A stretch of DNA of 64,000 nt, from IMG/VR virus record IMGVR_UViG_3300032897_000001, positions 1-64,000 of that record. The stretch is one strand, 5' to 3'. This document shows positions 1-64,000 of this stretch, piece by piece. Below the pieces are notes generated by a model. That model did not search any database. It was not told where the DNA came from and saw nothing but the letters and a program-made list of their open reading frames with translations. How positions within the stretch are numbered: the first letter of the stretch is position 1; every line of letters starts with the position of its first letter. This stretch comes from a virus. The position numbers were made by a program, and so were the translations under genes.

Positions 1-1
1 A

Positions 2-721
2 GGAAATAATCATTATGCTAAAGTGGCTCGGGGTTTCCGAAACCCCGATCCACTTCCTACGCTTGACGACGCAGGCATAGACAAAAATCTAGCCAAACGT
101 GCCCGCAAACTTGAGCGCACTTCAGACGATGAATTCGAGAAAATCGTATCAAAAGGGCGCGAGGAAATTGATCGTGTTGTCGATAAAGCATTGATAAAGG
201 TACGCGGCACCCAAGGCAGCGGCGATAATGAGTGGTACACACCCACTGAATATGTCGAGCGTGCGCGCACCGTGTTGGGTGCTATTGATCTTGATCCTGC
301 CAGCAGTGTACTTGCTCAAGAAATCATAAGAGCACAGGAGTTCTTTTCCATTGACAACGATGGATTGAATCAAGAATGGTGGGGCCGTGTTTGGCTAAAT
401 CCCCCGTATGCCCAGCCCTGGATTGAACGATTCATTGATAAACTTGTCTCGGAATACAATTCCGAGAATATTGACGCTGCAGTATTACTGACACACAATT
501 ACACCGATACGGCATGGTTTCAAACCGTTGCGGCAAATGCAACTGCCTTGTGCTTTACCCGTGGGCGTATTCGCTTTTACAATGGCGATGAACTGGCATC
601 CCCGACACAAGGTCAGGTATTCTCTTACTTTGGCGCTGATATCGAATCCTTTTCACGTGTGTTCTCTGATGTAGGATTCATTGCCATTCCTAGAACAAAG
701 CCACTGGAGATCGGCTTTTAA
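2..721 (+). CDS. Phage DNA N6-adenine methyltransferase (Dam-like), probably 5'-truncated by the window edge
   Basis: Motifs NEWYTP, IDLDPAS, VWLNPPY and GRIRF. The frame is open upstream of the GTG at 23 to the window start. Confidence 0.85.
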   Translation, partial: GNNHYAKVARGFRNPDPLPTLDDAGIDKNLAKRARKLERTSDDEFEKIVSKGREEIDRVVDKALIKVRGTQGSGDNEWYTPTEYVERARTVLGAIDLDPASSVLAQEIIRAQEFFSIDNDGLNQEWWGRVWLNPPYAQPWIERFIDKLVSEYNSENIDAAVLLTHNYTDTAWFQTVAANATALCFTRGRIRFYNGDELASPTQGQVFSYFGADIESFSRVFSDVGFIAIPRTKPLEIGF

Positions 722-741
722 AGCAGAATAGGAGTGTTATT

Positions 742-969
742 ATGGCGGGTGAAAAACAAAGCAGTGGCACGAAGTGTCTTTCATGCAACCGCCAACTGAC
801 GTGGTTGGATCAAAAGCAGCAATTCGGACGTGCTATTAATAAGTACGGACTTTCCGTGGAAGAAGCCAAAAAGATCACGCCGCGTTGCGGCAAATGCCTG
901 ACAGAGCTTTACGGCACATCCCGTGCTGCCGTACATGCACGTAAATTGAAGTCATGGGGAGCGCGATAA
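742..969 (+). CDS. Small hypothetical protein with two CxxC pairs
   Basis: AGGAG RBS; CLSC and CGKC motifs. Confidence 0.55.
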   Translation: MAGEKQSSGTKCLSCNRQLTWLDQKQQFGRAINKYGLSVEEAKKITPRCGKCLTELYGTSRAAVHARKLKSWGAR

Positions 970-1096
970 GTGACACACAAACCCGCTTGTGTGTCTCTAT
1001 AAGGCGCCCTATGCCACACAAACCCGGCGCCCTACCCGAAGATAGCCCAGCCCGATCAACCGCACTGTAGAGCGTCGGCACAGCCGTTTTGAGGCT

Positions 1097-1154
1097 GTGC
1101 CAATGCTCGGGCAACCCCGAGCAAGTGCCAATGCTCGGGCAACCCCGAGCAAGT
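1097..1154. repeat. Tandem duplication of a 28-bp hairpin unit (tgctcggg-caac-cccgagca)
   Basis: gtgccaatgctcgggcaaccccgagcaa occurs twice in tandem, immediately upstream of the promoter at 1196. Confidence 0.85.
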
Positions 1155-1167
1155 CCCCGCCCCACAT

Positions 1168-1225
1168 CTTTTTCCAAATTTTTTCAAAAAATCTGTTGAC
1201 GCTTCCCCGGGAAAATGCGACACAT
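1168..1225 (+). promoter_or_regulatory. Copy of the repeated early-type sigma70 promoter cassette
   Basis: A/T tract, TTGACG at 1196, and a TTCC-N3-GGAA palindrome in the spacer. Same design as the seven copies at 33.4-40.2 kb, but the -10 is weak. Confidence 0.65.
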
Positions 1226-1258
1226 GGCTCAACGAAACGCCAACACCTGGAGGCTCCC

Positions 1259-1843
1259 ATGTTCCTTTGCACCAATTTCCCCGCCGTCCTTTCGCTCTTC
1301 AATGCCAACGCTCCGCGCGATGTCGTGGAAGTCATGAAGGAGCGCCATCCCAAGGCCACTTTTGATGGCGAGCGCTTCCACGCTCCCTGTGACGGCTATG
1401 TCTGCCCGATCACTGGCAACGTGTTCCGTGCGGGTGAGTTCCTGCCCGAACCCGCTTCGGAAGGCGGACAGAAGACCCACTTCACCGAATTCCTTGTGCA
1501 GGAAACCGGCAAGGTTCAGTCCCTCTCGGGCACACGTGCCCAGATTGAAGCTGTCCGGGAGGAACTTCGTGCACAGACCCGCGCGGTTGAAGCCGCACAG
1601 TCCAAGCATATCGGCACCGTGGGCGCCAAGATGGAGTTGAACCTGAAAATAAATAAAATCCTGGTGTTCGACGGCCGCTATGGTTGCACCTACATGCACT
1701 TGATGTCCCAGGGCACCAATGCCGTGTTCTACAAAGGCGCGAAGTGCCTGGGGAAGGAAGGCGACTCCATCACCATCAAAGCCAAGATCAAGGAGCACAC
1801 CGATTACGAAGGCGTGCCGCAGACGGTGATTGCCTTTCGGTAA
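1259..1843 (+). CDS. Conserved phage hypothetical protein with a C-terminal OB-fold-like region
   Basis: GGAGG RBS before ATG 1259. The C-terminus (HIGTVG...IKAKIKEHTDYEGVPQT) has a beta-rich, OB-like pattern. Confidence 0.6.
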   Translation: MFLCTNFPAVLSLFNANAPRDVVEVMKERHPKATFDGERFHAPCDGYVCPITGNVFRAGEFLPEPASEGGQKTHFTEFLVQETGKVQSLSGTRAQIEAVREELRAQTRAVEAAQSKHIGTVGAKMELNLKINKILVFDGRYGCTYMHLMSQGTNAVFYKGAKCLGKEGDSITIKAKIKEHTDYEGVPQTVIAFR

Positions 1844-1901
1844 GGCAAGGCGCCACACAAGATGGCCCGGAACGGCACATAAGGTGCCGTTCCGCAAGGC
1901 T

Positions 1902-1938
1902 GAAGAAATACCCCGGCCTGCCGGGTTAAAAGCAGGAG
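1902..1938 (+). repeat. Solitary perfect copy of the 37-nt CRISPR-like repeat
   Basis: gaagaaataccccggcctgccgggttaaaagcaggag, preceded by the hairpin ggaacggcac-ataag-gtgccgttcc. Confidence 0.9.
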
Positions 1939-2069
1939 GCACTTGTCGGGCCTGCCCGCCCGAATTGGACTGTGTGGGGTAATCAGGCCGCTGCCAGCTA
2001 TCATCCCACTTGGGAAACTTATGCCTACAACTCAACGTGCGGCGCACATATCCTGAAAGGAAAACAACA

Positions 2070-2369
2070 ATGATCTACTCTGACTGGAAGATCGGGGACA
2101 CAGCGCTTGTGGCTGATTACACCTTGGCAGATGCCACTGTGGCGGTGTCTAGAACACGTCCTGTGAAGGTGGTGGCATGGACAGGCAATGACACAGACGG
2201 GCGCAACCATTGTTGTGTCGTCGAACATACAGACGGGCGCCGCGAAGCTGTGCACTTCGTCCGGCTGTCTCGGATTGAGGAAGGGTTGAGAACGGCTATC
2301 GAAGGCTTGATGTCGCAATATGGCTGGTCGGCAGTTGCGGCGGAAGTCGGCAGATATGCACCAAAGTAA
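2070..2369 (+). CDS. Hypothetical protein, paralogue of 2429..2770
   Basis: Shares WKIGDTALV...DGRN...SQYGWSAVA with the next ORF. Confidence 0.75.
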   Translation: MIYSDWKIGDTALVADYTLADATVAVSRTRPVKVVAWTGNDTDGRNHCCVVEHTDGRREAVHFVRLSRIEEGLRTAIEGLMSQYGWSAVAAEVGRYAPK

Positions 2370-2428
2370 TCTGGAAGGCGCACATTTCGAGGCGCCGCGA
2401 CACTTGGTATCCGAATAGGAGACGAATA

Positions 2429-2770
2429 ATGATTCGCCATGAATGGAAGATCGGGGACACAGCACTTGTGGTCGATTACGTGAGCACAAACGAGCCTTTC
2501 ACCGCGGTTAGAACGCACCCTGTGAAGATAGTGGGGTGGCGGCCAGAAGACGCCACAGACGGGCGTAATCAAGTCTGTGCCGTCGAATTCCCGAACGGTG
2601 TCCGGGGATATGTGCACGTTGCCCGGTTGTCCCGTGTCGAGGAAGAACTGAAAACGACTATCAACGACTTGGTGTCACAATACGGTTGGTCGGCGGTTGC
2701 TTCGGAAGTCAGCAGGCATGCGCCATATGGGGAGGTTGCCTGGGCGCTGGATGCGCGGCGCAAAACGTAG
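2429..2770 (+). CDS. Hypothetical protein, paralogue of 2070..2369
   Basis: AGGAG RBS; high similarity to the previous ORF. Confidence 0.75.
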   Translation: MIRHEWKIGDTALVVDYVSTNEPFTAVRTHPVKIVGWRPEDATDGRNQVCAVEFPNGVRGYVHVARLSRVEEELKTTINDLVSQYGWSAVASEVSRHAPYGEVAWALDARRKT

Positions 2771-2875
2771 GTTTGGTGGTGCGGGGAGCGGGAGGGCTTG
2801 ACAGGGCACATTTACCCATGCTTTAAGCCACACACTCTGCAAAAAGAACTTGCTAGTGGTATATAGTTCTGTGGA

Positions 2876-3060
2876 GAGTAGATATCCCGGCCTGCCGGGT
2901 CAAAAGCAGGAGGATACAGAGGGATATGTATATTTTCCGACGTATCCCGAAGGAATATCCCGGCCTGCCGGGTTAAAAGCAGGAGTTGGACAGAGTCGAT
3001 TTCCCTACTGCGGTAATGCGGTTGAAGAAATACCCCGGCCTGCCGGGTTAAAAGCGGGAG
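2876..3060 (+). CRISPR. CRISPR-like array 1: 3 repeats of 37 nt, 2 spacers of 36 and 38 nt
   Basis: Repeats at 2876-2912 (degenerate 5' end), 2949-2985 and 3024-3060, directly upstream of the TnpB-like gene. Confidence 0.85.
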
Positions 3061-3063
3061 CTA

Positions 3064-4521
3064 GTGGTGTACACAGAATCAGAAGATTCTAACATAGATA
3101 GTGTGCTCAATTCGAGGGAAGCTAACACAGATCAGCCGCGCATTGATCGCCGTTATTCGTGGAAGTTGCACCCCACAGCACAGCAAGATGCGCGCTTACA
3201 CGAACAGGCCCGCATGTGCACCGAATTGTGGAACGCACTACTCGAAATTGATTTTATATTACAGAATGTCCGGGCATGGGTTTTTGATAAGGACGCCTTG
3301 GGGCCATTGGTATTCGATTTAGCGGGGAACCTGCGGGTTGTGTCCTTGGCAGATATTTTGCTGCGCAGGCAATACGGCTTGCGCACACGTGCAGAGCATC
3401 TGGTTACTGCGATCGGTGCCGCTGGTGCAATTCAGTATCAGCCGGGACAAGATATCCGCACACGGTTGCCTAGCGCGTATGATCGCGGGTACTGGATCAC
3501 GCAGTTACGCGACTTGCAGCCCGAATGGCTGGCATTGTCAACATGGACACCTAGACAGGTTAGCGAAAATCTCGCCAAGGCATGGAAACACTGTTTTACG
3601 CCCCGCGCTAAGCGCATTCCCGGAAGAAAGTACGGCGCACCGCGGTTCAAATCGCTGGCGAATGCCTTTGCCATACCCCATCGGTTTGCCAGTGGCTGCC
3701 GGTTGGAACATGCCGGTATGCACGAACGCAGTTGGTGGCTTTATCTAGACGGTGTTTCCGATCAGAAGCTGTGGCGCCGTGGGCGCGGACGCGGCGACGT
3801 GTGGGCACGCGGAAAGCTGCCATCACCAGCGCTTAAGTGGACGGACGCGGATGTGCGTCATGTTGATGGACACTGGGAAATATCCGCTGCTGTTGTCATG
3901 GAACAGCGCCGCACTTTGATCGGGCGCGGTATTCCGATCACGGTTGAGTTCTGTGTCATTGGTGGTCTTGCACTGGTCAATAACGAGCAAGTGGAACTTG
4001 TCGAATTGATAAAGGCACAGGAACTGGACGTTAAACATGCAAATATGCAGCGTGAATTTGATCGGAATTGGCCACGCAACAAGCGCTGGACCGATGATGA
4101 ATGGAATAACCGTTGTGAGGATAAGGCCGAAATCGGCAGGCTTGCGTCACACATCGCCCGAGTGCGCCGCAACGCACTCCATGTGTGGACTAAGCAACTG
4201 GTAGAACGCGCAAGTGTGTTGACTATTATTAAACCGGCTTCTATCAAGGATTTTACACAGACGGCCCGCGGAAATGTGAAAAACTGGGGTGCGGCCGTTG
4301 AGATAGTGTCGGAAATTAACCGCGACACGCTATCACATGCGCCGGCTATGGCTGTGCAGATGCTGGAATACAAGGCGGAAGAACTTGGCATTCCGTGTCA
4401 AGTCATTGAAGATGATACACCAGAAATTTCCATTAGTAAGGCATTTGTTGCCAGTCGTAAGGTATCCCGACGCAGCGCGCGCGAGACAAAGAAAGGCGTG
4501 AGTGAAAATGAGAAAGATTAA
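3064..4521 (+). CDS. TnpB/Cas12-family RNA-guided protein, predicted nuclease-dead and C-terminally truncated
   Basis: N-terminal RRYSWKLHPTAQQ...LWNALLE (IS605 OrfB HTH-like), GAPRFKS and INRDTLS...QMLEYKAEELG. The RuvC-I position reads ITVEFC instead of GIDLG and RuvC-II reads TIIKP instead of xEDL. No CxxC zinc finger and no RuvC-III DxNAA. Exact start codon uncertain. Confidence 0.85.
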   Translation: MVYTESEDSNIDSVLNSREANTDQPRIDRRYSWKLHPTAQQDARLHEQARMCTELWNALLEIDFILQNVRAWVFDKDALGPLVFDLAGNLRVVSLADILLRRQYGLRTRAEHLVTAIGAAGAIQYQPGQDIRTRLPSAYDRGYWITQLRDLQPEWLALSTWTPRQVSENLAKAWKHCFTPRAKRIPGRKYGAPRFKSLANAFAIPHRFASGCRLEHAGMHERSWWLYLDGVSDQKLWRRGRGRGDVWARGKLPSPALKWTDADVRHVDGHWEISAAVVMEQRRTLIGRGIPITVEFCVIGGLALVNNEQVELVELIKAQELDVKHANMQREFDRNWPRNKRWTDDEWNNRCEDKAEIGRLASHIARVRRNALHVWTKQLVERASVLTIIKPASIKDFTQTARGNVKNWGAAVEIVSEINRDTLSHAPAMAVQMLEYKAEELGIPCQVIEDDTPEISISKAFVASRKVSRRSARETKKGVSENEKD

Positions 4522-4744
4522 TCCCGCGATCAAGACTGAAATCGACATTCTTGCTGAATCCGTGGACATGGCCAGAACAGCCTCTAAGAGAGTTCTTGAT
4601 GGCTGTGCGCCGAATGCCTGCAATGTGGCTGTGCGTGCATCACGCTCACTTCAAGGTGCTGCAATGGGGATGATCCGTGCACGGCTTGTAGGTAACAAGA
4701 TTGCCTATCTGGAGTCGAATCTGGACGACACCGGAGAAAAATGA
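4502..4744 (+). CDS. Small helical hypothetical protein overlapping the end of the TnpB-like gene
   Basis: 80-aa ORF lying between the effector gene and array 2. Confidence 0.5.
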   Translation: MKMRKINPAIKTEIDILAESVDMARTASKRVLDGCAPNACNVAVRASRSLQGAAMGMIRARLVGNKIAYLESNLDDTGEK

Positions 4745-4779
4745 TTGACGCTGCGAGCGCTGTAATGCTAACAAAAAGC

Positions 4780-4918
4780 CGGCCAGCGCTAGCATGTTGA
4801 AATAACAGCGGATTTCGGCGAAATCCGCTGGCGCTGCCTAGCAAGGCGAGTGCCATGACATGGAGCACTCGCAAACGGGCGAAATAGCGCAATAAATTGC
4901 GGGTGTTGGCATAAGGCT
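4780..4918 (+). ncRNA. Structured leader, candidate tracr- or omega-like scaffold RNA
   Basis: TTGACG (4745) followed by GCTAAC resembles a promoter. Hairpins at 4806-4830 and 4846-4872 plus cgcaat/attgcg. GGGTGTT (4901-4907) is complementary to AATACCC in the repeat. Confidence 0.5.
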
Positions 4919-5252
4919 GAAGAAATACCCCGGCCTGCCGGGTTAAAAGCAGGAGGGCAAGTGATGCGCCCACGTCTAGCCATGGATCGCGCCGAAGAAA
5001 TACCCCGGCCTGCCGGGTTAAAAGCAGGAGGCCCGACGCGAGGCAAAGCAACGCCGGCAATTGGAGAAGAAATACCCCGGCCTGCCGGGTTAAAAGCAGG
5101 AGTAGGGCGGGCGAACGACATCATAGGCAGTGTAGGACAGCTTGAAGAAATACCCCGGCCTGCCGGGTTAAAAGCAGGAGATCGCGGGCGGACAACTCGT
5201 CATCCGGCTGGTTGTGAAGAAATACCCCGGCCTGCCGGGTTAAAAGCAGGAG
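4919..5252 (+). CRISPR. CRISPR-like array 2: 5 identical 37-nt repeats, 4 spacers of 38, 35, 41 and 35 nt
   Basis: Repeats at 4919, 4994, 5066, 5144 and 5216, separated by unique spacers. Confidence 0.92.
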
Positions 5253-7676
5253 CAACAACGAAGAACTAACGGAGAAATACTATGGACGCACTAGACTTAG
5301 CCGGGTTGTTGATGCTGATTGGCGCCCTGTTTATCGGGTTTTGCTGGGGAAAGACGGGGAACAGCGGCGGTTTTGTCGCCGGCTGCCTGATCTTTTTCGG
5401 CGGTTGGGTTATATTTTGCCTAGGATGGCTGGCAACATATGTGGGCGGGACGGCGCTGATTATTGCGCCCGCACCCGTGTTTGTCATTGCGTTTTTCGCC
5501 ACGCTGAACAAGAAACACAACCCATATCGTGAGGACTAAGGAGGTTGACATGTGTGGGGTACGGGTAAGTGATGTTCGCCCGGGAACGAAGCTGATTGGC
5601 GATGGCTTGTGCTGCACAACTGCGAACGTTCCCATGGAAGTGCGCAAAGAAGGCGGGCGCCTTTATGTGCTTTGTGAAGACGGACGGCATTGGCTGGTGC
5701 CACAGGATGGCCGTTACGTCGGGTTTCGGTTGGCTTGATAACTTGATAAGGAGTGGCCACAACATGAGTTGGAAACTGATCGGACGCTTTACCCACATCA
5801 AGCATGATGGTGATTACTTGATGTCCGTCGTACCAGACGACGATAAATGGGAGTGGCGCTTGCTTCACAGCAAGAATGTCCTTGCAAGCGAGAGCGGATA
5901 CGACACCAAGGAAGACGCACAGGATGCTGTGATGAAACAGCTTACCAAATACAGGGAACTCGAATGATGTCCTTTCGTATGATAGCACTTGTGGCCATTC
6001 TGGCCCTTCCTACCTGCAGCGCACGCGCTGCAGACTGCCAGAATAAGGACTACTCCCCTTATTCCGAAGATCACGCCTGTGTTAATAAGTATTACGAGGT
6101 TATGGAGATTGCCCATAACCTTGGCCGTGTCCTCTATTATGAGGAAAAGTGCGGTCTGCAATATGAACCAACGGCTGTTGCCCGTTACATCCGGGAACAC
6201 ACACCGAATGATCGCTTTGATTTTTCCGGGTGGGTGAACACCGCAGCCAGTTATGAAAGGACCATGGAGAAGACTTTTGATAAAGGTTCTGTGAGTCCGA
6301 ATACTCTGCTTGCTGTATGCACAAGCATACAGATGGCTGCAAAGCATTATGGGTTTGTGAAATGAACAAAGAAGGCGCCACACGTCGTGTGAAAACAACT
6401 TGGGAATTGATGTTCGAAGGCTTGGCGTGCCCGCATTGTGGGCTTATCAGGATGCACAAGCACTATTACCCTGGTCCGATTGACACCGCCCTGCAGCACG
6501 ATGAAAACGGCAACTATTGGACATGGAGTCCCCGGGACAATGAACAAGAACCCATCTGAGCAAGCCGTGTTATCCGTTGCCGAAGGAATACACGGCACGT
6601 GGTACTATCATCTATGGGTTCAGCCAAAGAATTCTTCCGGTGGAAAAGCGTTGTGTGGTGCCCAGGTGATGGTCACAAGCATTCCCATGTCGGCATGGGG
6701 AACACGGACGCATCTCAATGAGCGTTGGTGCAGTCTGTGTAAGAAGCTGACAGAGCCGCGGGTTGATCCGCAGGCTGTGGCAGCATTTGCAAATACTGAT
6801 GTGCCACTACCCACCAATCTGCCTGAACGCCTGGAAGAAGCCGCAACACGTCTAGACACAGACGATGACTTGCCTTTCGGATTCGTGCAGGTTTTTCGAG
6901 AGGCAGCGGCACGTATCAGAGAACTTGAGAAGCAGTGCAACCGGCTGGAATTACTTGTGCCCAGCCCGCAGGGGGAGGATACGGGTTTTGTGTGAGAAAA
7001 CGAGCCGTGCTCTTGAGCAGGCGATTCGTAAATGGGAAGCAATTGTTGCGGGTTCAGGCCGCGATCTAGGACCTGAAAATTGTGCTCTATGCCAGTTATT
7101 CTATTATAAAAACTGTGTTGGCTGTCCTGTTTATCAAAGCACGGGTCTGCGTTATTGTGCAGGTTCGCCATATGAAGAGTGGTCCTATTATGGGTATAGG
7201 TCCGCCACAGATGGCGGCGATATTGTCCCCTATGAACTTGCCAAGAAAGAGTTGGAGTTTTTGAAATCTCTTAGAAATCCTGTAACTGACTTTAGTAAGG
7301 GAGTCCCCCATACATAGGGTAATAAACCATCGGAAGGGATAAGAACGTCATGGATGAGCAAACGAAACAGGCTCTTGAAGGATCAATCGACAAGTGGGAA
7401 GCCATCGTTGCTGGCACCGGTGTTGACCGGGGTCGTCATAACTGTCCGTTGTGTAGGCTATTTTACATCCTTGGATGTAAAGGCTGCCCGGTTTACCTGA
7501 AAACCGGCGCACAGAATTGCAGGAAAACGCCTTACGAAAGATGGAAAATTCACGGTTACCGGCTTTATGGCTGTAGCACGATTGAAGGGACAAAAATTAT
7601 GGAGATGGCGCGGGATGAACTGGAGTTTTTGAAATCGCTGCGGGAACCGTCTGCCAACGTTTCGTAGGAGGTTCTC

Positions 7677-7850
7677 TTGGACGACAAGCCGTGCCCATTT
7701 TGTGGAAACAAAGAACTCATTGTTTTTCACAAGGATATGAATGCAGCACCGGATTTACGCGTCCAAATTTGGTGCATGAAATGCTACGCAATGGGACCGT
7801 CAGCCAAGCACGAAGTAGAAGCCCTGGAAAAATGGAATAAGCGACCATGA
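7677..7850 (+). CDS. Lar-like restriction alleviation protein (not in the ORF track)
   Basis: AGGAGG RBS and TTG start. Translation DDKPCPFCG...WCMKC...GP...EALEKWNKR matches the Lar family pattern. Confidence 0.75.
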   Translation: MDDKPCPFCGNKELIVFHKDMNAAPDLRVQIWCMKCYAMGPSAKHEVEALEKWNKRP

Positions 7851-8233
7851 ATACACTCCTGAGCAGGCTTGAAGCCTTGACGGCACCAAGCCGGGAAATC
7901 GACGCAGAACTTTTCGCGCTGTCTGGCACAGTAAACGAGGATCATTGCCGCGAATGGTGCACCATGGATGGCCGCAAGGACTTGGTGCGGAAACGGTATC
8001 TTTTGGCATGGGCGCCGCGATACACAGAGTCCGTTGACGCGGCGCGGACGATGATTCCCAAGGATTTCTTTATTAAGCTTGATTTGTGTGGCCGATCCGA
8101 TAAGCAAACAGGACTTATGCGATACACATATGAAGTAGAATTCCGCGATAGGGACGTTTGCGGGATAGTGGTAGCAGCTAATCCCGCTATCGCGCTCCTT
8201 ATTGCCATAACCCGGATATAGTGCTGTAAACAA

Positions 8234-8270
8234 GTTTGAATAACCCGGCCTGTCGGGTCAAAAGCAGGAG
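8234..8270 (+). repeat. Solitary degenerate copy of the 37-nt repeat
   Basis: gtttgaataacccggcctgtcgggtcaaaagcaggag, intergenic. Confidence 0.8.
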
Positions 8271-8960
8271 ATAAGCCGCAATTGGGAAAACGCCCTGCGG
8301 GAGTATGGCGTATGGTCGGAACCTCCCGAGGGAGAGAAACCAGTCAAACATCACGGATTATATTAATCTGTGAATAAGCGTGAAACACAAACGGAGTTTG
8401 TAGTTATGATCAGAACAGTTTGCGTTATTGTATTTGGTTTGATGGCTTGTTCCTGTGAAGTGAGCCACGGCCCCTATTGTGAAGATCTTGGAGGAAGATT
8501 TAATGGAAAAACCTGTATTTGTGAAGAAGATGGCGGTCATTGGGTAAATGACATTTGTGAGCATCGCTCTGATCACTAAGATAGTGGGAGAAAGAACATG
8601 ACGGAACCTGAGTTATGGGTTGTGGAAGTCCTTAAGGGGAAAGAATGGGTTCCAGACAGTGTCTGGAGTACCCCACGAGAGGCAGACATACAAAAAGCCT
8701 TGATTGAAGCGAACGGGCACACTGTCCGTGTAACAAGAGGAAGGGATTAATATGGCGAACGAAGTATATGTTGTTGAAGTCCTGTTAGACACAGGAAAAT
8801 GGGTGATAGCGTCGGATAAGCCGCATTATGCCAATAAGGCGGATGCTGATGCACATAAGGAACGTTTACAAGAGGACAAGTATGTTTCCCGTGTAAGACG
8901 GCTGTAATTAACAGTAACGAGACCACTTGCCATGAAACGGGTGGTCTCCAGTACGCCGCT

Positions 8961-9041
8961 GTTGACGTGCCGCAAGGGTAGCGGACCATTCTGTGACCAC
9001 GCACAGAGCGGAAGTCGCGGGTTCGAATCCCGTCGTTGACA
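8961..9041 (+). tRNA. tRNA-His(GUG)-like gene with a 9-nt insertion in the anticodon loop
   Basis: Acceptor GTTGACG/CGTTGAC, D arm CCGC/GCGG, T arm GCGGG-TTCGAAT-CCCGT. The anticodon arm is 26 nt instead of 17. No encoded CCA. Confidence 0.7.
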
Positions 9042-11382
9042 GCGGCGTGCGCCTTTGGGGGATAACCCGTAGGGTTATCTTTTATTATGCCCGATGGGAG
9101 GATGACCAGACATGAGTTCCGAAGTTGGTCGTGACACGACTTATGTGTTTGTTCGACGCACGGAACACGAAGCATTGCTGGCCGCGGCAAGAACGTGGAT
9201 AGATGAAAACTGGGATATCGTGCGAAGCGCGGACAAGTCCGAAATTCAATGCCAGTGCAGTTTCTGTCAAACGCGGCACGCGATCTATATGGCACTGCGT
9301 GCCGCCGGCATAGAGCACAAACCATGACATCCGATGACATACATCTTATCAAGAGCGATCTTTTGACGGACTACTATGAAGACTGGTCAAAGGTCCGCTC
9401 TCCAAGCCGCGCGCGTCGGCGTATGCGGTATGGTCACAAACAAAACGTGATTCTGCGAAGAAAGATGGTGGATTATCAAATCGGGCGATCGTTGATGCTG
9501 TATTCGGATGTGTGGATGAGGTTGAAAAATGATAACAGTTACGGATTCAAAGATTGAACTTGTGGCACGGGCGTTGCGCAGGAAGCGCGCGGAACTTATT
9601 GCCCGACCATTGGAGCGCATATATCCTGATCTTGCTAGGACCGCCTTAGAAGTGATCCTGGAGGATTCCACGAAAGGATCAGTCATGTTTGAACTCAATG
9701 CACAAGTGCTTCCAGAGACTCCAACCATACTATCACCACCATAACCTCCTGTTGCCTACAATCAGGAACAGGCATACCGATTTTTCGAAAAAGATCACCA
9801 AGTAGTTCTTTGTGTAACCGTTCCATCTGCGCTCTACACCACCAACTGCGCAGAAGCTCACGCGTTTTTCGAGGAATGCGAGCGAAAGGAAGATGAGGTA
9901 ACAACGATACAGGATGTTATCGAAGATATCGGGTTTGATATGCACGATTCGGAAGCAATCCTGAATGCCTTGGTACCGGCGCCCGAGGCAGTGCGGCGGG
10001 AACTCGCAGGGTTGTTGCTGCCGGAGGAACCCGCACAACAGTCTTTCACTGAAGAAACAATCAGGCGTGCCGCACTTGCTTTCGCGATTGCAGATGGGTG
10101 TGGGATGTCCTTTAACGGCGAATCTGTGTTGTGTTGCGATCCACGCACGGAACAGCCGAATGCTCCGGATCGTTGCTCATGTCTGGTTGGAACGCGCGCC
10201 GCTCTTGAAACCACTCGCAAAAAGGATGTGAAATCATGATAGTGTTCTACATGCTACAGGTAATCGTGTGCCACGACTACCAAGACCCGGATTCGTGTGT
10301 TTGGCGCGATCAACCGCCTGCTTACCGCAGGGAAAGTGATTGTTGGCAAGCGGCACGCGCCTGGAAGAATCAGCACGGCACTGCGGCGACGTGCACACCA
10401 GATGTACACAGGAATCCGTGATGACTGAAAAAACACTGTGCATCACAATGGAATGGCGAGCGGATGACACTTTCACCCCAATCAAGAGTGTCCGATTTTT
10501 TATTCCGGAAGGCACGCTAAGGGAAGCAAAGGATGTGTCTTACCTGATTTCACAGTATGCTATCGAGATGTTTAAGGATCTTAGGATGTATGCAGCGGAT
10601 TAACTGGAGGAAGATCAAATATGGCAGACAATAGTAAACCGTCGTTGTGGGTATGCTCTCATTGCGGTTTCAGCATTCGGAGCGAGACAAAGCCAAGCAA
10701 ACTTACTTGTAACTCAAATCCTGCAGGAAAATCCGCAGGACACGATTACCAAGTGAAATCAGCATAACAATGTGGGTTAGTAACCGACATTATGTCGGTT
10801 ATTAACGATCTAACCGACATAGAGGGGGAAACGATGGCAGATGAACCAACTAAGCCAACATGTATCGGATGCGAGCATGTTCGCGTGCACGACTGGCATT
10901 ACTTCTATTGTCGTGATATTGGCAACAAGTCGCTTCCCGAAGACTGGACATGGTGGTTTTCTGGTGCCACGGTGCGGGTGTGGAGTTATCCAAAACCACA
11001 TAAATACTGCAAGTTATCCAATGTTATGCAGAACACAGAGGAATCAGGTTTAGTACAATGACGGTGCGGTGGCGTCTCGAAAACAAGCTGACCGGCCTGA
11101 CGTATGTCCGGGAAATCAAGGTTCTCCCGGGTTCGTCTGAAGAGGAAATCGCCCGTGCGGTAAAAGAAGACATGTGGAACGTGTTTTCTCTGTCATGGAA
11201 AGAAAAGCATGACTGATTGGATAAAACGCAGACGGGAATGCACCAAGTGCTTTGGCGGATACTGCGAAGGCGGGTTTCCAGGCTATCGGTGGGTAGTAGT
11301 ATGCGAGTGCCAACCGCGGACTATGCCGGAGTTGATTGAGGCAGCGGCACAGGAACGCGCGGCGAACGTTGCTGTCAAGCAG

Positions 11383-11419
11383 TCTTGAATACCCCGGCCT
11401 GCCGGGTTAAAAGCAGGAG
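11383..11419 (+). repeat. Solitary copy of the 37-nt repeat overlapping the RBS of the gcrA-like gene
   Basis: aataccccggcctgccgggttaaaagcaggag ends 12 nt before ATG 11432. Confidence 0.88.
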
Positions 11420-11431
11420 AAAAAGTAGACC

Positions 11432-12100
11432 ATGACAGAGCAACAACAGCGTTTGGATTTTTGGGCACAGTGCACACCGCTTCTTAGGAAGCTGGCCGCG
11501 GAAGGCGTCACCGCGCCCAAAATCGCCATGCGTTTGTTTGAAGAGACAGGAACCCCGATTTCCTCGCGATCGGTACGGGAGAAGGCACAGCGTCTCGGAA
11601 TCAAACTCGTCTCAACGATTTCGGAATCCCCGTGGGATGGCAAGACTGAACAGCTTAAGGAAATGTGGGAACAGGGCGTAAGTGCATCACAGATCGGTGC
11701 TAAGCTTGGCTTGTCCCGTAGTGCAATTATTGCCAAGGTGCATAGGCTGGGTTTGCCACGGCGCATGTGGGTGACGCCAGCGATTAAACCACAACTCGCG
11801 CCACAGCGGCCATTGTCGAATGTCAAGCCTGCAACTAAGGCATTGCCGAAACCTGCGGCAAAGCCTGTGTCGCAGGTTAAGTCTGATGATACGGACTTTC
11901 CCGTAGAAAGTGGACATGGGGAATCCGACACTACAGAGACGCGTACATCAAAAAACTGCTCTATCATGGAGTTGGACAGCCAGCACTGTCGCTGGCCTAT
12001 CGGGAAGCCCGGGACACCGGATTTTTGCTATTGTGGAGAAACACCGGTACGCGGCAATGTGTATTGTGCTAAGCACCATCGCATGGCGTACAATCTGTAA
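11432..12100 (+). CDS. gcrA: GcrA-family cell-cycle transcriptional regulator
   Basis: LKEMWEQGVSASQIGAKLGLSRSAIIAKVHRLGL plus C-terminal CRWPIGKP...FCYCG...YCAKHHRMAY. Carries an extra N-terminal HTH-like segment. Confidence 0.9.
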   Translation: MTEQQQRLDFWAQCTPLLRKLAAEGVTAPKIAMRLFEETGTPISSRSVREKAQRLGIKLVSTISESPWDGKTEQLKEMWEQGVSASQIGAKLGLSRSAIIAKVHRLGLPRRMWVTPAIKPQLAPQRPLSNVKPATKALPKPAAKPVSQVKSDDTDFPVESGHGESDTTETRTSKNCSIMELDSQHCRWPIGKPGTPDFCYCGETPVRGNVYCAKHHRMAYNL

Positions 12101-13971
12101 ACGTGCGGGGGACTGTGATGACGTTTGATGAACTGACGGAAAAGCTAAGCTTGGCGTCGGCAGGAGATTCCGAACTTGATCGTGAGATTGCGCGCATCGC
12201 GACGGAGCATCCACGACATCTCGTCAATTACTACACCAGTTCTATCGACACAGCATTGAAACTGGTGCCGGATGGTTGCAACTGGTCAATTCGTTACTAC
12301 AAGGACAAGCGAAGTTATGGCGCATGTGTCGGCGATGATTCGTTGTTCCATGGCAAGACGGCTGCACTGGCTCTGTGTATCGCGGCGATGTTTGCGTGGT
12401 ATCGCGCACAGAAGCAAAGAGAACTCACATCAATGACTGTTGATCAGGCTATCGCCCTTGTAGAAATGGCCGCGGCGGGTCGAACGAAATATGAGGGCGC
12501 GCCAAGCCGTGCGGATGAAGTTCTGGTTGCAGAGGTAAAGCGGCTCAGAAAGTGCGTTACCAGTATGGAAGATCTACTACACGACGCCCGGGAAAACCTT
12601 GACGATCGCGGCGAATGTTCTCAACGGATTGAGCAGTATCTAAACCAACATCGCGGCTGAGCATTCCCCCCGTCTCAGCGGCGACTACGCCTCTCCGCAG
12701 CCCGGAATCCTCCTGCGGAGAGGCGGCCCCTGTTCACGTGGAACACAGGAAGCGCCCCAGCATGTCCTCACGCGCATTCGATCTATCCCGCGGTTTACGG
12801 CTAATGGTGTCTACATTACCGCCAGAAATGGCGCGGCGCACGCTGGCGTGGAAGTCTGCGGAAACTCTTGAAAATCAGCAAAAAATCATTTATGAACTGA
12901 TTAGGGCAGTTGACAAGCTACACGCTCCGGACAGTCTAAAGGAAATCATCGGCAGTTACGGCGACGCGTTATCCGATGATGAAGTGTTCCGCAGGTTGGT
13001 GGCATGGAGTGAAGAGGATCGGGAATGCTCACAGGAATCGACTACATAATCTTAGACACACTCAAGGAATCCCGCGCATGGCGCACAGGTAAGGTGTCCA
13101 ATAAGGTGACTTTATACACCGGACATAAGACTGCCCGTGAGAGGACCGCGTTTTTCCGTGGGCAATTGCTACGATTGAAGGGTATGGGACTTGTCGAATA
13201 TTTAGACACAGGTCCGGTTATACAATGGATTCGGACTTCCGCGGGGACACAAGAGTTAGAGAAGGCATACCGAAATGGGTGGCCCGATAGAGAATAGGAA
13301 ATGACAAAACCTAATCCCCTGATCGCACAAGCGGCCGAAGACTGGTTGGACAACGATCATAAATGCTTTGTCTGTGGATCTACTGTTTCGGTCTATGCCT
13401 GCCACCCTTTAGAGACATCCGGGGACATTATCAAATACCGTCCGGAGGCTGTTGAAGAAGATTGGTGGGTGGCATGTGACAATGCCGACTGTGCCCATGC
13501 CTATGGGCAGGGCACAACCCAATGGGGTGTTTCTTGGGTAAGACGTTTTGACAAGACATTGTCTTGATATCCTGTCAATGGAGTCACAGCACATGTCAGA
13601 TATTAGTCACACGAGGATTTTTATCCGATGTCTGATGGAACGAAAAGGCACCCAGTGGCAGGCATTTTCTCTTGAATTTGGACTAGCTGCACAAGGCGAT
13701 TCCTATAACGAAGTATACCAAAAGTTGGAATTGATGGCCGCATGGTATGTTCACGATTCTTTGTTTGACCAGGATAAAGAGCATGCATATAAACTTATGC
13801 GACGCAGGGCGCGTTGGCAAATCTTTGCCCGCTATTACATAGCACGAATGTTTCATAATAGACTTGACACGATCACACGAATCATGTCTTTGTGCGCACC
13901 ATGTCTAACGAGACTCCCCTTCGGCTCTTACGACTGCGCAGCGGAATCTAATAGATTCCGCTAATAATTAC

Positions 13972-14048
13972 GCGCGCGTAGACCAACGGTAGAGTCCGGT
14001 TCCTCAAAAGAACTCCAAGTATCGGTTCGAATCCGATCGCGCGCACCA
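13972..14048 (+). tRNA. tRNA-Leu(CAA) with a short variable region
   Basis: Cloverleaf with acceptor GCGCGCG/CGCGCGC, anticodon loop CT-CAA-AA, TTCGAAT T-loop and encoded ACCA. Confidence 0.88.
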
Positions 14049-14099
14049 CGTGTTAACAACTTCGGTTGTTTTTAACACGTCTCGCCGACGTGTTAATGC

Positions 14100-14173
14100 G
14101 GCTCCCTAGTCCAATTGGCAGAGACGACGGTTTTAGAAACCGTGCGTTCCGGGTTCGAATCCCGGGGGAGCCA
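14100..14173 (+). tRNA. tRNA-Leu(TAG) with a short variable region
   Basis: Cloverleaf with acceptor GGCTCCC/GGGAGCC, anticodon loop TT-TAG-AA, TTCGAAT T-loop and discriminator A. No CCA. Confidence 0.88.
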
Positions 14174-14198
14174 TTTAATAGCATGTTCCACACATACA

Positions 14199-16574
14199 TT
14201 AGAACGGCGGCAACTCGTCTGAGACCGTATCCCGTACTTCGGGCTGTGTCGCCCGCGCCATTACCATGGCTGCGTCAAGCCTCTCCCGTACCGACAAATC
14301 CGTGCGCCCATAGATCATTTGCCGCTTGGTGGCACCTGCGGCATTGATAGGAAGTCTCCACAGTCCTTGTTTAGAGTCCGGATTATTAACGGGTACATAG
14401 CCGGCATTCTCCATGCGATGCGGGATGACGCGTGCGCTCTTGCGATCGGACAGCCATCGGGCAAAATCCGAGTCTGCTGCTTCGGCAAGCACCATTGCCA
14501 ATGTGAGCACAGGAGGCTTTCCTAGCCTCTCCAAAACGTCTTCAAGTTCTGCGTCATCATTGGATCTGCCAGCATTCACCGCAGCCCAGAACGCCTCTGT
14601 CTTAGGAGGCGGAGCCTTTGGATCGAATCCGGACAGGTCCAGCGCCAAAAGATACGCCATCACGTCAGCGGCGCCACCTTGTTCATAATATTGGTACAGT
14701 TCATTGAAGTAGGAGACACTGAGCGTTCCCGCCGTCATTTCGGACCACGTCATATAATGGCGCCTGTCATCGGCAGGCATGTAGAGTGCATCCCGATGGT
14801 TCGTGGTCATGATCACGCCAACGGCGTTGACAATGCTGTATTCCCGTGTGTTCTTTTCATCAATGCGGAGCACATCCGGAGGCGCGGCAAGTAGGATCTT
14901 GGTGTGGTCGTAGAATTGATATCTGTCCACATCTCCCATGTCCCGTGCCTCGGAGACACGGAGGATGACGGATTTGAGGAACCCGTTGAACCTGCCCAAC
15001 AATGAAACAGGTGTTGTTTCCTGGAAATTCCACGGTCCTATAGCAATTTTGACCGGTTCCAAAATGGAATCCTTACCGATTCCCGGCTCGCCTCCAAGCA
15101 CAAGAGCATGGTTTAGCTTCTGTCCTGGACGCTGCACACGGTGGGCAAGCCATAGAACAATTCTCTCGGCATAATCCGGATAGATGTTTCGGACATGCTG
15201 GAGCCACTTTTCCGCACCTGCGGCATTTCCTGGGGTAAGTGTCGGCGGACGGTAGAAGTTGAAGCAATTCACGCCTTCCCGATCAATCCAACCGCCCTCG
15301 GATGTCAACCTGTCCCGGATGATCATTGGCAGTCCGGGCGCCCATGTTGTCTGTTCCACGGGACGGTTTTTATCCAGCCATGATGACGCTTTTTTCCCAA
15401 GCCGCGCGTCTACGCTGGTTTTGGGCCACATTTCCCGCGTTGGTATAAAAATAAATGTGTGCGTCGGCATGTGTGCATAAAAATCATTCAATGTCAGCTT
15501 TGCCCGGCTTTTGGGCGGTTCTTCATCATTATTGGGCGTAACCGTGCCATTTGGCAGACGATCCGGGCGGACAGCATTGGACAACGCTGTACGTGTCGGT
15601 TCGTCACCACGAACACGACGCATGTCGTTGAAATCAGTATCTTTTTCATTGCGGATTACACCTGAAAAGTCAGGAACAGCCACCAGCCCTTCAAGTGCAA
15701 TGGCTGCTTTGGTTGCTGCCTCCATGCCCGGGTTCATAGGTTTTCCATTGACAACGGTTTTCCAGTCGTCATCAGCGGCAAAAATCAACTCAGAGTCTGG
15801 CCACAGGTTCCGGGCATATTCGCCCGCTTCCATGACTTTGTTTGACGCGAACGCGACGATTACGGCACAGCCTGTGAGTTCTGCGATGGTCGCCGCTGTG
15901 GCAAATCCTTCGGCAACGTAAACACGCGGCGTTTCACGTGAAACGTCTGCTTGCTCGGCAGGGATGACATAAAGGCTTCCTCGGACCCTACTGCCTTTCG
16001 CATAAAGCTTGCTGCCACTTGTCGAGATGGTTTGCAGAGACCAAATCAACCCGTCATCCCCATATAACGGGATAAGCAGCGTATCGCCCTCTTGCCTTAT
16101 GTCATAGGTGCCAATGCTCTTTTTTACGAGATAGGCATGTTCCGCGTTAGCGGGCTTGGCAGCCTCGAAACGTTGGCGGCACGCCATGGCCACACGTTCC
16201 CAGGCAGCTTGTTGGCGCGCCTTGGCTTCTTCCTGTTCCCGGCGATTAGCCGCGATGGCGCGGTCAATTTGCTCTTGTTCTTCCTGGGTAAGAGGGCGGT
16301 CTGTTTTTTGATAATAAGAGGATTCCCAACCCAGCGAATCCGTATAATTTATGATTGTCCACCGCGGCCAGCCGTCTGTGTCATACACATATTGCGCGTC
16401 ACCGCGCCCGGAACGGCCTTTGTTGGCAGCGTTGGCACGGGGCCAGGAACCGTCTGAGGCGCGGCCAATGACGACGTTGCTCCGGGCAAGACTGATTTGG
16501 CGTTTTTCAAGATCCTGTCTAAATTGTCTTTCTGCTTCAGCTAAATCATTACGTGTAAGCGGACCCTGAAGCAT
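14199..16574 (-). CDS. TOPRIM primase fused to an SF3/DUF5906-type helicase
   Basis: YVAEGFATA and ADDD TOPRIM motifs, TDFND, and Walker A GGEPGIGKDS. Confidence 0.88.
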   Translation of the reverse strand: MLQGPLTRNDLAEAERQFRQDLEKRQISLARSNVVIGRASDGSWPRANAANKGRSGRGDAQYVYDTDGWPRWTIINYTDSLGWESSYYQKTDRPLTQEEQEQIDRAIAANRREQEEAKARQQAAWERVAMACRQRFEAAKPANAEHAYLVKKSIGTYDIRQEGDTLLIPLYGDDGLIWSLQTISTSGSKLYAKGSRVRGSLYVIPAEQADVSRETPRVYVAEGFATAATIAELTGCAVIVAFASNKVMEAGEYARNLWPDSELIFAADDDWKTVVNGKPMNPGMEAATKAAIALEGLVAVPDFSGVIRNEKDTDFNDMRRVRGDEPTRTALSNAVRPDRLPNGTVTPNNDEEPPKSRAKLTLNDFYAHMPTHTFIFIPTREMWPKTSVDARLGKKASSWLDKNRPVEQTTWAPGLPMIIRDRLTSEGGWIDREGVNCFNFYRPPTLTPGNAAGAEKWLQHVRNIYPDYAERIVLWLAHRVQRPGQKLNHALVLGGEPGIGKDSILEPVKIAIGPWNFQETTPVSLLGRFNGFLKSVILRVSEARDMGDVDRYQFYDHTKILLAAPPDVLRIDEKNTREYSIVNAVGVIMTTNHRDALYMPADDRRHYMTWSEMTAGTLSVSYFNELYQYYEQGGAADVMAYLLALDLSGFDPKAPPPKTEAFWAAVNAGRSNDDAELEDVLERLGKPPVLTLAMVLAEAADSDFARWLSDRKSARVIPHRMENAGYVPVNNPDSKQGLWRLPINAAGATKRQMIYGRTDLSVRERLDAAMVMARATQPEVRDTVSDELPPF

Positions 16575-16637
16575 ATGCAGTCTCGTTTATTTTTTTAGGA
16601 TTGCGGAGGGGGCGAGACGTGATAGAACTGCGTTCCC

Positions 16638-16707
16638 GGCAGGTGTGTCGGGATTTAGGCGGGGTTTGGCCGGGCAAGCCTGGGTCGATTGAGGTGTGGC
16701 CGGTTAA
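16638..16707 (+). repeat. Dispersed GGY-NN pentamer unit
   Basis: ggca ggtgt gtcgg gattt a ggcgg ggttt ggccg ggcaa gcctg ggtcg attga ggtgt ggccg gttaa; intergenic. Confidence 0.65.
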
Positions 16708-17161
16708 AAACTTTAAAAACAAGTGCCCCGGCAGGGTCTAATCTGCCGGGGCAATCTTGGTGTGAATCCGCCGCACTTCATCATAGCGCCGCGATGCACG
16801 CGCACGTAGAATGTGGCGCTGAAATAAATTTCTCAGCGGCGTTTTCGGAATACCGACATCATTGGCGAAACGATCCAACTGATGCGCGCCCGCGGCATTG
16901 GCGAGTTCTGCCAGTTCTGCCTCCAGTGCGTGATATTGTGGCATCAGTTCTCGGGCGGCACGCACCGCCTTGTCATATGCCGTGTCATCCATGGTATATC
17001 CCCTTACATAGACCCGCCGCAACACCGCGGCTCATGGCTAGTGTATAGCCTATGTGCGCGAGGGTGGCGAGAGGGATTTTTGAATTTTTTTTCAAAAAAG
17101 CATTTACATAGCGACGCGACGCATGCTAGACGTGTTTTCAGAACAACGGGGAGACAAATAG

Positions 17162-18721
17162 ATGAACCGGGATTGGCAGCTTTGCAAGCGGTACGAAGTC
17201 CACAAGTTCCAGGATGGTGTCTTGGTTCCGCTCTTTGATCATGAGACCGGACAGCCTTTGCGCTATCATGGGGAGTCGTTGGCACGGTGGGTTGCGGACA
17301 ACGAACCGTGTGTTTGCACGGTCGTGGAAGTGCTGTGGCCGGTGAAGCTTGCCAATTATCCCAACTAGAGGAAGACAACAACAATGTCTGACATCCTTGA
17401 ACATCCGTTCAAACCCGGTGTCCGCGTCGTCATAAAGCGGCACACGGGTTATCGGGATAGTCCCATTTACTACAGAGAATCCACGGTGGACAAGGTCCGC
17501 AAGGATGGTCGGTTCACTGTCAACGGTTTAGACGGGCAGTGGACGCCCTCCACAATGCACCGCCCGCGATGGACAGCATATCGCCGCGGTGATCAAAACA
17601 CGGTCTACCTTCGTGATAAAGCGATGGAACAGGAGTTGTTGGCCGCGCGTGCGACGCGTATCCGGGAAACCAAGTTCTATGACGCCTTGAAAGCGTTAAA
17701 CGAAGTGCGGCGGAATAGAATCACGGATCAACTCGCTGCTGCCTTGGAAAATGCAGTCCTCGCGATCACGGTTTCCGACTCTGAAACGGAAGGTGAAATA
17801 TGATTGACACGGACATCATGAAAACGTTGCGGCTTGCCGAAGACGCCTTGAACGAAGCGCTGGATGTGGAAGGAAATCCGCTGTTTCTTCCGGATTGGGA
17901 TAAGATCCGGCGTGCGATCAAGTCGGTGCGGAGCACGGTTGTCAGTATGAAGGTTGCTTCGCAACAGAGTACTGTAGCAACTGCTGACGCCACAATTCAG
18001 CGCGTAGCGCTGGCAATGATTAACGCTGTGCGGAAGCAACACGGATTTGACACCATATTATGGACGGACCCGAGGCTGTCGCCAGAAGATACGATGAATT
18101 ATCTTATGCTCGCGCGCACTGCGCTGGAAGTTGTGGCACAACAAGGGAGATTCATCCGATGAATGAAACTATAATCAAGCACACGTTGAAGATACTGGCC
18201 GCGTTATTCGGGCTGTTCCTATTGATCATTGCCCGAACTTTCTCGGGCGCCTTTACGGGGTGGGTAGTCGGGCTGGCATTCAGTGGTGCCATTCTGGGTA
18301 TCCTTGATCAAATCGGCCTGCATTCTGTGTCCATGTGGCAGTTTGGCGCCCTTCTGGGCTTTGTAAGTGGCTTTTTTAGCCGACTTGAGGACAGGAAATG
18401 AATCAACAGGAAATCGAAGCACGGTTGATTTCTAACAGCCTCGCTGCGTGGGAATCACATAGTAAGGAAGTCAAGACGTTCCCGGGGGAAATGCGGGAGA
18501 CATATGCAGCCGTTGGGGCGTTGCTCCGGTGGATACAATCACAGGGCATGTCTCCAGCACAAGTCTGCGAGGTTTCAACCATAGTGAACAGCCTGCTTGC
18601 TCAGCAGGCATGCCAAAGTTTTCCGGCTTATGAGAGAATCTGGAAAGCTGTCATAAAGGCACAAGACAGTGCATTCGAAGTGCTTGGCAAGGCGCGTTGG
18701 GGAGAGCAAGACAATGATTAA
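17162..18721 (+). other. Five short hypothetical ORFs downstream of an A/T-rich promoter-like element at about 17077-17110
   Basis: ORFs starting at 17162, 17384, 17800, 18159 and 18398, with RBSs and overlaps. Confidence 0.65.
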
Positions 18722-19178
18722 GTTGCGTTTCGTCACAGGCAACGACTTCGTATCGTCAGTTATCCGGGCTGCCGAACGTGATGGTTGGTGCAGTCACGTG
18801 GAAGCCGTTCTTGCAGACGGTTCCTTGTTGGGAGCGCACTTCAACGGCGGTGTTGCGATCCGTCCCGCAGGTTACGACAAGGACACGTTGAAACGGGAAC
18901 TTTTTGTGGAGTTGCCCGGTTCACAGTTTCATGTAGGGATGTTCTACGAATTTCTGCACGAACAAGTCGGTAAGCCATATGACACGACGGGTGTTGTTGG
19001 CTTGGCAGTTGGCAGAGACTGGCGGGAACAGGATAGCTGGTTCTGTTCCGAATTGATTGCCGCGGCATTAGAAGAGTGCAGCTATGTTCACAGGCTCTCG
19101 TCTGTGAGCAACCACATATCACCGCGTGATCTGTTGCTGGTGTTATCCGGTATTGCACCGATACTGGACGCGATGTAG
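18714..19178 (+). CDS. Permuted papain-like NlpC/P60 (YiiX-like) peptidase/amidase
   Basis: CSHVE...VGKPYD...WFCSELI, with His before Cys (permuted order). Confidence 0.8.
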   Translation: MIKLRFVTGNDFVSSVIRAAERDGWCSHVEAVLADGSLLGAHFNGGVAIRPAGYDKDTLKRELFVELPGSQFHVGMFYEFLHEQVGKPYDTTGVVGLAVGRDWREQDSWFCSELIAAALEECSYVHRLSSVSNHISPRDLLLVLSGIAPILDAM

Positions 19179-19396
19179 GGGAGAGGTAGCGCCATGAATG
19201 TCGAATTGAGCAAAGAAGAAATTGTGGCCTTGGCTGAATGGCACCGCAAGCGTGCAAGAGACATGGCAGAGGATGAGTTTTACGAATCGGCAGTAGCCTA
19301 CAAATCACGGTGTGATCAATTACTGGAACTGAATCGCATTGAAGAGGAAAAGGTAAAGGCGGAGCAGGTGGCTACATCTGGCAAGCGGGGAGCACG

Positions 19397-20020
19397 ATGA
19401 AGAACGACACATCTGCACAGGACGCAGCAACTTTCCTTGTGTCTCTAGAGATGCGCGTTGCTGATCCTGCACCAAACAATGACGCAACACGGCGGGTCCG
19501 CGATCTGGTGGCATTGGCCCTTGAATATGACAGAGAAAAAGCCGCGTTAGAGGACAGGCTAGAACACATCAATGCAGCCAGGATCAATATCCGACACAAG
19601 GAGTTGCCGCTGGCCATGGACACAGCGGGGTTGCTTGATACGACTTTCCCCGCGGAAAAGGGCGTTCCCGAAGCGCGAGTTTGCTTGAAGCCTTATTTCA
19701 AGGCGAATATTGCGGCGGACTGGGATGAGAGCAGGCGCCGCGCCGCGTTTGATCACTTAGCCGAATTGGGCGCCCAGGACTTGATCAAGACCGAAGTCAC
19801 GGTTTATTTTCCGCGAGAACAGCGAAAAGCAGCCGTTGACTTTGCCGCTGAAATCCGCGATCGGTATGGCGACATTCGCGTGCAGATCTCAGAAAATGTC
19901 CCGTGGATGACGTTGACGAGTTGGCTGAAGGAGCGCGTAAAGAAAAACGTGGTGACAGCGAAGACGCTGGAATTAATTGGAGGTATTATTGGACGGATAG
20001 TTGATATCAGGATTAGGTAA
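19397..20020 (+). CDS. Conserved phage replication-region protein
   Basis: 207-aa ORF with coiled-coil N-terminus and a VPWMTLTSWLKER motif. Confidence 0.6.
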   Translation: MKNDTSAQDAATFLVSLEMRVADPAPNNDATRRVRDLVALALEYDREKAALEDRLEHINAARINIRHKELPLAMDTAGLLDTTFPAEKGVPEARVCLKPYFKANIAADWDESRRRAAFDHLAELGAQDLIKTEVTVYFPREQRKAAVDFAAEIRDRYGDIRVQISENVPWMTLTSWLKERVKKNVVTAKTLELIGGIIGRIVDIRIR

Positions 20021-20137
20021 GGCAGGCGTGGTCGGGCGTGGCGTGGATGGGCATGGTGCGGCTGGGTGAGGCAGGCGGGGTATGGCTCGTTTCGGTGCGG
20101 CTAGGCGCGGTGGGACCGGGCACGGTTAGGCAGGCCG
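20016..20137 (+). repeat. GGY-NN pentamer array A: 2 units of 9 and 11 pentamers, punctuated by GGCA
   Basis: Strict 5-nt phase, reset by GGCA at 20021, 20070 and 20129. Confidence 0.9.
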
Positions 20138-20168
20138 CTAATTTTCAACTTTAACCTGGAGAAGACAA

Positions 20169-20987
20169 ATGGCAAAAAAAGCAGAACTAACAACCGTGAT
20201 CTTTGATGAAATCAAGACGCGGCGGGTTATTGCCCACATCGTGGGCACAAGTCCACTAATCATGCACCGATTCGCGTTCAAGGCATGGCAGGAACTGCTT
20301 TGTCCGTCGCCGCGGAAGAACGCCGCGGAGCGTGCACAGACGCTTAAGCACAACCCACTGGAGGAATATCGCGGCTGTTTTTACAGGAATCGCAATCCCA
20401 ACGCACCAGCACTATTTCATTTGCCAAATGGAATGCCACATCAGAGCATTGCGGCTGCGGCGCTTGATATTCCGGGAACAACGCGCGCGGCCATGGAAAG
20501 GTGGACGCAAGTCGTTGACATTAATATTGATCTTTATGGCGTTCCACAATTGTTCATGGCAATGGTCAGGAACAGCGACATGAACAGAACACCGGACGTT
20601 CGCACGCGCCCAATTTTCCCGCGATGGGCATGCAAGCTGGAAATTGAGTACAAGCAGAACCCGCTGACAGATCAGAACGTCCTCAATTTGATTGCTGCGG
20701 CGGGTCTGATCGTTGGTTTTGGCGATTGGAGACCGCAAAAAGGTGGTCCTTATGGAAAATACCGCCTTGCTGAAGCACGCGATACTGAGTTCTTGGATAT
20801 CGTCAAGCGAGAGGCACGCGCACCGCAACAAGCAGCATACGATCAGCCGGCATACTATGACGATGACACGGCGGATTTGATGCTGTGGTTCACAGAGGAA
20901 ATGGCACGTCGTCGGCAGGATGACCCGGAAAGCCCGGGCAACTCGTTTGACGATGGTATCGAAATCGCTCCGGGCGGTTTGCAGTAA
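20169..20987 (+). CDS. Stand-alone Cas7-like/RAMP-fold RNA-binding protein
   Basis: N-terminal strand IAHIVGTSPLIMH, HLPNGMPHQSIAAAA helix, VRTRPIFPRW region and C-terminal glycine-rich loop AGLIVGFGDWRPQKGGPYGKY, in the order seen in RAMP proteins. No other cas genes nearby. Confidence 0.75.
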   Translation: MAKKAELTTVIFDEIKTRRVIAHIVGTSPLIMHRFAFKAWQELLCPSPRKNAAERAQTLKHNPLEEYRGCFYRNRNPNAPALFHLPNGMPHQSIAAAALDIPGTTRAAMERWTQVVDINIDLYGVPQLFMAMVRNSDMNRTPDVRTRPIFPRWACKLEIEYKQNPLTDQNVLNLIAAAGLIVGFGDWRPQKGGPYGKYRLAEARDTEFLDIVKREARAPQQAAYDQPAYYDDDTADLMLWFTEEMARRRQDDPESPGNSFDDGIEIAPGGLQ

Positions 20988-21046
20988 CACCATTTACGAA
21001 AATGCTTCCCATGGTGCTTGTGTTTTGCGTTCGCCGTGGGAAGTCA

Positions 21047-21370
21047 GGCAAGGTTAGGCAGGCGGGGTCCGGTTGGGTCCGATATGGCTGGGTAATGTGG
21101 GGCACGGCATGGTGGGGCAGGCAGGGCTGGGTGAGCATTGGCAAGGCTGGGTCCGACATGGCAAGGCAGGCATGGTGCGGCAGGTTTCGGCAGGGCATGA
21201 TAAGTCTTGGCAAGGCAGGCGGGTTCTGGTGGGGTGGTTCACGGCGGGTTTCGGCTAGACGTGGCAGGCGGGGCATGCTCGGGTAGGGTAGGGCAAGATG
21301 CGGCATGACATGGCAAGGCAGGCTTGGTGCGGCTAGATCGGGCATGATCTGGCAAGGCGTGTAACGGCAA
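21047..21370 (+). repeat. GGY-NN pentamer array B: 6 units of 11, 9, 9, 9, 10 and 8 pentamers
   Basis: GGCA punctuators at 21057, 21116, 21165, 21214, 21263 and 21317, preceded by a hairpin at 21005-21043. Confidence 0.92.
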
Positions 21371-21385
21371 AATCGGGGAAAACAA

Positions 21386-21904
21386 ATGGCAGTGAGTCAA
21401 GAGGATCTACAGAAAGCAATTGATGAAATCGCCGAAAAAGGAGGGCTGTCCAGTAAAGCTGTAACAACACGCATGGTCGTGGATGCGGCAAGGAACGAAA
21501 ATCACATTCTACACGATGAGTTTGATTGGAACGACGCTTCGGCAGCCGACAAACACAGGCTGGCCGTTGCAGCCAGCCTGATCCGAAAATATCAGTATGT
21601 TGGTTTTGACGTGAAACGAGAGCCTATCGTTGCGCGGGGTTATGTCTACAGTCCGCCATCCCGGGCATATGTGCCGCTCTCGCGCACGATACAGGATGCA
21701 AAACGTTCTCACGCGCTCTTGCTAAGCGAAATTTCCGCCATCACTGGCCGGGTTCGAAGTGCACAGAGGATCGCGGATGTTCTATTCATGCGGCAAGAAC
21801 TTGATCGGGCGTTGCACAACGTGATTGATGAGTTGCTGTTTGAAATTCCGGCGCCCGGTGCGGTGCGGAAAGTGGTGGGTGTTGAAGAGGGGGATGAGGA
21901 ATAG
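21386..21904 (+). CDS. Conserved phage protein between pentamer arrays B and C (candidate accessory factor)
   Basis: GGGGA RBS; motif VVDAARNENHILHDEFDWNDASAADKHRL...LIR. Confidence 0.75.
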   Translation: MAVSQEDLQKAIDEIAEKGGLSSKAVTTRMVVDAARNENHILHDEFDWNDASAADKHRLAVAASLIRKYQYVGFDVKREPIVARGYVYSPPSRAYVPLSRTIQDAKRSHALLLSEISAITGRVRSAQRIADVLFMRQELDRALHNVIDELLFEIPAPGAVRKVVGVEEGDEE

Positions 21905-22054
21905 GCATGGCAGGTGTGGCATGGCCGGGCGTGTTATGGTCCGGTGTGATATGGCAGGCATGGCAAGGCGGGACAGGATAAGGCGGGGTATGGCAGGCAT
22001 GGCCTGATTGGGCATGGTGAGGTGGGGCGGGATGGGGTATGGCAGGCGGGGTTT
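21904..22054 (+). repeat. GGY-NN pentamer array C: 3 units of 8, 7 and 9 pentamers
   Basis: GGCA punctuators at 21909, 21953, 21992 and 22041. Confidence 0.9.
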
Positions 22055-22565
22055 TACACAGTAAAACTGTATTTCACAATTGTCTGGAGACAATCATGGA
22101 AGAAGTTTGGACTCAAATCGGTGACGGCCCATTGAAAAAGGTGGGAGCACTTCGGCAAAACATGCGGAAACCGTTTTCCGTATGGTTGGCACATCACGGT
22201 GTGCGCATTGAAAGTGTTGAAAAAATCTTCTGGTCTGAGTCAATCAAGGCGTATATCGTCAAGATTGACCATCCCCCACAGCACAGCGTGTCCCCAGGGA
22301 GACATTGAAAATGGCTATCTCACAAAAAGCGTTCATGATCGCCCTGGGTGTTGCCGCGGCAACTGCAGGCTATATTGCAGGCACGGCACAGAGCGATATA
22401 GTCAGCGGATTCCGCCATAGCCGGTCTCGCGGGGATATCAGCGATGATGCGCGTGAAATGCCTGTTGCACCGCGGCAACCTTCTCGCAGTGTGAAATGCA
22501 CAGGCAGTATGTTTAATCAACATCCCAATTGTGGCCCCATGCGTCCGGGACCGTGGGATTAACAG

Positions 22566-22937
22566 ATGATCCGGTGTAACGGGCAACTGTTTATTAATCG
22601 TAAAACAGGTGTTGTCCGGAGCGGGGAATCTGTGGTCTGCTTTAAGCCGGCAGGTATCAGATTCAAAGTGTTCTGTCATTTGGTAATGGGACCACACATT
22701 ACAGCAGAACAGTTGTTCTGTAAGATCTACTCTGACAGAGAAGACGGCGGACCGTTAGCAGGACACAGCATAATCAATGTACACATCTCACAATTGAGAC
22801 CCGTCTTTGCTAAACTGAACTTGACACTAGGCCATTTATACGGTCCGCCGTGTAAATGGTGGTTGGAAATCAAACAAGCGGGAGAAACGAAATGGCAAGA
22901 ACACCTAGACAGCGAAAACTGGGAGACAGTGACGTGA
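22566..22937 (+). CDS. Winged-helix (OmpR C-terminal-like) DNA-binding protein
   Basis: KIYSDREDGGP...IINVHISQLR motif. Confidence 0.6.
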   Translation: MIRCNGQLFINRKTGVVRSGESVVCFKPAGIRFKVFCHLVMGPHITAEQLFCKIYSDREDGGPLAGHSIINVHISQLRPVFAKLNLTLGHLYGPPCKWWLEIKQAGETKWQEHLDSENWETVT

Positions 22938-24109
22938 TCATCACCGAAACCGCTACTGATGCTTTTGTTGATACCATCACGGAACATGAGACTGCGGAGA
23001 TATCTGCGGGAACACAGGTGATGGTCGCGCCGGAAACCGCGCCCTTGGCTATTGTGGATGACAATACCGCGGCGAATGCCGTTGATTTTTTCGACGACTT
23101 GGAGCAGATTTCCGAAGGCCGCGGTGTGTCCCGTGCCGCGGAAGACATCATCATCCCCAGTCTGTATGTGCTGCAGGGACTGTCTCCACAGGTGGACCCG
23201 CAGAATCCTGCCTATATCGAAGGTGCCCGGCCCGGAGATATCTGGTTGAAGAATTTTCGCACACCTGTAGTGCGCGGCAATGTCGGGTTCCTCTTCCAGC
23301 TTTGTGGGTTCTACACGGACTGGTTTGAGTGGATTCCGCGCACGCGTGGCGGTGGCTTTGTCGCCGTGCATCCGTCTGTTGTTCCTGTGAGGAACAACCA
23401 GGGGCGTGTTGTTGCACTGCGCACGCCTGATGGCACCATGGCAAAGGAAATGCCTGATCCGCGTGATCCAACCGGAAAGAAGAAGTTTTGGCAAACACCG
23501 GGTGATAATGAGTTGTCGGAGATGAGACATCACATCGGTTTCATTATGGACAAGAACGGTACGTTCTTTCCCTATGCAATGAACCTGACTTCCACTGGGC
23601 ACACTGCCTCGAAACAGCTTATGGCCACCTTGGGCGTGCAGTTTCTGCCCAATGGGCGCCCGCTGGATAGCTACGCGAAGCTGTACAAGTTCACGACGTT
23701 CCAGCGGGAACGCAATGGGAAAAAGTGGTATTCGTTCCAGCATGCGGATGCGACTTTGGCGGACATCGTTCCCGGCACCTATTATATTGACGATACCGGG
23801 CGGGTGATCGAAACACGTAACGGTGAACTCGTGAAGATTGCCGCCGATAAGTCGTGGGTACAGCGTGACAGCACGGTGCCCGAATATCACACGCGGTTGC
23901 GGACAGGGCTCTATGTGGACGCAGTAGGCATTACCCGGGGTAAGATGCTATTTGACGCCATCAATGGTGGGCGCCGTGTTGAAGTTGATGCTGAGGGCGT
24001 ATCCGGCGCCAATGAAGAGCAGTTGGCGGAGAATGTTCGTCAATCCAACAACAATGCGCCGGGTTACGAAGATGGTGATCCGGGGTACGACATGGATGTG
24101 CCGTTTTAA
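22892..24109 (+). CDS. Putative phage ssDNA-binding/annealing protein
   Basis: IIPSLYVLQGLSPQV...GARPGDI motif, acidic tail ending MDVPF, and location in the replication module. Confidence 0.55.
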   Translation: MARTPRQRKLGDSDVIITETATDAFVDTITEHETAEISAGTQVMVAPETAPLAIVDDNTAANAVDFFDDLEQISEGRGVSRAAEDIIIPSLYVLQGLSPQVDPQNPAYIEGARPGDIWLKNFRTPVVRGNVGFLFQLCGFYTDWFEWIPRTRGGGFVAVHPSVVPVRNNQGRVVALRTPDGTMAKEMPDPRDPTGKKKFWQTPGDNELSEMRHHIGFIMDKNGTFFPYAMNLTSTGHTASKQLMATLGVQFLPNGRPLDSYAKLYKFTTFQRERNGKKWYSFQHADATLADIVPGTYYIDDTGRVIETRNGELVKIAADKSWVQRDSTVPEYHTRLRTGLYVDAVGITRGKMLFDAINGGRRVEVDAEGVSGANEEQLAENVRQSNNNAPGYEDGDPGYDMDVPF

Positions 24110-24142
24110 CGCTGATCCTTAACACACGGCGTGCCGTGTGTT

Positions 24143-24339
24143 GTTCCCGCGGCAGGCGGAAAGCAGACGCCGCAGCAAGCAAGTGAGCCGGAATACGTGG
24201 GATAAAGGCTCTTGAGGTACGGAACCAGGACCACATTCGCGAAAGTCGCTCAAGTACCCTGCTCAACCGTGGTTGGGAAATCGCGGTTGAGTCCGTAGCT
24301 GGCTATTCCAAGCCGGGTTAGCGTCCGGCCCGCGGGAAC
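24143..24339 (+). ncRNA. Candidate ~200-nt structured non-coding RNA
   Basis: Closed by a perfect 10-bp stem gttcccgcgg/ccgcgggaac, with several internal helices. Intergenic and followed by a hairpin at 24342-24382. Strand assumed from the neighbouring genes. Confidence 0.55.
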
Positions 24340-24707
24340 CCTTTGCCATGTTTTTCAACAAAAACAGTAAAAGCATGGCAAAACCTTACACATCAACAGT
24401 TTAGCAACTGAAAGAACAACCCACATGGATGTCTTGACAGGCACCTTCTCCAATGAATCCGGAAAATGGAATTTCGACGATGATGAGGAACGCAGACGTG
24501 CCATAGAGGCGGAGGCAACAGAAAGACGTCGCATGGTCACAGCCAAACCCGAAGCAGATATCAGTCTGGCGCGCATCGCGGCGGATAAGGAAGTGCGAAT
24601 GACAGCGCTGCCTGTGGGTATAATCATACATCTTATCTGGGCACTCGCAGTAACGACAATTGGTGTCGCAGTTGCCTGTAATTGGCACAATTAAGGAGCA
24701 CGCTACC

Positions 24708-25166
24708 GTGGCACAGGACTGTGTAATTTGGGACTTGGACGGCACCCTGTTTGATACCACGCACCGTCAGCATCTTCTTCCGGACTGGAATGCGTTCTTC
24801 GTTGCATGCGTGGATGATCCGCCTATTGCACATGTGGTGCGCATTTTCGATCTGCTACATAAGGGGTATGACGAATCGGAGAGACTGTTGCCTGTCTTCG
24901 TTTCAGGACGATCAGAACAAGTCCGCGCACAAACAGAAGCATCCATTATCAAACATATTTACGAGCCTGCAGACAACCACACACTGCTTTTCATGCGTGC
25001 CCAAGGCGACCACAGGCCGGACAACCAAGTCAAGTCTGACATTCTTGACCAAATCCTGCACAGGGGTTTGAATCCTATTGTAGCATTTGATGACCGCGAT
25101 CAAGTCGTGAACATGTGGCGTTCCCGGGGAATACCATGTTTCCAGGTGGCAGAAGGAAAATTCTAA
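24708..25166 (+). CDS. HAD-family phosphatase resembling the phosphatase domain of T4 polynucleotide kinase
   Basis: WDLDGTL, VSGR, MRAQGDHRPD and FDDRDQVVNMWR motifs. Confidence 0.85.
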   Translation: MAQDCVIWDLDGTLFDTTHRQHLLPDWNAFFVACVDDPPIAHVVRIFDLLHKGYDESERLLPVFVSGRSEQVRAQTEASIIKHIYEPADNHTLLFMRAQGDHRPDNQVKSDILDQILHRGLNPIVAFDDRDQVVNMWRSRGIPCFQVAEGKF

Positions 25167-25616
25167 TGGCAATAAACAGAATTGAAAAACCTTCTCTCGA
25201 AACGATAGCTGAACGCGTGGCGATTCGAGTCCTGGGGGATCTTAGATCCAAGCGTGTCAAGACTGCTGACGCCAATGTGATCAAACATGCAGTTGAAGCG
25301 GACAGAGACTGTCCGACCGATGGTGCTGCACGCGGCTTGCTGATAGCAATGGTGAATACAAATATTGTCCGCAAGGCAGTAGACAATTATAAACGGCAAG
25401 ACAGTGCACAAGACAGTGCAAAGGAGTAACACGTTTGAGCTTAGAGCAGCGTATCAAGGACGTGCTTTCACCCACTAAATGGTGGGTGACCGGCACGATA
25501 GCGGCTTCTGTGGATTGTTCCATATTGGAAGCACATCATGCTTTGATTGCCCTGGAGCACAAACAAGTTGCAGTAGGGCAGCGCACCGATACAGGGCACA
25601 TGGAATGGAAGTTACG

Positions 25617-26222
25617 ATGAGTGACGGTGCTGTACACTGCATGTTGGATCTGGAAACGTGGGGCCAGCACACGGGATGTGCTATCCGCTCCATAGGTGCG
25701 GTTATTTTTGATCTTGAAGAGGATGGTGTTCCGGACAAGCCCGAAAACCGATTCTATGCCAATATCCGTGATCGGTCCTGTTGGCATGCCGGGCTGCATG
25801 TGAACAGAGATACCGCAGCATGGTGGGGCTGCCAATCGAAAGAGGCACAAGACGTTTTCGCGCAAAATCCCCAGGAACTCGGGGATGTTGTTCGCGCGTT
25901 CAATTCGTGGTTCCACGATAACCGTGTTAAGTATGTCTGGGCACAGGGTGCCAACTTCGATCCGCCCCTGTGGGAAGCCGCATCCCGTGCAATAGGCTCG
26001 GAACCTCCCTGGAAGTTTTACTTGGTGCGCGACACACGCACTGTGTATTATTTGGCTGATTTGGACCCTAGATCAATTACCCGGGCAGGTGTTTTTCATA
26101 ACGCGCTTGATGACGCTGTGCATCAAGTCCATTGCGTTCAGGCTGCTTATCGCATAATCAAGACGCGATCAGGTGACGCACAGGATGCTTTGATCAGTCA
26201 AGGACAAAAAACAAATGAGTGA
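25617..26222 (+). CDS. DEDDh 3'-5' exonuclease (Rv2179c/DUF5051-like)
   Basis: MLDLETWG, GANFD, RDTRT and HNALDDA motifs. Confidence 0.85.
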   Translation: MSDGAVHCMLDLETWGQHTGCAIRSIGAVIFDLEEDGVPDKPENRFYANIRDRSCWHAGLHVNRDTAAWWGCQSKEAQDVFAQNPQELGDVVRAFNSWFHDNRVKYVWAQGANFDPPLWEAASRAIGSEPPWKFYLVRDTRTVYYLADLDPRSITRAGVFHNALDDAVHQVHCVQAAYRIIKTRSGDAQDALISQGQKTNE

Positions 26223-27243
26223 AACAGAACTTCAAGAGTTGCTGGAAGAACACAACGAACTAGCACGGATCGCCGCAGAACTCGGATGCGATCACCATGA
26301 GCGCACGCACGCGTTTGAGCACCGTGAAGCCGCAATCGCGGAACTGAATGTCCTTGACAAGTCTCTTTATGAGGCGGTTTCCAAGATCTTGGACACATCT
26401 CCGCATATCAACGAGACAGAAGGACTTTCCGCGCCTCAGCTTTTGACGCTTTACGAAAATCTGCGTGCAGAAGCCGTTAACTTGGGCATTGATTGCCCGG
26501 TCATTGATACGCTTGTGGATCGGGATGACGGACTTTGGCACTGCCAACTTACCCGCGCACGTATTATTCATAAGCTTGTCGCAACAGAGATTGCGGCGAC
26601 TGCCGAATTCAATGCAAATGGTCCCGTGGCACAGACTATGGATGATAATCTGTGGCCGCCTCCATTTGAAGAATCTGCTGTTACCCCTGTAACCTATGAA
26701 TCCGGGCAGGAATCGCCACAGCGTGTGTGGGATGATGACGGATCTGTATCCGTTGTGCACACTCCTGATGAGGAAGAAAAACTTACCGAGGAACAGGAAG
26801 AAGAACTTCTAAAGGGTGTGGAACACGTCGCTACAAGTGCACCGCCAAAGAAGCCGGGCAAGCCACGTGGCAGGCCACGCAAGAACCCCGTAGAAGCAGT
26901 GCAAGCTACTACAGACAATGTTCCCCGGAAACGTGGCAGGCCGCTTGGTTCACGCAACAAAAAGGCTGCGGACAGCACAGAGAACCCACGTAAACTGTTG
27001 GGACAACAGGAACCGGTTAAGGTATCCAAGCGGCTTGGCAGGCCGCGTAAGAGCAACGGCACAGAAACCAAGACTCAGCGGGCTGTTGCTTTGATGAAGC
27101 GTGAAGGTGGTGCAACATATGCCGAAATCCTGGCAGAAACCGGGTGGACGGCTGTTTCTATCCCAGGGCTTGCTCGTAAGCAGGGAGTACAATTGCGTAT
27201 GGTAAAGGATCTGGGTTCTGTAACCGTTTACTATGCGTCCTGA
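26215..27243 (+). CDS. DNA-binding protein with AT-hook-like motifs and a C-terminal DUF3489-like wHTH
   Basis: KPRGRPRK, RKRGRP and LGRPRK; TKTQRAVALMKREGGATYAEILAETGW. Confidence 0.65.
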   Translation: MSETELQELLEEHNELARIAAELGCDHHERTHAFEHREAAIAELNVLDKSLYEAVSKILDTSPHINETEGLSAPQLLTLYENLRAEAVNLGIDCPVIDTLVDRDDGLWHCQLTRARIIHKLVATEIAATAEFNANGPVAQTMDDNLWPPPFEESAVTPVTYESGQESPQRVWDDDGSVSVVHTPDEEEKLTEEQEEELLKGVEHVATSAPPKKPGKPRGRPRKNPVEAVQATTDNVPRKRGRPLGSRNKKAADSTENPRKLLGQQEPVKVSKRLGRPRKSNGTETKTQRAVALMKREGGATYAEILAETGWTAVSIPGLARKQGVQLRMVKDLGSVTVYYAS

Positions 27244-27411
27244 TCCGACATATATTGTAGCGGCGCGCCACTGCCCTTCTGGGGAAGTTCACGAGTGGCG
27301 CACCGTTAACGAGCATGCTGCAAATTTGCTTTGCGGCATGCTCAAACGCAAGGAAAAACACGGCTATCCTTCGGACTACGTTGACATATCGTTGCGGCGG
27401 GAGAGTATAGA

Positions 27412-28569
27412 ATGCGATTCATGGCACAGCGGGGAGACATCCTTACCGCCCTGACACGTGTGGCCCGGGCAGTAGACGCCCGGGCAGACAAGGGGATGTT
27501 GCCTATCATGGGGAATGTCCTGATAACTCCCGATGAAGCGCGATCCTCAATAACGTTCACGGGAACGAATCTAAATGTAGAGGTTCGAGTTGAATCGGCC
27601 ATACAGGGGCTTCAACAGCCGGTCGAGATAGCGGCACCAGCGCACATCCTTTATGAGATTGTCCGCAGATTGCCGGATGGTGCGCGTATCGGCGCCGAAA
27701 CAGACGGCAACAAATTGGTCTTGCGTGCAGGACGCGCAAAGTTCTCCATGCAAATCCTGAATTGGCAGGATTTTCCGTTCTTGGGCAGCAAGGTTTCCGC
27801 GGAAAACTCCGCGCGGTTTGCTGTGAAAAGCGGAGAGTTTTGTAAGTTGTTGCGCACCGCGACATTTGCCGCGACGGACGATTCCCGCACCTTTCTCACA
27901 GGTGTCTATGTGCATGTCCCACGGGGACACATAGACGTGTTGCGGGCTGTGTCCACAGATGGACATCGTTTCATTCAGCAGGATGTTGGCATATACGATC
28001 CAGCATCAACGCACAGTTATAGTCCGGTATCCATACCGGGCTTTATCGTCCCCCGCAGAACAGCGGAGGAAGTGGCGGGACTTGCAAAAGATTTTGAAGG
28101 CATAGTGACGGTAGAAGTAACCCGCACATTGGTACGGTTCATGATCGGTGACACACGTATAACATCAAGGCTGGTTGACGGCACATTCCCTGAATATACG
28201 CGGATTATCCCACTGGGAAATGACAGGGTTATTGATGTAGATCGGTTGGCACTACGTGCAGCGCTGTCACGTGTTACAGCCGTGGCCGCAGAAGATGGTC
28301 AAGGCATTAAGACAGAAATAACAAATGACTTGCTGCGGCTGTCCGTGACATCGCAAACCGGCTGTAGTGCAACTGAAGAAATACCGGTTGAATATGACGA
28401 TGAATCCGTCATCCTTGGAATCAATTCACGATATCTTGGAGAGGTTTTGGACAATATCGGTGGGGAATTGGTGACACTGCGTCTGGAGGGTCCGCGGTCT
28501 CCGATTCTGGTTTCCAACAAAGACGACGCATCCACGTTGGCCGTGGTAATGCCAATGCAGCTTTCCTAA
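27412..28569 (+). CDS. dnaN: DNA polymerase III beta sliding clamp
   Basis: 385 aa; LPIMGNVLI, GTNL, AVSTDGHR, LVDGTFPEY and a C-terminal VVMPM. Confidence 0.93.
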   Translation: MRFMAQRGDILTALTRVARAVDARADKGMLPIMGNVLITPDEARSSITFTGTNLNVEVRVESAIQGLQQPVEIAAPAHILYEIVRRLPDGARIGAETDGNKLVLRAGRAKFSMQILNWQDFPFLGSKVSAENSARFAVKSGEFCKLLRTATFAATDDSRTFLTGVYVHVPRGHIDVLRAVSTDGHRFIQQDVGIYDPASTHSYSPVSIPGFIVPRRTAEEVAGLAKDFEGIVTVEVTRTLVRFMIGDTRITSRLVDGTFPEYTRIIPLGNDRVIDVDRLALRAALSRVTAVAAEDGQGIKTEITNDLLRLSVTSQTGCSATEEIPVEYDDESVILGINSRYLGEVLDNIGGELVTLRLEGPRSPILVSNKDDASTLAVVMPMQLS

Positions 28570-28582
28570 AGAGACGGGGACA

Positions 28583-29500
28583 ATGATCTATATGGGTTCG
28601 AAGGCGAGATATGCCGAAGAAATCATTGCTATTGCAACAGCGCACAGGAAGCCAAACCAGCCTTGGGTGGAACCATTTGTCGGCGGCGGCAACATAATAT
28701 GCCGTGTTCCCGCGCAACAGGGTCCACGTATTGGCGGGGATGTCAATTGGCGTATGATCGAACTATTAGACGCGATCGGTAATCAAGGCTGGGTGCCTCC
28801 CGAGAATGTGACGGAAGAACAGTACAAACATATCAAGGAAAATCCTGATTCGTATCCCCCGGAACTGGTGGCGTTCGTCGCGACGGCGGTTTCATTCGGT
28901 GCAAAATGGTTCGCAGGATACGCGCGCGGATCTGTAGATTATGCCGCCAATGGCGCTAAACAGGCTCTCCGAGAGGCGCCGCTTTTGCACGGTGCGAAGT
29001 TCGTTTATGCCCGATACGATGAACTTAGTATCCCACGGGATTCCATCATATACTGTGATCCTCCCTACACAGGAACTACAGGCTATGGCGGAGCCAAGAC
29101 GGATATCGATATAGGAGATGATCTAGCACTTAACACGTGGAACCGTGCCGCCTTTTGGCGGTGGGCAGATAAGATGGTGGCTGCGGGACACGACGTGTTC
29201 GTGTCGGAATACACGGGACCGCCTGCCAGCATCTATAAACCGTCTGCGGAACTTAAGCGCTTGCGTGCCGAAGCGGGCGAACGATATCGTATTGTGCAGA
29301 ATGACAAGTCGTCGCCCGAAGCATTACACACGGCATTCTCTGCTTTGCAGGCAATAGACGAGAGGATCAGTAAAGAAGCCGAAAAAGCAGCCGCACGGTG
29401 GGAAGTGCTGTGGCAGAAAGAAGTTGTCGGCGATTTTGATGCGCGCGGCGACAATAAACGAGAGATTGAGAAGCTTTTTCATAGGAGGGCGGGAACGTGA
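28583..29500 (+). CDS. D12-class N6-adenine DNA methyltransferase
   Basis: YMGSK, EPFVGGG and IYCDPPY motifs. Confidence 0.88.
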   Translation: MIYMGSKARYAEEIIAIATAHRKPNQPWVEPFVGGGNIICRVPAQQGPRIGGDVNWRMIELLDAIGNQGWVPPENVTEEQYKHIKENPDSYPPELVAFVATAVSFGAKWFAGYARGSVDYAANGAKQALREAPLLHGAKFVYARYDELSIPRDSIIYCDPPYTGTTGYGGAKTDIDIGDDLALNTWNRAAFWRWADKMVAAGHDVFVSEYTGPPASIYKPSAELKRLRAEAGERYRIVQNDKSSPEALHTAFSALQAIDERISKEAEKAAARWEVLWQKEVVGDFDARGDNKREIEKLFHRRAGT

Positions 29501-30087
29501 CATCTGCAATTGAGTTGCTGCCACCCGGAATACTTTCTACATGGAAGGCCGTTGTTGGCAGGAAGTGTGGGGAATGTTCGCTTTGCTGTAAGATCCTGCC
29601 TGTTCAAGATGCCAATCTTGATAAGGCACACGGCGTGCGCTGTAAGCACCAACGGCGCGGTGGGTGTAAGGTATATGCCTTCCGTCCGCAGAAATGCGCA
29701 CAATGGTCTTGCGGGTGGTTGTTGGGCATTGGCGTAGACGGGCTATCCCGCCCGGATCGCGCGGGATACATCATAGACCCTGTGGCGGATTACACGACTG
29801 TTTCCTGGTCAGGTCGCGCACCTTTTGATCTGCCGGCTGTGGTCGTATGGACAGAGGACCGTGAATCGTGGATGCACGATGAAGAGCTTAAAAAGTTCTT
29901 TGTTCGTTGGGCAGAACAGGGATTCAGTGCAATTGTCCGCTATTCTCCGACACTTGCGGTGTGCGTTTTTCCTCCCCCACTTACAGACGGTGGGTGGATT
30001 ATTACAGACCCTGTGGAAACGAAAGTACCGCTAGAAGACGCGGCACGCAAATTTGCGCGGGTTGCTGCAGCTATGGGAAAGAAATAA
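29497..30087 (+). CDS. YkgJ-like cysteine-cluster protein
   Basis: CGECSLCC...C...GCKVYAFRPQKC. Confidence 0.7.
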   Translation: MTSAIELLPPGILSTWKAVVGRKCGECSLCCKILPVQDANLDKAHGVRCKHQRRGGCKVYAFRPQKCAQWSCGWLLGIGVDGLSRPDRAGYIIDPVADYTTVSWSGRAPFDLPAVVVWTEDRESWMHDEELKKFFVRWAEQGFSAIVRYSPTLAVCVFPPPLTDGGWIITDPVETKVPLEDAARKFARVAAAMGKK

Positions 30088-30175
30088 CAAGATGGTTTTG
30101 ACAAATTTTTAAAATTTAATACTGGACAGATTACGGCACACCCACTACAAAAACAACTCTTCTGGAGAACAACAC

Positions 30176-30613
30176 ATGAGCAGCGTCAACAAGGTGATTT
30201 TGGTTGGGAATCTCGGGCGTGATCCTGAGATGCGGCGCACGATGAATGGCGGAGTGATCGCTAATCTTAGCATCGCGACATCCGAGTCGTGGAAAAGTAA
30301 GGCTACTGGTGCAAAGCAGGAACGCACAGAATGGCACCGTGTCGTTTGTTTCAATGAGGGTCTTTGCAAGGTTATTGAGAAGTATCTACACAAAGGATCA
30401 AAAGTATATATTGAAGGGAAACTTCAAACCCGAAAGTGGACAGATCAACAGGGCGTCGAACGCTATACGACGGAAGTCGTGTTGCCGCAATTCGGCGCAA
30501 CACTCGTCATGCTCAGTGGTAACAATAACGCCGATTCTGAGGATACCGCACAAGACGAGCAAACAGCCAGCCCAGCCCGTTACTACAGCATGGATGATGA
30601 AGTGCCGTTCTAA
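30176..30613 (+). CDS. ssb: Single-stranded DNA-binding protein
   Basis: [32 protein letters not shown] and tail DDEVPF. Confidence 0.96.
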
Positions 30614-30624
30614 TTCCCGAATCA

Positions 30625-30673
30625 GGCAAGGCATGTTGTGGTGTGGTGAGATAAATCGGGGTAAGGCAGGATG
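30625..30673 (+). repeat. Dispersed GGY-NN pentamer unit between ssb and the polymerase gene
   Basis: ggcaa ggcat gttgt ggtgt ggtga gataa atcgg ggtaa, then the punctuator ggca. Confidence 0.75.
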
Positions 30674-32644
30674 GCAAGCCGCGAACAACGGTATGAGTCT
30701 CGCGGCCAGATGGGACTGGGATTTTCAATAGAGGAAATAACAAGGGTTCCGCAATCCAACTGGGTTGCGCCCGATCCGTCTACATGGCCTGACAGGCTTG
30801 TAGGAGACATCGGGATTGACACAGAAACCCACGACTTAGGCTTGAATGCCAAACAAGGCGCGGGCTGGGCGTGGCGTGGCGGCGGGGAAGTTGTTGGCTA
30901 TTCCATCACTGCCGACAACTTCTCTGCTTATTTGCCCGTGGGACACGAAGGCGGCGGCAACTTGGATCGGAACCAAGTCCGCCGCTATCTTAACCATGTA
31001 CTTGCTGACACAAAGCAACGCAAGATTTTTGCCAATGCCGGATATGACATACCATGGGCTGAAAACGATGGCGTAAAAATCGCTGGCCCTGTCATAGACA
31101 TTCAAATGACAGAAGCGCTGCTTGATGAATACCGGCGCTCTTATTCCCTGGAAAATATTGCCCAGGACCGTTTAGGCCGCGGTAAGAATGAAGCGATGTT
31201 GGCGGATGCTGCGAAGGCTTTTGGATACGATCCAAAAGGCGAATTGTGGCGCCTGCATGCCAAATTTGTCGGTCCTTATGCGATCGAAGATTCTTCACTC
31301 CCCCGAGACATTTGGAATGTGCACAAACCTCTGATTGAAAAAGAGGGTCTTACTCGTATCTGCGATCTGGAACATGCATTGCTGCCGATGTACGCTGACA
31401 TGCGGCGCCGCGGTGTACGTGTTGACTTGGATCGGGTTGACCAATTGAAAACACGGTTCCGGGAAGATGTGCAGCACGAAATTGCGCAGATCAAGGATTC
31501 TACGGGCATAGATGTCGCTCTGTGGGAACCACAGAGCGTCGCACGTGTTTTGGATTATGTGGGTATCAAATACGATGTCACGGCTAAGACTCGGCAACCC
31601 TCCATAAAGAATGAACTGCTCAAAGCAACAGATCACTGGATCGCGAAAGCACTGCTCCGTGCCCGTGAAAAAGATAAACTTATCGGCACGTTTCTAGACG
31701 GGCAGTTACTTGGTAAGTGCCATGATGGCCGCGTGCACGGGTCCATTAATCCGCTGAAATCCGATGACGGGGGAACAGTTACCGGCAGAATTTCAATGTC
31801 GGACCCTAACCTGATGTTCATTCCTGCGCGCACTGCGGAAGGAAAACTAATCCGCGCGTGTCTTATCCCCGAGGAAGGTGAGGAATGGATATCGGTCGAT
31901 TACAGTCAACAGGAAGTACGGCTTCTGGTACACTTCGCTATTGTAGCATCCCGATACGTAAAATTCCCTCGGGAACTGCGGGAACGGTTGGCAACCGCTG
32001 TGGAGGCACAGCGCCGTTATCTAGAAGACCCGAACCTGAATTATCACAAATTTGTCGCGGAAATCACCGCGCTGGCCTATTCTATGGCCAAAGGCTTGAA
32101 TTTCGCGATCATCTATGGCCGCGGCATTGAAGAGACATCGCGCGCACTCGGCATAAGCTATGATGAAGCCAAGCGGCTGTTTAGCCAACACCGGGAAAAA
32201 ATGCCGTTTGCCCGGGCTATGGCTGACGCAGCACAGCGTATCGTCCGGGAACGTGGCTATATTACCACACTCTTAGGAAGACGGCAGAGATTCCCGTTTT
32301 GGGAGCCAGACGATTGGAATAAGCGCACCGATCGGTTGCTTCATGAACAAGAGGCACGTATGATGTGGCCGAATCAAAAGCTGGTGCGGGCCAGAATCCA
32401 TAAAGCATTGAATTCGGTTGTACAGCCATCGGCTGCGGACCAAATGAAGAAGGCAATGCTTGATATCTGGAATGCCGGCTATGGTGGGAGTGTCTTAATC
32501 CAGGTACACGATGAATTGAACCTATCCACGGGCAGTCGTAAGATTGCCAACAATGTCGCGGAAATCATGCGATCCACAGTGGAACTGGAAGTCCCTGTGT
32601 TAACAGACATCGCATATGGAAAGAACTGGGGTGAAGCAACATGA
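30671..32644 (+). CDS. Family A DNA polymerase with a 3'-5' exonuclease domain
   Basis: IDTET, TVTGRIS, DYSQQEVR (motif A), KGLNFAIIYG (motif B) and QVHDEL (motif C). Confidence 0.93.
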   Translation: MASREQRYESRGQMGLGFSIEEITRVPQSNWVAPDPSTWPDRLVGDIGIDTETHDLGLNAKQGAGWAWRGGGEVVGYSITADNFSAYLPVGHEGGGNLDRNQVRRYLNHVLADTKQRKIFANAGYDIPWAENDGVKIAGPVIDIQMTEALLDEYRRSYSLENIAQDRLGRGKNEAMLADAAKAFGYDPKGELWRLHAKFVGPYAIEDSSLPRDIWNVHKPLIEKEGLTRICDLEHALLPMYADMRRRGVRVDLDRVDQLKTRFREDVQHEIAQIKDSTGIDVALWEPQSVARVLDYVGIKYDVTAKTRQPSIKNELLKATDHWIAKALLRAREKDKLIGTFLDGQLLGKCHDGRVHGSINPLKSDDGGTVTGRISMSDPNLMFIPARTAEGKLIRACLIPEEGEEWISVDYSQQEVRLLVHFAIVASRYVKFPRELRERLATAVEAQRRYLEDPNLNYHKFVAEITALAYSMAKGLNFAIIYGRGIEETSRALGISYDEAKRLFSQHREKMPFARAMADAAQRIVRERGYITTLLGRRQRFPFWEPDDWNKRTDRLLHEQEARMMWPNQKLVRARIHKALNSVVQPSAADQMKKAMLDIWNAGYGGSVLIQVHDELNLSTGSRKIANNVAEIMRSTVELEVPVLTDIAYGKNWGEAT

Positions 32645-33014
32645 GCAACAACAACAACAATAATAATAATGGCACGCTATCTACACTGATAACCGTGCTG
32701 TTCATCATCAGTGTGATCATGCTGATCATGTCCATACTTGGGACGAATCATTAAGTATGTTTATGAAACGCGCATCAAGGCGACGTATTAAAGCCCGTGT
32801 ACGTTTGTATGGATGGGTGTCAAAGCCTGTGCTTTGGGAATACGACTTACCGCTGCCGAAAGGGTGGGTGCGCGATCCGCGGGGACTGGAAATCTGGTGG
32901 AGCCCCGATAAACTGCCGGATTTTCTTGAAAAAATGCAGCGATTCATCGCTGCTGAGCGAACGCTGTGGGAGGAAATCTCCCACAGCAACCTTTGATTGA
33001 ATAACGATATTTTA

Positions 33015-33335
33015 CTATACTGAACCGCGTTTCCGGGCAGCCGCACGGAACTTGCGCGCGTCTCGGGAACTGTACCAGCCAAACACGCCACAGCTATCTC
33101 TGTAAGCACAGTGGTCCTTTATGGCTGCATCTTCCACAGCGGTTATTGCCGCCCGAGTGCGATCAAGCGCGGCGAATGCCAAATCCATGCACGAGAGTTT
33201 GCGCAACTCATTTGGTGTAATGCGATCGTGGTACACATTGTGTGCTTGTGCCGCAGTCCAAATGCCTTCGTAGCACTCCTGGTGCTCTTTGCGCGCGCGA
33301 TTCATCAACTGCATGTGTTCTGTGAGTGTGGGCAT
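33015..33335 (-). CDS. Hypothetical protein divergent from the early region
   Basis: AAGGAGG RBS on the minus strand. Confidence 0.65.
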   Translation of the reverse strand: MPTLTEHMQLMNRARKEHQECYEGIWTAAQAHNVYHDRITPNELRKLSCMDLAFAALDRTRAAITAVEDAAIKDHCAYRDSCGVFGWYSSRDARKFRAAARKRGSV

Positions 33336-33465
33336 ATCTGCCTCCTTTCTCCGTCTTGTGTGTAGCGCGATATTCGAAATGCCTCCAGTGGATTTTTTGG
33401 ATTTTTTTCAAAAAACTTGTTGACGTTTCCTGGGGAACGATTATTATCTGTCTTGTCAGACAGAG

Positions 33466-33557
33466 ACGAAAGGCGGTGACACGGGCAGGTCCAATGGTAA
33501 TCGGCAGAACTCAGTCCCCTAACGTATGAACGGGAAAGGACTGGTGGGAGGCGAAAA
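33466..33557 (+). ncRNA. Conserved 92-nt leader RNA, copy 1 of 4 (others at 34825-34916, 37712-37803 and 40222-40313)
   Basis: Near-identical copies between promoter and hammerhead, with a compensatory stem swap cagtcc/ggactg versus agactc/gagtct. Confidence 0.75.
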
Positions 33558-33613
33558 GGTCGAAACGGCGGAGATTCCGCCGTCGTGCCGTGAGGCGGCA
33601 CCTGATGATGGCC
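33558..33613 (+). ncRNA. Type II hammerhead ribozyme 1
   Basis: ggtc GAAA cggcgga-gat-tccgccg UC gtgccg-tgagg-cggcac CUGAUGA u ggcc. Confidence 0.9.
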
Positions 33614-33630
33614 AAACAGGGAGAACAACT

Positions 33631-34089
33631 ATGTCGGTTTGTCAAATTTGTGGTAGAGCGGTCAAATCCAAAAATGGCGTGATCGCACACCACGGCTTCA
33701 AACGTCCCGGGCAGGGCTGGCAGACTGCTTCGTGTTACGGAGCGAAATATCGCCCCTACGAAGTAGCGAAAGACGCTTTAGAGAACTACTTGCCTGAAGT
33801 CAAAAAGTGGATGAAAATCAAACAGGAGTCGTTGAATTCTCTCCTGGACTGTCCGCCCGATAAGCTTGACGCAGTCATCAAGCTTGATGCTTCGGGCAAA
33901 ATGAAGAGTGTCGTTTATACCAAACCCGACAATTTCGATAAGAATGACAACCAGCACTACGTGCAACCGCACTCATATGCGGGGGAGTACCGAAGCAAGG
34001 TACGGCACCTGCGGATTCAGATTGCGGAGATGGTTCAAGACATCGGATATCTGACGCAGCGGATAGCCGATTGGAAAGGAGAGGCGTAA
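33631..34089 (+). CDS. Early hypothetical protein with a Cys/His motif
   Basis: RBS after hammerhead 1; CQICGR...IAHHG...ASCYG. Confidence 0.75.
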   Translation: MSVCQICGRAVKSKNGVIAHHGFKRPGQGWQTASCYGAKYRPYEVAKDALENYLPEVKKWMKIKQESLNSLLDCPPDKLDAVIKLDASGKMKSVVYTKPDNFDKNDNQHYVQPHSYAGEYRSKVRHLRIQIAEMVQDIGYLTQRIADWKGEA

Positions 34090-34467
34090 GCCTCTCCCAT
34101 GCTTTGCTCGGGGTGATTTGAAAGTTTTTTGAAAAATCTTCAAAAAACAGGTTGACGTTTCCTGGGGAATGATTATTATCAATCTTGTCAGACGGGCCGG
34201 ACGGGCCAGCCCAAAAAGGGGAGTAACGATTATGGCGGAACAGACAATGACTTGGCGGATCGTGCGGCGCGCATATTCCCAATACCATCTTGTTGAAGAG
34301 GGAATCGCGTCATGGCAGGATGCACAGATCCGGTCAATGGATTTGCAGTACAAGAATAAAGACGGGGAGTATCTCGTGATCCGGGCGGATGCACCTAATC
34401 ACGATTACAGTGGCCCCAATTACGGCCAGTCCCCCTTTGATTACCTCTAGGAAAAGGAAGAACCTCT

Positions 34468-34737
34468 ATGAAACTTTCGGCAGAACAACTCGCGATTCTT
34501 CGTGCTCTTGATGGCGGACCCGAGGAAACTGGCATTATCGCCATTTTCGCCAATGTGTCGGGGTACAGTGTGGGAGCACGGAACCGAAAGGCACGGAACC
34601 TGCTTTTGGAACTGAAATACCACGGTTTCGTCGAGTACGCGGATAGTGAGAAGCCGTGGATCTGGCAGCGTACCGAAGCAGGAACCGCGGCTATTGCGGG
34701 AAGCCCGACACAGCGCCAACCCCGCAGAAAGGCGTAA
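34468..34737 (+). CDS. Small wHTH-like protein related to 13025..13297
   Basis: Shared G.VEY.D....W.RT.AG motif. Confidence 0.55.
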   Translation: MKLSAEQLAILRALDGGPEETGIIAIFANVSGYSVGARNRKARNLLLELKYHGFVEYADSEKPWIWQRTEAGTAAIAGSPTQRQPRRKA

Positions 34738-34916
34738 ATGGGCGCCAAAAGTTTTTTGAAGTTTTTTCAAAAAATTTGTTGACGTTTCCTGGGGAATGTT
34801 TATTATCAGTCTTGTCAGACAGAGACGAAAGGCGGTGACACGGGCAGGTCCAATGGTAATCGGCAGAACTCAGTCCCCTAACGTATGAACGGGAAAGGAC
34901 TGGTGGGAGGCGAAAA

Positions 34917-34972
34917 GGTCGAAACGGCGGAGACTCCGCCGTCGTGTCGTAAGGCGGCACCTGATGATGACC
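34917..34972 (+). ncRNA. Type II hammerhead ribozyme 2
   Basis: Full core GAAA...GUC...CUGAUGA; stem II ggtc/gacc. Confidence 0.9.
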
Positions 34973-35219
34973 AAAGGAGAAAGACACCATGCCACGTATG
35001 AGAATCACAATCGAAGTCGAGACCGCTTCATTCAAGAACATGGGAGAGCGGAACAGATTCAACAAAAAGGTGTTGGAAGTGGCCCAGGCCGCTTTCCCCA
35101 CCATCGGGAAACAAGAACTCGTTTTTGTCTCGACTGAAGACATGTCCGGGCATGCCATCTGCCTGGGTGAAGACGGTATGCCAACCAACGCCGTTCGTTA
35201 TTGAAAGGAGCAATGATCC

Positions 35220-36107
35220 ATGAAAATCACTCTCAACACCGCTGCTTTTTGGGCAGCGTGCGCGATGTCGGCATTTGCAGGCATTGTCGCAACGTCCGGG
35301 CTTGCCAGCTTCATTCCCGGTGTCAACGTCCTGGGCGTTAATGCCGTGTGGGTGATGGGTATCTTATTCGAGGTTGGCATGCTGGTTGCGTTTGCCTATC
35401 TTCACAAGCATTGGCAGACGATCAGCCCCAGTCTCAAATACGGACTTGCCGTGCTGGCAAGCATTGTTATTGTGCTTGACATCATCGGGGTAGCCGGCCA
35501 ATTTAGCCAAGGCTACCAAGCACGGCGGCACGCCGCTGATGCGGCAAACATGGTGGCAGTGACCAATGCAGCGGCGCACATTGCGCAAGCCGAAGACGCT
35601 GTTGCAGAGCTTGACAGACAGCTTGCTGCGGTAAGCGAGGAAATCAACAAAATTTCCGATGCACAGATCCGCGCCAAGGACGATAGAGACCGTGTCAAAG
35701 CAGCACGGGCACTCAAAATTGAGGCAGAGTCCCGGAAGACTGCTTTGCTCCAGAAACGGGCGGAAGCGTCTAGCGTTCTGCTTGCGGCACGGACCGAAAA
35801 GGGTGCGGCTGATGCATCTGCGGTTACCGGATCGGGAGAGTTTGCCGCGATCCAGTTTGCGGCACAGTCACTCGGATGGAGCGAAGATGCTGTTGCCCGT
35901 GTGATAATCTGGATCTTGTCCGGGCTGGCGTGCTTGTTTGCACCATGCTTGATTGCAGTGTCAGGACACGAAACTACTCCCATCAAAGTCAAGGCGCCCG
36001 AAAAGGTGCTGACTGCCCGGCAGATTGCGGCGCGTAAGGGCGCGGAAACCCGGAAGCGCAACAAGGCTCTCAATGCCAAAAAGAATGTTGTGGCGTTGAA
36101 GGCGTAA
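35220..36107 (+). CDS. Membrane protein with a coiled-coil region
   Basis: Three N-terminal hydrophobic helices, a coiled coil, one further TM helix and a basic tail. Confidence 0.75.
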   Translation: MKITLNTAAFWAACAMSAFAGIVATSGLASFIPGVNVLGVNAVWVMGILFEVGMLVAFAYLHKHWQTISPSLKYGLAVLASIVIVLDIIGVAGQFSQGYQARRHAADAANMVAVTNAAAHIAQAEDAVAELDRQLAAVSEEINKISDAQIRAKDDRDRVKAARALKIEAESRKTALLQKRAEASSVLLAARTEKGAADASAVTGSGEFAAIQFAAQSLGWSEDAVARVIIWILSGLACLFAPCLIAVSGHETTPIKVKAPEKVLTARQIAARKGAETRKRNKALNAKKNVVALKA

Positions 36108-36166
36108 GGCCGAAACACAGGACAGGTGCCCTGTGTCGCACCGTAAGGCGGTGCCTGATGATGGCC
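36108..36166 (+). ncRNA. Type II hammerhead ribozyme 3
   Basis: Core intact; stem III cacagg/cctgtg and stem I gcaccg/cggtgc. Confidence 0.9.
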
Positions 36167-36597
36167 AAAGGAGAGCACAACATGTGTGGTGACAAGAAAA
36201 CACAGATCGCGGGAATCATTGATTTCTGCAGAGAAAATGACCTGACATATATGAGGTACAACGGAAGGGGGATGTTCAGTCGGGAATGCTTTGCGGTTAG
36301 CATCCCGGACATAGGCACGCTGTGGGACTTGGCAGCATTCCTTGGTGACCCTGCGTTGCCCACACCTAGCACAGACCAGCTTGGCAGAGGCTACGTGGCC
36401 TATTGGCCCGATCATTTCCCTATGACTGGCCCTCTCGGGACCTATGTTGACTTACAGCTTCGCGGGGAAGGCGTGGATTGATCCTGGCGCCGAAGATTTT
36501 TTGAAAAATCTTCAAAAGCCTGTTGACGTTTCCTGGGGAAAGGCGCACAGTGACTTTGTTGGCACCGGGGTGGCGCCTGGAAAGAGGAGGAACTGTC

Positions 36598-36867
36598 ATG
36601 GTGATGCGTGCACTGCGCTGGAAGCGCAAGTTTCGTGCAGTAAAGCTTTCCAAACCCACCAAGACCCTGTTTTACGGCGTGTTCTGCCGTGGCAACCTTG
36701 TTGTCAAGTGCCGCAACGAAGCTAGCGCGATCGACTTTATCGAACGCCAGACCGCAGAGGATCGCGAATGGCGCCGCAGGCAGGTTCTTGAATATCTCGC
36801 AGAACGTGCTCAGCGGGCTGTTGTGGTTGACACTGAGCAGGCGCCCGACCAGTTGGAACTGTTCTAA
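36598..36867 (+). CDS. Small basic early protein ending in a beta-clamp-binding-like motif (QLELF)
   Basis: GAGGAGG RBS; C-terminus APDQLELF. Confidence 0.65.
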   Translation: MVMRALRWKRKFRAVKLSKPTKTLFYGVFCRGNLVVKCRNEASAIDFIERQTAEDREWRRRQVLEYLAERAQRAVVVDTEQAPDQLELF

Positions 36868-36869
36868 AA

Positions 36870-36924
36870 GGCCGAAACACGGGATATCCCGTGTCGCACC
36901 GTAAGGCGGTGCCTGATGATGGCC
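36870..36924 (+). ncRNA. Type II hammerhead ribozyme 4
   Basis: Core intact; stem III cacggga/tcccgtg. Confidence 0.9.
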
Positions 36925-37803
36925 AGAAAGAGGAGACAAACAAATGCGTGTATATTTTAACCCCGATGTGGTCGCGGCATATGGCGATATGGCCGATACC
37001 CCTGAATTCAAAGTCGGTTTTATGGATTTCTATTTAGGAGTTCTCAACAATTCTGTGCCGGATCTTTTGCGGGATGAAAAATCCGCAATCGCTTGGCGTT
37101 CTGGGTGGCATGCCGCACAAGCGTGCGCCGAAAGTTTTTTGAAAAATATTCAAAAAGACTGTTGACGTTTCCTGGGGAATGCTTATTATCAATCTTGTCA
37201 GACGGGCCGGACAGACCGAGCCAGACCAGAAAGAGGGGAGACGGTTATGGGTTCCTATGAAATCATCCGCCACGAAATCAAGAATGTGAAGGCAGCGAAA
37301 GCGGCGTTCGCCCGGCTGGAAGCCGCATACAAAATGGTTGATGCGGAATACGTCAACGATGAGTCTTGGCAGGAGTTCCACGGCGTTGAGTACAAATTCG
37401 GCGGTTTGGCGTGGTGGAAGGCCCGTGTGCTGGCAATGACCATCAGGATTGAGTGGCAGGCTAGTACCCGCGTGTTCATCTCTCCCCCTTCCGAGGAAAG
37501 CCGCAACAAGGACTCTTTTGAAGGTGGTCACCACGAAGTATACACCGATCGCAAGGCATTGGCTGCAGCGCAAATCAAGGTGGCCGCGTTGCTCCGCGGC
37601 TAACCCCACGGCGCCCATGGACTTTGTGGGCGCCAAAAGTTTTTTGAAGTTTTTTCAAAAAACTTATTGACCTTTCCTGGGGAATGCCCTAGAGTAGCTT
37701 TGTTGGTTGGAACGAAAGGCGGTGACACGGGCAGGTCCAATGGTAATCGGCAGAACTAGACTCCCTAACGTATGAACGGGAAAGAGTCTGTGAGAGGCGA
37801 AAA

Positions 37804-37859
37804 GGTCGAAACGGCAGAGACTCTGCCGTCGTGTCGTAAGGCGGCACCTGATGATGACC
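37804..37859 (+). ncRNA. Type II hammerhead ribozyme 5
   Basis: Core intact; stem III cggcaga/tctgccg. Confidence 0.9.
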
Positions 37860-37875
37860 AAAGGGAGTACCGATC

Positions 37876-38172
37876 ATGAAAAACGAAGCATTTGAAGCCG
37901 CTCTTGCAGCATTCTTGGTTGCCGCACAAGCTTTGTGCGATGCCAGCGGCTCTTACAGCTATACCAAACTGTCTATGCAATACGGGCGCCGTTATGTCCG
38001 TATCGTCGCAGAACGCTCCGGACAACAGTCCGTATGGGGATTTGTGGACACCACAAACGGGAATGTGCTTAAGGCAGCCAGCTGGAAAGCACCCGCTACC
38101 AAATATGCACGCGGCTGCATTTATGACGAAAATCGGGGTTGTGGCCGGGCAAGGTGGATGGGTGTTGCTTAA
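37876..38172 (+). CDS. Conserved phage early protein
   Basis: GRRYVRIV...SVWGFVD...GNVLKAASWKAPA...ARG, a pattern I recognise as a recurrent small phage protein. Confidence 0.7.
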   Translation: MKNEAFEAALAAFLVAAQALCDASGSYSYTKLSMQYGRRYVRIVAERSGQQSVWGFVDTTNGNVLKAASWKAPATKYARGCIYDENRGCGRARWMGVA

Positions 38173-38176
38173 AGCA

Positions 38177-38232
38177 GGCCGAAACGGCGGAGATTCCGCC
38201 GTCGCACCGTAAGGCGGTGCCTGATGATGGCC
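38177..38232 (+). ncRNA. Type II hammerhead ribozyme 6
   Basis: Core intact; stem II ggcc/ggcc. Confidence 0.9.
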
Positions 38233-38473
38233 AAAAGGAGAAAGACAATGGCAGAATTTATCGTGTCAAAATACAAAATCGGCGACATCGTAACTTTGAA
38301 AAGCGGCGAGGTGTTGCGCATTACCGCGATCCGCGATCGCGCCCACTACACCAAGGCCGCATATAGTGCGGTGGAAGTCCGTAAGGGTAAGCGTCCTGGT
38401 AAAGAACGTCTCTTCATTGAGGCGGACGCGTCATGACGCGGCATAACGAAATTCAAAACGCTGGGGAACAAAA

Positions 38474-40105
38474 ATGACACAGACCAAAAGCCAGATTGTT
38501 GCGGCGGATGTCGCCGCTTTGTTGCGGGCGCGGAACCCGCTGATTTGGATCGTTACCCGGGAAGAATCTCGGGTTGAAACCAACATTGTGCAGGCCGCGG
38601 CTGCAGCGGGATATGGTGCCTGCACATGGGATGTCGCACAAGGCGCACGCACTATCGACGGGGCACGGGTGCCGGGTAGTGATGGCACTGAGGATGTCAG
38701 CGCCATGTTCGCGATGATAAAGGCACAATCCGAAAATGTGCAGCGTGCACAACGGTGCGTGTGGATCATGCGAGACTTGGCGCCATGGCTGCAAGGGCCA
38801 ATCGGCATGGTCACGTTGCGACAGCTTCGGAACCTTGCCCGGGCACTGCCCGGGACCGGGCGGAGCACGTCACAGGCAATCGTCGTGTTGACGACTTCCC
38901 CAAATGTCCCGGACGAATTGGAGGGACACGCGGTAGTGATCGAATGGCCCTTGCCCGATCGCGAGGAAATTGCGGCAATCCTTGACGCTGCAATCACGGC
39001 ACTGCCCGAAAACGATGAGAAAGGCGTGCCCGTTCGCGGTCCCGCAACACCAATCAATGGGGTTCGCGAGGCAGCAATTGATGCGGCGGTGGGGCTTTCC
39101 GGAGAGGAAGCCGCGGCGTGTTTTGCAAAATCCTTGGTACAGATCCGGAAGATCGACCCGCCGCTGATTACCAAGGAAAAGCGCCGCGTCATCTCCAAGG
39201 CAGGTGTTTTGGAGTGGTTCGAACCGCTTTCTGGCGGGTTGGGCGCTGTGGGTGGTCTCGACAATCTAAAAGATTGGCTGATTGCCCGGCGCGCCGCTTA
39301 TTCGCCACGTGCGCGGGCTTATGGTCTGCCAGCGCCAAAAGGTGCACTCCTTGTTGGTGTCCCCGGGTGTGGTAAGTCGCTCACAGCAAAGGCTGTTGCA
39401 ACAGCCTGGGGCGTGCCCTTACTTCGGATGGACCTGGGCGCATTGAAGAGTAAATATGTGGGCGAATCCGAAGGGAACCTTCGGAAAGCGTTCCAGATCA
39501 TTGAAGCCATGGGGCGGTGCGTCGTGTGGCTGGATGAAATTGAAAAAGCCTTGGCAGGCGCAACGCAAGGCGCTGCAGATGGTGGCGTGTCATCGGATGC
39601 TTTGGGCGCCATTCTAGGGTGGATGCAAGATCGTAGCGGACAGGCGTTTGTCGTAGCTACTGCAAACGACATCTCTGCGCTGCCTCCGGAATTGCTCCGT
39701 AAGGGGCGATTTGATGAAGTGTGGTTCGTTGATTTGCCGAACCCTGATGAACGGGCAAGCATCCTGTCCGCCGCATTACGGGCACACGGTCGGGACACCA
39801 AAACGCTTGTGTCCAAAGAACAGGATTCCGCTGCTGTAGTTGCAGCAACGGAAGGCTTTTCCGGAGCCGAAATTGCGGCACTGGTTCCGGACGCCATGTA
39901 TACGGCATTCGGAGATGGGGAACGGGAAATTACCGTGGATGATCTGTGGTTTGCTGCAAGGCAGACTGTGCCGTCAACCCGGACATCAGCAGAGAAGATT
40001 GAGAAATTACGGGAATGGTCCCGCAGTGGTCGCGCAAGGCTTGCCACACGGACAGTTTCCAAGGCGGAGACTACACAAGGAACCGGGCGCAAACTCGACA
40101 TCTGA
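38474..40105 (+). CDS. Ycf46-like AAA+ ATPase
   Basis: Walker A GVPGCGKS, Walker B VVWLDEIEK, SRH TAND...LPPELLRKGRFDE, and a degenerate N-terminal AAA domain. Confidence 0.88.
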   Translation: MTQTKSQIVAADVAALLRARNPLIWIVTREESRVETNIVQAAAAAGYGACTWDVAQGARTIDGARVPGSDGTEDVSAMFAMIKAQSENVQRAQRCVWIMRDLAPWLQGPIGMVTLRQLRNLARALPGTGRSTSQAIVVLTTSPNVPDELEGHAVVIEWPLPDREEIAAILDAAITALPENDEKGVPVRGPATPINGVREAAIDAAVGLSGEEAAACFAKSLVQIRKIDPPLITKEKRRVISKAGVLEWFEPLSGGLGAVGGLDNLKDWLIARRAAYSPRARAYGLPAPKGALLVGVPGCGKSLTAKAVATAWGVPLLRMDLGALKSKYVGESEGNLRKAFQIIEAMGRCVVWLDEIEKALAGATQGAADGGVSSDALGAILGWMQDRSGQAFVVATANDISALPPELLRKGRFDEVWFVDLPNPDERASILSAALRAHGRDTKTLVSKEQDSAAVVAATEGFSGAEIAALVPDAMYTAFGDGEREITVDDLWFAARQTVPSTRTSAEKIEKLREWSRSGRARLATRTVSKAETTQGTGRKLDI

Positions 40106-40313
40106 TGCTGGTTAGCGAAGCTGTGGCGGGTGCTGACAGCTTCGCTAAGTTTTTTGAAAAATATTCAAAAAACTTGTTGACGTTTCCCGAGGGAACCCTT
40201 AGGATAGCTTTATTAGTTGGAACGAAAGGCGGTGACACGGGCAGGCCCAATGGTAATCGGCAGAACTCAGTCCCCTAACGTAGGAACGGGAAAGGACTGG
40301 TGAGAGGCGAAAA

Positions 40314-40368
40314 GGTCGAAACGGCGGGTTCCCGCCGTCGTGTCGTGAGGCGGCACCTGATGATGACC
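40314..40368 (+). ncRNA. Type II hammerhead ribozyme 7
   Basis: Core intact; upstream of the 56-aa ORF at 40386..40556. Confidence 0.9.
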
Positions 40369-40557
40369 AAAGAGGAGCAAACACAATGAATACCAAAATG
40401 AAGAAGTTCAGTGCCGTTGCCTTCAAGGGCGAAGATCGGTTCATGTTTTCGTTCGATTGGCCCAACTGGTATCGTATCGAAGAAGAGGCGCGGCGCGTGC
40501 TGGATGAGAAGGGTTTCCCGGATTGGGAGTTCCGTAGCATCGATATTCGCGCATAAA

Positions 40558-40613
40558 GGCCGAAACGGCGGATATTCCGCCGTCGTGCCGTGAGGCGGCA
40601 CCTGATGATGGCC
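40558..40613 (+). ncRNA. Type II hammerhead ribozyme 8
   Basis: Core intact; lies between the stop at 40556 and the RBS of 40631. Confidence 0.9.
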
Positions 40614-40630
40614 GAAAGGAAAGAAAACAC

Positions 40631-41488
40631 ATGGCGATCCAAGCTTCAACGCTACGTCCGGGACTTTTGGTTTCCCTGCGGACCAGCATCCAGGGCAATG
40701 TCAAATATGACAAAATTGACCTGGAAGAAGACCACGTAACAGAAGACGGACAAAGGAAGGCACGTTGGGAGACGGTGCGAACCATTGAAGATCCGGAAGA
40801 ACATGAACGCGCCCACAAGGCGCGGGACCGGGTAAAGCTGTTGGTCCGCAGTGCGTGCGTGTTCTCGGAATTCGGACTGCTTTGCCCGGATGGAAAGACA
40901 GGCGTCCTTGATGAACAAATCAAGGAAGCCCGGCGCGTGGCAGACGAGTTCAACGCCACATCCACTATAAGCAAGGTGCGGGTCTATGTGCTTGTTGGGC
41001 GTATCGCGCCCGATGATGCTGAGGCAGTGAAGGCGATTTCCAGTGAAATTCGGGAATTGCTCTCCACAATGGAGACTGGGATTTCAAACCTTGATGTGAA
41101 GTCCGTGCGTGCGGCTGCAGATCGTGCCAAAAATCTTGGTACAATGCTTTCCCCGGACGCTCAGGAACGCGTTCTAGAAGCTGTGGAAGCGGCGCGGGCA
41201 GTTGCCCGTAAAATTGTGAAGGCTGGGGAACAGGCCGCACAGGAGATAGACAGGACAACGATTGCGCGGATTGCCGCCGCACGAACGATGTTCCTGGATA
41301 TCGACACTGTGCCGACCGAAATCGGCACAGCAGAATCGGTTGGGCGTGCTGTTGATCTGGCTCCCGAGGTTCCCGAGGAAGTGCCGACACAGGATCAAGT
41401 GAAACACGAATCCTCTGTGCTGGATTTGGAACCCGTTGCGGATATCGGTGCAACGGTTGCGCCGCAAACCCGTAACGTCGAATTTTGA
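40631..41488 (+). CDS. Helical hypothetical protein in the AAA-ATPase neighbourhood
   Basis: 285-aa ORF with an RBS after hammerhead 8. Confidence 0.75.
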   Translation: MAIQASTLRPGLLVSLRTSIQGNVKYDKIDLEEDHVTEDGQRKARWETVRTIEDPEEHERAHKARDRVKLLVRSACVFSEFGLLCPDGKTGVLDEQIKEARRVADEFNATSTISKVRVYVLVGRIAPDDAEAVKAISSEIRELLSTMETGISNLDVKSVRAAADRAKNLGTMLSPDAQERVLEAVEAARAVARKIVKAGEQAAQEIDRTTIARIAAARTMFLDIDTVPTEIGTAESVGRAVDLAPEVPEEVPTQDQVKHESSVLDLEPVADIGATVAPQTRNVEF

Positions 41489-42554
41489 GAGGAGAACAAC
41501 AATGCCTTGTGAAACCAAACTTGCGCCCGGGCAGACGATTTCCGGGAGAATCGCCGAAATCAAGGCGGCAGTTGAAAAGCTTTCGGCACTGTTAGCTGCC
41601 GACAAAGTCAAGGTGATAATTGGTCCGCAAGGATCGATTGCCTTTCAAGGCTGGGTTGAACCAGACCGCAATGGCGTATCGGACCTGTGCGCATATCGGC
41701 GCATTATGGCGAACGGATCTGTTCTGGCTCGACAAAAGATTGCTCGGGCAGAACAGCTTGCAGGGCGAACGGTTAATCGGCAGGCAGTCGCCCAGGGATG
41801 TCACAGTCATGACGGCGGTCACACGTGGCACGATCACAAGGGATAAAACTAGACCCGCAGTTACACGCCATTCTTGATGAATGGCGTGTGGCATTCGAAA
41901 TCGTCAACAAACGGTGTCACGCACAGATAAAAATAGACGGACGAGTCGTCCTTACAATACCTCGCAACGGGAAAATTCATCCCGTTGCGACACCAAACGC
42001 AAAAGCCGCATTGCGGCGGTTTCTCAGAAACAGGGAAGTGAAATGAGCGATACGGGAATTTATCGACTCGGTGCCCGTCCAGCATTGCTTGGAGAGGTGC
42101 GAAATGCGTGGCTTGGCGCCATGTACGTTTGGAATGATGTAGCGATACGCCATCTCGGATTGCACGGATTCGGAATGGACCCTGCACAGCACAAGCGCAT
42201 ATGGAATGCGCACCACCATGTGAAAATGCCCGGGCATGAAATAATTGTGCTTTTAAGCACGATGGATTATGCTATCGCCCGGGCGAAAGATCGCAGGCAG
42301 GTGGTGGCGGCACTTGCCCGTTACGGGCAACAGCACCCGCGATCGAATCTAGGAACCCAGGCAAGGATTATCCGGGAAGCCTCCTTGGAAGATGGAGACT
42401 TCATTGCTTGGCTGGGGACATCTGCGGGTAATTATTGGTTTCTCTCCCGATCCGAAAATGAAGATCCGCCGCGGTTTTACGATCCGCGCCAAGAAACCAA
42501 GCACTTTGACATTGTCGCCGAAGCGCTAGCTTACAGCAAGGAGGAGTCAGCAAC

Positions 42555-42938
42555 ATGACTGTCTATATCTCGAATGCGTTTAGTCTCAACATGCTTGACG
42601 GTGTTAAGCAGACACAGAGCAGCAAGCCTTTTGTTGCTTTTCTCAACCAAATGAGAACGAAAATAACAACGGATGGTTCTGAGATAAGTGTCCCCTGGCT
42701 TCCTGATGCAGAAGGGGAAATCGTGTCCATTGTCGGACATGAACAGAGTGCGGCGATTTTCTCCGCTATCCTTGGTAAAGAAGTGAAATTCAACCGTCAG
42801 ACTATTGTGCTCTCCCCCGGAGATACCCTCATTGTTGGGCAGTACACGGGTCCGCGACTTCCCAAGGGTGCCACAACACTGCCCGAAGGCGCCTCCATTG
42901 TGTGGTGGCGCGTATGTGAATTATCCGTTAACGATTGA
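42555..42938 (+). CDS. DUF1874/STIV B116 family protein, AcrIII-1-like cyclic-oligoadenylate ring nuclease
   Basis: YISNAFSLNML, SIVGH (catalytic His position), FNR and RLPKG match the family pattern. Confidence 0.8.
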   Translation: MTVYISNAFSLNMLDGVKQTQSSKPFVAFLNQMRTKITTDGSEISVPWLPDAEGEIVSIVGHEQSAAIFSAILGKEVKFNRQTIVLSPGDTLIVGQYTGPRLPKGATTLPEGASIVWWRVCELSVND

Positions 42939-43765
42939 CAGCGGTGTTGACAACAGCCCGGATATGGTCCCTGATTAGGGCACGTCTGAAAAGACATGGC
43001 GCGATTCCTGCCGATTTACTGCCTGTGCAGTTGAAAGGTCCGATCGCGCCATGGAGAAGCGGGGCGGCGGGGAAACCAGTGGAGAATGGTTATGCCCAAC
43101 AAATCCCGAGAATGGACCAGCGGCCCGTGCAATGGCGTCGTGTACATCGCCACAAAGCCGCAGAGATTCCGGTTCCGTCTTATTTGGGGTTACCGAATAA
43201 TCGGTAACCCCGACCCCTACACGGTCTATGCTGTTGAATGGCAGCATGTCCCCGACGCTGTGCGCCACGACGCACAGCGGCACTTTAGAATTGAATAGGT
43301 GAACAGTGAGCAAAGAGCGGGAGTTATACCGCAGGGAGGCAGAAATGCTTTCCGCGGCCATCAAAGAAGCGGCGGACGCCCAACAAGCCCGAGAGGAGGC
43401 GCGCCGAGTTGAATTGGAGGCCGCCCGCCGCGCGGGCGCCGAACGGGAGTAAAAGCAATGAGCAAAGACGATGATCTTTGGGAGGATTGGGCACAGATGT
43501 CTGATGCTGCCATTCAACGGGAGATGGACGAACTAGACAGGCAATTGGAGGCAGCACAAGCTGTCATTGACAAACTGCCTATATTAAATCAAGTCGCGCA
43601 CTACCGCACGAACATTCTGCGGGATATTCTCAATAATCGGCGCCGCGCACATAGTAACGAATCTGCACTGAAAATGTTCAACGAACATTGGCGTAAATCT
43701 ATCCGCCGCAACCAGATTCGCCTGCTCAAGTTACGGATTTGGCGGACAACTGGTGTTTATCCCGG

Positions 43766-44182
43766 TCAAGCTTGACGGGGATATTCCCGTGTAAGAATTT
43801 CGCGAACGGCAACCCAGTCCCATTTGGCTTTGCCGCCCTGCCACATCCCCAGCGGTTCCGCGCCCACGAGTCCGTGATCGCGGACCGCGATTACATCAGC
43901 ACCGCGGAACAGATAGAGTTCATCGCGTTTGGTTTGCCGGACAGCGATGAAACAACGCCCGCCAAGGCGCCAATAGCGGGACAACCACGCAATCTGCAGG
44001 GTCCGGAACTTTACGGCGTTTGCCGCGGTCTTTTTACTTTCGATCCAACCTGCAATTCCGCACGGGAACAGGTAGTGTGCATCCGGCACGCCTCCTTCCG
44101 TAAGTCCCGTTTCGACGGATACCCACATGGCAGTGGGAAGTTTCTGCCGAAAAGTAATACGCAAGGCACCGTCACGGGACAT
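43766..44182 (-). CDS. PD-(D/E)xK nuclease, VRR-NUC/Holliday-junction-resolvase-like
   Basis: VETG...GVPD...WIESK...QIAWL...GG motifs. Confidence 0.8.
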   Translation of the reverse strand: MSRDGALRITFRQKLPTAMWVSVETGLTEGGVPDAHYLFPCGIAGWIESKKTAANAVKFRTLQIAWLSRYWRLGGRCFIAVRQTKRDELYLFRGADVIAVRDHGLVGAEPLGMWQGGKAKWDWVAVREILTREYPRQA

Positions 44183-44213
44183 ATGAGAACCTCTACAAAC
44201 ACAAGGAACCTTT

Positions 44214-45881
44214 ATGCCGGACTACGTTTCCCGCCGCAAGCCGCGCGCGCATCAAGTGGATGCACTGAAAGCGATTGACGGACAACGTGCTTTTGCTGTG
44301 CTTATGGGCATGCGTTGCGGAAAGAGCAAGGTGATTACCGATGATTTCGGCAAAATGGTCACAGAGCGTCGCGCGCTTGATCTTCTCATAATCGCTCCGG
44401 CAGGCGCATACTTGCCCTGGCAAGGTGCACTGCAAGATGATCTTCCGGAAAGCATCTTCCGGGCGCTCCGAATGCACGTGTGGGTATCGTCTAAAGCACG
44501 GTCTAAAGGCGCACAGAGTGCCCGAGAGGCGTTCATGCTGTACCGTGGCCCGCGGGCACTTATCATCAACACAGAAGCCTTGTCGAGCGTCCTGACGGCA
44601 CGGCAATTCGTTGATGATTTTGTTTGTCAACGGCGGGAGCAGTGCGTTGCGGTGATTGATGAAAGCGTTACGATAAAAAATCCTGAATCAAATGCCGGAA
44701 AATTCGTTGCCGCACGTCTTGGTACAGTGGCGGGATGGCGTCGCATCATGTCAGGACTCGTCTCTCCACGCTCTCCCACAGATTTGTGGAACCAGTTCAA
44801 ATTTCTTGATCCGAGTATCCTGGGCTTTGAAGACTTCGTGGCGTTTCGGGCGCGTTACGAAAAAGTCAAATACGTGTGTATGGCGCCCAGTAGCCTTCTA
44901 CGGGAAAAATTGCGCGCGTTAGTGGGCGATTTGCAGACGCTGCCGGGCGCCCAAATGGCACTGGTGGCCCGGCGTATCAATCCAGATATCAACCCACAAG
45001 GCATGGGGAGAGCACAGCTTAGGAACTGGATTGACGCTCAAGTTGAAGGCATGCCGCGGGATTCTATGATTGACGCCATTCAACGGTTCGGCGGATATGT
45101 GCAGAGCGTCGCGGTAGTGGAAGGCTTTCAAAATCTCGGGGAACTGCGGGATAAGATCGCACCCTACTCTTTCCGGGTCCGTCTTGAAGATTGCTTCGAT
45201 ATGCCCCCCGTGGATTACTCGTTTCGCGATGTCGAGATGACACAGGAACAGGCGCGGATTTATCGCGAGATGAAACAGAATGCTACAGCGATCCTGGAAA
45301 GTCTTGATCACGTAACGGCGACACACGTCGTAACGCAGATGCTCCGATTACACCAAGTGCTGTGCGGCCATGCTGTGGATGAAGAAGGTACGATCCACGA
45401 CGTACCGGAAAAACGTACTGCGGAACTGTGCAGCATGTTGGAAGATTATGATGCAAAAGCAATCATTTGGGTAAGCTATGATCGCAGCATGCAGAAAGTC
45501 GTAGCAGCACTAGAAAAACGATATGGTGCAGGCAGTGTGGCGAGGTTCTGGGGCGGCAATGTCAAGACTCGCGAGGCAGAGGAAGTACTATTCAAGACTG
45601 ATCCGCAGTGCCGATTCATGGTGGCAACACCAGACGCGGGCGGGATGGGGCGGGATTGGAGCGTTGCCGATTGGGTGATATACTTTTCCACAAAGAACAA
45701 TCTGCACCATCGCTATCAATCCGAGGACCGGGCAAAGGCTGTTGGTAAAATGCGCCCGATCGCATACACGGATATGCGCGTACCCGGAACAGTGGAGGAT
45801 AAGAACCTGCAGTGTCTCCGGAATAAAATAGACATGGCAACAGTGATCGCTGGTGACGATTGGAGAAAGTGGCTGATATGA
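44214..45881 (+). CDS. SNF2-like superfamily 2 helicase
   Basis: PRAHQ, MRCGKS, IDESVTIKN, MSG...DLWNQF and QSEDR motifs. Confidence 0.85.
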   Translation: MPDYVSRRKPRAHQVDALKAIDGQRAFAVLMGMRCGKSKVITDDFGKMVTERRALDLLIIAPAGAYLPWQGALQDDLPESIFRALRMHVWVSSKARSKGAQSAREAFMLYRGPRALIINTEALSSVLTARQFVDDFVCQRREQCVAVIDESVTIKNPESNAGKFVAARLGTVAGWRRIMSGLVSPRSPTDLWNQFKFLDPSILGFEDFVAFRARYEKVKYVCMAPSSLLREKLRALVGDLQTLPGAQMALVARRINPDINPQGMGRAQLRNWIDAQVEGMPRDSMIDAIQRFGGYVQSVAVVEGFQNLGELRDKIAPYSFRVRLEDCFDMPPVDYSFRDVEMTQEQARIYREMKQNATAILESLDHVTATHVVTQMLRLHQVLCGHAVDEEGTIHDVPEKRTAELCSMLEDYDAKAIIWVSYDRSMQKVVAALEKRYGAGSVARFWGGNVKTREAEEVLFKTDPQCRFMVATPDAGGMGRDWSVADWVIYFSTKNNLHHRYQSEDRAKAVGKMRPIAYTDMRVPGTVEDKNLQCLRNKIDMATVIAGDDWRKWLI

Positions 45882-48800
45882 GTGTGGACGATATTTTACC
45901 TATGTCGCTGGAACTCTCCGTGCGACTTCGTGTCATGGAGTACGAAGCCCGCGGCGGGCCGGTTGCCCAAGATTGGGAGCGTACCAAGCCTTTCTCCCAA
46001 GTCTTGGTCGAGAAGGGCGATGTGCTGCAATTCGGCGGCAAACGAAGCAAGTCCGGAGAAATCGCGGCGCTCTTCAATCAATTGGCAGATGCTGTTGCAG
46101 TCATGGCATTTGCACCAGGAGGCGTGTCTTTGTTTGGGGTAAAATATCAGGGAAAAGCAAGCTGATTTTTTGAAAAAATTTCGCTTTACAACGGAAACTG
46201 AGCCGATATGGTGACACCCGCATATGGAGAATGCGAAATGTCTGAAGATACCGAAAAGCGCAACGAAGAAGCCCGCGAACGTATTCGTCTGCTAGCGGAA
46301 CAGGAACGCAAGCGGCAAAAGATCACCAATCCCGAGACCGGCATTGACACGGGACCGGTGGAAGTAAACCGCGGCGGATCGCAACACAGCGCGAGCTAGG
46401 AGAAATAAAATGGCGATTTTTGTTGTGGCGTATGTGGACCCCTACGACAACAAGGTTTTCCTGGAAAAGATAGAAGCATCTGATGAGATGGAAGCACTGC
46501 GCAAACACACCAAGATTCAGGTATGGGATTTTGGTGGTTGCGCCACACCGCAACAGGTGAAGGAACTTCTATCTGGTGGAGACTACATGGTTGAAACAAT
46601 CCAAGTATGACTGGTGCCACATGTTTGCATGGATTGTCTTGATTTTGATTTGTGATGCAGGCGCACCTTGTGACTGGGTGCCTGCGTCGGCGCCAATGGC
46701 ACAGAATGCCTGTGAAAAGGAAGTTAAAGAACTTCTGAAACGGCATATCATTGCCAAATGCGAACCAAACCGGAGCTAAGCAAATGATTGAACTTGCTTT
46801 CGCGTTGTTGTGGTCTGGGTGCGCCTCCGTGTTTATCATGGAGGCGGCACACTTCTATAGGGACTTGATATGAAAAAGGATGTGCTGGACGAACTAATGC
46901 CCAACAATCCCAGGACGTTCCTTCTAGCAGAGGAATTGATGGGAAAAAAGTGGGACCATATTGCGTTGTTGCCTAGCAGCAGTGGTTCAGAGTATTGGTT
47001 TAATAGCCCGCTGTATGCGGGCTGGTTTACGCGCGAGGGTCTATTGTATTTGGTGGACTTCGTTGAAAATTACAGATTCCCTGTTCCCATGTTAGCGGAA
47101 GGTAACTACAACCCAGAACCATCTCCGCCACGGATTGATGACAGGTGCTTTCCGATTATTTTTGAGGGTCTTTTCTATAAGACCGAAAACCAGTATCTAA
47201 CAAGCGTTGGATGGCCTGCAGGAACGCGTTGCTGGTTTACATTTGTGGGGTGTGGCTGGCGGTATAGTGTTTCTGCCGAAAATCCGGAACTCATGGTAGC
47301 ACGAACTATCGTGTTTATGCACGCATCTCTCCGGTGGAGAGATGCGCCGCTACACCACAGGCACAATTTCCGGGATACGCTCACAACTTTTGTGCGGGAA
47401 AGGCAATAAAGAGTGCCTAAAAAGATTTCCTTTTCAGCGGAAGATACCCGTAGAATTCGGGATATCGTGGCGACAAAGTCAATTGCACAGGCTGCGAAGG
47501 AAATGCGCATTTCCGTTCAGGCAATGCGAAGATTCTGCTATAAGCAGGGTTTTTACATATCAAAGGATTCCCCACAGCGGAAATATCAGGTAATCGTCAA
47601 TATACCTACAGCTGCAGCAATATTGGCTGCGGCCAATGTGCGTGATATCGTACCCAACGAATTGGTAACACGCTTATTGGAAACCTTGGCTGAGGATAAG
47701 CTTTTTGATGCTGTCCTAGCTGATAGTGTCTTCGAAAATAAGACAGTGAAAAACACAGTGGCGAGGTAAAACCATGGTAAATCGCATTCGGATTGATCTG
47801 CAAAAGTCCCTGGAGGAAAATGGAATGGTTGACTCATATCCTTACGATACGCCACCCTCTCCGCCATCTGCACCCTATGTTGGCGATATCCATGACTTAA
47901 GCAGTATCCAGGAACGTCGGGACTTCGTACAGCAACGTGTATCCACAAACGCGACGCCGCGTGTTCCTGTTGCTCCTGATCCTTTTGTTGAAGATCTTCG
48001 CCGCACAGCCAAGGAACGTATTCAAACATTGCCGCGGACCATTGTTGCTGCCGACAAAGACGCAATGGATATCGGCGCCGTCGCCGAATGGTTCGCCTCA
48101 ATGAGCGTGCGCGGTTCCCGGGGAGTTTTCCGGGAAGTCGTCGAAATGGAAGGCTGGAACAAGGAAGGTTGGCCAACGCCAATGCAACTCGCTGAGTTCA
48201 TGGCGGACTGGGCACACAAGAGGATGCAGCGATCAGTCGTAGAACCTGATGAATCCAGCGAACCCGTATGAGACGCTTGTGTTGCGCCATCGCGTTTAGC
48301 GCGGCTGTCTATAGTCCCGCTTATGCGGACTGGCTCCAAAACCTCATGACAACCCCGGCGCCTGCGTTGAAGCAGGCGCCACACAATGAGTGCCAGTCAG
48401 AAAGCAGCATCCGTGCCGCGGGATCTTACCCCATGTACACAAGGCGCCTTCCGGGCTATGTGGGGCGGCGTTGTTGGTATGCTGCACACAATGAAAAGCC
48501 AACCGTGCATTCGAAACGAAACACGCGGCAAGTGGTGGATCATCCTCGAATAGAAACCACAGGCACGGCTTCACGTGTTCCGGATTCGAGTCCTCAAGAC
48601 ACCGATCGTGAATTTTTGGCCGGACGCAGACAGCTTATCGCGGACTTCCCCGACATGGCCTTTGACCTCGCGATCGAACCCCCCGCGCGAACAACTCCGG
48701 CACAAGGTAGGGCGCTGGCTGACTTGTTGTTTGACGAAATGCTGCAAGTCAACCGAAGTTGGTTTCTCATAACGGTGGAAACCGTGTTGATGACCACACA

Positions 48801-49050
48801 CAGTCAACACCGACAACCATTCTGGTAAGGAGACGGGGGTATGTCCACAAAAACCGTGGAACTGGAAGAAGATGTGTTGGAATTCGCGAGACAGCGCTGT
48901 GAAGCAGATATCGAATTAGGAATGCGCACAATCGCCCGAATCTCTGAACGCCGTGGACAGGACGTTCGTGCGGTACAAGACGGGAAAAAGGTAATGGATT
49001 ATGTAATAATGGCTCGCAGGCTTAAGGGAGCCTTGGACAAGGCGCGCTAA
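45878..49050 (+). other. Cluster of short hypothetical ORFs, including an HTH-like protein at 47413..47769
   Basis: Consecutive plus-strand ORFs with RBSs. Confidence 0.6.
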
Positions 49051-49071
49051 GCACGGGATGTGTCGAGACAA

Positions 49072-49099
49072 CAAAAAACCCAGCCCTTTCGGGCTGGGT
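49072..49099 (-). terminator. Intrinsic terminator of the minus-strand late operon
   Basis: Hairpin acccagccc-gaaa-gggctgggt followed by a U tract on the minus strand, at the convergence of the two gene blocks. Confidence 0.85.
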
Positions 49100-49136
49100 C
49101 AAGTTCAGGGAGGAAACGTCAACGAATCAAGCTATA

Positions 49137-49865
49137 TCAAAATTTATAGCTTGCGCCAAGCCTAAAAACGTCTGCTTGGAAGGGTGCCGACAACGAAATT
49201 CCGTATGCAGTATTCGCAACCGTCGCGTTGCCGAGATCTACTCGTAGCCATTCTGCACGCACCAACCAATGATCGCTAAGTGCGCCCTCAATACCGCCAC
49301 CGGCAGCCCAACCGATCTTCGTGGAAGATGCTCCGAACACGCCAATGTTACCCTTGCTGTCCACAAGGGTAACGGACGCGGAAGGATCGCCATAAGCAAC
49401 ACCCGCCGTGCCATAAATCAGCCAGTCTCGCACCAAGAACACACCAAACCGTGCGCGCGTAGTGCCAAACCAGTCATCTTTTGAACTTGCAGTGATGAGT
49501 CCCGAGGCTAGTCCACCGCTGCCACTACCTTGCAAATTAGCAAGATCGATGTCGGTCTCAATGCCGGCATAAAACAAGTTATTCCCGAAACGGGTTCCCA
49601 CACCCGTATGGAAACCGCCAACGAACCCCTGCGGAGATGCAGACAGGGTAGCCGCATCATTGGCGGAGAACGCACTGGTGCCCGTTGTATTGAAGCCATA
49701 GCCAATGTGTCCGCCGACATAGAACCCGGTAAACGGATCTGTAACAGGAAGATACGTCGCAGGCGCCTTTACTGCCACAGCCTTCGGCAAGTCTACTGCC
49801 GCGGCGACTCCCGATGTAATAAGCATTGCCGCAAATGTCGTAATTGCTGCGATACGCTTTTTCAT
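49137..49865 (-). CDS. Omp25/Omp31/RopB-family outer-membrane beta-barrel protein
   Basis: Signal peptide, DLPKA..VKAP, FTGFYVGGHIGYG, GWAAGGGIE and a C-terminal YKF. Confidence 0.9.
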   Translation of the reverse strand: MKKRIAAITTFAAMLITSGVAAAVDLPKAVAVKAPATYLPVTDPFTGFYVGGHIGYGFNTTGTSAFSANDAATLSASPQGFVGGFHTGVGTRFGNNLFYAGIETDIDLANLQGSGSGGLASGLITASSKDDWFGTTRARFGVFLVRDWLIYGTAGVAYGDPSASVTLVDSKGNIGVFGASSTKIGWAAGGGIEGALSDHWLVRAEWLRVDLGNATVANTAYGISLSAPFQADVFRLGASYKF

Positions 49866-49967
49866 GACTACATGTCTCCAGACGCAGGTGCGCGCCGACA
49901 TCCGCACACTACTCTAGTTCGTCTCCGGCAGGTGTCATAAATTTACAACACCTGCCGAAGAAAGTAG

Positions 49968-50273
49968 TCACGACGCGGAAGACGTGTTCGCTCCGGAGAG
50001 GACAGGAGAATTTGCCTGTCCCTGCGTTACATGGTTTGCGAGTTCCACGGATGCTGCAACCAAGTTGCCACCATTAGCCTGTGCCAAAACAGCTAGGGCA
50101 TTCAAGAACACCGGCTGCAGGGAATCCAATACCTGCACAACAGACGCTGCTGGTGCGCCGATGGCAGGAACCAACGGGAGCAGCTTTTCAACCCACGGCG
50201 CCGCCGTGTGAAACTCTTGAGCCACTGTTGCTGCATCAGTAACAATGGTGTTGATGGTGCTAGATACGCTCAT
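49968..50273 (-). CDS. Hypothetical lysis-region protein
   Basis: AGGAG RBS; amphipathic 101-aa ORF. Confidence 0.6.
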   Translation of the reverse strand: MSVSSTINTIVTDAATVAQEFHTAAPWVEKLLPLVPAIGAPAASVVQVLDSLQPVFLNALAVLAQANGGNLVAASVELANHVTQGQANSPVLSGANTSSAS

Positions 50274-50316
50274 TTACACGTGCTCCTGTGTATGCCCGTA
50301 ACACGGGCATTTATTA

Positions 50317-50631
50317 TCACGGATTCAAGGCCGCAGTCAGTCCAGTAATGGGCGACGGCGCCGCGGTGGACGGTACAGTAATCGTTGCAGGATTGCTAGA
50401 CGCACTGACGCGCCCGCCCGAATCCTTGGCAAAAGCCGTAAAGATGTGTGCTCCTTCAACAAGCACACCGGTTGTGTATGTGGTGGCGGGTCCCGACACA
50501 GTCGCAATTTGTGATGCTGCAGCGCCATTGACTGCGTCGAAAATATCGACTTCCACGATATCAGTCAAAAGCAGCGCGGACCCGTCCGTGCGCGTCGTCG
50601 GCAGCGTCCAAATCAACGTAACAGTAGCCAT
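50317..50631 (-). CDS. Fibronectin-III/Ig-like single-domain protein
   Basis: VTLIWTLPTTRTDGS...SASSN...APSP beta-rich pattern. Confidence 0.65.
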   Translation of the reverse strand: MATVTLIWTLPTTRTDGSALLLTDIVEVDIFDAVNGAAASQIATVSGPATTYTTGVLVEGAHIFTAFAKDSGGRVSASSNPATITVPSTAAPSPITGLTAALNP

Positions 50632-50751
50632 ACTCTGTGTTCCTAATATCGCCTTAAGGTTACGAATCCTAGAAGGTGGCGAATGGTGCCTTCTGGATAT
50701 TGCTAATAACATTCCCAGGAGATTCGACAAAAACACGGTTTACCGCCTTGG

Positions 50752-51390
50752 CTATACTCCTAAATCTATACGCCACAACTTCAACTGTCTGCGACGTTCT
50801 GCAAGACCGTTGGTGCCACCATTGAGTTTTTTGGTTTCCGTAAGGATGTCATCGGCAAGCGCCGGAGCAAGACAGCCACACGCCACAAAGTCCGCAACAC
50901 CGCACTCAAGTGTGTGTTCCGGATCAATGATCAATTCAGGATTTTCGAGCACGTTGAACCCGGCTGCATGTTCATCAAGTACCTTTTGGAGTAGTTTGAC
51001 GCCATCCCGCCCAGTAACCTGTGTCAGTCCCGCCCCACGAAAATCATAGCCGTCTGTGCTGGGTGGTGGCGCATTGCCCATGCGTCCACCATAGGCAATC
51101 TCTCCTATCATTCGCTCATTGTGTGCCCAACGATGTGCCATAGCTGGGGTAAAGTGGTTGGGGAAGACTTCAAGCAGGCGTGTCGCTGTGTAATTCAGGC
51201 TCTCAATCATTTCGAGACCCTGCCCGCACTCTTCGGATGCCTGGGCCATGAAATGTGCGATCGCTAGTGGCGTGTCCAAACCGTATTTATGAAACACGGC
51301 TGGTGCTGTGGACACGATTCCTTCAAGCAGCCCTGGGATATGCTGATTACCCTGGGGCCAACGCTTCTTCATCAGTTCTATTGTAAGCAC
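50752..51390 (-). CDS. Glycoside hydrolase family 19 endolysin
   Basis: AHFMAQASEE, ESLNY, FRGAGLTQVTGR and NGGTNGLAERR motifs. Confidence 0.9.
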   Translation of the reverse strand: MLTIELMKKRWPQGNQHIPGLLEGIVSTAPAVFHKYGLDTPLAIAHFMAQASEECGQGLEMIESLNYTATRLLEVFPNHFTPAMAHRWAHNERMIGEIAYGGRMGNAPPPSTDGYDFRGAGLTQVTGRDGVKLLQKVLDEHAAGFNVLENPELIIDPEHTLECGVADFVACGCLAPALADDILTETKKLNGGTNGLAERRRQLKLWRIDLGV

Positions 51391-51402
51391 GCTGATTACT
51401 CA

Positions 51403-52506
51403 TTAATAGTTGGGAGATATGGTGTTACCGGAACCCTGATTTGAGATAGCATATATATTGTTGCTTAGTGTATTCGACACTACAGCAACATTATGTGATG
51501 CCGCCTGCAGATAGATGCCTGATGTGAATCCAAAGACATCATTACCCGTGATGATACCCTTTGCCTGTGTCGCTCCTATGACAATTCCATTTGTCCCGGA
51601 ATTTATACTTGATGTCACACAATTACCCGTGATCGTGAAGTGTCCGCACGATTCAAGAAATACTGCATTAGCACCAGAAGCAGTGACAATAAACAGACTG
51701 TTGGTTATCTGCGTCACCACAACCATTGTGCCTGTAACAATGCCGTTTCCTGCTTGGAATATGCCGAATTGGCTGTTGCTCACACCAAGTTGTGCTAGAA
51801 CGCCGGTTTCGCCGACTGCTGACTTGATACCGGATATATTACCTGTAAAGTTACCCTGATCAACAGTAATGCCTTGTACATATGATCCATACAACAAACC
51901 TGTGTTCAACCAATTAAAGTCGGACTTTGCAACATTTAGCACAACAGCATAAGTACTGGATGACGGCAACCCAACAATGTAAATTCCCTGTCCGGCAGGA
52001 GAGGCTGCACCAAAGAACGCGCACGAATCAACATTGATGTTGCTCACATTTGCGATATTAAGTCCTGTAGTCCAATAGTCCACACCCGCATAAGCATCAT
52101 CACCCCTGAATGTAACACGGACAATGTCCGATGACGCAGTTATGGCGGGACCAGCAACCGACAAAGGCAGATTAAGTGTTAATGCGTTGCCGCCATCGGT
52201 TGTCCCTGTAGTCAGGGACAAGTCCCGAATATGGAAAGAACTCGCAATAGTCTGATAGTTGAATGTCAACCCACCGTGTGCACTAGGCCACGTCAAGATT
52301 GTTGCGTCGGACCCGTCACCAACGATAGACACAGAAAACTGTCCCGTGGGAAATGTCAGCGCTACATTTGACGAAAACTTGTACTTTCCCGCAGGAAAGT
52401 AAATCTGTCCTCCTGTTGCACCAAGTGCCGCGAATGCCAGCATTAATGGCGTAACGTTATCCGTTACGCCATCACCAGCGCCACCATATGATTGTATATT
52501 TAGCAT
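51403..52506 (-). CDS. Beta-helix (pectate-lyase-like) tailspike/depolymerase
   Basis: YGGAGDGVTDN, IYFPAGKY and repeated ITGN/SNN beta-helix turns. Confidence 0.8.
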   Translation of the reverse strand: MLNIQSYGGAGDGVTDNVTPLMLAFAALGATGGQIYFPAGKYKFSSNVALTFPTGQFSVSIVGDGSDATILTWPSAHGGLTFNYQTIASSFHIRDLSLTTGTTDGGNALTLNLPLSVAGPAITASSDIVRVTFRGDDAYAGVDYWTTGLNIANVSNINVDSCAFFGAASPAGQGIYIVGLPSSSTYAVVLNVAKSDFNWLNTGLLYGSYVQGITVDQGNFTGNISGIKSAVGETGVLAQLGVSNSQFGIFQAGNGIVTGTMVVVTQITNSLFIVTASGANAVFLESCGHFTITGNCVTSSINSGTNGIVIGATQAKGIITGNDVFGFTSGIYLQAASHNVAVVSNTLSNNIYAISNQGSGNTISPNY

Positions 52507-52521
52507 GCCAAACTCTCCTGT

Positions 52522-53646
52522 TTAAATAGTTGATGTTAGTACAACTATTCCTTGGGAACCTGCACCGCTTGTTGTGGAACCCGTCGCATTGTTGTTTCCA
52601 GCCCCACCGCCTCCTGCACCATAATTACCGCCCGCGCCCGCAGTAAGTGCGCCAGACCCGCCAGAACCCGCGGAACCGCCACCACCTCCGCCTGAGCCTG
52701 CTGTTCCTCCAGCCGTCGCTGTCCATTCTGTCCCACTTCCCCCGGGATTGCCTGTTTGCGCTACGCCTGCGACACCACCAGACCCAGCATCTCCCGATCC
52801 GCCGTTAGTCTGTCCTACACCTGTGATATTGACACCCGGGTTGCCCGCTCCATTCAGTCCGGCAGCGCCACCACCACCCGTACCCAAAATCGTAACTCCG
52901 CTCAGAGTCCCGGTTCCACCATTCCCACCGGAATATTTAGTTGCACCGACTCCTGAAGTAGATACGCCACCCACACCGCCGATAACTGTTACAGTAAAAC
53001 TTGCCGCACCACCACTGCCACCCACTGCACCCACAGATGCTGCACCCAATGAAGCACCATTGAACCAAGTTGAACCACCTGTGACACCATTCAAACTGTT
53101 ATTTATTGCAGGTACTTGCGCCGCGCCACCCGTTCCAACACCATATGTAACGGAAGTTCCTGGGGTAAGAGCAATGTTTGTTTGCTTGGAATACCCGCCC
53201 CCGCCACCACCTGCAGCAAGTGATGAAGAACTGGGACTATTCCAAGCAGCGCCACCTGATCCTCCACCGCCAATGGTTTCCCCGGAATTATTTGCACTGT
53301 TCCAGCACTGAGGTACTGTATATGAGTTTGTTCCGGTTGTTGTAAGGAATACAACAGTTGTGCCGCGCAGACATCCCGGAAACACAGGCATTGGAGCGAA
53401 TGTGGGAGAGAAAACCTGAGACAATCTCTGCCACATGCTGCGGGGAGGTTCCGCAACAACGTCGTTTTGTTCCTGCCACGAATTCCCGAGGAACTGTTTT
53501 TTGAGAGAACCGACTTGATCACGAGGAACCGTGAATGAATACCCTAGAATTTTCCCCCGTGCGTCATAAACCAACGGCGATTCACATGCCGTTGCCGATG
53601 AAACAAGGATTGCTGCAGAAAATGCAATAATGCCTGTTTTGCTCAT
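52522..53646 (-). CDS. Glycine-rich virion/tail-fibre-associated protein
   Basis: Extensive GGGGG tracts ending in GSQGIVVL. Confidence 0.7.
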   Translation of the reverse strand: MSKTGIIAFSAAILVSSATACESPLVYDARGKILGYSFTVPRDQVGSLKKQFLGNSWQEQNDVVAEPPRSMWQRLSQVFSPTFAPMPVFPGCLRGTTVVFLTTTGTNSYTVPQCWNSANNSGETIGGGGSGGAAWNSPSSSSLAAGGGGGGYSKQTNIALTPGTSVTYGVGTGGAAQVPAINNSLNGVTGGSTWFNGASLGAASVGAVGGSGGAASFTVTVIGGVGGVSTSGVGATKYSGGNGGTGTLSGVTILGTGGGGAAGLNGAGNPGVNITGVGQTNGGSGDAGSGGVAGVAQTGNPGGSGTEWTATAGGTAGSGGGGGGSAGSGGSGALTAGAGGNYGAGGGGAGNNNATGSTTSGAGSQGIVVLTSTI

Positions 53647-54446
53647 TGATGTGCCGCCACACGATAGCCTGCGACACCACCAGCACGCCATATGCTGATA
53701 GTAAACTTATTCGTATTTGTCGTGGTCAGCGGGTCGCCAGTACTTGCACCAACAGTAAACCCGCTAAATGTGATTGTTCCCGCAGCCGCACCGTTGGTAA
53801 CCAGCAATATGCACGAACTATCGTTCGCAGGCGCGGTTATCGTAAATATGCCATTATTAGTAATTGATTGTATTGGCCGTGCTCCACAATCAATTGTCAC
53901 ATTGCCTGTTGTCAAACCAAGTGTCGTGACGATTGCGCCACCCGTAACAACTTGATCTGCTGTAGACAGACTCGCAAGTGTCGCCGTTACCGTGGGAAAC
54001 GTGTACACAACAGTTGTGCTTGGAAACGCGAGTGTTGTCGGTCCGGTTCCTGTGGTTGTCAGTGCACCAGCAGTTGTTAACGGACCACCAAGAGTTAGTG
54101 TGTTTGCATTCCCCAAAGTGACGTTTGTTCCTGCAACCCGCGCAAAAACACCGGCTGACGTCACCCATATATCACCATTATTCGGGGATGCTGGAGCTAC
54201 TCCAGGTCCGATATTAAATCCAGCATTTGTTGCCGTAGACGGCGCGGTGATAATTTCTCCCGTAAAAACACCGCCCGCAGGTCCCACAGGGACAAAACCT
54301 GGATAATCAAGTTTTGCAGCAAAATAGCTGTTCCACTGTGCAGGTGTCGGAACCTGTCCATAGGTGAGTCCTGGGCTAGATTGTGCAAGCACATCTGTGC
54401 TCCACAAGGCCGCGACACCACAAAAAAGCAGGATCTTTGATTTCAT
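53643..54446 (-). CDS. Tail-fibre-like Thr/Gly-rich protein
   Basis: Composition and position in the tail module. Confidence 0.6.
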   Translation of the reverse strand: MKSKILLFCGVAALWSTDVLAQSSPGLTYGQVPTPAQWNSYFAAKLDYPGFVPVGPAGGVFTGEIITAPSTATNAGFNIGPGVAPASPNNGDIWVTSAGVFARVAGTNVTLGNANTLTLGGPLTTAGALTTTGTGPTTLAFPSTTVVYTFPTVTATLASLSTADQVVTGGAIVTTLGLTTGNVTIDCGARPIQSITNNGIFTITAPANDSSCILLVTNGAAAGTITFSGFTVGASTGDPLTTTNTNKFTISIWRAGGVAGYRVAAHQ

Positions 54447-55369
54447 CAGAAGGGTGCTCCCGAAGCGTGCATTGCTGTATGGATAAGGACAGCCGCGTTT
54501 GCCATGCCGACATCATTCAAGTGGGTGTTGTCACTGACGCGGTTTGTCAAACCAAGCGTATCAAGATTCCCGCCTGCAAACACGGTTGTGTTGTTTACTG
54601 CGGCAATCTGTGCCGCTTGGACAGGCGCACTGATCGCACCATTGAACCACGTTTCAACATTGACGAAAAATCTTCCAGAAAATCCACATTGCTGTGCCTG
54701 CATAACAACACTATTGAGCGATGCAGTATAGGTTGCTTGTGGTGTCGCAAATAGATTGTCTGTCTCTCCCTGTCCCCATAGAATGGCTACAGTCACATTT
54801 GATTGGGGAACCAATCCCCGGGCAGGAAGTCTCGCTAATGCCGCACAGATACGGTTAGACAGGATTCCTGAACCCCATTGTGCGGCAGATGATGCGCCAA
54901 CCGCGATCGGAACCAAGATAACCCGATCGAATGTTCCTGCTGTGAGAAACAAATCCGCAATGCGTCCGCCAATGCTACCTGCACCGTGTCCGGGAACAGA
55001 CGTTCCTGTCCATGTTGATCCGAGAGGTGGGTCCGCCATGGCATACACCGCACCATCATATATGTTCACCTGATCCACCGCATTTGCGTGTGTTGGAACA
55101 TAAGATGTTGGTGCTTCTGCACCCATCAAGGATTGCCCAGCAATAATGAGGACAAGATTGCGTACCCCTGTGTTTACAGAAAGATTGCGAATCACACGGC
55201 CATGTGTGTCGGTATAACCATGATTACATCCCCAAGCGCCGTTGCATATGAAGTACTCTGCAAGAGCCAGTTGACTGGATTGACCAGAAGGATTCAGCAA
55301 ACGTGCTGATTGCGCATAGGCCATATCTGCCATCAGACACACGATGATTAACGCAAGAAACTTTTTCAC
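54446..55369 (-). CDS. SGNH/SASA-family carbohydrate acetylesterase
   Basis: AGQSL, WGQGETD and DNTHLN catalytic motifs. Confidence 0.8.
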   Translation of the reverse strand: MKKFLALIIVCLMADMAYAQSARLLNPSGQSSQLALAEYFICNGAWGCNHGYTDTHGRVIRNLSVNTGVRNLVLIIAGQSLMGAEAPTSYVPTHANAVDQVNIYDGAVYAMADPPLGSTWTGTSVPGHGAGSIGGRIADLFLTAGTFDRVILVPIAVGASSAAQWGSGILSNRICAALARLPARGLVPQSNVTVAILWGQGETDNLFATPQATYTASLNSVVMQAQQCGFSGRFFVNVETWFNGAISAPVQAAQIAAVNNTTVFAGGNLDTLGLTNRVSDNTHLNDVGMANAAVLIHTAMHASGAPF

Positions 55370-55371
55370 TA

Positions 55372-56382
55372 TCACCACCACCATGTTGCCAGAATTCCTT
55401 CTGTGGAAGGCGCTGCCCAATTCGTTTGAAATTGAATAGATGTTGAGGTTGCAAATTGCAGGGCTTGGAGGAAATTAAAACCAATGGGTACGTTGCCACG
55501 GCATATGCCAATGCCTTGGCCGAAAACAGCACCATTATTGAATCCTACGAAACACCGTGGCCAGACGGCATTGGTGTTGTTTAATCCGAATGAAATATAA
55601 GATCCTGTTGCGGCAAGACTGTATACGGCAGAAGATACCGTTACATCAATTGGATCATCGCCCATACCAGTAACAAAAGATATTCTATTGGTGGGAGAAT
55701 TATCCAGCATCTGATATGTGTTGACAGCGGAAACAGTCCAAATTCCCGTGGAATCAAAGACACCAAACGCGCCCGGCGTCCGATTATACATATTCCATAC
55801 AGAAGCTTGTACTGCTCCGCCGCCAAGGGCAATTGTACCGAATTGAAATGACACCTGTCCAGCTATTCCGGATGTGAGGAATGTTCCAAGATATGTGCAC
55901 TGATTAGCCGGGCAGGAAAAAGCAGCCACACTTGTTTGACAAGACAATGTTGCGGCATTAGTCCATATGCCCTTGAACAAGGCTAGTCCGGCACCTGCGG
56001 ACCGACTGCTAATGCCTGCACCGGAATTACCCCAGGCAGGTCCCGTGCACAAAGAGACTGTGGCGCCATTCATGCCCACAAACACGTCATAGAGCGTATT
56101 TGCAGACCAATTTGAACCAAGTGAGAGCACCAATCCGCTAGTATCGGTGTCAGATGATGTAAAAATTTTAAGCATGAACGATGTCGTGCCGTCATAGATC
56201 GGCACAGTGTTTCCCGTGCAAGGCGCATAATAGAGCGTGGTTGCAGCAACGACATCAGCCGTCATTACACATGATCCATTCGACAAAGTAAGTCTTCCTC
56301 CAGGAAGACTCGTTTGCGCACAAGCACTCACGCACATAAGAGACAAAAACGCTATTACAGTTGTAAGCATTGTTTGCAACAT
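55372..56382 (-). CDS. Virion/tail-associated protein
   Basis: GGRLTLS...YLGTF...VWNMYNR; position in the tail module. Confidence 0.6.
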   Translation of the reverse strand: MLQTMLTTVIAFLSLMCVSACAQTSLPGGRLTLSNGSCVMTADVVAATTLYYAPCTGNTVPIYDGTTSFMLKIFTSSDTDTSGLVLSLGSNWSANTLYDVFVGMNGATVSLCTGPAWGNSGAGISSRSAGAGLALFKGIWTNAATLSCQTSVAAFSCPANQCTYLGTFLTSGIAGQVSFQFGTIALGGGAVQASVWNMYNRTPGAFGVFDSTGIWTVSAVNTYQMLDNSPTNRISFVTGMGDDPIDVTVSSAVYSLAATGSYISFGLNNTNAVWPRCFVGFNNGAVFGQGIGICRGNVPIGFNFLQALQFATSTSIQFQTNWAAPSTEGILATWWW

Positions 56383-56394
56383 AGTTGTGTCCTC

Positions 56395-57591
56395 TTACAC
56401 AGTCGTAATAATTCCACCGGTTACAGCCGTTGGAGTGCCGAAGTAACCTCCTGTTAATTCCAGCACAGAATTAAGTGACGCATAAAAATCACCTAAACCT
56501 GTATTACCCGATCCTAGCACACGGCCGCGAAACAAACCATAGCTGCGACCATTAGCAACCAAGCCACCTGACGAATTCCCGATTAGAACTATTGGCGCAC
56601 TAAATTGGAACATGGCCGTACCGCCTCCAATAATTGTCAAACCATAAACAAATTGGCATACAGCCAGTCCATTGGCTTGTGGAGTACCTTGAGCAATCTG
56701 CAAGGATGATGTGCCGCAGAGAAACGCGAGTCCTTGGCCATCTTTTACAAAAGGTCCTGCGGATGTTCCGTCTCCTGTTATCAGGAGAGCATCAATAACA
56801 CCAACCTGGACCACATCCACTTCTATTCCGGCTCCCCCGGTAAAGTGAAGTTCTGTGGTGAACTTGCTTCGTAAATACGCCATACTGGCAGCAACACTGC
56901 CGCTATAGGCAGAACCTGTTGTGTCTATTGGTCCAGTAAGTGCTGCACCAAGAATAGATATAAGATTGTTCTGCGGATGGTTCATATAGACCATGCTGGA
57001 ATAATTAAACACACCTGCCGCATATTGCAGGATAACACGGCCAGTATCAGCAATCGTAAAATTGGTGAGATATGCGAACGCTGCATTAAGATCTATGAAC
57101 TGGGACGCGGTCCCTCCAACCGTATATGTAACTGTTGTTGTAATCAGACCAGGAACCGGCACCCAATTTGCGCTATTGAACGTCGCATCCGGATTGACTG
57201 TGTTGTTATCAACAGTGGATATCCATAGGTGCGCTCCGCCCTGTGGAGAGCCCGCAGTAACACCATTAGTCGCCACCAGCACCGCGCCATAAGGGTAACC
57301 TCCTATGGCAGTTGAGAATGCCGAATCGAATTGCGTCAATCCGCCCGCGCAATTGCTGTATCTCGACCACGCCGTGATCTGGTTAAACAGCCCGTTGAAG
57401 TCCCTTCCCCACGGCGGGATTCCTCCTGCACCCACGGGAATAAACGTCAAGGGTGGGAACCCATCCACCAGGGACGCTGCACCGGCTGTTATACCGATCT
57501 GCGATGCCTGCGGAATTGCATTAGTGTTCGCCGCAACAGCATTATTTGCAAATGGTATAGGGAACTTTGTGGGCAAGGATGCTGCAAGCAT
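56395..57591 (-). CDS. Tail fibre protein
   Basis: N-terminal anchor PIPFA...ASLVDGFPPLT...AGGIPP..DFNG...AIGGYP.GA, typical of myovirus fibres that follow a DUF2612 gene. Confidence 0.82.
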   Translation of the reverse strand: MLAASLPTKFPIPFANNAVAANTNAIPQASQIGITAGAASLVDGFPPLTFIPVGAGGIPPWGRDFNGLFNQITAWSRYSNCAGGLTQFDSAFSTAIGGYPYGAVLVATNGVTAGSPQGGAHLWISTVDNNTVNPDATFNSANWVPVPGLITTTVTYTVGGTASQFIDLNAAFAYLTNFTIADTGRVILQYAAGVFNYSSMVYMNHPQNNLISILGAALTGPIDTTGSAYSGSVAASMAYLRSKFTTELHFTGGAGIEVDVVQVGVIDALLITGDGTSAGPFVKDGQGLAFLCGTSSLQIAQGTPQANGLAVCQFVYGLTIIGGGTAMFQFSAPIVLIGNSSGGLVANGRSYGLFRGRVLGSGNTGLGDFYASLNSVLELTGGYFGTPTAVTGGIITTV

Positions 57592-57604
57592 GCCGCTGTC
57601 TCTA

Positions 57605-58384
57605 TTAGTTAGAGTATCCGGGGAACACGACTGTTGCAGTAACTCCCGTTGGTTTCGGAAGTACGCCGGATGTCGTGATGATTGCGTATTCAACACGGGA
57701 CAGAAGGAATCTGAATGTGTATGTCATTGTCATATTCAGTCCATCTGTGACATAACAGTTGCCACGTCCCGGGAATAGACTTCTCAAGATGGCATTAATG
57801 CTTGGAATAGATCCGTTTGAAATATTCGACATTGCCTTTGCAATGATCAATGCACGAAATGATTGATCCGACATCGTGAAACTGAATGTCATTCCTACTG
57901 TGTTAGACGCACCCACACCGGCATAAAAACAGCCTACGCCACCAGGACCAAAATCCTCGACTGTGGCCGGTGTCTGTTCGTTGAATCCAAAGAACTTGGC
58001 AACGATAGTCTGTGTTGCAGATTGAACCTGGATTACCCGCTGAACACCGACGATCCTCCCCCACACATCCAGGCCATAACCCTGCGCTGTGGTTACGTTC
58101 CAGATATTATCGTACAGCATTTCCATATTCAGTGTTTGATCAATATATTGATCGAAATTTCCTATCAAAGACGTGAGAACACGCGAATTAGCGTATTGAC
58201 TGATTATTGTGCTCCAATAAGAGAAGGGGATAACATCCCCGACTTGGCTGGTGCCAACAACAAAAGTCCCGATAGTGGGTTGAAATGGTGATTGCGGTGC
58301 AGGAGGATACGGCGGACCCGATTCGATCTGCGTTGCAAAATCTACGGCGCTGAAGTCTGTTGAATTAAAATCAGGGAATGCCAT
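57605..58384 (-). CDS. DUF2612-family baseplate protein
   Basis: ISQYANS, TAQGYGLDVWGRIVG and LPKPTGV motifs. Confidence 0.85.
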   Translation of the reverse strand: MAFPDFNSTDFSAVDFATQIESGPPYPPAPQSPFQPTIGTFVVGTSQVGDVIPFSYWSTIISQYANSRVLTSLIGNFDQYIDQTLNMEMLYDNIWNVTTAQGYGLDVWGRIVGVQRVIQVQSATQTIVAKFFGFNEQTPATVEDFGPGGVGCFYAGVGASNTVGMTFSFTMSDQSFRALIIAKAMSNISNGSIPSINAILRSLFPGRGNCYVTDGLNMTMTYTFRFLLSRVEYAIITTSGVLPKPTGVTATVVFPGYSN

Positions 58385-58611
58385 TTATCAGCCTTGAGAA
58401 TATCAGCCTTGAGAACGCGCCTCTATATCGCGAATAATGCGCTCAGCAGCCTCCGCACGGGCTCTTGTTTGTTGAAGTTCTGCCTGCAGTCTATCAACGG
58501 CTGCACCAAGTTTTGCGTTTTCAACAACGATCTGACCAATTACACCAGCGAGCCTTTGTTCAGCATCAAGAATCGGCGGGTTTGTCATGATAGTGCGCAA
58601 CCTTTCTTCTA

Positions 58612-59568
58612 TCAGGCAGGCAAGTAATTAACTACTATCAAAGCTGTGCCAACATTAGATAAGGTGCCGCTTTGAGTCAGTGTCAAGAAATAATTAGGAG
58701 AGCCTGCTGGCATAGAACTTTGTCCCGCACCCGTTATATTAATACTATGCACGCCAAGCGTCGTAATCGTTGTGGCAGAAAAATACGTCGTGTCTGTGGC
58801 CACAGTTCCCCCGGATAGCGTGACACCGCCTGTGGCGCCAAATGCTGTTGTTGTGTATGCCGTTACTTCTGTGACAGTCGCACCTGTGGGAATAGATAGT
58901 CCGTATGTTGTAGTTCCTGTAACACCAACGGTTCCATTAACACGCTGCGCTACCTCCGCTGATGCGGCATTGATATATATGCCCGTGGCAACATTAAGCG
59001 TTCCCGCACCTTTATCGCCGCCCGTGGGAGATCCGATCTGTACGCCATTAAGCACAGTTGCACTGATTGCACCTGACGGTGCCAACAATTCGACGGCACC
59101 GCTCCCACCCTGCCCTTGCAACTCCAGATTAACGTTTGCATCGGTGCCGATAGCCTTGACGATAGGGTCAACACCGGTGATCGCCGCAGTTATGCTGATT
59201 TGATTTGCAATGATGGCATTCGGACCGGTGAAAGTCACCAATGGACCGTACACAGACTGATTGATATTTAGACTGGAACCCGTCGTCGTGGGTACAAGTG
59301 CGATACTGCCACTTGTCGAGCCATTGAAGGTGATCGCGCCACCAAGTCCGCCATTGACACCAAGTGATGGTGTTGGTGTCCACACGGTTGTGCTTGCAGT
59401 TGTCGCGCTCAATATGGAACCGACACTGGGTGTCGTGGTTGGCGGGATGCTCTGAAACACCGCAGCATTCATATCATGCAGAACCTGCCGCAAAACAGAA
59501 GCTGTTATGTTTGATCCAGATGGCAACTGTGCATTTATTTCTGCATCGATACTTGCTTGCGTGCTCAT
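58612..59568 (-). CDS. Virion structural protein (fibre-like)
   Basis: Thr/Gly-rich 318-aa ORF within the baseplate cluster. Confidence 0.6.
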   Translation of the reverse strand: MSTQASIDAEINAQLPSGSNITASVLRQVLHDMNAAVFQSIPPTTTPSVGSILSATTASTTVWTPTPSLGVNGGLGGAITFNGSTSGSIALVPTTTGSSLNINQSVYGPLVTFTGPNAIIANQISITAAITGVDPIVKAIGTDANVNLELQGQGGSGAVELLAPSGAISATVLNGVQIGSPTGGDKGAGTLNVATGIYINAASAEVAQRVNGTVGVTGTTTYGLSIPTGATVTEVTAYTTTAFGATGGVTLSGGTVATDTTYFSATTITTLGVHSINITGAGQSSMPAGSPNYFLTLTQSGTLSNVGTALIVVNYLPA

Positions 59569-59577
59569 GTTTCCATC

Positions 59578-61635
59578 TTACACGAACGTTACAGCGATGT
59601 TGTTCGCTGAAATGGAAGGGATTTGGTTCAACTGAACCTGCACAAAGGTTTGATTTGCCGTAGCAAATCCGCATAGAACCTGTGTCGCGGCTGTTGTAGT
59701 TGTTGGCACATAAGTAGATGGTGCCGCGGCTTGCTCGAATTGTGCACCAAATATCTGAATGTTTGTCGTGCTGGATGGATCGACACCTGTACTCAATAAC
59801 ACATTGTTAGAAAAACCACATAAAGCCAACAATGATGAAGATGCTGTGTTCAACATGGCGGTGATAGAACACCTGTAAAATCCATTAGTTGCCGCTGTTA
59901 TTACTGCATAGAAATTAGTTACAGGAGCGGTTGACCCCGTCGCTGTAGGTACCGTTGCAATTATTCCCTGAGATACATCAAATGTTGCTTCTACAAAATT
60001 TGAATTCGCACCATCTCCAAGATGAAGTGACAAAAAATTACCATTTCCCGGCTTTGCGTACACACTGAATGTGTAAACGAGTGCGACGGGAGGTTTATTT
60101 ATTGTCTGGTTTATGTTACAATTAATCGTCCCGCCTCTTTGCCACAACCACGCATCCGTTGTTCCATCAGGAGACAGACTGTAGCTGCCCGTAAGAGTAA
60201 CGGTGCCCGACACTGTCCAAGATGTGTTGAATGTATTCGATTGCAAAATTTGATTTGTTGCACCAAGGCTTGTTTGTGCTGTGCTTATCGTATATACACC
60301 AGTTCCGCCTACTGTACCGCTGATTTGGGACACAATAGTTGTTGCGGGAACTATTGTTCCTGATCCATTGGATATGGAAAGCGTCTGTCCAGCAGAAATA
60401 GTTCCCGACACAAGTGATGTCACAGTCATCACTGTGCCGTTACAGTACATATAGGCAGAAGCAGCACCAGGGTTGTTATTAGAACCAATTGTGACACTGA
60501 TAACTTGTCCCTCTGCCCATGTTCCGAGTGCAGATATGGATGGTACAAACCGCGATGCCCAAATTTTGGCACCGATTGCCGCCTGGGGACCGTCCACAAC
60601 ATTAAGTGCATTGGGTGCACCATTCCCCGCATTAATAATGGCCTGTTGTATCAGCGTCGTCGCTGTTGCGGGAACTTGAATGCTGTTGACAATCTGAACA
60701 GAGAACAGAAGAGGCAGGGGATTCGGAATTTGATATGTGACTGAGTATGATGGATACGGCACCATCGCACTGGTGTCTTGCACAGTGACTGTTGTGTTAC
60801 CCGCGGCATAGCCACAGCCGGGCGCCTTCCGAGACCATATAGCCTTGCCAACGGCCGATGGCGTGCCTCCGGCAGCCACGACATACACCGAATTCGCTGC
60901 CAATGTGACACCGTTTTGAGTGACAGGCGCGGCTGTAGCGTTCTCCAGGACGACTGCCTGTGTCACGCCAGGGACACCCAACACGGCTCCTAGTATTGAT
61001 GGCAAAGATCCCAGTGAATTCGCTGCTGTTGAAAGTTCTCTCCGATCTTCAAATGCAGCGGTGCTCTCAACATTTTGTCCCTGTACTCCTGACAATATGG
61101 AAACCGTGTCCCACCCAGGAATTGCCTGATAAATCGACACAGTGGATGGAATGGCGAGCAATCCCGGAATCCGCGCGGCAAATGTTATGGATGTCGATCC
61201 GGTTACCCCGATCGTTCCTGCAGCAAGGCTTTGATATTGATTGTTGCTCTGATCAACAACCAAAGACCCCACCGGAATAACGGTACCGACTGCACCAACA
61301 CATTGGAGTGCCAATGTCGTCGGTGTCGCCGGTATCCGCTCCATAAAATAGATGCGGCCAATTGCGTCTTGAAACCTTCCCTCAGCATAAGCCGGGTCCG
61401 TCTGCGTCGAATAGAATAGAAATGTCGCATTAGCGTTGGCAATGATTGCTGCCATACTTGCCGCAAGTTGTCCCTGCGGTGTCGCGTTTGTCAGAGACCC
61501 TTGTGTTGTGCTGAAATTTAAATTTCCACCGAATGCAGCATTTATGTCAGCCTGCACACCTGTAAGAATAGCAGACTCTGCCGGAACAACAAATCCCGTT
61601 GGGCCAAATGTAGGGACAGGGACATTAGTCGTCAC
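59578..61635 (-). CDS. Baseplate J-like protein with a long C-terminal insertion
   Basis: TPQGQL, DP..AEGRFQDAIGRIYF, ES...FEDRR and AIWSRKAPG, followed by an extra SPDGT...GAQFEQ...STYVPTT domain. Confidence 0.85.
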   Translation of the reverse strand: MTTNVPVPTFGPTGFVVPAESAILTGVQADINAAFGGNLNFSTTQGSLTNATPQGQLAASMAAIIANANATFLFYSTQTDPAYAEGRFQDAIGRIYFMERIPATPTTLALQCVGAVGTVIPVGSLVVDQSNNQYQSLAAGTIGVTGSTSITFAARIPGLLAIPSTVSIYQAIPGWDTVSILSGVQGQNVESTAAFEDRRELSTAANSLGSLPSILGAVLGVPGVTQAVVLENATAAPVTQNGVTLAANSVYVVAAGGTPSAVGKAIWSRKAPGCGYAAGNTTVTVQDTSAMVPYPSYSVTYQIPNPLPLLFSVQIVNSIQVPATATTLIQQAIINAGNGAPNALNVVDGPQAAIGAKIWASRFVPSISALGTWAEGQVISVTIGSNNNPGAASAYMYCNGTVMTVTSLVSGTISAGQTLSISNGSGTIVPATTIVSQISGTVGGTGVYTISTAQTSLGATNQILQSNTFNTSWTVSGTVTLTGSYSLSPDGTTDAWLWQRGGTINCNINQTINKPPVALVYTFSVYAKPGNGNFLSLHLGDGANSNFVEATFDVSQGIIATVPTATGSTAPVTNFYAVITAATNGFYRCSITAMLNTASSSLLALCGFSNNVLLSTGVDPSSTTNIQIFGAQFEQAAAPSTYVPTTTTAATQVLCGFATANQTFVQVQLNQIPSISANNIAVTFV

Positions 61636-62030
61636 GGGCTGACTACTCCATAAATAGCCGGGCTTTGCGAAGTTGTCCCGAAAGTCGCCACAGATGTTCC
61701 TTTAGGACCGGTAATTTGAATTTGCCCGCTAACGACGCGATTAGCCGTTATGGCTGCTATATACACATTTACGCTTAAGACATCGGGAACAGTCTGTGCG
61801 GCGGCAACATAGCGTGCTTTAAGATATGCCAACGGCGGCATTTGGCCTAGAATTGCTTGAAAGTAGGGCACACCTTGTGTGGTGTCGTACCACAATTCCC
61901 CCTGGAACAGTCGGCACGCACTAGCCGCATCCTGTGCCAATGAATAGGGTTCCGTCGCCATGGCGATATTGCCGCTGGAATCAACGACAAGATCCCAAGT
62001 GACTGTATCAAGTAAAAGAGTCGCCGCCAT
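61632..62030 (-). CDS. Baseplate wedge protein (gp25-like)
   Basis: WDLVVD..GNIA...AQD...LFQGELWYDT..GVPY. Confidence 0.8.
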   Translation of the reverse strand: MAATLLLDTVTWDLVVDSSGNIAMATEPYSLAQDAASACRLFQGELWYDTTQGVPYFQAILGQMPPLAYLKARYVAAAQTVPDVLSVNVYIAAITANRVVSGQIQITGPKGTSVATFGTTSQSPAIYGVVSP

Positions 62031-62041
62031 TTATATAACTG

Positions 62042-62770
62042 TCAACTTCCGGGGTTAGGTGTACCACTAGGACCACTTCCACCGGAATTAGCATGTGTAT
62101 GCGTCTGCAGCCCGATTTGATCGCTACCACCATAACCCGCAATGACAGACCCTGTCACTTGAAGATTACCGCTAACTTTCACTGTATTGTTTGCAGGAGT
62201 GATCGTAATTCCCGAGGATGTCAGTTCAATCTTATTGTTGTTCTTGTCAACTATCGTGATTCCTTTGTCCGTTGCAGTGATGTACTGCTTCGGAGCATTG
62301 TTGAGAACACCGCCGATATAGAGCGAATCCGACATGCTGTTGCGGCGCTGTGAACCCGGCGTAACGGTTTGTGTGCTGCCTTGTTTGACCTGATCTTTGA
62401 ATGTCGAGATGTCCCGGTCTGCACAATGGATGTAACCAATATCATTGACTACAGGATCGCAGATAATGGCGAAATCCCCGCCATATACCCGTGTGTAAGG
62501 TATGTGGTAGATTGTGACGTGATCTTGCTTGACGTTTCCCCCGTCAATCTGTGACACAACTGGCTGCACATCTACAAAGCCTGCACCTGCCACATCTCCG
62601 CGCTTTGCCGTAGTCTTTCCATCTTGAGCATAGACTTTGACCACGCGAACCGGCAGCATGGTCCGCATTTTCGCGACCATACGTTTTGCCTGAAACAGGA
62701 CGCGATTATAATCGCTGTTAGTGTCAGGAGGCAGCATATACCCTGTGCCGCTTGTGGTTCCATTGCTCAT
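62042..62770 (-). CDS. Baseplate spike (Gp138/gpV-like)
   Basis: VDVQP, DP..NDIG...ADRDIS and a C-terminal THTH. Confidence 0.85.
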   Translation of the reverse strand: MSNGTTSGTGYMLPPDTNSDYNRVLFQAKRMVAKMRTMLPVRVVKVYAQDGKTTAKRGDVAGAGFVDVQPVVSQIDGGNVKQDHVTIYHIPYTRVYGGDFAIICDPVVNDIGYIHCADRDISTFKDQVKQGSTQTVTPGSQRRNSMSDSLYIGGVLNNAPKQYITATDKGITIVDKNNNKIELTSSGITITPANNTVKVSGNLQVTGSVIAGYGGSDQIGLQTHTHANSGGSGPSGTPNPGS

Positions 62771-63111
62771 GTACTGACACCATAAACAGGGGGACTTTGT
62801 CCGTATGTTGTAGGCAAATCAGCCGGCACAAGATGAAATAGCTGAAAGCGGCTGCCTAGTCCTGTATAAGTAGGATCACTGGTGCCTTGTGTATCATAGA
62901 AAGCAAGATCCCCCGTGAATCCTAGATATATAGAACGGACAATATAGTTTGCATTCAAACACAACACACCTTGTATGATCGGTGAATTATTGACAAATAC
63001 ATCACAAAACAATCCCCAAAAACTTTGATATATGTTTAGTGTACAGTTCTGCCCAGAAAGCACTATGTGCAATGTTTGAGATGGTACAGCGTTAAGAGGT
63101 ACGATAAGCAC
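62767..63111 (-). CDS. Baseplate plug-like protein
   Basis: VPLNAVPSQ...GFTGDLAFYDTQGTSDP.YTGLGSRF. Confidence 0.75.
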   Translation of the reverse strand: MLIVPLNAVPSQTLHIVLSGQNCTLNIYQSFWGLFCDVFVNNSPIIQGVLCLNANYIVRSIYLGFTGDLAFYDTQGTSDPTYTGLGSRFQLFHLVPADLPTTYGQSPPVYGVST

Positions 63112-63115
63112 AGCT

Positions 63116-63739
63116 TCACCCGAAAGAACTGGTTGACGGGAACACGACACCGGAACTAGAACTCTGTGGTGTGACAAACCCGTTTTGTGCTGAAGACGCA
63201 CTGGCTGGATTTTGAACACTTGTTGCGTTCAAGCCACCTGCAGTCTGTACCAACACTTGCGACACCCACACATCAACCACAACAAGTCCCACACCTTGAT
63301 TAGATATTCGTCTGTAGTCATAGTGCGTGATGTTGCATCCGATGTAAGTGAATTCCGGGGTTGACACGTCGTACTGATTTAGCGTCGCTGCTGCCGCAGC
63401 TACACTCGTTAAGAGATTCGTCCTGGATTGTGGAGACGCTCCCGAGGAAAAGCGTACTTTTGCGAGAAACGGTGTCAACACCTTATCATAGGATTCAAAC
63501 TGTCCCTGTTCCACCGGATAATCAGAAATCGTCCATTCAGCACGGTATTCAAATCCGATCACAGATTCGGCTGTGATCACGGGCGCGCCAGATAAAAAAA
63601 TTCCCCACTGTGGCCCGAATACTGCCGAAAATTGTGATACAAGATCCTGCGTCAGAAGTGCTGGCTGGGTAAAGCCCGCAGCAAAATTGACGTTGGGAAC
63701 GCCTGCAACGTTGGGTACGTTGACAGAAACTGTTGCCAT
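63116..63739 (-). CDS. Baseplate/distal-tail (Dit-like) protein
   Basis: ISDYPVEQG..SYDKV..P motif. Confidence 0.75.
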   Translation of the reverse strand: MATVSVNVPNVAGVPNVNFAAGFTQPALLTQDLVSQFSAVFGPQWGIFLSGAPVITAESVIGFEYRAEWTISDYPVEQGQFESYDKVLTPFLAKVRFSSGASPQSRTNLLTSVAAAAATLNQYDVSTPEFTYIGCNITHYDYRRISNQGVGLVVVDVWVSQVLVQTAGGLNATSVQNPASASSAQNGFVTPQSSSSGVVFPSTSSFG

Positions 63740-64000
63740 CAGTAGCCACACACCTGGACAGGAGTAACCACCATGTTATCCATTGTATGGATCATATTAT
63801 CCGTTATCGTTGGTCGCATCGCTACAGAACGAGGCCGCGGTTATGCGGAATGGACACTGTTTGCATTGCTCGTGTCCCCCATCATTGCCCTATTGTTTCT
63901 TTCAGTAGCGCCTATTAGAGCCCCTATTCACACACAAGTCATGGAGCCCGCTTTGATGTCACCTAAGCAAGGAACCGGCATTACACAACAAGAATTCGTT

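Follow-up and report, generated by a model that had tools for sequence, protein, structure and literature searches.

Eight type II hammerhead ribozymes at gene starts in a wetland phage genome, four of them behind a conserved leader RNA

Organization of the locus

We analysed the first 64,000 nucleotides (the window, to which all coordinates refer) of IMG/VR record IMGVR_UViG_3300032897_000001, the complete 100.8-kb genome of a wetland phage. Between positions 33558 and 40613, within 7 kb, lie eight type II hammerheads (HH1–HH8), all on the plus strand and all at gene starts. The core pattern GAAAC..GTC..CTGATGA matches nine times in the 64-kb window, against 0.08 matches expected by chance, and eight of these matches are the elements reported here; the ninth, at 11848, failed the stem tests.

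The block comprises seven short transcription units with promoters of the sigma-70 type, which, like all other features described below, lie on the plus strand. Promoter cassette P1 (33393..33447) consists of an AT-rich palindrome, TTGACG, a conserved 16-nt spacer with TTTCCTGGGGAA, and TATTAT. The cassette of P3 (34752..34806) is 96% identical to that of P1 over 224 nt, P6 (37640..37695) reads TTGACC-17-TAGAGT and P7 (40150..40205) reads TTGACG-17-TAGGAT. Three further units are without a hammerhead: P2 (34125..34179) and P5 (37135..37189) have a short leader, and P4 (36497..36551), with a less clear −10 hexamer, has none. An intrinsic-terminator-like hairpin with a T run (37610..37644) closes the P5 unit immediately before P6, and a 13-bp hairpin with a T run (40112..40155), recognized by reading the sequence, lies 3′ of a gene for an AAA+ ATPase, immediately before P7. 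Judging solely from the density of promoters and the small size of the open reading frames (ORFs), the genes of the block may be early genes.

Four hammerheads are preceded by a conserved leader. HH1 (33558..33613, predicted cut after 33584) lies behind leader 1 and ends 17 nt before the ATG (33631) of a 152-amino-acid ORF; HH2 (34917..34972, cut predicted after 34943) lies behind leader 3, 16 nt from the ATG (34989) of a 71-amino-acid ORF; HH5 (37804..37859, after 37830) lies behind leader 6, 16 nt from the ATG (37876) of a 98-amino-acid ORF assigned to phrog_5014; and HH7 (40314..40368, after 40339) lies behind leader 7, 17 nt from the ATG (40386) of a 56-amino-acid ORF. The other four follow a stop codon. 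HH3 (36108..36166, predicted cut after 36137) directly abuts the stop of a 295-amino-acid ORF (end 36107; gap 0 nt) and ends 15 nt before the ATG (36182) of a 99-amino-acid ORF, and HH4 (36870..36924, after 36895) begins 2 nt behind a stop at 36867, 19 nt from the ATG (36944) of a 73-amino-acid ORF. HH6 (38177..38232, after 38203), 4 nt behind a stop at 38172, ends 15 nt before the ATG (38248) of a 62-amino-acid ORF, next after which comes the AAA+ ATPase gene (38474–40105). HH8 (40558..40613, after 40584), 1 nt behind a stop at 40556, ends 17 nt before the ATG (40631) of a 285-amino-acid ORF assigned to phrog_11021. The interval between ribozyme and start codon contains a ribosome-binding site (RBS; GGAG, AGGAG or GGGAG) in all eight copies. 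The spacing of 15–19 nt with an intervening RBS, and the division into four elements behind a leader and four directly behind a stop codon, agree with a preliminary description of this DNA.

Hammerhead architecture and covariation

Each element runs through the 5′ strand of stem II, GAAA, the stem III hairpin, GUC, the stem I hairpin, CUGAUGA and the 3′ strand of stem II. This is the type II permutation, in which loops close stems I and III and stem II is open. The core (CUGAUGA plus an extra U, GAAA and GUC) is present in 8/8 copies. The inserted U is a single nucleotide between A9 and G10.1, which fits a position where an added nucleotide is tolerated and where an extra U increases the cleavage rate of the CChMVd hammerhead 3–4-fold (PMC3705267). 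All 136 cells of the stem alignment (17 pairs × 8 copies) are paired; seven of the 17 pairs have changed on both sides, and the pairs that close the stems next to the core (A-U, C-G and G-C) do not vary. Sliding the partner strand by 1–3 columns, as a control, gives 28–56% pairing. Every copy has the hammerhead three-way junction as its minimum-free-energy structure, with predicted stabilities of −9.5 to −13.0 kcal/mol for stem III and −7.3 to −10.0 kcal/mol for stem I. Pattern count, anatomy and pairing thus bear out in every detail the earlier claim of eight covarying hammerheads with an invariant core and an extra U after A9.

As paralogues of a single genome, with P1 and P3 cassettes that are nearly identical, the eight copies represent few independent covariation events. 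This concern is removed by a family-wide alignment of 104 distinct relatives from other viral contigs, in which 98.8% of cells are paired and 14 of the 17 pairs show compensatory changes, although this alignment was fitted to the model. Compensatory changes in all three stems around an invariant core show selection on the RNA fold, beyond DNA identity. They argue against the idea that the repeats are kept chiefly as DNA boundary sequences for shuffling or duplicating cassettes between early genes, with ribozyme activity incidental or residual. That idea draws on the position of the elements at gene boundaries, on the duplication of whole promoter–leader–ribozyme cassettes (at 96% identity) and on related phages with a 57–66% identical ATPase, in which the retrieved sequence around the ATPase gene, at most 10 kb to each side, contained no hammerhead. 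The stems, however, vary between copies exactly where recombination needs identity, and we consider such a role very improbable.

A pseudoknot-free subclass of type II hammerheads

By sequence, the eight elements are type II hammerheads of a known kind, and their subclass also occurs in other viral contigs. In Rfam, Hammerhead_II (RF02276) ranks first and alone gives a meaningful match, with 22.7–32.3 bits for five copies; no copy reaches the gathering threshold of 37 bits, and three are unlisted even at E<10. They share with RF02276 the permuted topology, the CUGAUGA/GAAA/GUC core and a GCCAAA-like 3′ flank, and differ in having a 4-bp stem II with a bulged U (2–3 bp in RF02276) and a 5-nt loop I that has no complement in the tail.

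The open 4-bp stem II, the bulged U after A9, the 5-nt loop I and the lack of a pseudoknot between loop I and the 3′ tail define a subclass that is a minority among type II hammerheads. The complement of loop I is absent from the 3′ tail in 8/8 copies in an alignment read by eye, and a scripted scan, which parsed two of the eight copies, found 1 bp in each. Of 178 further type II hammerheads in the retrieved loci, 157 have a loop I/tail pseudoknot of at least 4 bp. Members of the subclass have a loop I that reads U-N-R-N-G, and stem II is bordered by an A at its 5′ edge in 14/14 and at its 3′ edge in 13/14 members from other contigs. The core pattern with the extra U matches in at least 119 viral contig stretches, and a model of the subclass, run on 80 stretches, yielded 106 matches; these covary very strongly, and many of them stand in arrays of 4–10. 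Phage type II hammerheads (n=145) also resemble ours in position, 55% of them ending 10–25 nt before an ORF start compared with 19% of random positions.

The pseudoknot is present in most type II hammerheads and, in tested examples, is required for fast cleavage at low Mg2+. Given its absence here, predicted cleavage at cellular Mg2+ could be slow or conditional. The ribozymes might then be switches whose cleavage depends on Mg2+, a factor or ribosome traffic, timing or tuning the downstream gene, as was raised for slow phage variants by Perreault et al. 2011 (PMC3088659). The four copies 0–4 nt behind a stop codon lie inside the footprint of a terminating ribosome, which would unfold stems II and III. 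The conserved loop I and the flanking A residues could belong to such a switch, but they may simply form an alternative tertiary contact under which cleavage is fast and constitutive. The extra U is also compatible with high activity, and no ligand-binding domain is apparent within the ribozyme; we regard switching as quite improbable.

A conserved leader RNA

The leader upstream of HH1, HH2, HH5 and HH7 forms a covarying hairpin whose 21-nt apex (CCUAACGUANGAACGGGAAAG) is invariant, with Shine–Dalgarno-like purine blocks on both sides. The conserved core of leader 1 spans 33466..33557, with the hairpin at 33512–33543; leader 3 (34825..34916) is identical to it, leader 6 (37712..37803) has compensatory hairpin arms (AGACUC/GAGUCU versus CAGUCC/GGACUG) and leader 7 lies at 40222..40313. 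Over these four copies conservation is higher in the leader core than in the stems of the hammerheads, and the hairpin covaries across ten sequences. The leader matches no Rfam family. It recurs, with the 21-nt apex unchanged, in 15 other phage or metagenome contigs, which represent seven further sequence types, and there lies directly behind promoters. It is a conserved, previously undescribed phage RNA, and the less ordinary part of the locus; clustered gene-flanking phage hammerheads and the idea that they process transcripts have been known since 2011 (PMC3088659).

What follows the leader differs between homologues. In one sequence type (L162 and L163) a type III hammerhead lies downstream of it, and in L157–L159 a long perfect hairpin occupies the site of the hammerhead of the phage studied here. 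Since two unrelated topologies, type II and type III, follow the same leader, cutting the leader off the mRNA looks like a solution that recurs. It is possible, though somewhat doubtful, that the promoter-proximal hammerheads liberate this widely conserved leader as a separate RNA, about 130 nt long and closed at its end by a hairpin and a 2′,3′-cyclic phosphate, and that type II and type III ribozymes were recruited to this end independently.

A broader version, which we hold to be unlikely, makes release of the leader as a discrete small RNA that ends in a hairpin and has its own function (such as a trans-acting decoy, sponge or protein-binding RNA) the main role of the promoter-proximal copies, with the intercistronic copies setting different segment stabilities and the mRNA 5′ end a by-product. 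The conservation and covariation of the leader, its recurrence behind promoters and the two topologies downstream of it favour this version, as does the position of the four leader copies behind near-consensus promoters, which would give high dosage. Phage-array hammerheads that free small guide RNAs have been confirmed by sRNA-seq in VIPR systems, whose vrRNA arrays are interspersed with hammerheads (bioRxiv 10.64898/2026.04.26.720920). Like those, the hammerheads here could liberate discrete small RNAs; unlike them, they lie between or behind mRNAs and a hairpin leader rather than GGY/NN guide arrays. In the homologues L161, L165, L168 and L169, however, the leader runs without a ribozyme straight into an RBS and start codon, which suggests a 5′ UTR element that acts in cis; a search of the phage genome found no antisense target of the leader; and the four hammerheads behind stop codons are left unexplained.

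Proposed function

We favour, with a probability of roughly 0.6, the view that these are functional pseudoknot-free type II hammerheads that give eight genes in the seven-unit block a standard, context-free 5′ end. Each hammerhead would cut the nascent RNA after GUC, about 45–50 nt upstream of the next start codon. Type II cleavage necessarily places a 5′-OH flush against the stem I hairpin on the 3′ product and leaves a 5′ product with the stem III hairpin at its end. The downstream mRNA would therefore begin with a GC-rich hairpin of 6–7 bp, followed by about 12 nt that had been part of the core, by an A-rich spacer and by the RBS, and the upstream RNA would end in a 7–8-bp hairpin and GUC with a 2′,3′-cyclic phosphate. 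In four units the conserved leader (about 95 nt) would be detached from the mRNA within the RNA of about 130 nt described above. The analysis establishes the sequence, structure, covariation, placement and family membership of the elements; cleavage in vivo, stability of the products and insulation as the selected benefit are inferred. No RNA run was found to contain the sequence.

A role in insulation and mRNA stability is plausible. In synthetic constructs the insulator RiboJ, reportedly the sTRSV hammerhead with an added hairpin, is placed between promoter and RBS, and HH1, HH2, HH5 and HH7 occupy the same place between a promoter-proximal leader and an RBS. As with RiboJ, the predicted outcome is removal of upstream, promoter-derived 5′ UTR and a 5′-OH end capped by a hairpin. 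The phage ribozymes differ in being natural, of type II and free of an extra hairpin, whereas RiboJ is an engineered type III ribozyme with a 3′ hairpin that exposes the RBS; and RiboJ removes a variable UTR, whereas the phage ribozymes would remove a highly conserved leader. Predicted accessibility of the RBS is the same before (0.53–0.81) and after (0.54–0.77) cleavage, so that no unmasking switch is evident, and any benefit of insulation is invisible in folding.

The preliminary description proposed a natural insulator acting through a protective 5′-OH. The RiboJ-like position of four copies is consistent with the first part. The second does not hold everywhere: in hosts with RNase J, to which the host of this phage may or may not belong, a 5′-OH end is a degradation signal, and the 5′-OH product of the glmS ribozyme is reportedly degraded in such hosts. 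The flush hairpin is the safer argument for stability. Cutting of a long polycistronic RNA is not needed here, because the units are already short, with a promoter each and in some cases a terminator. The array is also dispensable in the clade of phages with a 57–66% identical ATPase, whose ATPase flanks (up to 10 kb) contained no hammerhead. Circularization of the 40386..40556 transcript by an RtcB-type ligase, also put forward, is pure speculation: the phage encodes no RtcB, and circles were sought in phage hammerhead clusters by Perreault et al. 2011 (PMC3088659) and none were found.

Relation to known systems and implications

In T7, host RNase III cuts the early mRNAs, and SP82 early RNA, cut likewise, carries a polypurine stabilizer at its 5′ end. 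The processing proposed here resembles this in that early transcripts would be cut at defined hairpin sites just 5′ of RBSs into stable monocistronic pieces; the long perfect hairpin that the leader homologue of L157–L159 has in place of the hammerhead is a further parallel. It differs in that no host enzyme would be required and that the ends would be a 5′-OH and a cyclic phosphate. The idea of transcript processing was itself published by Perreault et al. 2011 (PMC3088659), who described clustered hammerheads in phages and prophages, proposed that they process transcripts into single-gene mRNAs and found that clustered prophage hammerheads cleave in vitro and in vivo. In that work the 5′ end of a phage transcript was mapped to a hammerhead 13 nt before the start codon of an early gene. 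Our array resembles those clusters in having several type II hammerheads in one phage region, at gene boundaries and close to the next start codon, with the same proposed role, which extends to an archaeal-virus hammerhead 13 nt ahead of an early gene. In contrast to them, half of its members are promoter-proximal behind a conserved leader, its units are already short and the loop I/tail pseudoknot is absent.

The phage offers an unusually clean test bed for the role of bacterial and phage hammerheads, which has been in question since their discovery in 2011. It holds eight near-identical ribozymes, some promoter-proximal and the others intercistronic, together with ribozyme-free units of the same promoter family (P2, P4 and P5) as internal controls, and since the promoters look like standard sigma-70 promoters they may be active in laboratory hosts. 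An alternative tertiary contact may operate in the subclass that lacks the pseudoknot, whose loop I and flanking A residues are conserved in a manner of their own. If the leader is indeed released, it would represent a new class of phage small RNA matured by a ribozyme, or of aptamer-like leader. Its recurrence ahead of hammerheads of different topology provides a concrete hypothesis on what a phage gains by cutting its RNA right behind its own promoter.

Eight type II hammerheads in a 7-kb block

The parent record is a complete virus of 100,794 bp assembled from a wetland metagenome. A pattern for the permuted hammerhead core matched the window nine times, against 0.08 matches expected by chance, and eight of the nine are the + strand type II elements within positions 33558–40613 that we denote HH1–HH8, whose coordinates and cleavage sites were set by a stricter parse. 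The order of parts is the same in all eight: the 5′ strand of stem II (GGUC or GGCC), GAAA, the stem III hairpin and GUC make up the 5′ half, and the stem I hairpin, CUGAUGA, an extra U and the 3′ strand of stem II (GGCC or GACC) the 3′ half. Each ribozyme is separated from an ATG by a gap of 15–19 nt that contains GGAG, AGGAG or GGGAG. Upstream, a conserved leader RNA precedes four of the elements (HH1, HH2, HH5 and HH7), and the other four start 0, 2, 4 and 1 nt past a stop codon. Across the eight copies, standard pairs occupy 136 of 136 cells and both sides have changed at 7 of the 17 stem pairs; in controls with slid partners, pairing fell to 28–56%. Every copy has the hammerhead junction as its minimum-free-energy fold. 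Pattern, stricter parse and pair counts thus bear out the preliminary description of these elements (their number, core, covariation, extra U, ribosome-binding site (RBS) spacing and upstream contexts) in every checked detail, and its predicted cut after position 33584 agrees with the parsed cleavage site. HH1–HH8 very probably cleave in vivo. The phage sequence occurs in two wetland-metagenome DNA runs only, one of them probably from the source sample, and in no RNA run, and no near-identical phage genome was found in GenBank.

Pattern matches elsewhere were rejected. The one at 11848 failed the stem criteria, and a weak match outside the window (genome position 75996–76057) barely passes: its stem II has 2 bp and its stems I and III have 4 bp each, and it is most likely due to chance.

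A pseudoknot-free subclass

Because the eight copies are paralogues, some of them in near-identical cassettes (96% over 224 nt), we sought independent sequences. The core pattern with the extra U occurs in at least 119 stretches of viral contigs, and a covariance model derived from HH1–HH8 gave 106 matches in the 80 of these stretches on which it was run. Their alignment, of 104 distinct sequences and fitted to the model, shows 98.8% pairing, with compensatory pairs at 14 of 17 positions. At the gathering threshold, Rfam detected no hammerhead in the window, only three tRNAs. Its only meaningful match to the elements, Hammerhead_II, appears for five of HH1–HH8 and is sub-threshold, at 22.7–32.3 bits versus 37.

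These low scores reflect a difference in structure. In the fetched phage loci, most of the type II hammerheads combine a 3-bp stem II with a 4–6-bp pseudoknot in which loop I pairs with the 3′ tail, and a pseudoknot of 4 bp or more is present in 157 of 178. In HH1–HH8, stem II has 4 bp and itself covaries (C-G, U-A, U-G), loop I is 5 nt long (U-R-A-G-G), and the 3′ tail contains no complement to it. Of 192 distinct type II hammerheads parsed, 14 belong to this pseudoknot-free subclass, which is also found in unrelated viral contigs (for example L099, L086, L053, L071, L029, L056 and L044). Its loop I consensus is U-N-R-N-G; the bulged U is present in 14 of 14 members, as is an A before stem II, and an A follows stem II in 13 of 14. 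Unpaired but conserved, these residues may form an alternative tertiary contact. Natural hammerheads are known in which an additional nucleotide separates A9 from G10.1, and a U there raises the cleavage rate of the CChMVd hammerhead 3–4-fold (PMC3705267).

Arrays of 6–10 type II hammerheads per 3–4 kb are also seen in L086 (IMGVR_UViG_3300046517_000866), L053 and L084, where they include members of the pseudoknot-free subclass, typically directly past a TAA stop. Among 145 phage type II hammerheads, 55% end 10–25 nt ahead of an ORF start, versus 19% of random positions, so fixed spacing between ribozyme and RBS is common among phage hammerheads generally rather than peculiar to this phage.

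Transcription units of the block

The block contains seven copies, P1–P7, of one promoter cassette on the + strand, the first at 33393–33447, and an eighth lies near the left end of the genome at 1169–1213 (around 1196). Each comprises an AT-rich palindrome, TTGACG, a conserved spacer with TTTCCTGGGGAA, and TATTAT or a variant. The palindrome, TTTTTTGAA..TTCAAAAAA, lies upstream of the −35 element and the spacer TTTCCTGGGGAA is near-palindromic; both resemble operators to which one or two regulators would bind. With seven promoters and terminator-like hairpins with T runs ahead of several of them, the transcription units are short. P1 drives leader, HH1 and a gene; P3, leader, HH2, two genes, HH3 and a gene; P4, a gene, HH4 and a gene; P6, leader, HH5, a gene, HH6, a gene and an AAA+ ATPase; and P7, leader, HH7, a gene, HH8, a gene and onward. 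The units of P2 (two genes) and P5 (one gene) are without a ribozyme. Their short leaders open with a GC-rich 5′ hairpin (34190–34231 and 37200–37246), which may provide alternative capping of the 5′ end.

The products of the block are mostly small and without family, a few matching PHROGs of unknown function; the ATPase matches PF00004. Immediately upstream is a gene for a family A DNA polymerase, and ‘early’ is a reasonable if tentative label for the block genes. Relatives of the ATPase (L009–L023, 57–66% identical) have no hammerhead in their fetched flanks of up to 10 kb, as searched by covariance model, structural regular expression and Rfam; over these flanks, the array is a lineage-specific acquisition rather than a clade-wide feature. 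Elsewhere in the window, the Rfam alignment shows 11 nt inserted around the anticodon loop of the tRNA gene at 8961–9041, one of three in the phage; this gene may be intron-containing or aberrant.

The leader RNA

A leader core of about 92 nt separates P1, P3, P6 and P7 from their hammerheads (33466–33557, 34825–34916, 37712–37803 and 40222–40313, + strand). Its four copies are almost invariant, apart from one hairpin in which a swap is fully compensated. The leader is a covarying hairpin with an invariant 21-nt apex, CCUAACGUANGAACGGGAAAG, and Shine–Dalgarno (SD)-like purine blocks on both sides. Rfam returned no match to it at E<10, patterns of 36 and 20 nt matched no viral contig, and the 21-nt apex is absent from 185,579 prokaryote genomes. 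The apex pattern does match 6 viral and 9 metagenome contigs (among them L155 and L157–L169), which fall into about seven more distinct sequence types; every one carries the invariant apex on a stem of differing sequence, and four stem pairs show several compensatory types among ten aligned sequences. The motif occurs shortly downstream of promoter-like sequences, with an SD-like purine block on its 5′ side, joined there in many cases by AAUCGGCNGAAC, and GCGGAGAGGAG-like purines on its 3′ side. It is absent from the other hammerhead-bearing contigs (L024–L154).

A coding leader peptide is ruled out by short ORFs that vary in frame, length and sequence among homologues, and also by the covarying hairpin arms; complementarity to the phage genome is limited to chance 9–10-mers, and no antisense target was found there. 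On comparative sequence grounds, we regard the leader as a real structured RNA of soil and wetland phages. It has apparently not been described before; we found nothing on its sequence in the literature.

What follows the leader differs among homologues. In L161, L165, L168 and L169 a start codon stands directly behind it. L157, L158 and L159 have a 16-bp perfect hairpin between leader and first gene, about 60–110 nt past the apex; this hairpin occupies the place held by the hammerhead in the present phage and may be a processing site of the RNase III type with an equivalent role. L162 and L163 carry a type III hammerhead behind the leader, at L162:2452–2510 on the + strand, where it was parsed by hand, and at the homologous site on the − strand of L163. 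Both consist of GUC, a 6-bp stem I, CUGAUGA, a 2-bp stem II and GAAA. The minimum-free-energy fold of the L162 element is the hammerhead junction, and Rfam gave no match to it at E<1. Loop II of the L163 element contains the SD for the next gene, whose ATG comes immediately after stem III. We conclude that the leader is probably cut away from the mRNA by two different ribozyme topologies.

A further possibility is that the promoter-proximal hammerheads exist to release the leader as a mature RNA with a role of its own. Hammerheads release small guide RNAs in phage VIPR systems, whose GGY/NN arrays are in some cases interspersed with them (bioRxiv 10.64898/2026.04.26.720920), which makes such a reading plausible. 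The present leader differs in not being a GGY/NN guide, a vrRNA of that kind being ruled out by eye from the lack of 5-nt periodicity, and we consider this role rather unlikely.

Proposed effect of cleavage

Cleavage would leave a downstream RNA with a 5′-OH and with stem I from its very first nucleotide, and an upstream RNA ending in stem III followed by GUC and a cyclic phosphate. Predicted energies are −7.3 to −10.0 kcal/mol for stem I and −9.5 to −13.0 kcal/mol for stem III, and the two halves are joined by the 4-bp stem II only. Both products would thus be hairpin-capped, one opened by stem I and the other closed by stem III. There is no sign of a switch that unmasks the RBS: folding predicts that the RBS and start region are as accessible before cleavage as after it.

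The interpretation of the elements as insulators that yield stable, hairpin-capped mRNAs stands in part. Predicted folding fits the capping of both products; protection by the 5′-OH depends on the host, since RNase J in Bacillus degrades the 5′-OH product of the glmS ribozyme. The suggested circularisation by an RtcB-type ligase finds no support, and no RtcB was found in the phage genome. Spliced or circular products were sought without success by Perreault et al. in 2011 (PMC3088659).

That study described the first natural type II hammerheads, often clustered around single genes or short gene blocks of prophages, showed that the clustered arrays cleave in vitro and in vivo, and suggested that they process long phage transcripts into gene-length mRNAs; for a halovirus, it also reports a hammerhead that lies 13 nt ahead of the first early gene's start codon and whose cleavage site coincides with a mapped 5′ end (PMC3088659). 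The present array is therefore not new in kind, and the insulator or stability reading is a refinement of an existing hypothesis. We assign a probability of roughly 60% to the full model, in which the hammerheads would process the transcripts of the block, define their 5′ ends and detach the leader.
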